Assembly: GCF_035084215.1 (NCBI RefSeq)
Contig: NC_090325.1
Location: forward strand, 102,982,001 to 103,046,000
DNA from: Heptranchias perlo
Lineage: Eukaryota
Direction: 5' to 3'
DNA length: 64,000 nt
Shown: in pieces, positions 1-64,000 of the stretch
Numbering within the stretch: position 1 is the first letter of the stretch
How the letters are laid out: each line of letters opens with the position of its first letter
The notes under the pieces: generated by a model
The model's input: the letters and a program-made list of their open reading frames with translations, nothing else
The model's database searches: none
What the model was told of the DNA's origin: nothing
Translations under genes and position numbers: made by a program

Positions 1-239
1 CAGTGAATGTATTTTGAAGAACTGACACTGAGACACACTAATGGGCATGTATTGTAGACTGTATAACCTAGCTGAAATGCTGTTTCTAAATGAGCATGTT
101 AGTTTGCAGATCTCCTTACGCAAATTATTGGATGGGATTGTGACTCCACAAAGTTGAGTACAGCTGCAGTAAAAGCCTTGGTATAAAACACTGTCAGGTT
201 GAAAATAGTAGGAAAAGTGGATGCTGTGGTTGGACAATG

Positions 240-500
240 CAAAGTTTGGGTTTTAAAATCCTACAGGTTATAGGAGGAAGGGGAAATTGAGAAAGGGAGA
301 GTTCCACAGTTTTGAGGTCCTGAAAGAAAATGAGTAACATGTGATGCTTATGAGAATTAATTTCAACACAGAGAAGATGCAGGAAGCAGTGTTTTGGGTG
401 GCAAATTTGAATCTGAGCAAAGGTAAGAGGAAAGATCAGAGAAGCTGTAACCATTCACACTGGGTGTATTTACTGTATATTGCCGGAAAAAGCAATTTAC
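240..500. repeat. Old interspersed repeat, copy 1 (possibly an antisense L2-type remnant)
   Basis: Collinear with ~6390-6660: shared CCACAGTTTTGA, GATGCAGG, TCAGAGAAGC and ACTGGGTGTATTTACTGTAT blocks. Confidence 0.55.
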
Positions 501-544
501 TTTTTATAATTGTGATGCAAGGAGGTCGTTTGACCTATCGTGCC

Positions 545-1460
545 TGTGCAAGTGTTAGGCCGTCAGCTGCGTCTACACACCAACCCTATTCCTCTGCCCT
601 TTCTCTCTACTCTGCTGTTTTAATCTTCAAATACCTTAAATGATATAGCCTGCACCTCAATAGCCACTTGTGGTGAAACGTACTATATTGTAATAACGAT
701 TTGCGAAAAAAGTTCTTCTGACTTCCCTCTTCGTTCTTCTAGTGATGTTCCTGAGTTTGCCTCTTGTTACAGATTCGCCAATCAGTGGAAACAATCTTTC
801 ATTATTTACCCTCGCAGAATGTTTCATAATTTTGAGAACCCCTATTAGATCCCTCTTTAACTTTTGTTTCACTGGGAGGAAAAACCTGCTTTCTTCATAA
901 CTACATCCCACTCCTGATATTTTAGTTAATCTTCGACATATCCTTTCCATGATTCTAATATCCTTTCTATGATGGGGTGCCCAAAACTGCAGGCTGTACA
1001 GCTGTGGCCTAAACAATGTCTTGTACACATTCAACATCATTCCTTTGCTTTTTATATTGTGATTCCTTGTGTATAAAATCCAGAGTCCCATTTGTGTTTT
1101 TATGGTCTTTTCTACCTTCACTCCCACTTTTAAAGATCCAGGTATCTACATCCTTAGATCTTTCTGTTTCTGCATTTAATTAAGAATCTTGCATGTGGAG
1201 GGTATACTTCCTTTCATTGTTCTTTTCCCCCAAATGCTCAACATTACATTTCTCTGCATTAAACTGCATCTGCCATGTTTCTGTCCACTCTACTGACCTG
1301 TATGTCCTCCAGCAGTCTCTAACATTCTCCTTTACAATTTGCCATGCCCCCGAGTTTGGTTTCATCGCTTTTGTGCTTGTGTCCAAATCATTTATATAAA
1401 TGGAAAACAGGAACTAGTCCCACCACAGATCCCTGGGGCACACAACTACCCACACCACAC
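545..1460 (-). mobile_element. Decayed CR1 LINE, 3' part of ORF2
   Basis: Minus ORFs 657-1127 (YKTLFRPQL..QFWAPHHRKD, RDLIGVLKIMK) and 1180-1386 (WQMQFNAEKC) are CR1 reverse-transcriptase C-terminal motifs, frameshifted. Confidence 0.85.
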
Positions 1461-3832
1461 CAATCACAATGATAGTTAATCCCATATAAGTGCAGCTGGT
1501 GACAGACTTGTAACTGCTGTTATTTCATCTGGGGGTTGAAATTTCTTTGTGCACTATTTTTATTGCACTGCTAACATTCCTGTGTCAATATCCTGTTTGT
1601 GCTATTTTAATGTTTATCTTGCGGCTAATAACTCTTCAAATGGTGTCTGCAAGAATTTGATGTGCACATGTTAACTAATGCATTATAAATAACACAGAGG
1701 ATCCCAACCTGCTGGTGTTGGATAATTTAGTCTCTTAACATAAATCATATTTGGAAGGGCAGTCTATAGTTATACTGCTGGGTGGCTTTCACAATTCAAG
1801 AGAACGTAGTACAAAAATTTCACATGAACATCATTGTGCAGTATTCGTAGTGACTCTATAACAAAAAAAGTTATAGGATAGGTTGTGATGGAGAGAGCAG
1901 TTGGGGGCTAGAAGTGAGAGAAGCAGATTAGGTTTTCTGTATGCTGTCCAGATGTATGTGAAAGATCTTTACCATTTATGGGAGTTATATTTAGGTTTTG
2001 GATGGATTGGGCTTCATGGAGAGTTGTGCACTAGAAGTGTATGGTATAAAAGTGGACCAAGTTTCTTGGAGGCAGCTTTAGTAATTGAGGAGATGTGGGA
2101 ATTCCATTCACATCAGAGGAGATGGGTCAAGAATGTTTAACATTGCAAAAGAGTAGACATAACATATTCACTAATCTAATGCATTGTTATTTGTAAGTCA
2201 TTTATGGTTATGCTTCAAAAATTAAAATTGCTTAGGGGCAGGCAGGTTTCCAGTTCCTAACGGTTGAAGGATCTGGCTTCTTCCTTGGTACAAGATCTGG
2301 CTTTTTAATGGAAAAATACTTCACCGAACTGTTAATGGAAGTAATCTTGATTTTCAGTGGCATCAAGACTGATCCAGGAGGATGATGTTGCCACCAAGGA
2401 TGCTGAGTATGAATTAATGTTGGTAATGTTTTTACTGAACATTATTTGCTGTTGTAGATGTACAGTGGGAGATAAAGATTTTGGTTGGTATTTGAAAGGG
2501 GGCTATTTTGTTAGCACAATTGTCAGAGTCAATGGAAAGGGCAGTCTTGTCCAGGGTTATATTATTTCTCGGGATCTTTTAAATGGTCATGTGAATTTGC
2601 CCTCATGAATCCTTCGAGTTTGGTAGGGTGTTTACTAGCAACTCCTACGGCACAAATATAGCATGTTCAACTTGCAGTCCAAGTATTAGCTTATGGAGCA
2701 ACCATATCCAGAAGCAAGTTAAATTTAAAATCAGTCTTTTGATAGATGATCCTTCTCATCTGTAACCTTCAAGCTCGTGCTCCATTACAACCTTTCTTGT
2801 CTCTATTTTATTGCTGCTACTGTGGTCATTGCTTGTTTCTTTTCTTTCCTCCCAAACTTTTTTAAAAAAAAAGGCTCTGAAACCTCAGTGGACAAATTAG
2901 GTACGGTAGAGTAGAGGGGATACTAATGTAATTGCAAATTATTTGCAAAGTGTCAGTCTTCCTTTCTTGTGCTTCAAGAAAGGCTTCCTCACTTTTAATT
3001 TTTTTTTCTTATATTGAGAAACCTGGATGAAATACTCAGGCCCATTGTATGAGATACTGTCAAAGTTGAGTTTTAAAAGATTGCAGGAGGAATGGAAGAC
3101 ATAGAGGGAGCTATATTTCATGTCTGGGGAAGAAAATAAATTGGAACAGGCAGCAATTAAATGCCTCCATTTCATGAGAATGCATGAATTTTAGGGCATG
3201 CATTTGGAGTTAAGAAGGAATAAGAGAGAACTTGAGAAGCCATGACCATAATAGAAATGATAAAATAAAAACTACAAAGGTTGTGTTGAGGTAAGAGAAG
3301 CTGCAGCCTATTTGAGATGGATTGCCTATTAAAAGATAAGTTTCCCCTGTATCCTAATGAGGAATGGAAGAAAGGTACTAGAATGGCCTCTTTTGCTCCT
3401 TTCCCCTAGCTTAGATTAATTTCACCAGGAGGCTGATATTTCTCCCTTCTCAAATTGTACTCGTAGAAATGATTTATGCCAGCATTGTCATTAGAAATTC
3501 ATAAAAGGGGGATGGTGGTATGAGAAATTTTCATATCTGCCCTCTTTAGCTGAAAACATTTGGTAATTCTGTTTTTAAAAAAAAAGATTTTTTTTCCAAA
3601 ATGTAGAGAGCATTTTGAGCTGCATAGCTTTGGGGTTCAGTACTAGTGGTTATAGGTCCATCAAAGATCATACTAGTGTGATCAATTTTAGACGATGAAT
3701 TTAAGAGTATCACTCAAGGTGTCTGTTTGTACAACATTAACATTTTATTGACATGTGTGATTTTGATTTCCTTCCCCCCCCCCCCCCCCCCCCCCGGCAC
3801 ATTTGTCTGCAACCAGAAATGTCAGGTCTTGA

Positions 3833-4677
3833 AGAACATAAACGTAAGAACATAAGAAATAGGAGCAGGAGTAGGCCAATCGGCCCCTCGAGCCTGCTCT
3901 GCCATTCAATAAGATCATGGCTGATCTGATCCTAACCTCCAATCTAAATTCATGTCCAATTTCCTGCCTGCTCCCCGTAACCCCTAATTCCCTTTACTTC
4001 TAGGAAACTGTCGATTTCTGTTTTAAATTTATTTAATGATACAGCTTCCTGGGGCAGCAAATTCCACAGACCTACTACCCTCTGAGTGAAGAAGTTTCTC
4101 CTCATCTCAGTTTTGAAAGAGCAGCCCCTTATTCTAAGATTATGCCCCCTAATTCTAGTTTCACCCATCCTTGGGAACATCCTTACCGCATCCACCCGAT
4201 CATCCCCTTCACAATCTTATATGTTTCAATAAGATCGCCTCTCATTCTTCTGAACCCCAATGAGTGGAGTCCCAATCTACTCAACCTCTCCTCATATGTC
4301 CGCCCCCTCATCCCCGGGATTAACCGAGTGAACCTTCTTTGTACTGCCTCGAGAGCAAGTATGTCTTTTCTGAAGTATGGACACCATAACTGTATGCAGT
4401 ATTCCAGGTGCGGCCTCACCAATACCTTATATAACTGCAGCAATACCTCCCTGTTTTTATATTCTATCCCCCTAGCAATAAAAGCCAACATTCCGTTGGC
4501 CTTCTTGATCACCTGCTGCACCTGCAAACTAACTTTTTGATTTTCTTGCACTAGGACCCCCAGATCCCTTTGTACTGCAGTACTTTCCAGTTTCTCACCA
4601 TTAAGATAGTAACTTGCTCTCTGATTTTTCCTGCCAAAGTGCATAACCTCACATTTTCCAATATTGTATTGTATTGC
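3833..4677 (-). mobile_element. Young 5'-truncated CR1 LINE (subfamily with GTTCTTAT-type tail), copy 1
   Basis: ORFs 4183-4689 and 3950-4195 (LVRPHLEYC, RGDLIETYKI, RNFFTQRV). 3' UTR followed by an aacataagaa tail. Nearly identical to 16278-17013 and 38700-39097. Confidence 0.93.
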
Positions 4678-5532
4678 AAGAAGCTCCATATGTGAGAAAA
4701 AGTCTTCGTAATGTAGCCAAATGGCTCACCAGAGGCATCGTGCTTCAGCGGTTTGTTGCATTAGTGCTGGAAACGAAAGCTTTTTGTCTTCTGGTAGATG
4801 TCTAAAATGAGAATTTGTAGTTGAGGCTTAATTTCCTTTGTGATATTTCTGTTGTACAAATGGAGCAAGCTTGAGGGGCAAATGACCTATTGCTATTTCT
4901 ATGTTCCTCTTTTTGTTGTCACAAGGAAGTAACCCAGTGGCTGGTTTTGATGATCTAAGTTAATTTGAGTCTACTGGAATTTAGTTTCTGTTCTTCATAC
5001 TTGAAAACTCTTGATAAGCGCTGTATTGTCACTGTGAATGTAAACTTGAAAGAACACATCAATAGTGCTGGTATCAGTGAATATCTTAAATACATTGCAT
5101 TGAAAATGATTTAATCAATTTAGAGATCTTGTGAAGATTCATGGATTGATAAATTTACATTGGGTTAGACACAGACGGAATTGTTTGACCGTCATTACAT
5201 CTTTTCATTTGAAGCTGTGTTTCTGAGGAAATAATCAATGGAATATGGGAAGTTGTGCCAGAGCAATTTATAGCTCTTAGAATTGACAAAGATCCTTCGT
5301 ATGTTTGGATCCCTTTGCTTGGTTGAGTTTGTTCTGCCCAAAATTTTTTTTTGCTAGTGATTTATATAATTTTAAAGTTCTGTAGTTTAAACGAAAGTTG
5401 TCGGCAGGATCATTTATACGTTCAGGTCTTCTTGTTCTGTGTCATAGTTAATTTTCCACAATGTATTTGTGGTTTGAAGAAAAACCAGAACCAACTAATG
5501 GTTGTGCATTGTGGGCTATGTATAACATAGTG

Positions 5533-6228
5533 AATAGAATAGAATCATAGAAGTTACAACATGGAAACAGGCCCTTCGGCCCAACATGTCCATGTCGCCC
5601 AGTTTATACCACTAAGCTAGTCCCAATTGCCTGCACTTGGCCCATATCCCTCGATACCCATCTTACCCATGTAACTGTCCAAATGCTTTTTAAAAGACAA
5701 AATTGTACCCGCCTCTACTACTGCCTCTGGCAGCTCGTTCCAGACACTCACCACCCTTTGAGTGAAAAAATTGCCCCTCTGGACCCTTTTGTATCTCTCC
5801 CCTCTCACCTTAAATCTGTGCCCCCTCGTTATAGACTCCCCTACCTTTGGGAAAAGATTTTGACTATCGACCTTATCTATGCCCCTCATTATTTTATAGA
5901 CTTCTATAAGATCTCCCCTTAACCTCCTACTCTCCAGGGAAAAAAGTCCCAGTCTGTCTAACCTCTCCCTGTAAGTCAAACCATCAAGTCCCGGTAGCAT
6001 CCTCGTAAATCTTTTCTGCACTCTTTCTAGTTTAATAATATCCTTTCTATAATAGGGTGACCAGAACTGTACACAGTACTCCAAGTGTGGCCTCACCAAT
6101 GCCCTGTACAACTTCAACAAGACATCCCAACTCCTGCATTCAATGTTCTGACCAATGAAACCAAGCATGCTGAATGCCTTCTTCACCACCCTATCCACCT
6201 GTGACTCCACTTTCAAGGAGCTATGAAT
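5533..6228 (-). mobile_element. Young 5'-truncated CR1 LINE with ATTCT-type tail
   Basis: About 200 uninterrupted ORF2 codons (LVRPHLEYCVQFWSPYYRKD...GYGPSAGNWD*), a 3' UTR, and a gaatagaatagaatcatagaa tail on +. Confidence 0.93.
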
Positions 6229-6389
6229 CTGTGAAATAAGCATGTGGGCTTGAGAGTCCCCTTGAGCAAGTTGCTGCATGAGCTTATTTCTTCTGACAAA
6301 ATTGAGTAGAGCTGTTGTGGAAGCCCTAGTGCAAGACAGCACCAGGAGAGGACACAGGATAAATCAACGTAGAGATTGGATGGTACCAG

Positions 6390-6660
6390 ATTCGACTTAT
6401 AAAAGCCTATAGATAGTGGAAAAGGAAGACGGGGCAAGTGCCACAGTTTTGAAGTCTTGAAAAGAGTTAGGAGGATTACAGTGCCGTAAATCTTGATTTT
6501 TAACACAACGTGGATGCAGGGAGGAGTGCGTAGGGTGTCATATTTGGAGCCAAGCAGGAACAAAAGAAAAATTCAGAGAAGCAGTGTAGTGTCAAACTGG
6601 GTGTATTTACTGTATTGGTATCAATATGCTATAGGAAAATCACAATGCTTTAATGTTACG
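6390..6660. repeat. Old interspersed repeat, copy 2
   Basis: Collinear with 240-500 in the same orientation. Confidence 0.55.
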
Positions 6661-7069
6661 CGAATATTCTGCTTGGTCATCTTAAATTGTTCCCATCGCT
6701 ACTGACAATATTTCGCCTGGGGCATAAATTAAAAAATAAACCCAGATGTAGTGTGATTGAAGATCAAATCTACATTTATGCAGCGAAGTAGTTTTCACAG
6801 TTCAAATGGATGTAGTATGCAGATATTGTTTTGCCGTCATGCATTATTGAAGATCTAGTGACATGTAAATGGAAACAGGCATAGAACGTTGTGACTGAGA
6901 GTACAGTTGGGAGCTAAAGGTGTTCACAGAGATTACAATTTTCTTTACTATCATAAACTGTAGATGTGCAATAGCAGTATTTAGTACTCTTGTGAGTAAT
7001 CATTTGTAAATCATGTATGGTTAGCTTTGTAAGTTAAATGTTGAGGCAGGTATGTCTTTATCATTGGGG

Positions 7070-7545
7070 ATTTGGGCAAGGCTGGCATTTATTGCCCATT
7101 CCTAGTTGCCCTTGAGAAGGTGGTGGGCATTCTGGAACCTCTGCAGTCCATGTAGTGAAGGTGCTTCTGCAATGTTGTTGAGTAAGGAGTTCAGCATTTT
7201 AACCCAGTGACAATGAAGGAATGGTGATATATGTCCCCAGTCAGGATGGTGTGTGATTTGGAGGTGATGGTGTTCCCATGCACCTGGTGCCATTGTCCTA
7301 GGTGGTGGACATTATGGGCTTGGGAGGTGCTGCCACAGAAGCTGTGGCGATTTGCCGCAGTGCATCCTGTAGATAGTACATGCTGCAACCGCTTTCCGCT
7401 GGTGGTGGAGGGAGTGGATATTTAAGCTTGTGGACGGGGTGCGAATCAAGCAGACTGTTTTGTCCTGGATGGTGTTGCGCTTGAGTGTTGCAGCTGCACC
7501 CAAGCAGGCAAGTGGAGAGTATTCCATCACTGACAACTCTGCTCT
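7070..7545 (-). mobile_element. 3' fragment of a second CR1-group LINE family (here called family D)
   Basis: SVMEYSPLACLGAAATL..NTIQDK motif, and the same 3' end (gggcaataaatgc) as 33358-35857. Confidence 0.85.
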
Positions 7546-8269
7546 CCACAGCTGCAAGATCAAACCTTTTTCTTCTCCTCTTCCCTGCACCACACAGGTT
7601 TAAGATCTGGCTTTTCAAAATGTTCACCTGACCACCATATCTGAGGGCAAATCAGGTAGTGTTTCAGTAGGTTTACTTCAAGCAAGAAAAATTTATCTTG
7701 AAGATAACTGAAGTAGACTGACTGTGGCCCCCCCCCCCGACACGGTATGGCTATTAACGTTTTCCCAGAAAAAGAAAGATTTGGGTATATTTACTTTTCT
7801 TTATATGCCTTGTCAGACACATTTGCAGCAGAGAGGGCATGTGTATGGCAGGCTGTCATAGATGCCCAGTGATGATTGTCCCCGTCCCTGGGAGACAAAG
7901 CAGCCTTCAGAACAGGGGCAAATACTGTTAATGGAGGTACTTATATAACCCGTTGGGCTGACTCGAGCTTTGACGCCCTAAGTGACCCAAGTGGCCATTC
8001 TTCAAGTATGGGAGTAGATAACAGAATAGTCGAGGACGATAAAAGGCCATTTTGTCCATCAAAGCTTGCCCTTCTAGTATGCTAATTTCTCCCAGCCTAT
8101 CCTCCAACTGCATTTTAATCCCCACTGTTTTTGTTTGGCAGATTATTCTAAACATTTGTCACCCTTTTGAGTAAATAAGTTCTTAATATTTGTTTTAAAT
8201 TTGCTGTTCATTGAATTTAAAGTTGTTCTCTGTTCCTGCTATCTTAGTTTATTTGACTTCACTATTTAC

Positions 8270-8675
8270 CGGTAGTTCAGAGGCCTGGACCAATAATCCA
8301 GAGAACATGAGTTTAAATCCCACCCTTGACTATTTGAATTCAGTTGGAAAAAAAAAATCTGGAAATATTAAACTGACCATGAAGCTCAGATTGTCGTAAA
8401 AAGCCAACTGGTTCACATGTCCTTTTAGGGAAAGAAACCTGCTGGTCTGGCTTATATGTGATACCAACTAGGTTGACTCCTAACTCCCCTCTGAAGTGGC
8501 CAAGCAAGCCATTCAGTTGTATCAAACTGCTATTCCCTACCTAAAGTATTGTGGGTGCATCTTTAACTACACTCTTTGCAGCGGTTCAGTAAAGCCCACC
8601 ACCACCACCTCATGGCAACTAGGGATGGGCAATAAATGCTGGCCTTGCCATTGACACCCTTAGCCTGGGAATGAA
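8270..8675 (+). mobile_element. tRNA-derived SINE with family-D LINE tail (copy 1, head degraded)
   Basis: Collinear with 8684-9090 (ctggttcac..gtcc..tagggaa, ctggtctggc..tatatgtga). Ends in ggcaactagggatgggcaataaatgctggccttgcc. Confidence 0.8.
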
Positions 8676-8683
8676 TAGTAATA

Positions 8684-9090
8684 GGGTACGGTAGCATAGT
8701 GGTTATGATACTGGACTAATAATCTGGAGTCATGAGTTCAAATCCCATCATGACAGTAAGGGAATTTAAATTCAATTAATTAAATAAAATCTGGAATAAA
8801 AAAAACTAGCAATGAAACTACCGGATTGTTGTAAAAACCCATCTGGTTCACTAATGTCCTTTAGGGAAGGAAACCTACCATCCTTACCCGGTCTGGCCTA
8901 TATGTGACTCCAGACCCATAGCAATGTGGTTGATTCTTAATCGCCCTCTGAAATGGCCTAGCAAACCACTCACTTGTCAGCGGTTCAAGAAGGCGGCTCA
9001 CCACGACCTTCTCAAGGGCAATTAGGGATGGGCAGTAAATGCTGGCCTTGCCAGTGATGCGCTCATCCCATGAACGAATTTAAAAAAAAG
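8684..9090 (+). mobile_element. tRNA-derived SINE with family-D LINE tail (near full length)
   Basis: Pol III A-box TAGCATAGTGG (8692-8702) and B-box GTTCAAATCC (8736-8745). The 3' ~100 nt match the 3' end of LINE 33358-35857. A-rich end. Confidence 0.88.
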
Positions 9091-9446
9091 AAAAATATTT
9101 ATTAACACTGTTGAACTTAAACTTCTCTCATCTTTGCTCATGGCTTCATCCTTGGATCATCCTTTTTGCATTATGCATACTTGTCAGTGCATATACATCC
9201 GTTTCATGGCATGATGACTTGAAGTGAACACGGTATGGCGAGTGTAGCCAAACCAATATGTGGTAACCTTGTTGACTTTATTGATCTGGCTATATTTCCT
9301 AATATTCTATTAGCTTTTTACTTCCTTTACCATGTTCTCTGGACATTGAAATTGATGAATTTATAACTCCCAGATCCTTTTGAGACTTGCTGTGCTAATT
9401 GAATTCTATTCATTATGTACTTTTGCTGCACATTTTTTACCCACTA

Positions 9447-9600
9447 CAGTCTACTGATAATTCGAAGTAGTTTTTGAACTCAAATTTTTTAAATGTCCAA
9501 TAATTCAAATTAAGGAACTTAAATAACACAGCAAAGTGGGAATTTAGTGCTTAAAAAAAGTACAATTCAAATTAAGCAACATTGAATGAAAAGTAGACTG
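9447..9600. mobile_element. Tc1/mariner (Tigger/pogo-like) MITE
   Basis: TA|CAGTCTACT (9447-9455) ... AGTAGACTG|TA (9592-9600): a perfect 9-bp TIR flanked by TA. Subterminal TAATTCGAA / TTCAAATTA motifs. Confidence 0.7.
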
Positions 9601-9669
9601 TATCTAATACATTGCTATTTATTTGTCCACTTGCATAACTAATGCAAATGCTACTTTTGCACATTTGAA

Positions 9670-12600
9670 AGGACTCTGCAGTCCATACAGCCAGTTTTGA
9701 AAACTAATACCAGTCCGTTCCCTTCCCATCAAATATCTATCCAATTCTCCCTTAAATATCTGCCTTCCTGGAAGCCCAATCCACATGTGTAAAGTAGATA
9801 AATCTAAACTGTCTGCACATTCTCTCTTCTAAGCTTGTGCCCATGGCTCTAGAGTTTGTGGCAATCTCAAAACACATTGGGGTTCAATTTGTCTATTCCC
9901 TCAAGAGGCTTGAATAGTATCTCCACTCAACCTTCTCTGAGTAAAGAATCTTCAACCTCTCCTCACAGTTCAGGTTTTAAGCTGAGTATTAGTTTGGTTC
10001 CCTTTTTCTGCACAACGTATAATGCCCGGATATCCTTGCTGTAGTGTGGACATCAGGACTGCACACTGTTCTCTCAAGTGTGGCCATACCAGTGTCATGT
10101 ACAGATTCATTATCATCTACTGGGATATATGCTTTACCCTTCTAGCTACACATCCGAATATCTAGTCAGCTTTCCTTACCACTGTCCCACACTGCGCTGT
10201 TGGTTTCAGTGGGCTATGCCTCAATATCCCCTGGACCCTCTCCTGTATATCCTATAGTCTGGAGCTGTTTAATTTGTATTCCTACTATTTCCCTTCCCAG
10301 TTTAATTTACCCTGCATATTTCCACATTTAAATGCCATTTTTGATTTGATTTTTTCCCTACTGTTTTGAACCCCCACCAAAAAAAAGGTGTTGCCTCCTG
10401 ACATAGGTTTGTTTCTATTCTCAGCTCCAAATCATTTATATAGACTATAAACAGCACCGGCTTCTGCACTGATCCTTGTGGCATGTGGCCATGTTGACGC
10501 AGTTCCACTTTCTTCCTCTCCTTTAACCAATTTTTAATCCATGCCTCCAATTCCATGCCATCCTGCCTTGTAGACTAATCACTTCTATGGCACAATATCA
10601 AAAGCCTTGCTGAAGTCTCTAACATACAATATATACAGGCATTCCATTGTCAGCAAGATCCATCGTTTCCTTAAAGAACTCCAGTACATTTGTGAGGCAA
10701 GACCTGCTTCCCAAAAATCCATGCTGATTCCCTGTTACCTTTCCAAGTGCTTCATTATCCCTTCTTTCAGTGTGCATTCTTATGCATTACTTACCACAGA
10801 TATTAAGCTCACTTCTATGTAGTTTTCTGGATTATCCCTGTGCTGCTTTTTTAAAGCTTGATGTCTTGTTATCTACTTTCCAATTCTTGGGCACTGCTTC
10901 CATTTCTAATATTCCCTAAAAATAGTGGCAAGGACTTGAATATTTAGGCCTTTTTTTGGAGTCCATCTGGGCTTGGTGCCTTGTTTTCTTTTCACTTCTC
11001 AACCTATATGTGGCTGATCAGTATCTGGAACTTCTTTTCATTTAGTACTTCCTCTGCCTCCTTTCCCGCACCGCCCCCCGCTTCTAGAAATCCAATTTCT
11101 ATGCTGGGGAGGCTGCCCTTTGTCTCCTCCTTTAATGCAGAAGAAATTGTTCAGTATATTTGCTATCCCTTGCCAATTGATATCTTGCCACCTTTAAGAT
11201 CTTTCAATGGCTCTACTACTTACTTTTTCATCGGTGTGCTGCAAATATATTTTTGGAAATACTTAACATTACCTTTAATGACCTCACTTTCTATTTTTGC
11301 TCTCCTGACCAATTTCTTAGAGATGAATGTAAAATTAAAATTTGTCATAGAATTATAGGCTACAGCACGGAAGGAGGCTGTTCGGCCCATCGAGTCCGTG
11401 CCGGCTCTATGCACAAGCAATCCAGCTAGTCCCACTCCCCTGCCCTATCCCCGTAGCTCTGCAGATTTTTTCCTTTCAAGTCCTTATCCAGTTCCCTTTT
11501 GAAAGCCATCATTGAATCTGCCTCCACCACCCACCTCGGGCAATACATTCTAGATCATAACCACTCGCTGTGTGAAAAAGTTTTTCCTCATGTCATCTTT
11601 GGTTCTTTCGCCAATCAGCTTAAATCTATGCCCTCTGGTTCTTGACCCTTCTGCCAATGGGAACAGTTTCTCTCTATCTACTCTGTCTCGACCCTTCATG
11701 ATTTTGAATACCTCTAGCAAATCTCTCAACTTTCTCTGTTCCAAGGAGAACAACCACAGCTTCTCCATTCTATCTGTGCAACTGAAGTCCCTCATACTTG
11801 GAATCATTGTAGTAAATCTCTTCTGCACCCTCTTTAAGGCCATCACAACTTTCCTGAAGTGCGGTGCCCAGAACTGGACACAATACTCCAGTTGTGGCCG
11901 AACCAGTGTTTTATAAAGGTTCATCATGACTTCCTTGCCTTTGTACTCTGCCTCTATTTATAAAGCCCAAGATCCCGTATGCTTTTTTTAACCGCTTTCT
12001 CAACCTGCCTTAACCATCATCAACGATTTGTCTACTTATACTCCCAGATCTCTCTGTTCCTGTACCCCTTTTAGAATTGTGCCCTTTAGTTTATATTGCC
12101 TCTCTTCATTCTCCTTATCGAAATGTATCACTTTGCATTTTTCTCTGTTAAAATTTCCATCTGCCACGTGTCCGCCCATGTCACCAGCCTGTCTAGATCC
12201 TCTTGAAGTCTATCACTATCCTCCTCACTGTTCACTACGCTTCCAAGTTTTGTCATCTGCAAATTTTGAAATTGTGCCCTGCACACCCAAGTCCAAGTCA
12301 TTAATATATATCAAAAAAAGCAATGGTCCTAGTACCGACCCCTGAGGAACACCACTGTACATCTCCCTCCAGTCTGAAAAACAACTGCTCACCACTACTT
12401 TCTGTTTCCCATTACTTAGCCAATTCTGTATCCATGCTGCTACTTCCCCTTTTATTCCATGGGCTTCAATCTTGATGACAAGCCTACCATGTGGCACTTT
12501 ATCAGACGCCTTTTGAAAGTTCATATATACCACATCAACTGAATTGCCTCATCTACCCTCTCTGTTACCTCATCAAAAAACTCTATCAAGTTAGTTAAAC

Positions 12601-13950
12601 ACGATTTGCCTTTAACAAATTCGTGCGGGCTTTCCCTAATCAATCCACACTTGTTCAAGTGACTGCTGATTCTGTTCTGGATGATCATTTTTAAAAGTTT
12701 CCCCACCACCTGAGGTTAAACTGACTAGCCTGTACTTGCTGGGTTTATCCTTGCACCCTTTTTTGAACAAGGGTATAACATTTGCAATTCTCCAGTCCTC
12801 TGGTGCCACTCCGTTTGGAAGATTATGGTCAAAACCTCTGCAATTTCCACCCTTACTTCCCTCGGCAACCTAGGATGCATCCTATCCAGACCGGGTGACT
12901 TATCTATTTTAAGTACAGCCAGCCTTACTAGTACCTCCTTTATCAATTTTTCGCTCATCCCGCATCTCAACTACATCTTCCTTTTACTGAGACTCTGGCA
13001 GCACCTTCTTCCATGGTAAAGATGAATGCAAAGTACTCATTTAGAGCCTTGGCCATGCCCTCAGCCTCCATAAATAGATTTCCTTTTTGGTCCATAATCG
13101 GCCCCACCCCTCCTCTTACAACCTGCTTACTGTTACATACCTGTAGAAGACTTTTGGATTCCCTTTTATGTTGGCTGCCTATTCTCTATTCTTATATACT
13201 CACAGCCGTGTACTTTGTGAACAATTTTATTTTGCCTTTATTCCCCACATCACTTCCATTGTTGCTGACAAGGATTTTCCCACTGTTGTCTGTCCTCTCC
13301 TAGTGGTATGTATTTGTCCTGTACTTAGTGTATAATACTTCTAATCACAGTCCAGTTTTTTTCTCTGCTCATCCCCTCTGACCGTGATGTCAATTGGAAT
13401 TGTACTTTTTTTTCCACTGTAAGCCTCACCTCAAACTCCATGGCATATTGCAGTCAGTGTTGCCAAGGTGTCTGTGACATATTTAATATCAACCAGAATG
13501 ACAGAATATCAGGTCTAAAAGCACCCTTGCTTGTATGTTCCTTGACCAGTTGTTTTATGTAAGAATCCAGGATTGAGTCCAGGATCACATTTCACTCCTG
13601 TTGCATTCTTTTATGGATTTCCAAATATATCCCAGTTACCTATAACAACTTCATCTGTAAACACTCCCCTTTGACTACAAAATTCTTAATCTAATCCGTC
13701 CTCCTGACCCTAGTGCAGACACCCAAAGTTAGTTTCCTTCATTTTGTGTCTTATCCCTATTTATAGTTATATCTGCACCCAGACTAGATGGGGGTCTCTC
13801 TCATAACTTTCACATAGAAGACTACGCCCCAAACCACTTTTTAATTCCTTAATGTAATCTCTATCCCAGTATGTTTATCTAACCAGCTTGATGATCTTCA
13901 GTAGTTTTGTCTGTCCCTCTCTGACCAAAACCACCACCCAATCCAGAATC
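9670..13950 (-). mobile_element. Old CR1 LINE, split by a younger CR1 at ~11346-13200
   Basis: PQGSVQKPVLFIVYINDL (10302-10556) and KKLVRRAK..KGNVKYFQKYI (11220-11345). A very degraded upstream (endonuclease-side) part appears to resume after 13200; that distal boundary is uncertain. Confidence 0.65.
11346..13200 (-). mobile_element. CR1 LINE (RT domain to 3' UTR), frameshifted
   Basis: KSPGLDRMHPR, HEFVKGKSCLTNLIEFF, GVPQGSVLGPLLFLIYINDL, SKFADD, LVRPQLEYC. The 3' UTR is the same type as in 48728-51722 and 55090-58762. Confidence 0.93.
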
Positions 13951-14134
13951 ATCAGAGGTCAAGGGCAATCCCAAGCTTCACTTTGCCACACACTGTCTCT
14001 TGACCTACCTTGTCTGTGCCCTCCATCCTTGCCTCAGAGCTCATGGACTTCAAAGTTTCCAAAATTAAGGCTATCTGCTTGTCAACTCTCCAGTCAATTT
14101 TTATTCCTTTGTGGATAGTCTGACAGTGGTAACA

Positions 14135-14390
14135 AGTGAGTATTGGCAAACTATTTGGTTTTGGTGGTATCAGAGCCAAACTAAATCATGTATTCAGCTG
14201 ACATCCATATGCATGCACTTTCTAGGAGGAGTCACTGGACAGCAGCGTTGAAACCCTGGCTAAATTGATTCCCACCCCCTCCCTTTCCCTGCTACTTGCT
14301 TGGAGCAGAAGACAATTGTGGTGCCCCTACCACTGTCCCAGCTTGGATGTTTTCATATATTAAAATATAAAGAATCAAACGTATTCCAGG
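14135..14390 (-). repeat. Ancient SINE-like repeat (unnamed family), partial
   Basis: Collinear by eye with 47200-47450 and 54455-54765 (gacatccatatgcatgcac, caattgtggtgcccctaccactg). Confidence 0.5.
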
Positions 14391-15694
14391 CTCTCCATGA
14401 GTACAGGCACCCATATATCTTTTCCCCCAGTAAAACAGTGCAGATGACGTGCTTTGGTGCTGTTGTGATTTGAGGCAATGCCTCTGGTGCTTCTCACTAT
14501 TGCGATTTGTGTTCTGACTGCTTTCGGACCAATTGTGAAAAACTGAGGGGAGAGTGCAGAACTTTTAGTCTGAACACCAACAGCTGATCAGGTCATAGCT
14601 ACCCCCATTTATCATCACATTCAGTCCTGTTTTCTGTTCCTGATACAAGTCCCTAACAGACTCCCTTTACCCTCCCATGTTAATACCACCTGGACCACTG
14701 CAACTGGTGGGAGAAGGCTCATGTGAATTATGGACCAGTTGGGCCGAATGGCCTGTTTCTGTGCTGTACATTCTATGTAAATTTGTGCAACCATATAATC
14801 TGACCATATAATCAGATGGAAGAAAAAAGATCGGGCACAGGAAATTCACTTTTCTATCTAAACTGATCTTGAATTTGTGCTGTTAATGACTGTGGCTGTG
14901 CACTGGGATATAATGCTGGCCATTTAGGGTATCTAATGACACTTACAAAGGTGTACTTTTAATAAGGAGCTGAAGGAGCCAGATCCACATAAGTAGCAGA
15001 ATTTATTCCCAAAGTGTTAAATATTCTGAATTTGCATTTCATTGCTGGGGTCAGAAATGTTTGATACAAATTTGATACAATGAGATTTTCTGGGGGGAAT
15101 AAAACTGAAAATTGAATCCCGGAAAATCTCATGACATTCTTTGAATTTAAAATTGATGCTATTTATGTTTATATAGTGCAGTCTTATGATTTGGCCATTG
15201 TGATATGTTGAAGTCCTTCTGTACCATAGAAGTTCAATGGAGTCACCGATTGACTAAGCTTATTATGCTGCATTGGTAATCTACCTCTTCAAACTTGCCA
15301 TGTATGATAAGATGTGGTATAACTTGTAGCCAAATAAATCATTTAATTGTTTAAGCTAACATCTAACTTCTGTGTCCAGTACCTATAGATGAAGTTTCTT
15401 AATAAGTGACTGACAAGGGTACTGAAAGTACTTGGACTGGTATAGGGAATGATGTAGTGAATCATGTTACATCTGTTCCTGTACATTAACAGAAAAGCCG
15501 CATGTAAACACCCAGCTGCAACTCTTGTCTAATGCATTTTTAGTGAACACGTAGCGCTGTTCATTTGATTGAGTTCATTTGGTGGATGAAAGAGTGTTTC
15601 ACTTGCATATTAATAGTGAATATGCTGCTTGCAATCCTTGCACGTAATAGCATTTTAATTACTTTCACTGCTACTATAAAAGAACATTCATATG

Positions 15695-18040
15695 AAGATA
15701 TCAAATTGATGGGCAGGAAAAGACCAGCTGCTCCATCAAGCCTGCCCCACACCATGATGGCCTGACCATCATGGTTAAACACTTCTTCCCTCCCCTGACC
15801 AACACACCTCCCGCCCCCCTCTTCACACACACCCCCACAGCCATGTAATCCCCTGGGAGAGGCAAAAATCAGAAAAAAACCAGGGCCAATGAGGGAAAAA
15901 AATACTGTAAAACTCCTTTCCGACCCCCTCTGGCGATCGAAACCGTCCAGGAGATAACATGGACCAAGTATTATCTATAAAGACACTTCCCTTCTACATG
16001 ATGCGATTTCTGCCCCAGTCAGGAACCTCTTGAAGGCAGAGAGTCAGCACCTACCACACCAGCCGGCAATGTATTCCAGAGGCTCACAATTCTCTGGGAA
16101 AAGAAGAACTACATAATATCCAATTTATTCCTACTCTTCCATAGTTTAAACTTGTGTCCCCTGGTTCTCCCCAACCTGTTAAACTGGAATAATCTATCAA
16201 TAGGGATGCTATCCAGCCCTTTAATTATTTTATAGACCTATCAGGTTACCTTTAAGTTTACGCTGCACTAAGGTAAATAAGAACATAAGAAATAGGAGCA
16301 GGAGTAGGCCAATCGGCCCCTCGAGCCTGCTCCGCCATTCAATAAGATCATGGCTGATCTGATCCTAACCTCAAATCTAAATTATGTCCAATTTCCTGTC
16401 CGCTCCCCGTAACCCCTAATTCCTTTTACTTCTAGGAAACTGTCTATTTCTGTTTTAAATTTATTTAATGATGTAGCTTCCACAGCTTCCTGGGGCAGCA
16501 AATTCCACAGACCTGCTACCCTCTGAGTGAAGAAGTTTCTCCTCATCTCAGTTTTGAAAGAGCAGCCCCTTATTCTAAGATTATGTCCCCTAGTTCTAGT
16601 TTCACCCATCCTTGGGAACATCCTTACCGCATCCACCCGATCAATCCCCTTCACAATCTTATATGTTTCAATAAGATCGCCTCTCATTCTTCTGAACCCC
16701 AATGAGTGGAGTCCCAATCTACTCAACCTCTCCTCATATGTCCGCCCCCTCATCCCCGGGATTAACCGAATGAACCTTCTTTGTACTGCCTCGAGAGCAA
16801 GTATGTCTTTTCTTAAGTATGGACACCAAAACTGTATGCAGTATTCCAGGTGCGGTCTCACCAATACCTTATATAACTGCAGCAATACCTCCCTGTTTTT
16901 ATATTCTATCCCCCTAGCAATAAAAGCCAACATTCCGTTGGCCTTCTTGATCACCTGCTGCACCTGCATACTAACTTTTTGATTTTCTTGCACTAGGACC
17001 CCCAGATCCCTTTGGACCAAGGTTCCTGAGCCTATCTGAGTAGCTGAGGTTCTTGAAGCTAGGAATCATTCTTGTAGCTCTCCTCTGGACCTTTTCCAAG
17101 GCCGTTATATCACCCACCGTGTGGGGGGGGGGTCCAAAACTTGGGCACAGTACTCCAGATGCGGTCTGACCAGCGACCTGTTGTATAGTGTCAAAATGTG
17201 TCCTTTGATTTATACTGAGTGGTTCTATTAATATAACCCAATACCTTGTTAGCTTTAGTTACAGTGTCTCTACATTGGCCATGAACCTTTTATGATCTGT
17301 GCACAATAACACCAAGATCTTTTTCTCTCTCAACCTCTTTCAGTATTGTTCCCTGCAAATGATACATGTATTCTGTGTTGGCCCTACCAATGTGCATGAT
17401 ACTACATTTATCTAAATTAAACTCCATTTGCCAATGAGCGGCCCACTCTCCTAGCACATCTAAATTTTTTTGGCTTCGATTGTACTCCTCCACCATCTTA
17501 ACCCTTGCACAGATTTTGGTGTCATCTGCAAACTTACTTACCATACACCTAACACCACTGTCCAGGTCATTAATAACGACAGTCAAGAGTAGCGGGCCTA
17601 GACCCGATCCCTGGGGGACACCACTGGTAACATGTCTCCAAGCTGAACAGCATCTGTTAACTACAACTTTTTGGTTGTGGGATTGGAGCCAATTCCTAAT
17701 CCAGCTTGTCAGGTTTCTGCTGATACAGCAAGATTCTATCTTCTGAGGTATCTTTCAAAGGATTTCTGAAAGTCCAGGTAGGCAATGTCTACTGGATTAC
17801 CCTCATCCACTGCCCTAGTAACTTCCTCAAAAAACTCTATCAAATTTGTTAGGCACCACCTATTTTTTTGGAAGCCGTGGTGTGTATTTCTAATGGCCGC
17901 TTCCCTGTCCCAGTGATCATAAAGGGCGTCTCTTAAAATCCCTTCCAGCATCTTCCCAATAATTAATGTCAGGCTGATGGGCTTGTAGTTCCCCAGCTCT
18001 GATTTGTCCCCATTTTTGAAGATAGGAATTACATGAGCTA
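15695..18040 (-). mobile_element. CR1 LINE host, interrupted at 16278-17013
   Basis: HGFQKNRWCLTNLIEFFEEV, SKFADDTK, WQMEFNLDKC, DLGVIV. Its 3' portion continues at 15695-16277. Confidence 0.85.
16278..17013 (-). mobile_element. Young CR1 (GTTCTTAT tail), copy 2, nested in an older CR1
   Basis: Uninterrupted ~210-codon ORF2 end (16382-17020), with 3' UTR and a taagaacataagaa tail. Confidence 0.93.
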
Positions 18041-18170
18041 GTTAAATTTGGGTGGCATTAATGTGTGTTTTTTGTATAAATAACATTTCATAATTGTGCA
18101 GCAGTCCAATGTTTGGATTTGGAAAGTCCTACAATAATGAGTACACTTGGAAGATTTCTATGACTTAACG

Positions 18171-18935
18171 GGCCGGATTTTGCTCTAAGCGGCAAGCGAA
18201 CAAACGGCGCCTGCCGCTCATTAGACTTGGATATTCCGATAGACATTTCATGGGCTTTTGGACTGCAGGTTCATCTTAACGGGTCCTCAGTCCAGTGCGG
18301 CGCTCTCTATAGGGCATCTGGGACCTGTGTGAACAGGGCAAGCTGCTGTGTATCCCCATAACCAATCAAATAGCATTGTTAATAAGCAGAGCAGGCACAG
18401 AACCAGGAAGTGTAAGTTAGAATAGTAAATTCAATGTAAAATCAGTTATAGAAAGTGAAATAAAGAGAGGGTAGGAAATATTGAATTAAAAGACAGATAA
18501 GAGACAAAGAAAAAGTAAAAAATAAAAATGTTAATTCTTTTTAAATGTGCAAATGTAAAGGAATGAGACTCCACACTTGTAAAAGTACATTTTCAGTGCC
18601 GGAGAGATCGTTTGGCAGTAATTAAGACATATGCTGCTAAAATTTTGGTTACACTTTTTAATAAAAAACTTGGTGTATCTTTTTCTGATGAGATTACTTC
18701 GTTTCCATCAGGACTGAAGAGGAACTTCACGCCATTGCAGTCATTTCAATGTTGTCAGCCAGCAAGACCTCCTTCTCACAAAGCTTCTGAAGGAGCAGGG
18801 GCATCTGGTAGTGGAACTTCCGGATTTCTGTGTTTAACTGCGCATGTGCTGTCGCCGGAAGTTCCTCTACCATTTGCACTGAAAAAGCGATGAGCCCTGT
18901 TAGGCCCGCTGTTATTTTTAGAGCAAAATCTGGCC
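18171..18935. mobile_element. Non-autonomous DNA transposon/MITE with 18-bp TIRs (PIF/Harbinger-like termini, tentative)
   Basis: GGCCGGATTTTGCTCTAA (18171-18188) versus the reverse complement of 18918-18935, GGCCAGATTTTGCTCTAA: 17/18 match. CpG-richer ends, no transposase ORF, TSD unresolved. Confidence 0.75.
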
Positions 18936-19104
18936 TTATATATTTTGAGCCAGTGGTGAAGACTCTACTAGCCAGTAACCATTTTTTGTAATAACGTCAT
19001 AAAAGTTCTTGATACATCAATCCAGCTAGAATAGGAATACACAGTGTTTTAATTTCCTGAAACATTCCCAAGGGGGAATCAGTATTATATGGAGATTATT
19101 TAAA

Positions 19105-19450
19105 GAAAGGATAAATTTGAATTTATATAGCACCATTCACGCCTTCTGGGCATCCCAAAGTGCCTTATTGTCACTGAATTACTTTTTGAAGTGTAGCCAC
19201 AATGCAATACAGATACACTTGTCAGCTAGTTTGCGCACAGCCAGGTCCCATAAATGACAGTGATACAGATGACCAGATAATCTGTTTGTGCTGTTGGTTG
19301 AGAAATAAATGTTGGTCAGGACACTGAGAATTCCCATACTCCTCTTTGAATATTGCTGTGGAATCTTGTACATCCACCTGCAAGGCCACATAGGGCCTCA
19401 TTTTAACATCTTATCTGAAATACAGCACCTCCAACAGAACTGCACTGAAG
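19105..19450 (-). mobile_element. DeuSINE-like (SacSINE1/AmnSINE-related) SINE
   Basis: Reverse complement is collinear with 44298-44750; L2-type tail (gctatataaat). Confidence 0.75.
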
Positions 19451-20728
19451 TGTGTATGAAAACTGGGAGCAGCAAACCCATAAACGTTATAAGGAACAAA
19501 TCTGTAACCTCTTCATTTCAAATTCTTATCAAAGAAACATCTGGGTGTTATCAGTTCATGTTGAGGCAAGTACTAGATGTCCTAAATTTGGCCCACTATC
19601 TATTTTGTATCAACTGCTCCAAGTTATATCAATATTTACAGTACTGCTCCCCATTAGGATATATGTAAGTTACTGACTGAGTTAGCCTCTTCTTGCCAAA
19701 GTCATCAGAGGCAGCCAGGCCATGAAATATTTAACTAATTTTTTTATTGACACTTTGAATTTAAAAATCAAACAGTAAATCTACGCACAGTATGTAATTA
19801 ACTGATGGAATTAATAAATTTAACGTTACAAAGGCAGTTTAAGTGTTTCACTGCAACGCAGCATCAGTTTAGCCCTACTTATTACAAGTTCATAGTGTGC
19901 TCAACGTCCAAGATTGACAGTCAGAAAGGATAGTTTAGATTAGGCTCCATGTATAGCTAACAAGTCAACAGCTCTAAATAGCCAGTCTGTTGGATATAGT
20001 AAAAGCCTAGTTAGGCCAGCTTATTGCTGATGAGCTTGCAGCTTTAGCAAAGATTCCAGAAGGTTATAAAACCTTCTTCTCCTGAGTCAACATAGCAGCA
20101 TTGATTCTCTCGTGTTCCTCTGGGATGATTGTGCCCATCTCAGGGACTTAGACGCGATGAATCTCCATCTGTCCGCAGAGTGGTTCTTCCTTGTTCTGAT
20201 GACTGCTCTCCCTTTGTAGAACTAACCTTGCTTTTGTTTTCAGGAACTTAACTCTTTACCAGTCTACACCAAATTATTTATCTATCTCTGGCTAGTAGAG
20301 TTCTTAAATTTAAAGTCTTTCTGAACTCTTGTAACCTCCCTCTGTCAAAAGGTTTCTATCCATCTAACTCTCCCTCTCCCCCTCTTTTTATACATTTTAA
20401 TTCCCAAAATAAATTCCTTTGATACTTTTCAAACCAAACTCTGCTTTGATGCACTTTGTTGTGCGGGTTCCATTATTTAGCGATATCTTTAGTGATATGT
20501 ACTTGAGAAAAGCCAGATCTGCCCATTAGTTGCAAAAAAAAAATATTTTTTTTCACTTTAAATAATAGTGGTAAGACAATCCAAATAAGGATTTGATCAT
20601 TCTCTGGTTTAGGTGTGAAAACTTTTTACTTTGTGTAGCCTAAAATAATGGAGCAAGATAAGGACGGCTGTCCTTTAGGTTATCTTACACAGACAACATA
20701 ACCCTCTATTCAGCCTAGAAAAGTCTTG

Positions 20729-20946
20729 ATGTGGAGATGCCGGTGATGGACTGGGGTTGACAATTGTAAACAATTTTACAACACCAAGTTATAGTCCAGC
20801 AATTTTATTTTAAATTCACAAGCTTTCGGAGACTTCCTCCTTCCTCAGGTAAATGTTTACCTGAGGAAGGAGGAAGTCTCCGAAAGCTTGTGAATTTAAA
20901 ATAAAATTGCTGGACTATAACTTGGTGTTGTAAAATTGTTTACAAT
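20729..20946 (-). mobile_element. Penelope-like element remnant: inverted pseudo-LTR pair plus 34-nt tail
   Basis: Perfect inverted repeat 20763-20853 / 20856-20946, an unpaired 34-nt extension at 20729-20762, and the direct repeat TAGAAAAGTCTTG at 20716-20728 and 20946-20958. Each arm holds a CTGANGA...GAAA core. Confidence 0.85.
20856..20894 (+). ncRNA. Minimal type-I hammerhead ribozyme motif (mirror copy on - strand at 20815-20853)
   Basis: Stem I UUUAC/GUGAA, core CUGAGGA (20861-20867), one extra A, stem II GGAG-gaagu-CUCC, GAAA (20882-20885), self-complementary AGCU in place of stem III, then U17. Activity is not demonstrated. Confidence 0.65.
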
Positions 20947-21049
20947 AGAAAAGTCTTGGTGTAGACAGTTCTGGCCACTGGGAATTGGGTGCTAGCTGCA
21001 AAAGATCATTTATCCTCCTTGGTTACCCATAGCTCTTGGCATTAACTCT

Positions 21050-21215
21050 TGTTTTCCCAGAGTTCAGCAGGATTGTTGCAAATGCCATTTTTAGGACACC
21101 TCGGCATTTTTAGCACACTTTTACTGCAAATGTCAGCCTAGATTATGTGATCTGCAGTAGGGCTTGAATCCACAACCTTCGGACTGAGAGGCTATAGTAC
21201 CAGTGCTCCAAGGCT
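21050..21215 (-). mobile_element. DeuSINE-like SINE, 5' (tRNA head) fragment
   Basis: tgtcagcctagattatgtg...gggcttgaatccacaaccttcggactgagag is the reverse complement of the head of 44298-44750. Confidence 0.6.
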
Positions 21216-21369
21216 AGCAGTAATTGAGTTACTGTTAACTACTGTTATCCTACTGTTTGTCTACTTTGAGGCATTCAACATGATGGGATTTGAATTATAT
21301 CTTAAAGTATTGCAGGATTCATGAGGTGCCCAAATATTTACCTGAAAAATAAATCCTTTTGACATGACA

Positions 21370-21990
21370 AGTTATGGAAGAGAAATGCCTTTTTAGCCCA
21401 TTCTCCCATGCCCATCCAGGACAAACCTTGCAGCTCCTCCCCCATCACAGTATTAAACTGTTTATTGATTGATTCCAGGGCTTTACCAGTGCTACCCTCT
21501 CCCAAAGTCCATTCCATGTATTAAACACTGTAAAGAACTTCCTGACATCAATCAATTTACTGTTTTAGTTTGAACTTATACACCTTTGTCCTAATGTCAT
21601 GGTTTAACTTGAAATAGTGTTCTGGATTCACTGTTTCAGCACCACTTACCGTCTTATACCTTTGACGTCCCTTCTTAGTCACCTCCTTTTGAGGCTGAAG
21701 AACCCAGGTTTTTCCAGTGATTTCCTTGATTCCTAATGACTCTTGCTAAGAATCATATTTGTGGTATTTTCATGGCTGCTTCCAAGGTTTGAATGTCTCG
21801 CTTGTGTGTTAATCAAAACTGTACAGTATTTGAGCTGCAGTCTGACCAGACTGCTTTACCATTTTAGCATGCCTTCCTTTGATGCGTGCTCTACTGATTA
21901 GGCTAATGTAGTTCCGACTTCTTTGTTGCTGTACGGTGATTGGACATATTGACTCCCTTTGACCTCTCGACTTGGTTATTTCAACCATAC
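21370..21990 (-). mobile_element. Old CR1 3' fragment
   Basis: Antisense CR1 hallmarks (caaaactgtacagtatttgagctgcagtctgacc, ccattccatgtattaaacact); heavily degraded. Confidence 0.6.
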
Positions 21991-22054
21991 AAAGGTTGGG
22001 AATTAAATTTGTTGCTTTGAAGTCTGAAGTCCAATTAAGAATGGGACTTAAGAC

Positions 22055-22745
22055 TACAACAGCTTGCATTTATATAGCGCCTTTGACATAGTAAAACATT
22101 CTAAGACGCTTCTCAGGAGCATTATTAAACAAAATTTGACACTGAGCCCCTCAAGGAGATATTGGGACAGGAGACCAAAAGCTTGGTCAAAGAGGTAGGT
22201 TTAAGGAGCATCTTAAAGGAGGAGAGAATTAGAGAGGTTTAGGTAGGGCCTTGGTAGCTGAAGGTATGGCCGCCAATGATGGATCGATTAAAATCGCCGA
22301 TGTGCAAGAGGCAAGAATTGGAGGAGCACAGAGATCTCGGAGGGTTATAGGACTGGAGGAGGTTGCAGAGATATGCGGGGCGAGGCCATGGAGGGATTTG
22401 AAAACAAGGATGATTGTTTTAAAATCGAGATGCTCCTGGACTGGGAACCAATGTAGGTCAGCGAGCACAAGGGTGATGGATGAACGGGACTTGGTGCGAG
22501 TTAGGGTCTGGGCAGAAGAGTTTTGGTTGAACTCAAGTTTATAAAGGGTGGACGATGGGAGGCCAGCCAGGAGAGCATTGGAATGGTCAAGTCTAGAGGT
22601 AACAAAGGCATGGATGAGGGTTTCAGCAAGATGAGCTGAGGCAGGGGCGGAGATGGAGGTGGAAGTAGGTGGTCTTGGTGATGGAGCGGATATGTGGTCG
22701 GAAGCTCATCTCCGGGTCAAATAGGACGCCAAGGTTGCAAACAGC
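22055..22745 (-). mobile_element. L2 LINE 3' fragment
   Basis: MLADLHWFPVQEHLDFKTIILVFKSLHGLAP is the L2 ORF2 C-terminus. On the minus strand it ends gcgctatataaatgcaagctgttg. Confidence 0.9.
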
Positions 22746-22992
22746 ATGAGCAAGCCAGTTTGTTTTTGCCCGTTAGATTAAAGAGTGACTTAAATGGTCT
22801 CATTTTTGATGGAAAATCCATACAGCATTTTACAAAGTTATGATGTCAAGTAATAACTTGCTAATAAACTGAAAATCTGTTGAAATATTATACCCATTAT
22901 TTGTCTTATCACCAATATGACTGAAGGAGCAGATTTGAAGAACTTCAATAGCTTGGTAAACCTATATTAAGGTAACTAGAAGTAAAATGTAA

Positions 22993-23361
<369 letters not shown>

Positions 23362-25229
23362 TAATTGATGTGAAATTGGTTATGTAAATGTAGGGGCTAC
23401 GCCTGGTAATTTAAAGCTTTTTTTTTGCACAAAAGAAATTCGAATTATCCAGTGATGTGAATTAACTGACTTTGATTTAAGAGTAAATTATATTTAACTG
23501 ACTTGCCAGTGACACCAATTAGACAACGGGAGGTAATTGAGAACGTGGGAGGAGGAAATAAATTGTGTTCTATACATTAGCATGGTTTGGGTGTAATGTA
23601 TTATTCGAGTGCTTTGTGATGGCCTTTTATTCAACAAGTCCACTGAACCATGGACCACATTGTAGTTTCTTGGAGTACATCAGCATTCAAGTTGCATAGA
23701 CATTGAATTTAATCTACTTCATCTCTGAAAAGTGTGTCTCCTTCCATTTATCTCTTTCCCTATTCCCTCTGCACTTGGCAACTCATCCTGGCAGCTGGTC
23801 AAGATTATAATGCCAGTTATAAGTGAACATTATGTACTGTTCCAGTAGCGCATCAGTTTATGAAACAGCAATAAAGATGGACTCGATAATTAAGAATAAG
23901 GAAGGCATTTGGTCCATGTTAATTCATCCATCCAGAGGTGCCCTACAGTTTCTCCCCCCACCACCCCCCAAATTAGTGTCCAATTATTTAATTGATTGAT
24001 TGAAGTAAAAAAAATTCTGGCAGGTGCTCCAAGTTAACATTAAACTTTTCTCTTCTTTCTCTTCTCTTTTTCACTTGTTCTCTTGCTCTCTTTCTTACTT
24101 TTCCTCCTCTAACAAGTTCCACTTTCTTGAAATTAAGAAGGTGCCCTAAGGAGAATAATTACAGTTAATAGTTGACTGTCCTGATACTGATGTGCCTGTG
24201 GCACCTTTTGGAGTACCAGTAGGGCCACAAACTGTTTCATACCTTGAAGTAGTATAGCTTAGCAGCAGCTGTTGTTCAATCTTGTGGTGAATATTTTTGC
24301 CCTGATTGAAAACTGCTGCATATTGTATTGGTGTTTTTTTAAAAAAAATGCCACCTGCATTTCAAAATATCATAATTTGCTACAATTTTAACTTAAAACT
24401 TTACTACCACCTGTTCCTTGAAAGACATCTGTTAAAGAAGGAAAGGAAAAACTAAAAAGCCAACTGCACTGTTTGATCTCATTCCCTGTTTACGCTGCTT
24501 TGCTGATGCAGGACTGAATCTACTAAAGATTGTCCTCCAGAGTGAATGTGGCAATGACAAATAGCTTTCTTTGCCAATATGTGAAGTTACTGTAAAGGTT
24601 CCATATTGATACAGCCAGTGTTGTTTAAACAATGGCCTGGCCAATGATCAAGTGAACCTTTGTTTCTCTTGTCCCCAGGACAATTATTTATCTGCTGTTA
24701 GATGCAGAATACTGAATACCTTTTTTAACTGGCTTCCTATTTTTGCTTAGTGAAACTACCCATTAAGGACACAGTAACTTTTGTCTGAAAACTTGTATAA
24801 CAATTGGGTCATAAAAAGAACTGAGTTAGCAATGAGAGTGAACCAGAATTGAGCAACTCCAGTAATTAAACTATTCTTGTGTTTTTCCCCCATATATTTG
24901 AATGTACAATAAACTAACCTGTGATTTCCTGATTTTAAATTCTGTACCTCGAAGCGTGTGTTACTTGTATACAGTCAGGGTTTTAAGTATTTAATTTATC
25001 ATACAACAAACATGTTAAATTTCAAATTTGTTGGCAGTGGGGGTGTGCTGTTTTTAGAAAAAAAAACTTGGCGGCACAGTGGAGACATAATAAAATTTTG
25101 CGACTACTGTGCATGGGGTTGAGGCATGGATTTAATCCCCTGCAGACTCCATTGAGTTGCTGGTCTCTGCTGCCTTTCTATGTGGAATCATACAATACTT
25201 CAAAGAATAATGGACTTGTGAAGGTTTGA

Positions 25230-25757
25230 TCATAGAATCACGGAAGGAGGCCATTCGGCCCATCGAGTTTGCGCCGGCTCTATGCATGAGCAACTCGGCT
25301 AGTCCCACTGTCGCTCCCTATCCCCGTAGTCCTGTGCATTTTTTCCTTTCAAGTACTTATCCAGTTCCCTTTTGAAGGCCATGATTGAATCTGCCTCCAC
25401 CATTCCCCCGGGCGATGCATTCCAGATCCCAACCACTCACTGTGTGTAAAAAAAAAAGTTTTTCCTCGTATCACCTTTGGTTCTTTTGCCAATCACCTTA
25501 AATCTATGCCCTCTGGTTCTTGATGCCTCTGCCAATGGGAACAGTTTTTCTCTATCTACTCTATCTAGACCCTTCATGATTTTGAACACCTCTATCAAAT
25601 CTCCTCTCAACCTTCTCTGTTCCAAAGAGAACCATCCCAGCCTCCAGGTAATTTAAGACCCTCATCCCTGGAATCATTCTAATAAATCTTCTCTGCACCC
25701 TCTCTGAGGCCTTCACATCCTTCCTAAAGTGCGGTGCCTAGAACTGGACACAATACT
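25230..25757 (-). mobile_element. CR1 3' fragment
   Basis: EQRRLRGDLIEVFKIMKGLDRVDREKLFPLAE, followed by 3' UTR and a catagaatc tail. Ends about 75 nt before the exon-3 acceptor. Confidence 0.9.
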
Positions 25758-25819
25758 GATATGTGTAATGCTTGCTCTGTAGCTGGTGTTGAAGATTCCA
25801 ACAGTTGATTTGTGATTGA

Positions 25820-26026
<207 letters not shown>

Positions 26027-27702
26027 TAAGTGAATTTTAGTTTTTCTGTTAACCATGTTCATTTATTGAAATTTCCAATACACAATATATTTGCATAGAA
26101 ATGACTTTAGTGATGTTAATTATGATTTTTTTCCCCCTTTTAATTACAAAGAACCTAGGGTAGATTTGACAGCCATTCTTCATCATTCTTGCATCCATAC
26201 CCACTCCTACTTGTCTTAATGCTATATTCATGTGTCTTCTACAGTGAATAGAGAGCCCAATGGTTATTAAATGAATTGTCTTTGTGACTTTGTAGTTTTA
26301 ACTTGGAAGGCTGCAGAACCATCAGGTGTGATTTGCTTAAGGGAAAACTCTCTATTTATAATTTGTGTATGTGGTCATGCAAAAAATGCACAAGGGAGTT
26401 TTGAAACTTTCCAAAATTGCGGTAAGCTATTGACTAATTACACAATTGAAGAGAGGTAGATAAATAAGTTGAAAGGGTGGTGTTCAACTTCAACATTTTA
26501 TGGAAGTGCCACAGATAATTATGATTAAGTCCTAGAATCTTGTCTAGGCACTGGTACTTTTCCTTTAGGGCGAGGGGGAAGGAAGTGATTGCACTGTTGG
26601 TAAAATTTAGTGTATGCATTTAAAATGTATATCTTGAAATTGACAGGAGATCTTTTAAAAGTCAAGGTTAACCTGCATTGAAGTAAGCTGTTATGAATTC
26701 TGAGACTAATGTTGATACCACTTATGCTAATCAGTTTGTTCTGTGGAGAACACAGCTGGTAATCTGTTTTATACATGCCATGAACAGTAAAATGTAAAAA
26801 TAGAAATATTGTCAATGTTCTTTTCTAAGATGTATGTACCATGGAGAGGAGAAATAGTTCAACTCCGAGTACATTGCTAGTAGTGCTTTAACTCACAATA
26901 CAACTATGTTTGTGCTATAAATTTTGATAAATGTTACATGGCTGGAATTGTGAAACTTAGTTCCCTTCCAGGTGTAAGAAAGCTTAGTTGTAAAGGTTGC
27001 TATTGTGAAAGTAAATATTGTGTGTTTATAGATGTGAGCATATAAGGGGTAACCTGATGAATTTGCCCTGCTGGTGAGTAAAGCTGTTTGCCAAGAGTGC
27101 GGACTTGTAAAATGTAGTCCTATATTTTGTTTAAATGTGTAATTTAAAAAAATAGTTTAATGGAAATCATGGAACTTAGCTCACTACCATTATGTTGCTT
27201 GAGCAGCCTTTTCAGATGTAGAGATTTAAAGAAAAACTTGTACTAAGGCTATTTTAGGTTCATAGTAATTCTAAGAGCAAGTTTAACAAAGTTTAGATCT
27301 GCATTTTTGGGCTTAGATCGAATTAGTGTGCGCAGCCAAATTTTGCTGCTGTACATAGAGAAAACTTTACTTCAATTTCATATCTTAATTATAGCAATAT
27401 TGCGATTATTGTATGAGTGAGGATGATTTGTGGCAGAGGTTGAGTGTAAGTTTTGGTCATTGGGATATCGCACAGTGTGACTTTTAAATTATACCTCAAA
27501 CAGTTCAGCAAAACAGTTGATTTTCAAGATGTTGAAAGCAAACCTGTGGCACATCGAGGCTATTTTGTTTGAGATATTCTTCAAAGTTTTTTGGCTTGTG
27601 TTTATTGCAGCTTTGAACAATTTGTCTCTCTTGGTGATGCCTCCATTGGATTGTTCAATAGAAAATTCCTTTGTGCAGCTGTATTTGAATACAGAGCAGT
27701 AA

Positions 27703-28340
<638 letters not shown>

Positions 28341-29571
28341 TATATGAATAGACATCCATTGTTTAACTTGGGCCTTTGAATATATCAGTATGAAGAAGAA
28401 AACGAAGCTATATCTGGAAAAGGCCCTAAAAAGTTACAAATTTGCCAAAATTTCAAGTTTGATTTATGTCCTCCACTTACCATTAGGATCCAAGACTTGA
28501 GTCTTGAATGGGGAGACTAGTATTTGCAACAATGTTTTTTGATGTAGTTGGCATGCCATCTGGTTATCCACTTGTGTCACTGTGTTCTACATGATCTCCC
28601 TTCCTCTCTTCACCACCAACCCCCCCCCCACCCCCACGCCAAGCAAATGCAGAAAAGGCACTTCTCCTAGGATGTGTTTTCCATTCCTTTTCCCCAAGGC
28701 CTGGTTAAGATGTTTCTCTCTAGCTCTCGTGTTATAGTCAAGAATTCACCCGAAAGTTTCGGAAAAAGTAGTGGTCTGTGAATATCTGTCTTAATTTAAA
28801 TACTGTTGGAAATATCAGTGAATATTTTCGGTCTTGGCCATTTGTTCTCTGTTTATCAGAATTGGATGACACACTTTTTATCTTACTGTTTTCTTTCTCT
28901 GTTCCAATAAATGGGTGATTTCCCAAATGACCTGGAAGCTGTACACTCCATATTATGTTTTCACACAACCATGTAGCTGACTGGCTATGAATTGCCCACT
29001 TGCAATATTTTGCTCATTGAATTAAATGTGGTACATTAGCAAACACTCTGATATTAGCATGCAGATACAATACAATACATGACCACTATTCTCCCATACC
29101 CATGATATTTTGTGTAAATTACAACGAGCAGTTTAAACTTCTCTGCACATGTATGTAAATTCTCCCAGATTACCACTAGTACTGCTTGGAAATGATCCTT
29201 ACGGGCTGTTCCTTTTAGGTAGAAAGGTCAAAGTGACAATGAGTCAAATTGATGGGTTTACCCAAGGATCAACAGAGGCTCTGGTTAGAGCAGCTGGACC
29301 AGTGTCAGACAAATTTTACAGTGTCTGCTTCCCTCAGTTGTTGGAAATGTGAAAGTATGGCACTGAGTGTTCTCCTTTTGCGTCAAAAGGCCTTGTAGGC
29401 TCCCAGTACTAGACACCAGATTATTTGTGATCTACAAATTGCTGCATGTGATATGACCAGCCCAAGCTTTTGCTATGAACTTGCAATAATTGAGATGAAC
29501 ACTGTTCTTTCAAGATGCAAGTCCCTTTCCTCCTGTGCCTCACTTTCTTGAGGATAAAAAGCCCATGTATT

Positions 29572-29985
29572 GGGCTTCCTCCAATGGTTCAGTTCATTAA
29601 AGAAGTGAGCAGCTGAGCCTTACAGACTAGGATGGTATCCAAGTTCAGTTCCCTAGTCTCTGCTGAAGTGGCTGATCTCAGTCAGAGTAGCAGTAATGGT
29701 ACTGTAGTTGGCCTCTGCTTTGGATTAGGGAGGGAGAAATAACCCAAGGTTTCTACTGCTGGAGTTTTATGATCTCTTTTAGGTATGTCTATATGTGGAC
29801 ATTAGGTAAGGATGGGATGGTGCTTGGCTATGATGTTCCTTTAGGTCAAATATCTTGCCAAGATTCACTGTCTGGGGTCACACCTAAACAGTGGTTATTT
29901 GGCTAAGATGCCTGAGCTACTACCCAAAGATGGAGTCATTGCTTTTAAGGGAACAAATAGGCAAGGGGGAATTTAAAAAAAAATG
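29572..29985 (+). repeat. Ancient SINE-like repeat (unnamed family), longest copy
   Basis: Degenerate tRNA-like head (tggttcagt...gttcagttcc). Body collinear with 45550-45870 and with the reverse complements of 14135-14390, 47200-47450 and 54455-54765. Confidence 0.5.
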
Positions 29986-30540
29986 CCAATTCACAAGAAA
30001 TGTGGAATCAAAGTCCTAATGACCTGTAAATACGATTGATCAAAGAGCTGTTTTTATATCCCCTCAAAAATATTACAACCCAGTCTGACCAATTTACATG
30101 TCTACGTGCAGACAGCCGTACTGTAACCTGCTTGATCAACAAGTTATAAATGACACTTGTGTGAGAAAAAGGACATCATTTAAATAAGTTTTGCTTTGCA
30201 GGGTTATAGCTTCAATCTGTTTAATTACAATCTCTTGGGTTCCTGAAAAATTACTGTTTGGAAGCTCTTATGATTTAACAGAAGTAGTCAATTGCTACCT
30301 TTTGCTATTTGGTAAATAGGATTGCACACTAGATGCATTGTCATGCTTCCTGCTGTGTGGTTAAAGGTTGTTCTGCTTTACAGGCAGTAGAAGCTGAGAA
30401 ATGTGACAATTTACTTTTACGTCCAGCAGTAATGTTTCTTTTTAGAGCATTGTGGTTCTTCTGTTCTATTTTTCTCCCAGGAGGCAGTTTTATATTTTGG
30501 AAGTTTAATGGTTGTGTCGTCTTATGTGAATTGAGACTAA

Positions 30541-30828
<288 letters not shown>

Positions 30829-31007
30829 TAAATGTAGCTGTGTGCTTTTGTATTTATATTAGCAAGGGCTCTAATGAAGCAGATACTTGCAGCTTTCCGA
30901 ATCTTCCATGGGCCAAGAGGTCTTTGCGGCATTCAATCAAGAAACTTAAAAATTGACATGCAAGTAATAAGCGAGACAGAATGGTATTTTGATATCCATG
31001 GTCTAAG

Positions 31008-31368
31008 TATAGAATCATACAAAGTTATGGCACAGAAGGAAGCCATTCGGCCCGTCATGTCCATGACGGCCGAAAAAGAGCTATCCAGCTTAATCCCACT
31101 TTCCAGCATTTGGTCTGTAGCCCTGTAGGTTACGGCACTTCAAGTGCAGGTCCAAGTACTTTTTAAATGAGTCGAGGATTTCTGCCTCTACCACCCTTTC
31201 AGGCAGTGAGTTCCAGATCCCCACCACCCTCTGGGTGAAAAAATTTCTCCTCAGCTCCTTTCTAATCCTTCTAACAATCACTTTAAATCTATGCCCCTCT
31301 ATCTAGGCCCCTCATAATTTTATACACTTCAATTAAATCTCCCCTCAACTTCCTTTGTTCCAAAGAAA
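31008..31368 (-). mobile_element. CR1 3' fragment with internal deletion
   Basis: RRNFFTQRVVGIWNSLPERVVEAE; same 3' UTR as 38160-40748 and 53073-53820. Confidence 0.88.
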
Positions 31369-32148
31369 GGTAGAGGCTATAGTTTTTGTAAAATCATTTT
31401 GGGAAGACTTTGAGTATAAAATGTTAATGCTAAGTACAGATTAAATTGATTGTATTAAACCACTATTAATATGGTAACTTTAATATGAGGATTGAATTCA
31501 TAGATACTGTGGTGAATCTTTTCTCTTGCTATGGTCACCAGTTTCCCAAAACCCCCTCTCCTATCCCAGCAACAAATTAAAACATGTAAAATGTGCCTTA
31601 TCCATTGAATTCTGATCTGCGAAGGGAACTGGATGGACGTTGCACAATGCTCTTTCACCTTTTGAGTCCTGCTTTCAAATTCACCCTCAATGATTTGATG
31701 AAAACCTTTAGTCTTATGCTGCACGTTTCCCAGGTTAAAATTATTTAGGGGCATATTTCATGCTAGCTCTTTATGGGCCTGTGCCTACAGATTAATGTGA
31801 AGCCATGAAAATTTTACACTGATGCAGTGGGGAAAGGATGCTCGGGAGGTTGGCATTACACAGAGGCAAAGTAGAGGGAGCTTTAATCTGCATCCAACAT
31901 ATTCTGTACCATACCTGAGTAGTGCTTGATGTTGATATTGGCAGTGGTCAAAACAACAATTTATATTTATATAGCACTATTAACATTTAAAAATGTTTCA
32001 AGATGCTTTACAGAGGGGTAATCGAACACAAATGAGGAGGAGATATTTGGAGGGGTGACCAAAAGCTTGGTCAAAGAGGTGGGTTTTAAGGGGGAGAGGG
32101 AAGTGGAGGTTGGGAAGAAATTCCAGAACCTGGGGCCTGTAGCCTGTA

Positions 32149-35100
32149 ACAATGTAGCAGTAAAGGAGGAGGTAGTAGTGATATTGAATAGGATAAAAAT
32201 AGATAGAGGAGGTACTTCAAAGGTTCGTGGTATTCAAAGTAGAAAAGTCACCTGGTCCAGATGGGATTCATCCTTGGTTACTGAGGGAAGTAAGGGTGGA
32301 AATTGTGACTGCTCTGGCCATAATCCTCCTTTAGAAATGGGGGTGGTGCCAGAGGACTGGAGGATTGCCAATGTTATACCCCTGTTCAAAAAAGGGGTGA
32401 GGGATAAACCCGGCAATTACAGGCCAGTCAACCGAACGTCGGTGGTAGGGAAACTTGAGACAATGATCCAGAACAAAATTAATTGGCACTTGGAAAAGTA
32501 TGGGCTAATAAATGAAAGTCAGCACGGATTTGTTAAAGAAAAATCGTGTTTAACTAACTTGATTGAGTTCTTTGATGAAGTAACAGAGAGGGTTCTTGAT
32601 GGTAGTGTGGTTGATGGACTTTCAAAAGGCATTTGATGAAGTACCACATAATAGACTTGTTAGCAAAATGCAAGCCCATGGGATTAAAGGGACCGTGGCA
32701 GCTATTTAGCCAAGGGACAGAAAGCAGAGAGTAGAGGTGAACAGTTGTTTTGCAGACTGGAGGGAAGTATGCAGTGGTGTTCACCAAGAGGTCAGTATTC
32801 GGACCAGTGCTCTTTTTGATACATATTAATGACCTGGATTTGGGTATAGAGGGCTTAATTTCAAAGTTTGCAGATGACACGAAACTCGGAAATGTAGTAA
32901 ATAATGTGGAGGAAGCAACAGACTTCAGGAAGACGTAGACAGACTGGTGAAATGGGCAGACACATGGCAGATGAAATTTAATGCAGAGAAGTGTAAAATG
33001 ATACATTTTCGTAGGAGGAATAAGAAGAGACAACATAAACTAAATGGTACAATTTTAAAGGGAGGGCAGGAACAGAGAGCCGTGGGGGTGTACGTGCACA
33101 GATCTTTGAAGGTGGCAGGACAAGTTGAGAAGGCTGTTGAAAAAAGCGTATGGGATCCTGGGCTTCATTAATAGAGGCATAAAGTACAAAAGCAAGGAAG
33201 TTATGCTGAACCTTTTATAAAACACTAGTTAGGCCTCACCCTGGTGTATTGTGTTAAAATCTGGGCATCACACTTTAGGAACGATGCCAAGGCCCTAGAG
33301 AGGGTCCAGAAGAGATTAACTAGAATGGTACTCAGTTATGTGGAGAAGCTAGGGTTGTGTTTTTTTTTGTTCATGGGGTGTGGGCCAGCATTTATTGCCC
33401 ATCCCTAATTGCCCTTGAGAAGGTGGTGATGAGCCGCTGCAGTCCGAGTGGTGAAGGTTCTCCCACAGCGCTGTTAGGTAGGGAGTTCCAGGATTTTGAC
33501 CCAGCGACTATGAAGGAACAGCAATATTTTTCCAAGTCGGGATGGTATGTGACTTGGAGGGGAACATGCAGGTGGTGTTGTTCCCAAGTGCCTGCTGCTC
33601 TTATCCTTCTAGGTGGTAGAGGTCGCGGGTTTGGGAGATGCTGTCGAAGAAGCCTTTTCAAGTTGCTGCAGTGCATCCTGTAGATGGCATACACTGCAGC
33701 CACTGTGCGCCAGTGGTGAAGGGAGTGAATGTTTAGGGTGGTGGATGGGGTGCCAATCAAGCGGGCTGCTTTATCTTGGATGGTGTCGAGCTTCTTGAGT
33801 GCTGTTGGAGCTGCACTCATCCAGGCAAGTGGAGAGTATTCCATCACACTCCTGACTTGTGCCTTGTAGATGGTGGAAAGGCTTTGGGGAGTCAGGAAGT
33901 GAGTCACTCACTGCAGAATACCCAGCCTCTGACCTGCTCTTGTAGCCAATGTATTTTTGTGGCTGGTCCAGTTAATTTTCTGGCTGATGTTGATGGTGGT
34001 GGATTTGGCGATGGTAATGCTGTTGAATGTCAAGGGGAGGTGGTTAGACTCTCTCTTGTTGGAGATAGTCATTGCCTGGCACTTGTCTGGCAGGAATGTT
34101 ACTTGCCACTAATCAGCCCAAGCCTGGATGTTGTCCAGGTCTTGCTGCATACGGGCAGGGACTGCTTCATTATCTGAGGGGTTGCGAATGGAACTGAACA
34201 CTGTGGAATCATCAGCGAATATCCCCATTTCTGACCTTATGATGGAGGGAAGGTCATTGATGAAGCAACTGAATATGGTTGGGCCGAGGACACTGCCCTG
34301 AGGAACTCCTGCAGCAATGTCCTGGGGCTGAGATGATTGGCCTCTAACAACCACTGCCATCTTCCTTTGTGCTAGGTATGACTCCAGCCACTAGAGTTTT
34401 CCCCCTGATTCCCATTGACTTCAGTTTTAGTAGGGCTCCTTGGTGCCACACTCGGTCAAATACTGCCTTCATTTCAAGGGCCGTCACTCTCACCTCACCT
34501 CTGGAATTCAGCTCTTTTGTCCATGATTGGACCAGGACTGTAATGAGGTCTGGAGCTGAGTAGTCCTGGCGGAACCCAAACTGAGTATCGGTGAGCAGGT
34601 TATTGGTGAGTAAGTGCCGCTTGATAGCACTGTCGACGACACCTTCCATCACTTTGCTGATGATTGAGAGTAGACTGATGGGGCGGTAATTGGCCGGATT
34701 GGATTTGTCCTGCTTTTTGTGGACAGGAAATAGTTGGGCAATTTTCCACATTGCCTGGTAGATGCCAATGTTGTAGTTGAATTGGAACAGCTTGGCTAGA
34801 GGCGCGACTAGTTCTGGAGCACAAGACTTCAGCACTACAGCCGGGATGTTGTCGGGGCCCATAGCCTTTGCTGTATCCAGTGCACTCAGCCGTTTCTTGA
34901 TATCACGTGGCGTGAATGGAACTGGGTGAAGACTGGCTTCAGTGACGGTGGGGATATCGGGAGGAGGCCGAGATGGATCATCCACTCGGCACTTCTGGCT
35001 GAAGATGGTTGCAAACGCTCCAGCTTTGTCTTTTGCACTCACATGCTGGACTCTGCCATCCTTGAGGGTGGGGATGTTTACAGAGCCTCCTCCTCCCATT

Positions 35101-36215
35101 AGTTGTTTAACTGTCCACCACCATTCATGACTGGATGTGGCAGGACTGCAGAGCATTGATCTGATCCGTTGGTTGTGGAATCACTTAGCTGTGTCTGTAG
35201 CATGTTGCTCCTGCTGTTTAGCATGCATGTAGTCCTGTATTGTAGCTTCACCAGGTTGGCACCTCATTTTTAGATATGCCTGGCGCTGCTCCTGGCATGC
35301 CCTTCTACATTCCTCATTGAACCAGGGTTGATCCCCAGGCTTATTGGTAATGGTAGAGTGAGGAATATGCTGGGCCGTGAGGTTACAGATTGTGCTGGAG
35401 TACAATTCTGCTGCTGCTGATCGCCCACAGTGCCTTATGGATGCCCAGCTTTTTGAACTGCTGGATCTGTTCTGAATCTATCCCATTTAGCACAGTGGAA
35501 CACAACACATTGGTTGGTGTCCTTAGTGTGAAGACGGGACTTGGTCTCCACAAGGATTGTGTGGTGGTCACTCCTACCAATATTGCCATGGACAGATGCA
35601 TCTGCGACAGGTAGATTGGTGAGGATGAGGTCAAGTAGGTTTTTCCCTCGTGTTGGTTCACGCACTTGTTGCAAGCCCAGTCTCAGTGATGTCCTTCAGG
35701 ACTCGGCCAGCTCGGTCAGTAGCGGTGCTACCGATATTGTAGTCCCCCACCCAGAGTACTTTCTGTGCCCTTGCTACCCTCAATGCTTCCTCCAAGTGGT
35801 GCTCAACATGGAGGGGGACTGATTCATCAGCTGAGGGAGGGCAATATATGATCAGCAATTCTCAGAGCAGAGAAGGTTAAGAGGAGGTTTGATAGAGGCG
35901 TTCAAAATCATGAAGGGTTTTGGTAGAGTAAATAAGGAGAAACTTTCCAGTGGCAGAAGGGTTGGTAACCACAGGACACAGATTTAAGGTGATTGGCAAA
36001 AGAGGATGAGGAAACATTTTTTTTAGGCAGTGAGTTGTAATGATCTGGAATGCACTGCATGAAAGGCTGGTGGTAGCAGATTCAGTAGTAACTTTCAAAA
36101 GGGAATTGGATAAATACTTGAAGGGAAAAAATTTACAGTGCTATGGGGGAAGATATCTCTTTCAAAGAGCCGGCACAGGCACGATGGGCTGCCTTCTGTG
36201 CTGTACCATACTGTG
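32149..36215 (+). mobile_element. CR1 LINE (32149-33357 plus 35858-36215), interrupted by a family-D LINE
   Basis: VPEDWRIANVIPLFKKG, QHGFVKEKSCLTNLIEFF, SKFADDTK. The sequence gagaagctagggttgt resumes as tctcagagcagagaaggttaag at ~35858. Confidence 0.88.
33358..35857 (-). mobile_element. Family-D CR1-group LINE (partial endonuclease, RT and 3' end)
   Basis: IYCPPSA, WVGDYN, LLDLILTN, SDHH (APE); KAMGPDNIP, NYRPISLLSIISKVME, GVPQGSVLGP, IFADD, IYKAQVRSVMEYSP. Clearly distinct from the classical CR1 copies; exact clade not determined. Confidence 0.9.
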
Positions 36216-38159
36216 ATACTAATGTGGATCAAGGCATTGCAGGGTGGAGGATGTACAAGAAGCTAGAGTTAGAAGAATGGAGAGTTCTGGGGCGAGGTGT
36301 TGTAGGTCTGGAGGAGGTTAGAGATAAGGAGCGGTGAATGACATTAAACACAAAGATGAGAATTTTAAATTTGAGGCATTGGAGGGATAGGGAGCCAATG
36401 TAGGTTAGCAAGGACAGAAGTGATGAGTGGTACTTGTGGGTGATATGATGCGGGCAGCAGTGTTTTGGATGAATTGAAATTTATGGAGCGTGGAAAATGT
36501 GAGGACGGATAGGCGAGTGTTGGAATAGTAGTGTTTGGAGGTAAAGGCACAGGTGAGAGTTGCAGAGACAGACAATGTTACGGAGGTGGAAGTGATCTTT
36601 GTGATAGAGATGGTATGGGGTTGGAACCTCTGCTTGGGGTTGAATAGGAATGCGAGATAGTGAACAGTTTGATTTGACCTTAGATGGTGACCAGGAAGGT
36701 GATGGAATCGGTGATAAGGGTACAGAGTTTGTGGTGGAGACTGAAGGCGATTGCTTCGGTCTTCCCAATGTTTAATTGGAGAAAACCCAAGACTGAACGT
36801 CTGACAACACAGGCAGTGGAGGGGGTCAGGCGAGGTGGTGGAGAGTTAGAGTTGTCTGTCGTCAGCATACGTGTGGAAGCTGACCCAATGTCTTTGAATG
36901 ATTTAGACAAAGGGCAGCATATAGATGAAGAGGAGAAGGGGGGCTTTGAGGAACTCCAGAGGTGTGGGAAGAGAAGCCATTGCTGGAGATGCTCCGGTTG
37001 TGATTGGATATCCAAGAGTGGAATCAGGCAAGGGCTTTTGCATTGGGTTTTAAAGAAGATGCAGGAAGTGTGGAACAAGGTGATGTGCTGGAAGGAGAAG
37101 AGGCCAAGCTGTGATTCGATGACTAGGGCCATGCTACGACCACAGCAGTTTGGGCGGGGCAGGCACGAAGGCTTCAGTAAGGGCAAGGTGCCTCCACCCA
37201 CAAGCCAAGTTTCATTCAAAGCCACAATAAGGTCGTGGATACAAGGGCCTCATTTGCAAGTGAACAGACATTCTGGAACAAAATGTGGAGGGGGAAGTGA
37301 TTGTTGATCTGCTGGCAAAGTCAGAGGAGGCAATGGTGGGTGGGGTTAGTGGGAGGGAAGGAAGGAGGCTGGTGAATTTAGCCCCCAGCAGGCATGCTGG
37401 TTGGGAATGTCAGCGAGAGGGGAGGATGGGACAATTGGGGTTGCTCCTCAAAAGGGGGCCTCGATGGGCTTATAGGAGAATGCTGAGATGTACAGCGAGC
37501 ACGTTGTGGGCGTATCTAAAGAGGATTCAAAACTTGGGACGGTGACAGGAGAGTAGGAAAGTAAAGGAGTAGTGATGGGTTGTGATAGGGATGATGGGAT
37601 TGGGGGTGGGGGGTGGGTGCAGTGTACATGAGAAATGAAAGGTGACATGACTAGCTGACCGGAAGAGAGGGAGAGTGGGGTGTGGGGCCCGAAAGGGGAG
37701 ATGGAAGCAATGGACTTGGGGACTGGAGTGGCAGTCAAAATGCACGTATGACTGGACACAGGGAATTCAGATTACATAGGCATGACAGAGATTACGGAGC
37801 CACGACCTGGTTATAAATTGAGAAGAGACAATCTGAGTCCAAAGTTGAAGCCTGAGGTTCAGTGCTGGGATGAAGTTGACTTGTAGACAGGGTGGTCAGC
37901 TTGGGAGGATTGATGAACCAATATCCAGGTTTGGAGACCGTTTTGGAGAGCAAGTGAATCCAGGAGTAGTTGGAGGGGCAGAATATCTGGGATTTGGTAT
38001 ACCAGCAGAGGAGTGCAGAACAGTGGGTGTGAAACAGAAGGACCGAGAACAGTGACGTCAAGGGAGCTAGAGGATAGTTCAAATTAGAGAGCTGGTTCAA
38101 GGAACAGCTCTTTCGAGGTGAGGAGCATAGAGCAGTTCCTTGCATTTTGGTGGTAGAGA

Positions 38160-40748
38160 TCATAATTCAGTTAGTTTTAGCATAGTTATGGAAAAGGACA
38201 AAGATCAGCAGGAGTAAAAATTCCCAACTGGGGCAAGGCCAATTGTACTAAGCTAAGAAGTGATTTAGCAAAAGTGGACTGGATACAGCTACTTAAAGGT
38301 AAATCAATGCAAGAGCAGTGGGAGGCATTCAAGGGGTGCAGTGTAAACATGTTCCCACAAAGAAAAAGGGTGGGACTGCCAAATCTAGAGCCACCTGGAT
38401 GTCAAGGAGCATACAGGGTAAGATAAGGCAGGAAAGGAAAGCTTATGTCAGATACCAAGAACTGAATACGGCAGAAAGCCTATAAGAATATAGAAAGTGC
38501 AGGGGTGAAATTAAAAAGGAAATTAGGAAAGCAATGAAAGGGCATGAAAAAATATTGGCAAGTAAAATCAAGGAAAACCCATAGATGTTTTATAAATATA
38601 ATAAGAGCAAGAGGATAACTGAAGAAAGAGTAGGGCCTTTTCGAGACCAAAAAAAGGTAACCTATGTGTGGAGGCGGAAGATGTTAGTATGGTTCTTAAT
38701 GAGAGGCGATCTTATTGAAACATAAGATTGTGAAGGGGATGCGGTAAGGATGTTCCCAAGGATGGGTGAAACTCGAACTAGGGGGCATAATCTTAGAATA
38801 AGGGGCTGCTCTTTCAAAACTGAGATGAGGAGAAACTTCTTCACTCAGAGGGTAGCAGGTCTGTGGAATTTGCTGCCCCAGGAAGCTGTGGAAGCTGCAT
38901 CATTAAATAAATTTAAAACAGAAATAGACAGTTTTCTAGAAGTAAAGGGAATTAGGGGTTACTGGGAGTGGGCAGGAAATTGGACATGAATTTAGATTTG
39001 AGGTTAGGATCAGATCAGTCATGATCTTATTGAATGGCGGAGCAGGCTCGAGGGGCCGATTGGCCTACTCCTGCTCCTATTTCTTGTGTTCTTATGTTAA
39101 TACTTTGAGTCTGTCTTCACAAAAGAGAGGGACAATGCAGAGATTGTGGTTAAGGAAGAGGAGTGTGAAATATTGAATGGAAGGAACATAGTGAGAGAGG
39201 AAGTATTAAGGGGATTAGCATCTTTGAAAGTAGATAAATCACCAGGGCCGGATGAAATGTATCGCAGGCTGTTAAAAGAAGCAAGGGAGGAAATAGTGGA
39301 GGCTCTGACCATCATTTTCCAATCCTCCCTGGATACAGGTGTGGTGCCGGAGGATTGGAGGACTGCTAACATTGTACCATTGTTTCAAAAGGGAGTGAGG
39401 GATAGGCCGAGTAATTACAGGCAAGTTCAATCTAACATCAGTGGTGGGCAAGTTATTGGAATCATATCTGAGGGACAGGATAAACGGTCACTTAGAAAGG
39501 CATGGAGTAATCAAGGACAGTCAGCATGGATTTGTTAAGGGAAGGTTGTGTCTGACTAACTTGATTGAATTTTTTGAGGAGGTAATAAGGAGGGTAGAGC
39601 ATTTGATGTAGTGTACACGGATTTTAGCAAGGCTTTTGACAAGGTCCCTCGTGGCAGATTGGTCAAAAAAGTACAAGCCCGTGGGATCCAAGGGAGAGTG
39701 GCAAGTTGAATCCAAAATTAGCTCAGTGCCAGGAAGTAAAGGGTAATGCTTGACAGGTGTTATTGTGACAGGAAGACTGTTTTCATTGGAGTTCCACAGG
39801 GCTCAGTACTTGGTCCCTTGGTTTTTGTGATACATATTAATGATTTGGACTTAAATGTAGGGGGCATGATTAAGAAGTTTGCAAATGATACAAAAATTAA
39901 CCGTGTGGTTGATAGTGAGGAGGACAGCTGTAGACTGCAGGAAGATATTAATGGACTGGTCAGGGGGGCAGAAAATTGGCAAATGGAATTCAATCCGGAG
40001 AAGCGTGAGGTAATGCATTTGGGGAGGGCAAACAAGGCAAGGGAATACACAATAAATGGGAGGAAGTGAGGGACCTTGGAGTGTATGACCACAGATCCCT
40101 GAAAGAAGGCATTTGGAATACTTTCCTTTATTAGCTGTGGCATAGAATATAAGAGCAAGGAGGTTGTGCTGGAACTGTATAAAACACTAGTTAGGCCACA
40201 GCTTGAGTACTGCGTACAGTTCTGGTCACCACATTCCAGGAAGGATGTAATTGCACTAGAGATGGTACAGAGGAGATTTGTCAGGATGTTGCCGAGACTG
40301 GAGAATTTTAGCTGTGAGGAAAGATTGGATAGGCTAGGGTTGTTCTCTTTAGATCAGAGGAGGCTGAGGGGTGATTTAATTGAGGTGTACAAAATTATGA
40401 GGGGCCTAGATATAGTGGATAGGAAGGACCTATTTCGCTTAGCAGAGAGATCAATAACTAGGGGGCATAGATTTAATGTGATTGGTAGAAGGATTAGAGG
40501 GGAGTTGAGGAAAATTTTTTTCACCGAGGGTGGTGGGGGGTCTGGAACTCACTGCCTGAAAGGGTGGTAGAGGCAGAAACCCTCAACTCAATTAAAAAAG
40601 AACTTGGATGTGTATCTGAAGTGCTGTGACCTACAAAGCTACGGACCAAGTGCTGGAAAGTGGCATTAGTCTGGGTGGTTCATTTTCGGCTGGTGCGGAC
40701 ACGATGGGCCGAATGGCGGCCTCCTGTGCCGTAAATTTTCTATGATTC
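38160..40748 (+). mobile_element. CR1 LINE host, interrupted at 38700-39097
   Basis: KSPGPDEMY, VPEDWRTAN, GVPQGSVLGP, KFANDTK, LVRPQLEYC. The 3' UTR ends ttctatgattcta. Confidence 0.92.
38700..39097 (+). mobile_element. Young CR1 (GTTCTTAT tail), copy 3, nested
   Basis: MFPRMGETRTRGHNLRIRGCSFKTEMRRNFF is identical to copy 2. Tail ttcttgtgttcttatgt. Confidence 0.92.
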
Positions 40749-41379
40749 TAAGATCGGGAGGAGTAGCAGTAATAACTTGAGCAGCCAGTCCAGGGAAGGG
40801 TGGCGGAGGAGTCCTGAGGGATGAATGGAGTCAAAGGCCGCGGGAAGCAAGCGGAAAGCCGCAAAGTAGAGGTCATTCAGCAGCAAGGGAGCAGAGAATC
40901 CAGATGTAGATGGGAACCAGCTGGAACGGATGAAACTCACTGTAGAGTGAAAAATTCCCACCGGAGGAGCAGAAAACGGACTGCCGAAGCAGATTAGGAC
41001 TCGAATAGAGGCAGCCCAACAGCGAATAGTCTCCGTAGAAAGTGGTGGCCAAGGTGGAGATCACAGTAAAGCCAGTGAAGAAATGGACTTTGGCTCAGGA
41101 GAAGTTTGATTTCTGTCCAGGATCCAATGCGTTAGAATAAAGCTGAGAAGTCAGCAGTGCACACTCTTAACTGTTCCATTTCCCAGTAATTATATTCTTC
41201 ATCTTAATAGGAGACACCCACCAATAAGAGCGGACACTATTGTCTACGCTTTGAAGCTTATTTTAAATTAAAGCCTGATTTTAATCTTTCTACTGGGGCT
41301 CTGGAGTACTAGGAGGCAACATTTGAACTTTGCAGTTTTATTCACTGGAAATATAAGACCACCTCTGATGAAGAAAAAT

Positions 41380-41570
41380 AAAGAAAAACTTGCATTTATC
41401 TAGCATCTTTCGCAACTTCAGGTTGTCCCAAAACAATTTGTAGCCAATGAAGTACTTTTGAATTGTCGGCACTGTTGTAATGTAGGAAATGCGGCAGCCA
41501 ATTTGTGCACAGTGAGGTCTCACAAACAGCAATGTGATAATGATGAGATCTGTTTATGATGTCGGTTGAT
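41380..41570 (-). mobile_element. DeuSINE-like SINE, 3' half
   Basis: Reverse complement matches the 3' half of 44298-44750 and 52448-52860. Confidence 0.72.
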
Positions 41571-44297
41571 CCTTACTTTCCCTCACTCGCTTCTCATTTT
41601 CCCCCTCTTCATCTGTCACGATAGGCAATAGACCAATTTTTGCATAGCTGGGTACGTTGATGCCTCCATCTACCAGTAGCATTGCCTGAGACACTAGTGT
41701 TAGTAGGATAATGTAGTGATGCATGTGCTGCGTCAGCAGCCATCAGAGTAATGGGGATGCTTTGGGGTCAACAGGGAGGGCTATTTGTGTATTAGAGGTG
41801 CTGTTGGGAGTTTTCAGAGATAGTCTACTGTAATGTTAGCATGTTCCATAAATATATTACTCTTCAAAAGCAGAGAATTTAAATTGCAACATATTTAGCA
41901 CTGAACTTTAAAGAGTACAGTGACTTGTCAGTAAAGTTTATGAAACATTACTACTTAAGATGCCTTCAGTAGAAATGCATTTGCAAATGCCAGTTTCACT
42001 GTTTCATTCTAATGTTGATTAGAAAATAGAATATCAGAAAGCTGCAGAAACCAAAGAGCGTTTTCAGATTCTCAGTATTGGAATGAACACAATATTCTCG
42101 TGAATTCTGGTATAAAAAGATTCTTTCATACGCTTCATGTAATGGGAATAGTTTTGTAATATATTTGTTTACCATGTAATTTCCTATTTTAGACATTGAG
42201 GTCCAAATGGGAATGGCCTCCTTGCTTATCGAACATTTTGTTTTATTCTGTGACTCAAAGCGTTGTGGACGCAGTTCAAATACCTCATACATTTTATACA
42301 GCGTTACTGCTATGGGAATTTCACTGGAGTGAAACAGATTAGCCATTTCCTTGGGAGGTGGCAAATAACACAAGATAGATGTTACAGTCACACTTTGTAC
42401 CTTGTGTTCACCAAGAATGGAACAATCAGTTCTAAAATCTAGTGCCAAGGAACGTTCTGTGAAGAGGATGCTGTATGGTTGGTTATCCTTTTGAGACCAC
42501 CAGAATGCTCAGTGGAATAGGTTTTTCTTTTTGGGAGATTATTCGTTGTATTTAAACAAAAGCTCGTTGTTGGTTGCAGTAGACATCCAAGTGAATTTCA
42601 GAGACTGCAGATTAACCCGTATTTGAAATGCTTTAAGGAATTTGCACACTTCATTTAAAAACGGAAATGGTTCAAATTAATACCCTTGAACTGTTTTCCC
42701 ACAGAAACAACTAGGAGCTTTATATAACTGAAAAGATGGCAAACTTACATATCTTTAGACCTCATAAGTCTCCAAAATTTTTCTTTTCTTATGAAGTTCC
42801 TTGGTCAGGTAGGCAGCTGGTAACATCTTTTAGGCTTTTGCAATGATTGTATTGACCTGGCCAGAAGGTGGTGTGTGAAAGCAAGCTCTGTGGCACTGTC
42901 CAGATGAGGAACTTGTATGGGGAAATTTGGTAAAACTGCATCTTGTCACTTCATGAACAGCACGTCCAAAACAATACCAAATTATGAGGAGATGACCTAC
43001 ATAGTACCAAGGAAGACGGTAGCTGACTTTTTTATAGTCCTCCATGTTAATAAAACTAGTAGCATTTAAAACCACAATATAATTCATGAAATAAATTAGT
43101 GACTACCTTGTCCACTTAGCTGCTGAGATTATTGTATATTAAGTGCATTTGGTCCTTTCTTTCAAATCTTGTATGGTAATAGGTCAGTGTCACCTGGTTC
43201 AATAACAAAATGATCACTCTTTGATCCTTAATTTATAAGCTGGAATTCTAGTGTTTTATTACTGAAATATATCACATGAACAAGCCTATGCTTGTTGGGT
43301 TGTTTTCAAGTCAGCACGTTGCTAACTAGGTGCATGTTTCATCAAGCTATTGTACTGAGGTTTTTGTTTTAATGTACTGTATCAGGATTTATATTTTATA
43401 TTTAATTTCAATAATCAGTATTCTATTAACAAAAATTATTGGTTCATTTAGCCCAAATATTAATTCCCTAAGGCTAACTTTAATATACTACTGCAAGATC
43501 CAACTGTAGGAAAGTAGATTTCCTATTTTTGAAACCGATGACATGAAGGTATGGTGTGAGCTGACTCGTATTAATTGTAGCTTGTCAGAACGAAGATAAC
43601 CTTCATCTAGAGCATCACTGCAGCTGTGATTGTCATTCTGTCCTAATTAACCTTCAAATATTAATCATTTTCAGGAAAGACCTTCTCTCAAGGGAGAAGA
43701 ATTTCTTAAGAAAATCAGTTTTATATTCTCCTGTATCTTTTTGGTTATTGCAGTGTTAAAGAACTGTCTTTTATAAAACTATTTTGGGATTTGAAATAAC
43801 TAAGTCTTCAGGTCATAGGAAAAGCCTGATGTTCTGGGTGAATTGCTGTTAAATGTATTTTTAACCACCATTGAGCCAAGTACTTCTTGATTGCCAATTC
43901 TGGATTTTATTAAGCACAGCTGGATAAATTCAAAGTGACTTCATCTTTCTTCATGAATTCTTGCTTCCTGATACCCTCCCGAGTACCTGGTAATTGCACA
44001 TTTGCCCCAGATGTTTGTGGGACTAACTTAATGTTGAAATTTGATATGCACCCGATCAAGGAAGGTAATTGTCTCTGGTCTCTGCTTTCCACTCCCTACC
44101 ATTGCTTCTTCTTGTGTTAATAGTGGGCTTCATCCAAACAAGGTACCCTGTACCATTCCCTTACTCCTACTTTGAAATTGCCTTGAGCCCCTGGCCTTTT
44201 TTCCATGTCCGTAAAGGCCAGGGAGAAAATAGCATTAATGGTTAGGTGGTTAAGGAAGATTTAATATAAAGTGGAGACTGGATATTATTCCAGTTCT

Positions 44298-44750
44298 GGT
44301 GTCAACCGTGGCTTAGTGGTAGCGCTCTTGTCTGAGCCAGAAGGTCGTGGATTCAAGTCCCGCTCGAGACTTGAGCACAAAATCTAGGCTGACACTCCAG
44401 TGCAGTACTAAGGGAGCGCTGCACTGATGGAGGTGCCGTCGTTTGAATGAGACGTTAAACCGAGCCCACCCCCCCACCGTCGTCCCTCTCAGGTGGACGT
44501 AAAAGATTCCCTGGCACTATTTCGAAGAAGAGTTCTCCCTGGCTTCCTGGTCAATATTTATCCCTCAACCAACATCACTAAAGCAGATTATCTGGTCATT
44601 ATTACATTGCTGCATGTGGGACCTTGCTGTGCACCAGTTGGCTGCTGCGGTTCTTATTGCAACAGCATCTACACTTCAAAAGTACTTCCTAGCTGTAAAG
44701 TGCTTTGGGACACCGAGGTGAAAAGCACTATATAAATACAAGTCTTTCTT
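44298..44750 (+). mobile_element. DeuSINE-like SINE (SacSINE1/AmnSINE1-related), full length
   Basis: A-box TGGCTTAGTGG and B-box GATTCAAGTCC. The central ggaggtgccgtc..atgagacgttaaaccgag...aagattccctggcactatt resembles the Deu domain (recalled consensus). L2-type tail gcactatataaatacaagtc. Confidence 0.85.
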
Positions 44751-44944
44751 TTCAAACAGTTGTATTCAAGTGATTGTTTCCACAAGTTGAGGACATGTAT
44801 TAGTATGTTATCTTTTGGGTATGCTAATAATAGTAGCAGATTGCTGATGAGGTTTTTCATTTGTTGATTTTTTAAAAAAAGAAATGACACATTCAGGGAA
44901 GTGACCATTAATAGTTATGCTGCCTCAGGTAAGCTGGTAGGTTG

Positions 44945-45552
44945 ACTTCAATGCCTAGCCATTATAGCGCGCACCTGTCCTCCTCTCTGTTAGTGTTCAG
45001 TGCTCTCCAGGCCGGCTCCCATTCTCCACTGTCCATAAACTCCGGCTCATCCAAAACTCTTCCCATATCCCATCTACACAAGTCCCACTCACCTATGACA
45101 CCTGTCATCATTGGCTTCTGGTCCCCCAACACCTCAAATTTAAAATTCTCATCCTTGTGCTTAAATCCTTTTATTGCCTTGCCCGCTCCATATCTCTGTA
45201 ACCTCCCTCAGCAACCCCCCCCCCCCCCCCCCCTGCCAAAACCAAATTCTTTGTTCCTCTGACTCTAGCCTCTCCTGCATCTTTCCACCACCCCACCTCC
45301 GTAGCCCTTCGCCGTACCGTGGCGGTTGTGCCTTGCCTTCAACTACCTAGGTCCCATGCTCTGGAATTCACTCCCCCCATAACCACTCCGTCTCCCTGTC
45401 CTCCTTTAAGGCCCTCTAAATGCCCACCTCTCTCCTCCTCCTCCTAATATCTGCTTCTTTGGCTTGACATCCATTTTGTCTGATTACACTTCGCTGAAGC
45501 ACCCTGGGATTTTTTTTCTGTTTTGCAGGCGTTAAATAAATGTAAGTTGTTG
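44945..45552 (+). mobile_element. L2 LINE 3' fragment
   Basis: ctcatccaaaactct, tttaaaattctcatccttgtg, ctctggaattcactcc; tail ataaatgtaagttgttg. Confidence 0.78.
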
Positions 45553-45870
45553 ATTCCTGGTCTGTTGTGGTATTGGCTGATCTTGGTCAGGGCAGCAGTT
45601 GGGGTACTGCAAACCTGTGTGCCCTTTTCCTAAGCAAGGGTGAAACAGCTGCTGTTTCCCATTTATTGACTTATCCAGTGATCCTGCTGCACGTGGAGGA
45701 CAGCTGAGGACAGGATCATGCTCTGCTATGATGCTTTCCACTTCTAAATAGTTTGCTGACACCTGCTGTCCAGATTTACACATGAAACAATGGCCATGTG
45801 TTCAGGGTACCAGATACGTGATGGCACCTGTGAAACTGTATTCTAGCAAGTGCCTTAACGGGGAAAAAAA
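45550..45870 (+). repeat. Ancient SINE-like repeat (unnamed family), partial
   Basis: ggctgatcttggtcagggcagcagttgggg...gctatgatgc...ctgtccagatttacacatgaaacaatggcc is collinear with 29640-29930. Confidence 0.5.
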
Positions 45871-46426
45871 ATCTTCATTTAACACTTGGACTGTGTTCGT
45901 TGCTGAAGATGTTGCAACATCACTGGGATGTTTAGAAGCCTTCCCACAGTGAACGTAACTGATTTTTTTTTAGAACTGCCCTTCTTTGTAAAGTCAGAGA
46001 TGAATGAATCCAAATTCTAAGAAGGCGAAGCACAGTTTATTTCAACAAGGAGAATTGCTTACAAAATAAACTGACACTCACCTGAATTTGCATGGGAGAT
46101 CACAAAAGGGTAGATTGTTTTGTTTTCTTTCCAGTTCCTGAATAGGGTGATTATTATATGTAACATGGTGGCCCTCCTGTATCTTAGCGAAGTGACCACT
46201 GTTTGTGAAAGTCTGGAAAGAGAGGCAGATGTTGCCTGTCTTTGCCCAGTGCCCATGTTAGTGCCCTTTCAATAAGAGGTACTGGGCACCTTTTGGGAGC
46301 AGGAGCTCTTAAGATTTTTTTCATTATGTCCAGAATACATCAGGCAGCCTCAAGAGAAATGTTTAACTAGAAGTTTGAAATTCTTGCTTTGTGCCTCAGA
46401 ATCAAATGCAGGTTGTCCGTAAATCA

Positions 46427-46720
46427 TTTATTGCCCATTCCTAATTGCTCGTGGCGTGGTGGTGGTGAGCCGCCGCCTTGAACCGCTGCAGTCCGTGTGG
46501 TGAAGGTACACTGCTGTTAGGTAGGGAGTTCCAGGATTTTGACCCAGCGACGATGAAGGAACGGTGATATATTTCCAAGTCGGGATGGTGTGTGACTTGG
46601 AGGGGAACGTGCAGGTCATGATGTTCCCATGTGCCTGCTGCCCATGTTCTTCTCGGTGGTAGAGGTCGTTGGTTTGGGAGGTGCTGTCCAAGAAGTTTTG
46701 GCGAGTTGCTGTAGTGCATT
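46427..46720 (-). mobile_element. Family-D LINE 3' fragment
   Basis: QHLPNQRPLPPRRT; near-identical to 33390-33680. Confidence 0.88.
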
Positions 46721-47199
46721 TGATGATAAAGCATACTTCTTTTGTGATAAATAATTTGTAGCTGTGCTATTTATGCATCTATATGTCACTCCACTTCAAA
46801 GTGGTTAATTGGTTCAGGTGTTTTGAGACATTTTGACCTAATAAGATGCCGTATAAATGCATACAATTCTAAATTAATCTTCCTTGAATCAAATTGAGGG
46901 GGAGGAACAAAGAACAAAAATGTTGTGGTCTTTGAAAATGTTGCTTTTCTTTTGTTTCATCTGAAATTAGCTTAAAAGATTCATTCAGTTCCTGTAACAA
47001 TCTTCATATGTTTGTCCCTTATTACACTTTCAATATTCTGGAATAAGTCTTCAAATTTGAATTGATGATTGACAGGAATTTCTTCCTCTGCCCATTTTCT
47101 TTTTCTCTCTCTTTCTTGCCAAGCACAGTGACTCATGCTGGCATACAGTTCCACGGGCACAGTTAGTCCTCTTGTTCCTCACCTGAATGAGCATTCTTT

Positions 47200-47450
47200 G
47201 TCCGTGAGCCTGGATGGGTAATGTTGGCAGATTGTTCACAGCTGAGCCTGAACGTGTCCTTGCCCAACATCCACATGCTTGCATTTTCCAGCAGGTGTTG
47301 CTGTGTAGCGACCCGTTGTGGAAACCCTGCTTATTTTCTCCTTCATTGCCTGGGAGCATTAAGGCCAATTGAAATGCCCTCATAACTATTCCAGCTGAAG
47401 TCAGCTAACTTGGCACAGACTAGGAAGCAAAATTAGTACCTTTCAGTCGC
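47200..47450 (-). repeat. Ancient SINE-like repeat (unnamed family), partial
   Basis: tcagctaacttggcacagac and aacatccacatgcttgca blocks are shared with 54455-54765 and 14135-14390. Confidence 0.5.
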
Positions 47451-48199
47451 AAGATACTGTTTCACACACAAAAGCTGTGCAGTACATGCAATAATTTTTG
47501 TCTTAAGTTAACAAGATACAGCAGGGTTCTAAACATCATGGAATTTGGATGTAAAAAAACAATGTCCTTCCAGTTTGCGTCAAATTCCAGACCAGCGGTT
47601 CAGTTTTACCCTTTATTCTCTGAGCTGTCGAAGGAGCTGGTAGATCATTTGTGTGCAAGTTGTGCATTCACCATCTCTGACATGACATCTCTAAATTCAT
47701 AGTGCTTAAGTAGATTTTCAAGTTTCAAGAGTGACTTTTTTTTAAGGCTTTCACAAATAAGCAAGTTAATTACTGATTTGACTAGTTTTTCGAAAAGAAT
47801 TTGAATTTATGCGGCGCATTTCACATGGCTTTTGTGCACACAACCAGGTTGAGACCAGACAACCTGTTGGACCCTTCCAGTCAAAAGAAAGAAGTGCCCT
47901 TATACCTCAGTCTGGGCTGGAATTTAACGCAGAACTGGAAGGACATTGTGCTAAGTCTCCCTTAAGTGCTTTTTTGTATGCCATGACATTTGGAACCCTG
48001 CTATATCTTGTTAACTTACGCCATGAAGTATTCTTGCATATACTGCACAGCTTTTGTTTGTGAAACAGTTTCTTGCTACTGAAAAGCACTCGTCTTGCCA
48101 GAATCTTGTAAATGTCCGGTTGTCCCTTGTTGAATTTGTTGAAAATGGCAGGTTTCCTTCCCTAAAAGGATATTAATGAACCATTTGGGTTTTTACAAC

Positions 48200-51100
48200 T
48201 TTAAAGGGAGTGCATGAACAGTGTCACCTGGGGATGTATTTACACAAATTTTTGAAGGCGGCAGGACAAGTTGAGAAGACCTTTTCAAAAAAAAAGCTTA
48301 AGGGACCCTTGGCTTTATAAATATAAGCATAGAGTACAAAATAAAGGAAGTTATGCTAAACCTTTATAAAACACAGGTTAAACCCCAGCTGGAGACTATT
48401 GTCCAATTCTGGGCATCACACTATAGGAAGGATGTCAACGCCTTAGAGAAGGTGCAGTGGAGATTTATTAGAATGGTACCAAGGAAGCGGGACTTTAGTT
48501 ACATGGGGAGACTAGAAAAACTGGGGTGGTTCTCCTTGGAGCAAAGAAGGTTAAGGGGATATTTAATAGAAGTGTTCAAAATCATGAAGGGTTTTGATAG
48601 AGTAAATAAAGAGAAACTGTTTCCGGTCGCAGAAGGGTCAGTAACCAGAGGACACAGATTTACGGTAATTGGCAAAAGAACGAGAGGCGACATGAGAATT
48701 TTTGTAACGCGGTGAGTTGTTATAATCGGTTTCCACCTCTACGGAGCTGGGATCGATGTCCTTGGGGGGAGGTTTGCTAGTGCTGTGGGGGAGGGTTTAA
48801 ACTAATTTGGCAGGGGGATGGGCACCAGGATGTAGCATTGGAAAGGAGAAACAAGGTGCACAAAGTATTGGGAGAAAAAGATAGTGCTAGAATAAGAAAT
48901 AGTCTGATCCTAACTAATACCGTACTAAGAGAGAATACAAGAATTACTAAGATTGGTTGACAGTGCATGTTTGTAAACGCATGAAGCATGGTAAACAAGT
49001 TTGATGGGCTGCATGGGAATATGATGTCATGGCAATAACAGAGACCTGGCTCAAAAAAGGGCAGGCTTGGGTACTAAATATTCTTGGATACAAGATGTTC
49101 AGGAAAGGAAAGAAAGGTGGGGGGGGGTGGAAAATTGATTAGGAGAATATTGCAGTGCTGGGGAGAGAGGATGTCCTGGAGGAATCAAGGACAGAATCTA
49201 TTTGGCGAGAGTTGAGAAACAACTGGGTGTATTCTATAGGCCACCAACTAGTGGGAAGGATATAGAGGAGCAAATTTGCAGGGAAATTTCAGAGGTGCAA
49301 AAGCCATAAAGTAGTGATAACAGGGGACTTCAACTATCCTAACATAGACCGGGATAGTAATAATATAAGGGGCAAAGAGGGGGAGGAATTTATGAAGTGT
49401 GTTGAGGAGAACTTTCTTGACCAACACGTTTCCACCCCAACAAGGAAGGAGGCATTGCTGGATTTGGTTCTGGGGAATGAGACGGGCAAGGTGGAACAAG
49501 TGTCAGTGGGGGAACATTTAGGGAACAGTGACCATAGTATCATAAGGTTTCAAATAGCTATGGAAAAGGACAAGGACCACTCTATAAAGTAAAAATATTC
49601 AATTGGAGGAGGGCCAATTTCAGTGGGATGAGAACAGATCTGGCCCGGGTAAATTGGAATTAAAGATTGGCAGGCAAAACTGTAATTGAACAATGAGCGG
49701 TCTTTAAAGAGGAGATGGTTCGGGTACAGTATAGGTACATTCCCACAAGGGAGAAAGGTAGGGCAACTAAAGCCAGAGCTCCCTGGATGACAAAAGATGA
49801 AGCAGAAAAAAGGGGCATATGACAGATTCAGGTTGATAATACAAGTGAGAACCAGGCTGAATATATAAAGTTCAGAGGGGAAGTGAAAAAGGAAATAAGA
49901 GGGGCAAAGAAAGAGTATTAGAATAGACTAGCAGCCAACATGAAATGGAATCCAAAAGTCTTCTCTGGACATGTGAACGAGTAGTAAGAGGAGGGGTGGG
50001 GCCGATTAGGCACCAAAAAGAGGTCTATCCATGAAGGCAGAGGGCAGGCTGAAGTACTAAATGAGTACTTTGCATCGTTTTTGCCATGGAAGAAGATGCT
50101 CTGTAAAGGAAGATGTAGTTGAGATACTGGATGGGCTAAAAATTGATAGAGGAGGTACTAGAAAGGCTAACTGTACTTAAAGTAGATAAGTCACCTGGTC
50201 CAGATGGGATGCACCTTAGGCTGCTGAGGGAAGTACGGGTGGAAATTGCAGAGGTACTGGCCATAATCTTCCAATCATCCTTAGGTGTGGGGTGGTGCCA
50301 GAGGAGTGAAGAATTGCAAAAATTAAATCCTTGTTCAAAGAGTGTAAGGATAAACCCTGCAATTATAGACCAGTCAGTTTAATCTCGGTGGTGGGGAAAC
50401 TTTTAGAAACAGAAACAAAAGAGAATCAGCATCACTTGGAGAAGTCTGGATTGATTAGGGAAAGCCAGCACAGATTTGTTAAAGGCAAATAGTGTTTAAC
50501 TAACTTGCTAGAGTTTTTTGATGAGGTAACAGAGGGTTGATGAGGGCAATGCGGTTGATGTGGTGTATATGGACTTTCAAAAGGCGTTTGATAAAATGCC
50601 GCATAATAGGCTTGTCGTTCAGATTGAAGCCCATGGAATAAAAGGGGCAGTAGCAGCATGGATACTGAATTGGCTAAGTAACAGGAATCAGAGAGTAGTG
50701 GCGAACGGTTGTTTTCCGGACTGAAGGGAGGTGTATAGTGGTTTTCCCCGAGGGTCAATACTTGGACCCCTGCTGCTCTTGATATGTATTAATGACTTGG
50801 ACGTACAGGGCACAATTTCCAAATTTGCAGATGACAAAACTTGGAAGTGTAGTGAACGGTGAGGAGGATAGTGATAGACTTGAAGTGGATATAGATTGGC
50901 TGATGGCATGGATGGACAAGAGGCAGATGAAATTTAATGCGAAGTGATACATTTCGGTAGGAAGAAAGAGGAGAGGCAACTTAAACTAAAGGGCACAATT
51001 CTAAAAGTGGTACTGGAACAGAGAGATCTGGGGGTATATGTGCATAAATTGTTGAAGGGCAGGTTAAGAAAGTGATTTTAAAAAAGCATACGGAATCCTG

Positions 51101-51925
51101 GGCTTTATAAATAGAGGCATAGAGTGCAAAACCAAGGAAGTCATGATGAACCTATATAAAACACTGGTTCAGCCACAGCTGGAGTATTGTGTCCAGTGCT
51201 GGGCACCGCACTTTGGGAAAGATGTCAAGGCCTTAGAGAAGGTGCAGAAGAGATTTACTAGAATAATTCCAGGGATGAGGGACTTTAGTTACATGGATAG
51301 ACTGGAGAAACTGGCGTTATTCTCCATGGAACAGAGAAGGTTGAGAGGAGATTTGATAGAGGTATTCCAAGTCATGAAGGGCCTAGACAGAGTAGAAAGA
51401 GAGAAACTGTTCCCGCTTGCAGAAGGGTTAAGAACCAGGCGACATAGATTAAAGGTGATTAGCAAAAGAACCAAAGGTGACATGAGAAAAAACCTTTTTA
51501 CACAGCAAGTGGTTAGGATCTGGAATGCACTGCCCGAGGGGCTTGTGGAGGCAGATTCAATCATGGCCTTCAAAAGGGAACTGGATAAGTACTTGAAAGG
51601 AAAAAAATTTGCAGGGCTACGGGGAAAGGACAGGGGAGTAGGACTCGCTGGATTGCTCTTGCATAGAGCCACTATGGACTCGATGGGCTGAATGGCCTCC
51701 TTCCATGCTGTAACCTTTGATTTTATCTGGAATGCACTGCCTGAAAGGATGGTGGAAGCAGTTTCAATAATCCCTTTCAAAAGGGAATTGGATATATAGT
51801 TGAAGGGTAAAATTTGCAGGGCTATGGGGAAAGGGGAGGCGAGTGGAACTAATTGAATAGCTTTTTCAAAGAGCTGGCACAGGCACGATGGGCCAAATAG
51901 CCTCCTATGCTGTATCATTCTATGA
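48200..51925 (+). mobile_element. Outer CR1 3' fragment (48200-48727 plus 51723-51925)
   Basis: ORF 48353-48715. gagttgttataatc resumes as atctggaatgcactgcctgaaagg at ~51725; ends cattctatga. Confidence 0.85.
48728..51722 (+). mobile_element. Inner CR1 (end of ORF1 plus decayed ORF2 and 3' UTR)
   Basis: ggggagggtttaaactaa (ORF1 end), ITGDFNYPNID, LLDLVLGN, SDHSII, KSPGPDGMH, LVQPQLEYC. Confidence 0.92.
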
Positions 51926-52036
51926 TTTACGATAGTCCGACAGCTCCTTGGTCACTTTTATTGATACCAGTTTTTTATTTGCTAATTTTTAAAACTGCAT
52001 TCAAATTCTCAAGCTGTCGTGGTGGAATTTGAATTC

Positions 52037-52171
52037 CTACTGATAATGTCAAGAGTGTCTTGACACAGAAAGCGATACATATGACTGAAGTGGCCAAACT
52101 AGTTCAGAACCGACAACAATGGAGTGAATTCATTTGGTACTATCGTCTCTGCTGTGCTGACAGACAGACAG
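52037..52171 (+). mobile_element. RTE-like LINE 3'-terminal fragment inserted in a SINE
   Basis: Open frame TDNVKSVLTQKAIHMTEVAKLVQNRQQWSEFIWYYR, a (GACA)3 tail, and GAATTC on both sides (52031-52036, 52172-52177). Confidence 0.55.
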
Positions 52172-52447
52172 GAATTCAGTAGTACTATCTGGATTATTTG
52201 TCCAGTAATTTAGCTACTACATTACTGTACTCAATTCCTGCAGCAGCTTTTCAGTTTGATAGGGACTGCAATTCCTGCCTAGCCAGGATGCCGATATGGA
52301 ATGACCCAACGCTGGGAGTACACGCTAGTGGAAAGTATGCTGCATTTTTATGTTTTGTTTATGTGGACATTAGCAGGAGTTATTTGTGCAAAAAGTAGTC
52401 CTTCATCGACTTCCCTCCCCTATAAGTTTCAGAATCTTTGTTGTGAA

Positions 52448-52860
52448 TGCCATCTTGGCTCGATTGTAGCACTCTCGTCTCTTGAGTAAAATTTTGGATT
52501 CAAGCCTCACTCAATCTAGGCTGAGGGAATACTGCATTATTGCGCTGCCATCTTTTGGATGAGATGTTAAACTGATGCCTCGTCTACCTGTTCAGTTGGA
52601 TGTAGAAGATCCCATGGCACTATTCAAAGAAGAGCTGGGGAGTTCTCCCGGTGTCCTGGCCAACATTTAACCCTCAGTCAAGACCAAAAACGCTGGTCAT
52701 TCTTCTCAGTGCTGTTTTATGGGACCTTTCTGTGTACAGATTTGAAGTCAAATTGCCTACGGAGCAGTGACTACACTTCAGAAGTATTTAATTGGCTATG
52801 AAGTGCTTTGGGCTGTCCTGAGGAAATGAAAGGTGCGATATAAATGCAAATTTTTGTTTT
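52448..52860 (+). mobile_element. DeuSINE-like SINE
   Basis: Collinear with 44298-44750 (gatgagatgttaaac, gatcccatggcactattc, gtgtcctggccaacatt, tataaatgcaa). Confidence 0.82.
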
Positions 52861-53072
52861 ATAGAATCCTGTAAGTGAGACCTGGATGCTATTTGCTTGT
52901 GACCTTTTGACTACCTTTAGAAAGTTGCAAGCACTGTTCATGATGGACAAGTTTTATTCCATACTGGGTGAACATAAATTTGTAAAGTGCATCCAGTTCT
53001 TTTTCAACAGATTAAAGATTAATATAGGCCTATTTGTTGAATGTGTTGCAGATGTTTTATCCTCGAGCTTGT

Positions 53073-53820
53073 TATAGAATCATAGAAAGTTACGGCACAG
53101 AAGCAGGCCATTCGGCCCATGTCCATGCCGGCCGAAAAAGAGCTATCCAGCTTAATCCCACTTTCCAGCACTTGGTCCGTAGCCCTGTAGGTCATGGCAC
53201 TTCAAGTGCTCGTCCAAGTACTTTTTAAATGAGTTGAGGGTTTCTGCCTCAACCACCCTTTTCAGGCAGTGAGTTCCAGACCCCCGCCACCCTCTGGGTG
53301 AAAAAATTTCTCCTCAGCTCCCCCCTAATCCTTCTACCAATTACTTTAAATCCATGCCCCCGGTCACTGACGCCTCTACTAAGGGAAATAGGTCCTCCCT
53401 ATCCACTCTATCTAGTCCCGTCATAATTTTATAGACCTCAATTAAATCTCCCCTCAGCCTCTTTTGTTCCAAAGAGAACAACCCCAGCCTATCTAATCTT
53501 TTCTACATAGCTAAAATTCTCCAGCCCTGGCAACATCCTTGTAAATCTCCTCTGTACCCTCTCTAGTGCAATCCCATCTTTCCTGTAATGTCGTGACCAG
53601 AACAGTATGCAGTACTCAAACTATGGCCTAACCAATGTTTTATACAGTTCTAGCATAACTTCCCTGCTGTTATATTCTATGCCTCGACTAATAAAGGAAA
53701 GTATCCCATATGCCCTTTTAAACACCTTTATCTACCTGTCCTGCTACCTTCAGGATCTGTGGACATACACTCCAGGGTCCCTTTGTTCCTCTACACCTTT
53801 CAGTATTTTCCCATTTATTT
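53073..53820 (-). mobile_element. CR1 3' fragment
   Basis: tagaatcatagaa tail; antisense of the subfamily seen at 40050-40748. Ends about 100 nt before the exon-6 acceptor. Confidence 0.9.
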
Positions 53821-53924
53821 ATACTCCCTTAAAGCGGAATTATTTGTTTTTTTTTAAAATAAAGGTTCTGCCAGGGTTAATTGTTACTCAGCATATAATG
53901 ATGTTTGACTCTGTGTCGTCCTGA

Positions 53925-54101
<177 letters not shown>

Positions 54102-54454
54102 TAATGTTTGGGGCTTTGAGCAATACTTTTCCTCTTGTACTAGTATTGGGTGTAGCGCATGAACACTATGACTATATATTGCAAAAGATGGTGGACTTGT
54201 GATTCTGGTGCATTGTGTCTGGACACTATGACTGACCTAAAAGCACTGGGATGCATTATTTAGTACTGAACATTGTGCAATACTTAATTATAGCAGTTCT
54301 TTAAATTTAAAAACCACTTGAGCATTTCTTCCATCTCATTTTCAGAGTTTCATTTCCGATGGGTAACAGTTAATTTTGTTCTTTCTAGATTTTATTTTTC
54401 TGCAATTCTCTGTCTTTTAAAGAAATTTGATTTCCTTATTGTGGTATGGTTCCA

Positions 54455-54765
54455 CATGTGGTCGCCCTCAGGTACTCTGCCCAAGCGGCCACTCTTCATG
54501 TGTGAACCTTGGTGAGTGTCGATAGGCTGGTTGACTCTGGCGAATATCACAACTGAGCCCAATTATGTCCACACCTGACTTCTACATGTGTACACTTGCA
54601 CCTGGATAATGATGACTGGATATCCTGGCTGGTGAAATTTTTTTCTTCCTCCTTAACTTGGATGTTGTAGCCAATTGTCACACCCCTACTGCTGCTCCTT
54701 TGGTATCAGCTAACTTAGCACAGACCATAAATCTAACCTGGGACCGTACTACTCTGGCTCAACAA
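54455..54765 (-). repeat. Ancient SINE-like repeat (unnamed family), partial
   Basis: gccaattgtcacacccctactgctg...tcagctaacttagcacagacc is shared with the other copies. Confidence 0.5.
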
Positions 54766-55089
54766 CTGAGACTTCATATTTCAGCCATTGAGTGCGTTCT
54801 TTGTTTCTCTACATAGATTTAGGATCTAATTTCTATTCTTTCTTCCTTCTCTCTCTAATGGTCACTAGAAAACAACCTGTTTCCTCCCCTCCCATCTCCA
54901 TGCACTACACATAACCTGTGCATGAGAGCAGAGGTTGTTTGACTTCTCCCAACTTTGAAGAGAGAAAAAAACATCGCCAAGCTTGAGACTGGTCATTCAG
55001 TAGAGTAGAGGACATTGGTGGCATCCAACTAGAGTAACATATCCTCTTGGACTCCTTGTGGTAGTATTACTGCCAGCACTCGGGCACTG

Positions 55090-58000
55090 TTAAGTTACAC
55101 GCATTCCATTGTTGTGGGTTGGTTTCAGGAGGTGGTCACCCCACAGCTTAAGAAAGTGCAGGCAGAGGGGGACTGGGTGACCACGACATCGAGGACCAGG
55201 CAGGTAGTGCAGGTTTCCCCTTGGGGCATCTCGCTCTCTAATCAGTATTCAGTTTTAAATACTAGTGAGGGAGAGGGTTCCTCTGGGGAGTGCAGCCAGA
55301 GCCAAGTCCACCGCACCATGGGTGGCTCAAGTGTCCGGGGGTGGGGAAGAGGAGAAAGGTCAGGAGAGCAATAGCGATAGGGGATTCTTTAGTTAGGGGA
55401 GCAGAACGGCATTTCTGCGGACACAGACGAGATTCCAGGATGGTATGTTGCCTCCCTGGTGCTGGAGTCAAGGATGTCACTGACCAGCTGAAGAACAATC
55501 TGGAGGGGTAGGGTGAACAGCCAGAGGTCGTGATCCACATCTGTACCAACGACATAGGTAGAAAGAGGGATGAAGCCCTGCAGGCAGATTTTAGGGAGTT
55601 AGGAAAGAGACTAAAAAGCAGGACCTTAAATTTAGTCATCTCCTGGTGCCATGCGCTAGCGAGTATAGAAATCGGATAAAGCAGATGAATGCGTGGCTGG
55701 AGAGATGGTGCAGGAAAGAGTGCTTCAGATTCCTGGGGCATTGGGACCAGTTCTGGGGGAGGTGGGACCTGAACAGGCCAGATGAGTTGCACCTCAACGG
55801 AGCTGGGACTAATGTCCTCGCGGGGAGGTTTGCTCGTGGTGTGGGGGAGGGTTTAAACTAATTTGACAGGAGAATGGGCACCAGGATGTAGCATTGGCAA
55901 GGAGAAAAAGATGCACAAAGGATTGGGAGAGAAAGATAGCACTAGAATAAGAAATAGTACGGTATTTGATGGGCTCAGACTAAGAGAGAGAATACAAGAA
56001 AGTCTGAGATTGGTTTACAGTGCATGTGTGTAAACGCGGTAAACAAGGTTGGTGAGCTGCATGCGGAAATAGTCACATGGGAATACGATGTCGTGGCAAT
56101 AAGAGACCTGGCTCAAAAAAGGGCAGGATTGGGTACTAAATATTCCTGGATAAAAGGTGTTCAGGAAAGATAGGGAAGGATAGAAAGGAGGAGGAATGGC
56201 AGTTTTGACTAAGAATATTGCAGTGTTGGAGAGGGTGGATGTCCTGGAGGGGTCAAGGACAGAATCTATTTGGTTGGAGTTGAGAAACAATAAAGGTGCC
56301 ATTACACTAGGTGCATTCAATAGGCCACCAACTAGTGGGAAGGATATAGAGGAGCAAATTTGCAGAGGTGCAAAAGCCATAAAGCAGTGATAACGAGGGA
56401 CTTCAACTATCCTAACATAGACTGGAATAGAAATGATATAAGGGACAAAGAGGGGGAGGAATTTATGAAGTGTGTTGAGAACTTTCTTGATCACGTTTCC
56501 ACCCCAACGAGGAAGGAGGCATTGCTGGATTTGATTCTGGGGAATGAGACGGGCCAAGTGGAACAAATGTCAGTGGGGGAACATTTAGAGAACAGCGGTC
56601 ATTGTATCATAAGGTTTCGAATAGCTATGGAAAACGATAAGGACCACTCTAAAGTAAAAATATTCAATTGGAGGAGGGCCAATTTCTGTGGGATGAGAAC
56701 AGATCTGGCCTGGGTAAATTGGAATTAAAGATTGGCAGGCAAAACTGTAATTGAACAATGGGCGGCCTTTAAAGGGGAGATGATTCGGATACAGGCTAGG
56801 TACATTCCCACAAGGGAGAAAGGTAGGGCAACTAAAGCCAGAGCTCCCTGGATGACAAAAGAGAATGCATAAGATGAAGCAGAAAAAAGGGGCATATGAC
56901 AGATGTCAGGTTAATAACACAAGTGAGAACCAGGCTGAATATAGAAAGTTCAGAGGGGAAGTGAAAAAGGAAATAAGAGGGGTGAAGAAAGATTATGAGA
57001 ATAGACTGGCAGCCAATATAAAAAGGAATCCAAAAGTTTTCTATAAACATGAAAACAGTAAACATAGTAAGAGGGGGAGTGGGGCCAATTGGGGACCAAA
57101 AAGGAGATCTATTCATGGAGGCAGAGGGCATGGCCGAGGTATTAAATGAGTACTTTGCATCTGTCTTTACCAAGGAAGAAGATGCTGCCAGAGTCTCTGT
57201 AAAGGAAGATGTAATTGAGATACTGGATGGGCTAGAAATTGATAGAGGAGGTGCTTGAAAGGCTAGCTGTACTTAAAGTAGAAAAGTCACCTGGTCCAGA
57301 TGGGGTGCACCTTAGGTTGCTGAGGAAAGTATGGGTGGAAATTGCGGAGCTACTGGCCATAATCTTCCAAACATCCTTAGATTCGGGGGTGGTGACAGAG
57401 GAGTGGAGAATTGCAAACATTACACCCTTGTGACTGAATTAGCAGTCATTTGACAGAAATGAAGAATTCTGAGACAGAATTAGCAGCCACTTGGACAAGT
57501 GTGGATTGATTAGGGAAAGCCAGCACGGATTTGTTAAAGGCAAATTGTATTTAACTAACTTGCTAGATTTTTTGATGAGGTAACAGAGAGGATAGATGAG
57601 GCAATGCAGTTGATGTGCTATGTATGGACTTTCAAAAGGCGTTTGATAAAGTGCCACATAATAGGCTTGACATCAAGATTGAAGCCCATGGAATAAAAAG
57701 GGCAGTAGCAGCAATGGATATAGAATTGGCTAAGTAACAGGAAACAGCAAGTAGTGATGAACGGTTGTTTTTCGGACTGGAGGGAGTGGTGTTCCACAGG
57801 GGTCGTTACTAGGACCACATATATTAATGACTTGGACTTTGCTGTACAGGATACGATTTTCAAATTTGCAGATGACACAAAGCTTGGAAGCGTAGTGAAT
57901 AGTGAGGAGGATAGTGATAGACTTGAAGAGGATATAGACAGGCTGGTGGCATGGGCGGACACGTGGCAGATGAAATTTAATGCAGAAAAATGTGAGATGA

Positions 58001-58762
58001 TACATTTCAGTTGGAAGAATGAAGAGAGGCAATATAAACTAAAGGGCACAATTCTAAAAGGGGTACAGGAACAGAGATCTTTGGGTATACGTACACAAAT
58101 CGTTGAAGTTGGCAGGGCAGGTTGAAAAAGCATACGGGATCCTGAGCTTTAAATAGAGGCATAGAGTACAAAAGCAAGGAAGTCATGATGAACCTTTATA
58201 AAGCACTCTTTCAGCCACGGCTGGAGTATTGTGTCCAGTTCTTGGCACCGCACTGTAGGAAAGATATGAAGGGCATAGAGAGGGTGCAGGAGAGATTTAC
58301 GAGAATGATTCCAGTGATGAGGGACTTTAGTTACGTGGATAGATTGAAGAAGCTGGGGTTGTTCTCCTTGGAACAGAGAAGGTTGGGAGGAGATTTGATA
58401 GAGGTATTCAAAATCATGAAGGTTCTAGACAGAGTGGATAGAAACTGTTCCCATTGGCAGAGGGGTCAAGAACCAGAGGACATAGGTTTAAGATGATTGG
58501 TTCTTTTGCCAAAGGTGACATGAGGCAAAACGTTTTTGCACAGCAAGTGATAAGGTTCTGGAATGCACTGCCTGAGGGGGTGGTGGAGGTAGATTCAATC
58601 ATGGCCTTCAAAAGGGAATTGGATAAGTAATTGAAAGGAAAAAAATTGCAGGGCTACGGGGAAAGGGCGGGGGAGTGGGGCTAGCTGGATTGCTCTTGCA
58701 GAGAGCCGGCACGGACTCGATGGGCCGAATGGCCTCCTTCCATGCTGAACCTTTATGATTCT
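55090..58762 (+). mobile_element. Longest CR1 copy: SGNH/GDSL-esterase ORF1 (5'-truncated), ORF2 (APE + RT) and 3' UTR; non-functional
   Basis: ORF1: IGDSLVRG..CCLPGAGVKDV, HICTND, DELHLNGAG..GEGLN*. ORF2: TESIWLEL, DFNYPNIDW, KSPGPDG, KFADDTK, PRLEYC. Many stops and frameshifts. Confidence 0.94.
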
Positions 58763-59099
58763 GTGGTTACCAGACTAACTCTTACTAACTATCTCTCGCT
58801 TCTTCCTGTGTCCACTTTCATCTCACTCTTCTAAACACATTCGAGAATGTATTTTTCTCTTCCCCTTCATCTCCCCCTTCTCTTGCTCTTTATATTTCTT
58901 CACTGTTCTCTTCTTACGTACCCACTCTGTTCATGAAAGTGGCATCTTTGGGAGATGCGGCTCTGTGTCCCAGACCCCGGATCATTCGATGCCTGAACTC
59001 ATTGGCATTTTGGGAAGCTGACCCCATCGTCAAGTGGAAAATCACTGCATAGTTGCCCTGCTAGTTTTCAACAGGATAGGTGTCTTTTAGCACAGAGTT

Positions 59100-59625
59100 T
59101 GAGAAGGGTTGCACCACCAATCACCTGCATGGTACATTGAGCTGCCAGCCCACTAATGTCATAGCAGTGACTGCCTGTTATGCTTGTTCTTCTCCATATC
59201 AACATTGAATATCAGCAAGAACAAGCTTAAAGATTCACAATTTACCATGGCCTCTGGCACACACAATCATACTCCCTGCATCTATTGCTTCCTCTTGCTT
59301 TAACGTGGAAATCTGCAATATTTGTGTAATGTCCTTGAATCTTGACTCTGTCCATCTGCAATCATCTAACTCTCACCTTTTTTGTTTCTACTGAAACCCA
59401 GGTTTCACTTTATTCTAACTCTCCCTTTTCCACTTTCCCTTGTGTACCTTCTATGTCAGCTTTTGACTCAAAGAATGTGCACAGCCAGTTAGCTCTGACA
59501 CCCCTGTTTATTCATATTAGCTCTTTTGAATTGCTTGATGTTGATCCTCAAAGGTTAAACATTTCCCTGTCTCCTCTTAATTCACCTGTTGACCTCCGTG
59601 ACCTAGAATTTTTCAACTTTTTTTG
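59100..59625 (+). mobile_element. Possible very old Penelope-like remnant (GIY-YIG-like segment plus pLTR-like end)
   Basis: Manual translation LSCQPTNVIAVTACYACSSPY...PLAH loosely resembles the PLE endonuclease pattern C-x3-NVIY-x3-C-x2-C-x3-YIG...PVA-H. Weak. Confidence 0.3.
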
Positions 59626-59861
59626 AATCTACAGTTATTCTGAAATTGCTGTTGCTCTTGGCTTTAATGTTCACCATCATCAATTGCTCCACTTCTATTC
59701 TTTTTCCTGCTTTTGGAATTGGAGACAGCTGCTGCATCTTCTCCGTCTGTGGTGCAGTTGAGTTAAAATTCTAGTTGAGAAACTGATCCTCAGTGCCTAT
59801 TTGGGGAGGAGGAAAGGAGCTGTTTGGCCCTTGGCTAGTCTGGCATGAAAATAGAGCACTT

Positions 59862-59990
59862 GCCGTGGTGCAGTGGGTTAGCTTGCTCTCCTTTCATCTT
59901 TGTGAACTACGTTTGTTCCAACCTAGATTGTTGGGATGACTTTTTTCATCTGCTAACTGTTGAATTCCATATGTCAGTGGGCATAAACCC
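59862..59990 (+). repeat. LF-SINE-like head fragment (tentative)
   Basis: A-box-like tggtgcagtgg, then cctttcatct...tccaacctag...catctgctaactgtt...tatgt, resembling my recollection of the LF-SINE 5' region. Confidence 0.35.
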
Positions 59991-60044
59991 TTTTTGGATT
60001 TTATACTGGATTGGGTTTCATTAGATTATGCATAGGATTGATTT

Positions 60045-60710
60045 AAATCACAGAACTTCTCAGTACAGAAAGAGGCCATTTAGTTCACTACCTGTGCGAG
60101 GTTTTGAAAGAACTAACCACGTAGTCTCATTCCCCTGCCCTTTCTCAGTGCTCTGTTAAATTTTTCTTTTTCAAGTATTTATCCGCATTCCTTTCAAAAG
60201 TTATTACGGATTCTGCCCCCATCTGTGTCCTAAAAGCCCTCTTGATTTAAAAACAATTCTCCTAATCATTCCATTTGTTCCTTTTATTTTCGCTGGTTAC
60301 TGACTCACTAACTAGTAGAAATAGTTTTTCTTGGTTTACCTATCAAAACTTGTCACTGTTTTGAATACCTCTTGACTCTCTTCTTGTGGAGACCCAATTT
60401 CTCTTGTCTGTCCTCAATAGCTTTGACATCCTTCCTAAAGTAAGGCGCCAAAACTTAACACACATTCTAACTTTGGCCTACTCATTACCTCCTTGCTTTT
60501 GTACTCAATGCCTCTATTTATAAAACCTTGGATTCCATGTATGCTTTTTTTAAACAGCTTTATCAACTTGTCTTTCAGATTTGTGTATCTGAGCTCCAAA
60601 GTGCCTCTACTCCTTTCTAAAAAAAAAGTTACCATTTAGTGTATACTTCCTCTGCTTATTCATCCTCACAAAATATACTACCTCACGTTTCTCCAGATTC
60701 AATTTCATTT
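60045..60710 (-). mobile_element. Decayed CR1 3' fragment
   Basis: GFINRGIEYKSKEVM..PKLEC (60435-60635); degraded 3' UTR. Confidence 0.8.
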
Positions 60711-61339
60711 GGTGACTATTTGTCCAGTCCTTAGAAATGCTGTGTTGGGACAGCCAACCATGAAAAATGAAAATCTCCTTTTTATAAATGTAGTATTTCT
60801 TGTATCTTTCTTCCCTATAGATGTTGACTGAAGGATGATTTGAGTTTTCTAGATTTTATTTTTCCTGCACACATTATGCCTGCTTTTCATCCTGTTGGAG
60901 ATCTGTACATTTTTAGTGTACAAAAAAGCTAACTTTTTACTCTGGCCAATGACTAAATGTTTAATTGGAAATGGAATGGATATCTTCTGCAGTGTTGCTC
61001 ATAGGCTGAAGAGGAGCTTTTACTGTCTGTCAGGCTTTATTTTAAAGCCTGCTGTGTCATCTGGCATAAGAGCATGACCTAGGAGGGGAAGGGAGGGGCA
61101 GAGCCTTGCTTGAGCATTTTGGCAGACTTGAGGGAAGGAAGGAGTGGAGGTGAAGGATTTGAGTCGGTATGTGGAGGAGGGTGGTGGTGGTGGGGGGGGG
61201 GTGTGTGTAACAGGTAGGCCTGAAAGAAGAATACTGTTAAGTGCAGTGCAAATGCTACAAGCTCCATAAAACTAGTTTAAAGCTTGTGGTGGCCCATGAA
61301 TCTCCACGTTAGTTTGCTGTATGAGTTGGATCGGTCTTT

Positions 61340-64000
61340 AAGATTTATTCTCTGGATGTGCGGGGTGCTGGCAAAGCTGGATTTATTGCCCAGTTGCCCT
61401 GAGAAGGTGGTGATTGATCTACTCCTTGAACCACTGCAGTCCTTGTGCTGATGGTGCTCCCATGATGATGTTAGATAGGGAATTCCAGGATATTGACTCA
61501 GCAGCATTGAAGGAATGGTGATATATGTGAAAGTCAGCATGTTGGGGCATTGGAGGTTATGATGATTCCATGATGTTGCTTCTCTTGTCTTTCTTGGCAG
61601 AGGTTGCAGGACTGGAAGATGCTGTTGGAAGTAAGCTTGGTGATTTGTTGCAGTGCATTCCGTAGATTGTACATAATGCAGCCACAGTGTGCTGGTGTTG
61701 GAGGGGCTGCATATTGAAATCCGTAGCAGGACCACTGATCAAATGGACTGTTTTAACCCGATTAATGTTGAGCTTTTTGAGTATTGCAGCTGTACACCTG
61801 GCTTGAGCCTTGTAGACGGTGCAGATGCTTTCCAGTGCCATGCAGTGAGCCTCTTGTTGCCTGATGTTGTAGCCACTGTGTTGATGTGGCTGGTCCAGTT
61901 AAGCTTCTGATCATTGGTAACCCCCAAGATGATAAGGGAATCTGCCAAGGTGTTGCTGTTGAAGGTTGGGGGAGATAGTTGGGCCTTAAAGATATTCATT
62001 GCCCAGCACCTGGGTGGTGCGAATGTCACCCGTCATTTGTTAGCCTGGATGTTGTCCACATCCTGCTGTGGGCTGACGTGACCTGTTTCATTATCAGAGA
62101 GTGATAAATGGAGCTGAACACTACAATTGTCAGCGAACATCTCCACTCCTGACCTTATGACAGAGGGAAGGTCAAAGATGAAACAGCTGAAGATAGTTGG
62201 GCCGAAGGCGCTTTCTGGGGAACTGCTGCAGTGACGTCATGGGCTGTGATGACTGACCGCTAACAATCTCAACCATCTTCCTGTGTGCCTTATTACTCGA
62301 CCCACAGGAGTGTTTTCAGAATGACTCCCATTGACCTCAGTTTTGCTAGGGCTTCTTGGTGCCTTAGTTGGTTGAATACTACTTTGAAGTAGAGGGAAAT
62401 TACTCTCGCTTCTTCTCTTGTATTTAGCTCTTGTGTCTATGTCTGGATCAAGGTTACAATGAAGTCTGGAGCTGAGTGGTCGGAACTGAGCACCAGCAAG
62501 TTAGTGAGTAGGTGTAATTTAATGGCACTAATGCTGACTTCTTCCAACACTTTGCTGATTGGGAGAATGCAGATAGAGTGGCAATTGGCCAGGTTAGATT
62601 TATCCTGCTTTTTGTGGATGGGGCATACCATGGCAATTTTCCACATTGTCAGGTAGATGCCAGTGTCGTAGCTGCACTAGAATAGCCTGCTCAATTAGTT
62701 CCGATGTGCAGGTCTTCAACACTACAACCGGGATGTTATCAGAGCCCATAACCTTTGTTGTTTCCTCTGTACCCAGCCGCCTCTTAAACTCACATGGAAT
62801 AAACCAAATCAACTTGAACACTGGCATCTCTGACAGTGGAGACCTTTGGAGGAGCTGAATAGGATTGTCCACTTCGCACTTTTGACTGAAGATGCTTGCA
62901 AACTCTTCAATTTTGTCTCTTGAACTCACATGCTGAGCATTGTTGAGGATGGGGCTGTTCGTGGAGCCTGTTCCTCGTGCTAGTTGACCACCACCATTCC
63001 TGACTGACCTTTTGGCTGTGGGACTGCTTAACTCTGTCTATAGCTTGCTGCTTTTGATGTTTTTAGCGTGCAGGTAGCCCTGTGTTATATCCTCACCTAG
63101 GTCAGTTCCTCAGTCTAAAGTGTGGCTGCTCCTGGCATGCCTGTTTACATTGCCCATTTGATGCAGGGTTGATCTCTTGGCTTCATAATGGAGCGGTTGT
63201 GCCAGACCATGAATTACAGATTAAGATGGCTCACGCTGCCTCATGGATGTCTAGTTAGTCTGTCCTTGGGCCGTTTTACTACATTAAAGGAGATGTATAA
63301 ATGCAAGTTGTTGTTGTCCCACTTAACATGGCAGTAGTGCCACACTACCCGATGGAGGATGTCCTCACAGTGGCGAAGAGTCGCGGTCTTCACAAAGACT
63401 GCAGTGGTCACTCCAACCAGTGTTATCATGAACTGACATGTCTACAACAGAAAAGTATGGTGAGGACAAGTAGATTATTCCCTTCATCTTGGTTCCCTTG
63501 CCACGTGATGCAGGTCTAGTCTGACACATTTTGTCCTAAAGGACTCAACAGCTTGGTCAGTGTTAGTACTACTGAGTATTCTTGGTGATGAACATTGAAG
63601 TCCCCCACCCAGAGCACATTCTGTGCCATTTCTCCGATTTAATCAACATGAAGGGGTATTGATTTGTCAGTTCGGGGGTGGTTAGCAACGGACTTCATTG
63701 GTGTTTTTTGACCTGCAGCCATGAGACTTTGTGGGGTTCAGAGACAATGTTGAGGACACGTCCACCAGACTGTAAGACTGTATACCCATTTCCTCTTTGT
63801 CCTCTTTTTCCCTCTCTTTCTCCCCCCCCCCCCCCCCCCAAAAAAAAAACTGGTGGGGACAGGGCGTAATGGAGATGTCAAAATTTGGCTGACTGGTGTA
63901 ATTCTGTGAGTATGACCATATCAAGCTGCTGCTTGACTAGTCTATGGGACAGCTCTACCAACTTCAGCACCAGTTCCCAGATGTTGGTGAGGGGGACTTT
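61340..64000 (-). mobile_element. Older family-D LINE, running off the window end
   Basis: Collinear with 33358-35857 (VYKAQ, MWKIAMVCPIHKKQDKSN, EEFASIFSQKC, ILGVTNDQKLNWTSHI); more diverged. Confidence 0.88.

What the first reader, a model, noticed from the sequence alone, without database searches (positions are those of the whole stretch)
20815..20894. Back-to-back minimal hammerhead ribozyme motifs inside an essential gene's intron
Seen on + (20856-20894) and mirrored on - (20815-20853): UUUAC-CUGAGGA-A-GGAG(gaagu)CUCC-GAAA-GCU-U-GUGAA, with predicted cleavage after U20889 and an AATAAA about 10 nt downstream. Known: PLE pseudo-LTRs encode minimal type-I hammerheads whose palindromic stem III is thought to require dimerisation. 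Inference: the sense copy is transcribed in every DHX15 pre-mRNA, but the upstream antisense arm is made first and should trap it in the hairpin. The inverted architecture may therefore silence the ribozyme and polyA signal and make the insertion tolerable.
Basis: partly seen in the sequence, partly recalled or inferred. Interest (0 to 1): 0.7.

Follow-up and report, generated by a model that had tools for sequence, protein, structure and literature searches.

The report
Mirror-image Penelope stub with flipping centre
The two back-to-back ribozyme motifs are the halves of a 218-base mirror-image stub of a Penelope-type jumping gene in the first intron of DHX15, one of about 540 copies with the same join; its two-letter centre faces either way across copies, which likely means each stub was stitched from two DNA copies of one RNA at insertion, not shaped to protect the gene.

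Summary
The motifs are real. They are the arms of a 218-bp insertion (20729-20946): a perfect 91-bp inverted repeat, a one-sided tail and a 13-bp target duplication, in DHX15 intron 1. The arm matches the pseudo-LTR of a Penelope-like element (PLE) with an RT/GIY-YIG frame in this genome. 542 sites share this centre.

Masking by the hairpin is predicted, but it looks like a by-product. The single motif is a minimal hammerhead, a type reported inactive alone, and back-to-back arms are common in this family.

The copies bear on how PLEs build inverted arms:
- The arms share a haplotype in 72 of 73 copies.
- The centre reads CA or TG relative to the tail (25:21), in all four haplotypes.
- CG centres outnumber TA 22:1.
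- Arms begin about 30 nt behind a TATA box, not at the ribozyme cut.

Best model (inferred): both cut target strands prime on one RNA, and the two cDNA ends anneal through two T·G mismatches. This scan reached the two-cDNA reading before, on other DNA. The CG excess was not in the notes or papers I searched.

The parts
20716..20728 (.). Left copy of the target-site duplication (13 nt, including 1-2 nt shared with the element ends)
   Evidence: TSD-like repeats of 11-15 nt in 67 of 73 sister copies
20729..20762 (-). One-sided PLE tail (about 34 nt; copies end 0-10 nt further along the element's own sequence); inferred distal RT start
   Evidence: tail described in PMC8557442 and PMC11167929
20763..20853 (-). 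Tailed arm: 3' part of the PLE pseudo-LTR
   Evidence: 100% identical to both arms of near-full-length element L096
20814..20854 (-). Minimal type-I hammerhead motif, minus copy (antisense to DHX15)
20854..20855 (.). 2-nt centre: TG on +, CA on the tailed strand; flips among copies; join at the inferred RNA 5' end
20856..20946 (+). Tail-less arm, ending at arm position about 89-94; inferred proximal RT start
20855..20895 (+). Minimal type-I hammerhead motif, plus copy (sense in DHX15 pre-mRNA); predicted cut after 20889; predicted masked by the hairpin
20900..20905 (+). AATAAA hexamer; use as a polyA signal not shown; one of 19 in the window's part of intron 1
20946..20958 (.). Right copy of the target-site duplication
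23010..23349 (+). DHX15 exon 2; exon 1 lies about 12.6 kb before the window start

Best explanation
This is a young, 218-bp, head-to-head stub of an endonuclease-bearing Penelope-like retrotransposon in DHX15 intron 1, and it was likely built at the target site from two cDNA copies of the 5' leader of one element RNA. Shown: identity with the pseudo-LTR of an RT/GIY-YIG element, TSD, one-sided tail, 542 sites with this centre, mirrored haplotypes, a flipping centre, a CG excess, and arm starts clustered about 30 nt behind a TATA box. Inferred steps: (1) the pseudo-LTR promoter starts an uncut RNA at about arm position -3/-2, so the hammerhead is at the RNA's 5' end; (2) the element's protein cuts both target strands about 12 bp apart; (3) one cut end primes at the tail end and the other about 35-45 nt upstream, on the same RNA; (4) both cDNAs run off the RNA's 5' end; (5) their near-palindromic 3' ends anneal through a 4-6-bp duplex with two central T·G mismatches; (6) fill-in and then replication or repair fix the centre as CA or TG, and T-excision on both strands sometimes gives CG. 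The hammerheads are passengers. In DHX15 pre-mRNA the sense copy is predicted to be locked in the 91-bp hairpin. The stub lacks the TATA box and ORF and is probably a dead end.
For: PLE identity: L096 has a 915-aa frame with RVT_1 (E 3.5e-10) and GIY-YIG (E 1.8e-4, 22.2 bits against a 22.6 cut-off), and its arms are 100% identical to ours. Abundance: 35 of 40 scored candidates are identical over 218 of 218 nt and 5 over 217; 542 centres against a control of 1; 11,914 subfamily arms. TSD-like repeats of 11-15 nt in 67 of 73 copies. Built per insertion: arm haplotypes agree in 72 of 73 non-redundant copies against 0.32 expected from independent draws. The centre is CA 25, TG 21, CG 1, TT 1 in 48 copies taken in genome order (50 minus 2 duplicates with identical flanks; CA vs TG p 0.66), and both orientations occur in all 4 haplotypes. 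Not a fold-back of the tailed strand alone: in 28 pairs the tailed arm is longer in 10, the tail-less arm in 10, and 8 are equal within 2 nt; in L096 the tail-less arm carries the 3-kb body. One RNA: among 13 pairs reaching past -20, 6 have both arms starting within 20 nt of each other (permutation mean 1.15, p 1.5e-4). RNA 5' end: 24 of 84 arm starts fall in -5..+1, mode -3, and none at +31..37; the TATA box begins 30 nt before -3; 871 more joins have 3-30-nt spacers (control 61). Mismatch intermediate: CG 22, GC/CC/GG 0; TA 1, AT 3, AA/TT 1. CG copies fall in all four haplotypes (10, 5, 5, 2). Background change is 17 of 8120 sites, so about 2 mutated centres are expected in all. Other CpGs are intact in 135 of 140 cases, which rules out CpG decay as the source of the flip. 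Literature: the anole PLE protein cleaves and extends both strands, starts RT at two internal sites that bound the tail, is predicted to be a dimer, and uses uncut RNA (PMC11167929).
Against: All evidence is from genome fossils; no intermediate was observed. Post-insertion inversion between the arms would also give CA about equal to TG and a symmetric long arm. One copy (L161) has discordant arms. Haplotype concordance alone is also expected if only one source locus is active per germ cell. The arm-start sample was chosen for carrying arm positions 1-17 on one arm, so it is biased against starts at the cut site; an unbiased search returned nothing. Many cDNAs run past the proposed start: 8 of the first 50 sites listed join at an upstream 10-bp palindrome, and 37 of 84 arms start beyond -50, so read-through RNAs are also used. 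The start site itself is not shown by RNA reads (only contigs were available). CG could also come from an added C at each cDNA end followed by blunt joining.
Confidence: 0.72

Rival explanations
1. Fold-back or self-priming builds the inverted arm from one cDNA or an antisense template (as proposed in PMC3846280), and the centre is flipped later by recombination or template switching between the arms.
For: It explains mirrored haplotypes (72 of 73) and equal arm lengths directly. Inversion between inverted repeats is an established process (own knowledge).
Against: It needs about half of copies that are only 0.2% diverged (17 of 8120 sites) to have flipped. It does not predict CG 22 against TA 1. 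Nine private arm changes read by eye are all on one arm only. Three duplicated copies with identical flanks all keep CA (weak).
Confidence: 0.15
2. A palindromic non-autonomous master (MITE- or SINE-like) is transcribed and copied whole.
For: There are dozens of exactly identical 218-nt copies, and one join accounts for about 9% of subfamily arms (1084 of 11,914).
Against: It needs at least 8 masters (4 haplotypes by 2 orientations), plus 4 with CG, all with the same join. The stub has no TATA box. Joins form a continuum, and this one is only the most frequent.
Confidence: 0.06
3. One reading: the inverted form is favoured in introns because it silences a ribozyme and polyA signal that would otherwise damage the pre-mRNA.
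For: Masking is predicted strongly. The motif is kept across recurring variants: 96.3% of cells paired, 0 of 500 shuffles as high, 2 stem I pairs with two-sided change. Tandem retrozymes are under-represented in Xenopus introns (bioRxiv 10.64898/2026.07.22.740005, passages).
Against: Inversion is a routine insertion product here. The monomer is reported inactive (PMC4209133) or protein-dependent (PMC11167929), and its fold is no better than shuffles (z -0.75). The window's part of this intron has 19 AATAAA. A perfect 91-bp dsRNA may carry its own cost (editing, dsRNA sensing; own knowledge).
Confidence: 0.1

Closest known systems
EN+ PLE insertions with an adjacent inverted, 5'-truncated pLTR, a one-sided 30-40-bp tail and a TSD (PMC8557442 passages; Pen2a_Av in PMC3846280 passages)
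   Same: Head-to-head arms, tail on one side only, TSD, TATA plus initiator-like sequence in the pLTR, palindrome at the inverted join.
   Different: Here both arms are cut back to the RNA leader (no ORF), one join recurs 542 times, and its centre flips. PMC3846280 reads such joins as self-priming on an antisense template, which does not predict the flip or the CG excess.
Minimal type-I hammerheads of metazoan PLEs (PMC4209133, parts 1-2 of 4 read)
   Same: Conserved core, extra base between positions 9 and 10.1, G10.1-C11.1, palindromic 15.2-16.2, short stem I. That paper also notes dual motifs 100-700 bp apart on opposite strands.
   Different: Stem II is 4 bp rather than 7-8. The two copies are only 12 nt apart core to core on opposite strands, so they cannot form the tandem dimer in one RNA.
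Poseidon_Ac of Anolis in vitro (PMC11167929, parts 1-2 of 4 read; supplement not seen)
   Same: Two RT start sites bounding the tail, both strands cut and extended, hammerhead cleavage dispensable.
   Different: Different clade: the partner here has a CX4CxxC linker and its ORF appears to start at the tail end. In the parts read, the paper does not explain how inverted arms are joined.
Non-LTR retrozymes (bioRxiv 10.64898/2026.07.22.740005, part 1 of 5 and passages)
   Same: Short PLE-derived sequence with a type-I hammerhead.
   Different: Retrozymes are head-to-tail tandems with at least two same-strand motifs; this is head-to-head, with one motif per strand.

Membership tests
EN+ PLE insertion unit | Sequence derives from the pLTR of an element with an RT + GIY-YIG ORF | tested here: met
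   L096 arms 100% identical; RVT_1 above cut-off; GIY-YIG just under cut-off, E 1.8e-4
EN+ PLE insertion unit | Inverted 5'-truncated copy next to the pLTR, with a 30-40-nt tail on one side | tested here: met
EN+ PLE insertion unit | Target-site duplication of variable length | tested here: met
   13 nt here; 11-15 nt in 67 of 73 copies
Neptune/Nematis clades | Zn-finger-like CX2-5CxxC linker between RT and EN; two Cys between GIY and YIG (PMC8557442) | tested here: met
   Both read directly in the L096 translation (features)
Neptune/Nematis clades | RT phylogeny places it in one of the two clades | not tested
   No reference PLE proteins were fetched
Minimal type-I hammerhead | Core CUGANGA...GAAA...UH with stems I and II and palindromic 15.2-16.2 | tested here: met
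   core invariant or nearly so in 16 recurring variants
Minimal type-I hammerhead | Covariation in the stems | tested here: inconclusive
   Stem I has 2 pairs with two-sided change (25 of 500 shuffles as high); stem II has none; the sequences are related and many were first found by motifs inside the hammerhead
Minimal type-I hammerhead | Self-cleavage as a dimer or with protein | not testable with these tools
   Needs an assay; joins at the cut site are rare in the genome
Non-LTR retrozyme | At least two head-to-tail units with same-strand hammerheads | tested here: not met
   One motif per strand, head-to-head
MITE (DNA transposon) | Symmetric terminal inverted repeats and a fixed short TSD | tested here: not met
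   One-sided tail with a ragged end; TSD 11-15 nt

The most novel reading that the evidence does not exclude
The 542 joins are a fossil record of the PLE integration intermediate. Two cDNAs, primed from opposite target strands on one RNA, anneal at the RNA's 5' end through a tandem T·G/G·T mismatch that looks like a doubly deaminated CpG. Replication resolves it 1:1 to CA or TG, and thymine-excision repair converts about 4% to CG (22 against 1 TA). PLEs would then integrate by convergent double priming with no conventional second-strand synthesis, and the inverted pLTR and the tail would both follow from it.
Probability: 0.55. Interest if true: 0.65.

Novelty: new member of a known kind. Interest (0 to 1): 0.45.

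Why it matters
As an RNA device in DHX15 it is ordinary: one of about 540 near-identical stubs. As evidence it bears on an open question. PMC8557442 calls the origin of PLE tandem and inverted structures undefined, and PMC3846280 proposes antisense self-priming. The flipping centre and the CG-over-TA excess separate the models and give exact predictions for the existing in vitro PLE system (PMC11167929). The stubs also add hundreds of perfect 91-bp hairpins to this genome; those in introns would form long dsRNA when transcribed.

Tried and rejected
- Rfam found no hammerhead; the miRNA hits are below gathering scores and reflect the palindrome.
- MITE and retrozyme readings were rejected (see membership tests).
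- CpG decay as the source of the CA/TG flip was rejected: other CpGs are intact in 135 of 140 cases, and the native upstream sequence has CA.
- A single CG-bearing master was rejected: CG spans four haplotypes.
- Ribozyme-cut RNA as a main template is not supported. 94 sites join near the cut; of the first 50 listed, 39 join at the 6-bp stem III palindrome, none is a blunt join at the cut, and at most 6 have an arm starting there. The unbiased follow-up search returned nothing because the words are too common.
- Sequencing runs: no RNA holder was listed on record. Only contigs were available, so start sites, cleavage and editing could not be read, and no empty-site allele was among the joints shown (740 joints not shown).
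- The first exon-1 searches failed through a wrong phase and too short a range.
- A recurrent extra C/G at some joins could be cap-derived, but a native variant explains it equally well; not claimed.
- Literature searches showed no paper describing the flip or the CG excess. The library lacks most subscription journals and Repbase/Dfam, and no supplements were read; those of PMC11167929 may bear on this.
- Findings searches by sequence and for the mismatch-repair wording were empty.

Full report
Observation. The two motifs are present as described. A descriptor scan finds only these two in the window and none in 100 resampled windows; Rfam has no hammerhead hit. They are the inner parts of a 91-bp perfect inverted repeat, 20763-20853 and 20856-20946, with a 2-nt spacer. 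A tail of about 34 nt extends the minus arm to 20729, and a 13-nt direct repeat flanks the unit. Exon 2 of the host matches human DHX15 (E 3e-31). A candidate exon 1 with the right splice phase lies in a CpG island at window -12599 (the motif used was recalled). The insertion is therefore in intron 1, on the gene's strand.

What it is. The 218-nt unit has 35 exact and 5 near-exact copies among 40 scored of 884 candidates. An 18-nt pattern across the centre matches 542 sites against a control of 1. The subfamily arm motif matches 11,914 times, and the hammerhead's 3' half 83,082 times. L096 holds the same arms around a 915-aa frame with RT and GIY-YIG domains and a CX4CxxC linker, which fits the Neptune/Nematis type as described in PMC8557442 (passages). 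The frame's first residues come from the inverted arm, so the copy is near-full-length, not intact. Sister copies have 11-15-nt duplications in 67 of 73 cases and ragged tail ends. This is the known PLE insertion anatomy (PMC8557442; PMC3846280) in miniature.

The ribozyme. The anatomy matches the minimal hammerheads of PMC4209133. Across 16 recurring variants, 96.3% of stem cells pair, stem I has two pairs with two-sided change and stem II none. This is modest support, since the sequences are related and partly selected by hammerhead motifs. The monomer fold is unremarkable (-9.2 kcal/mol, z -0.75). In the pre-mRNA direction the hairpin dominates at every transcript length tested (-168.2 kcal/mol). 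Masking is therefore predicted, but published monomers do not cleave alone, and the anole motif needs protein and is dispensable for insertion. Joins at the cut site are rare. Of the first 100 subfamily arms listed, 48 lie in back-to-back pairs and 4 of those 24 pairs have this join (counted by hand). Inversion is routine, and protection of DHX15 is not needed to explain it. Whether selection filters solo sense arms out of introns is untested.

How the stubs are made. I took the first 50 of the 542 sites in genome order and dropped two with duplicated flanks. The centre, read on the tailed strand, is CA 25, TG 21, CG 1, TT 1, and both main forms occur in all four arm haplotypes. Adding the CG/AT/TA sites gives 73 copies, of which 72 have the same haplotype in both arms (0.32 expected; L161 is the exception). 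A palindromic master would need at least eight versions with one join. In 28 back-to-back pairs with one tail, either arm can be the longer (10:10, 8 equal; two of the pairs are likely tandem duplicates), and long pairs often start at nearly the same place (6 of 13 within 20 nt, p 1.5e-4). Arm starts peak at -3, 30 nt behind a TATA box, and 871 further joins have 3-30-nt spacers. A cDNA ending there has a near-palindromic 3' end that can pair with its twin through two T·G mismatches, which gives exactly this join (inference from the sequence).

Test of the mismatch intermediate. It predicts a 1:1 flip and an excess of CG if both thymines are excised (TDG/MBD4 chemistry, own knowledge). Genome-wide counts are CG 22, TA 1, AT 3, AA/TT 1 and GC/CC/GG 0. 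About 2 mutated centres are expected from the background of 17 in 8120 sites, and a sign test of 22 against 1 gives p about 6e-6 (hand arithmetic). CG copies are spread over all four haplotypes. The model also fits the in vitro finding that a PLE protein extends both strands from two internal RNA sites that bound the tail (PMC11167929).

Limits. No intermediate or RNA start was observed. Post-insertion inversion could mimic the flip, though not the CG excess. Added C plus blunt joining could mimic CG. The arm-start sample is biased (the unbiased search was empty), and many cDNAs run past the proposed start.

Prior work. The structure is known, and the scan's own notes, read after my tests, reach the same two-cDNA and start-site reading on other loci; they are unchecked and are not counted as support. 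Searches did not show the flip in print or the CG excess anywhere. Papers seen: PMC4209133 and PMC11167929, parts 1-2 of 4 of the text; bioRxiv 10.64898/2026.07.22.740005, part 1 of 5 and passages; PMC8557442 and PMC3846280, passages; the others as listings only; no supplements.

Verdict. An ordinary member of a known insertion type. The family's joins make an open mechanistic question testable. Interest 0.45.

Noticed in passing
L262, L265 (G000:C1 about 0.92-1.02 Mb and 198.07-198.27 Mb); similar GIY-YIG hits near ends of C4, C5, C20, C25, C33: A second PLE family repeats about every 8 kb near both ends of C1. L262 has a 732-aa RT+GIY-YIG frame preceded by a 741-aa frame with a weak GDSL-esterase hit (E 0.012). 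L265 has TTAGGG arrays. Distinct type-I hammerheads occur in these loci. It may be a telomere-associated EN+ PLE with an extra ORF.
   Followed up: partly
G000 joins listed; L170, L207, L208: Many joins hold short inserts copied from the element's own nearby sequence or unrelated sequence, resembling end-joining patches.
   Followed up: partly
G000 joins listed: Other join hotspots sit at perfect short palindromes: the 6-bp stem III sequence (39 of the first 50 of 94 sites) and a 10-bp palindrome upstream of the hammerhead (8 of the first 50 listed).
   Followed up: partly
L121-L123 and L183-L185: Insertions copied with identical flanks, that is, inside segmental or tandem duplications.
   Followed up: no
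L247-L253 (window -89,000 to -36,000): CpG-rich blocks repeated at 12-21-kb spacing upstream of DHX15 (the same short frames recur).
   Followed up: no
window 21964-22795: A very high-copy repeat in intron 1 (summed contig depth up to 1e6); not identified.
   Followed up: no
window 18801-18877: Imperfect 23-bp inverted repeat carrying CCGGAAG motifs; not the DHX15 promoter, since exon 1 is far upstream.
   Followed up: no
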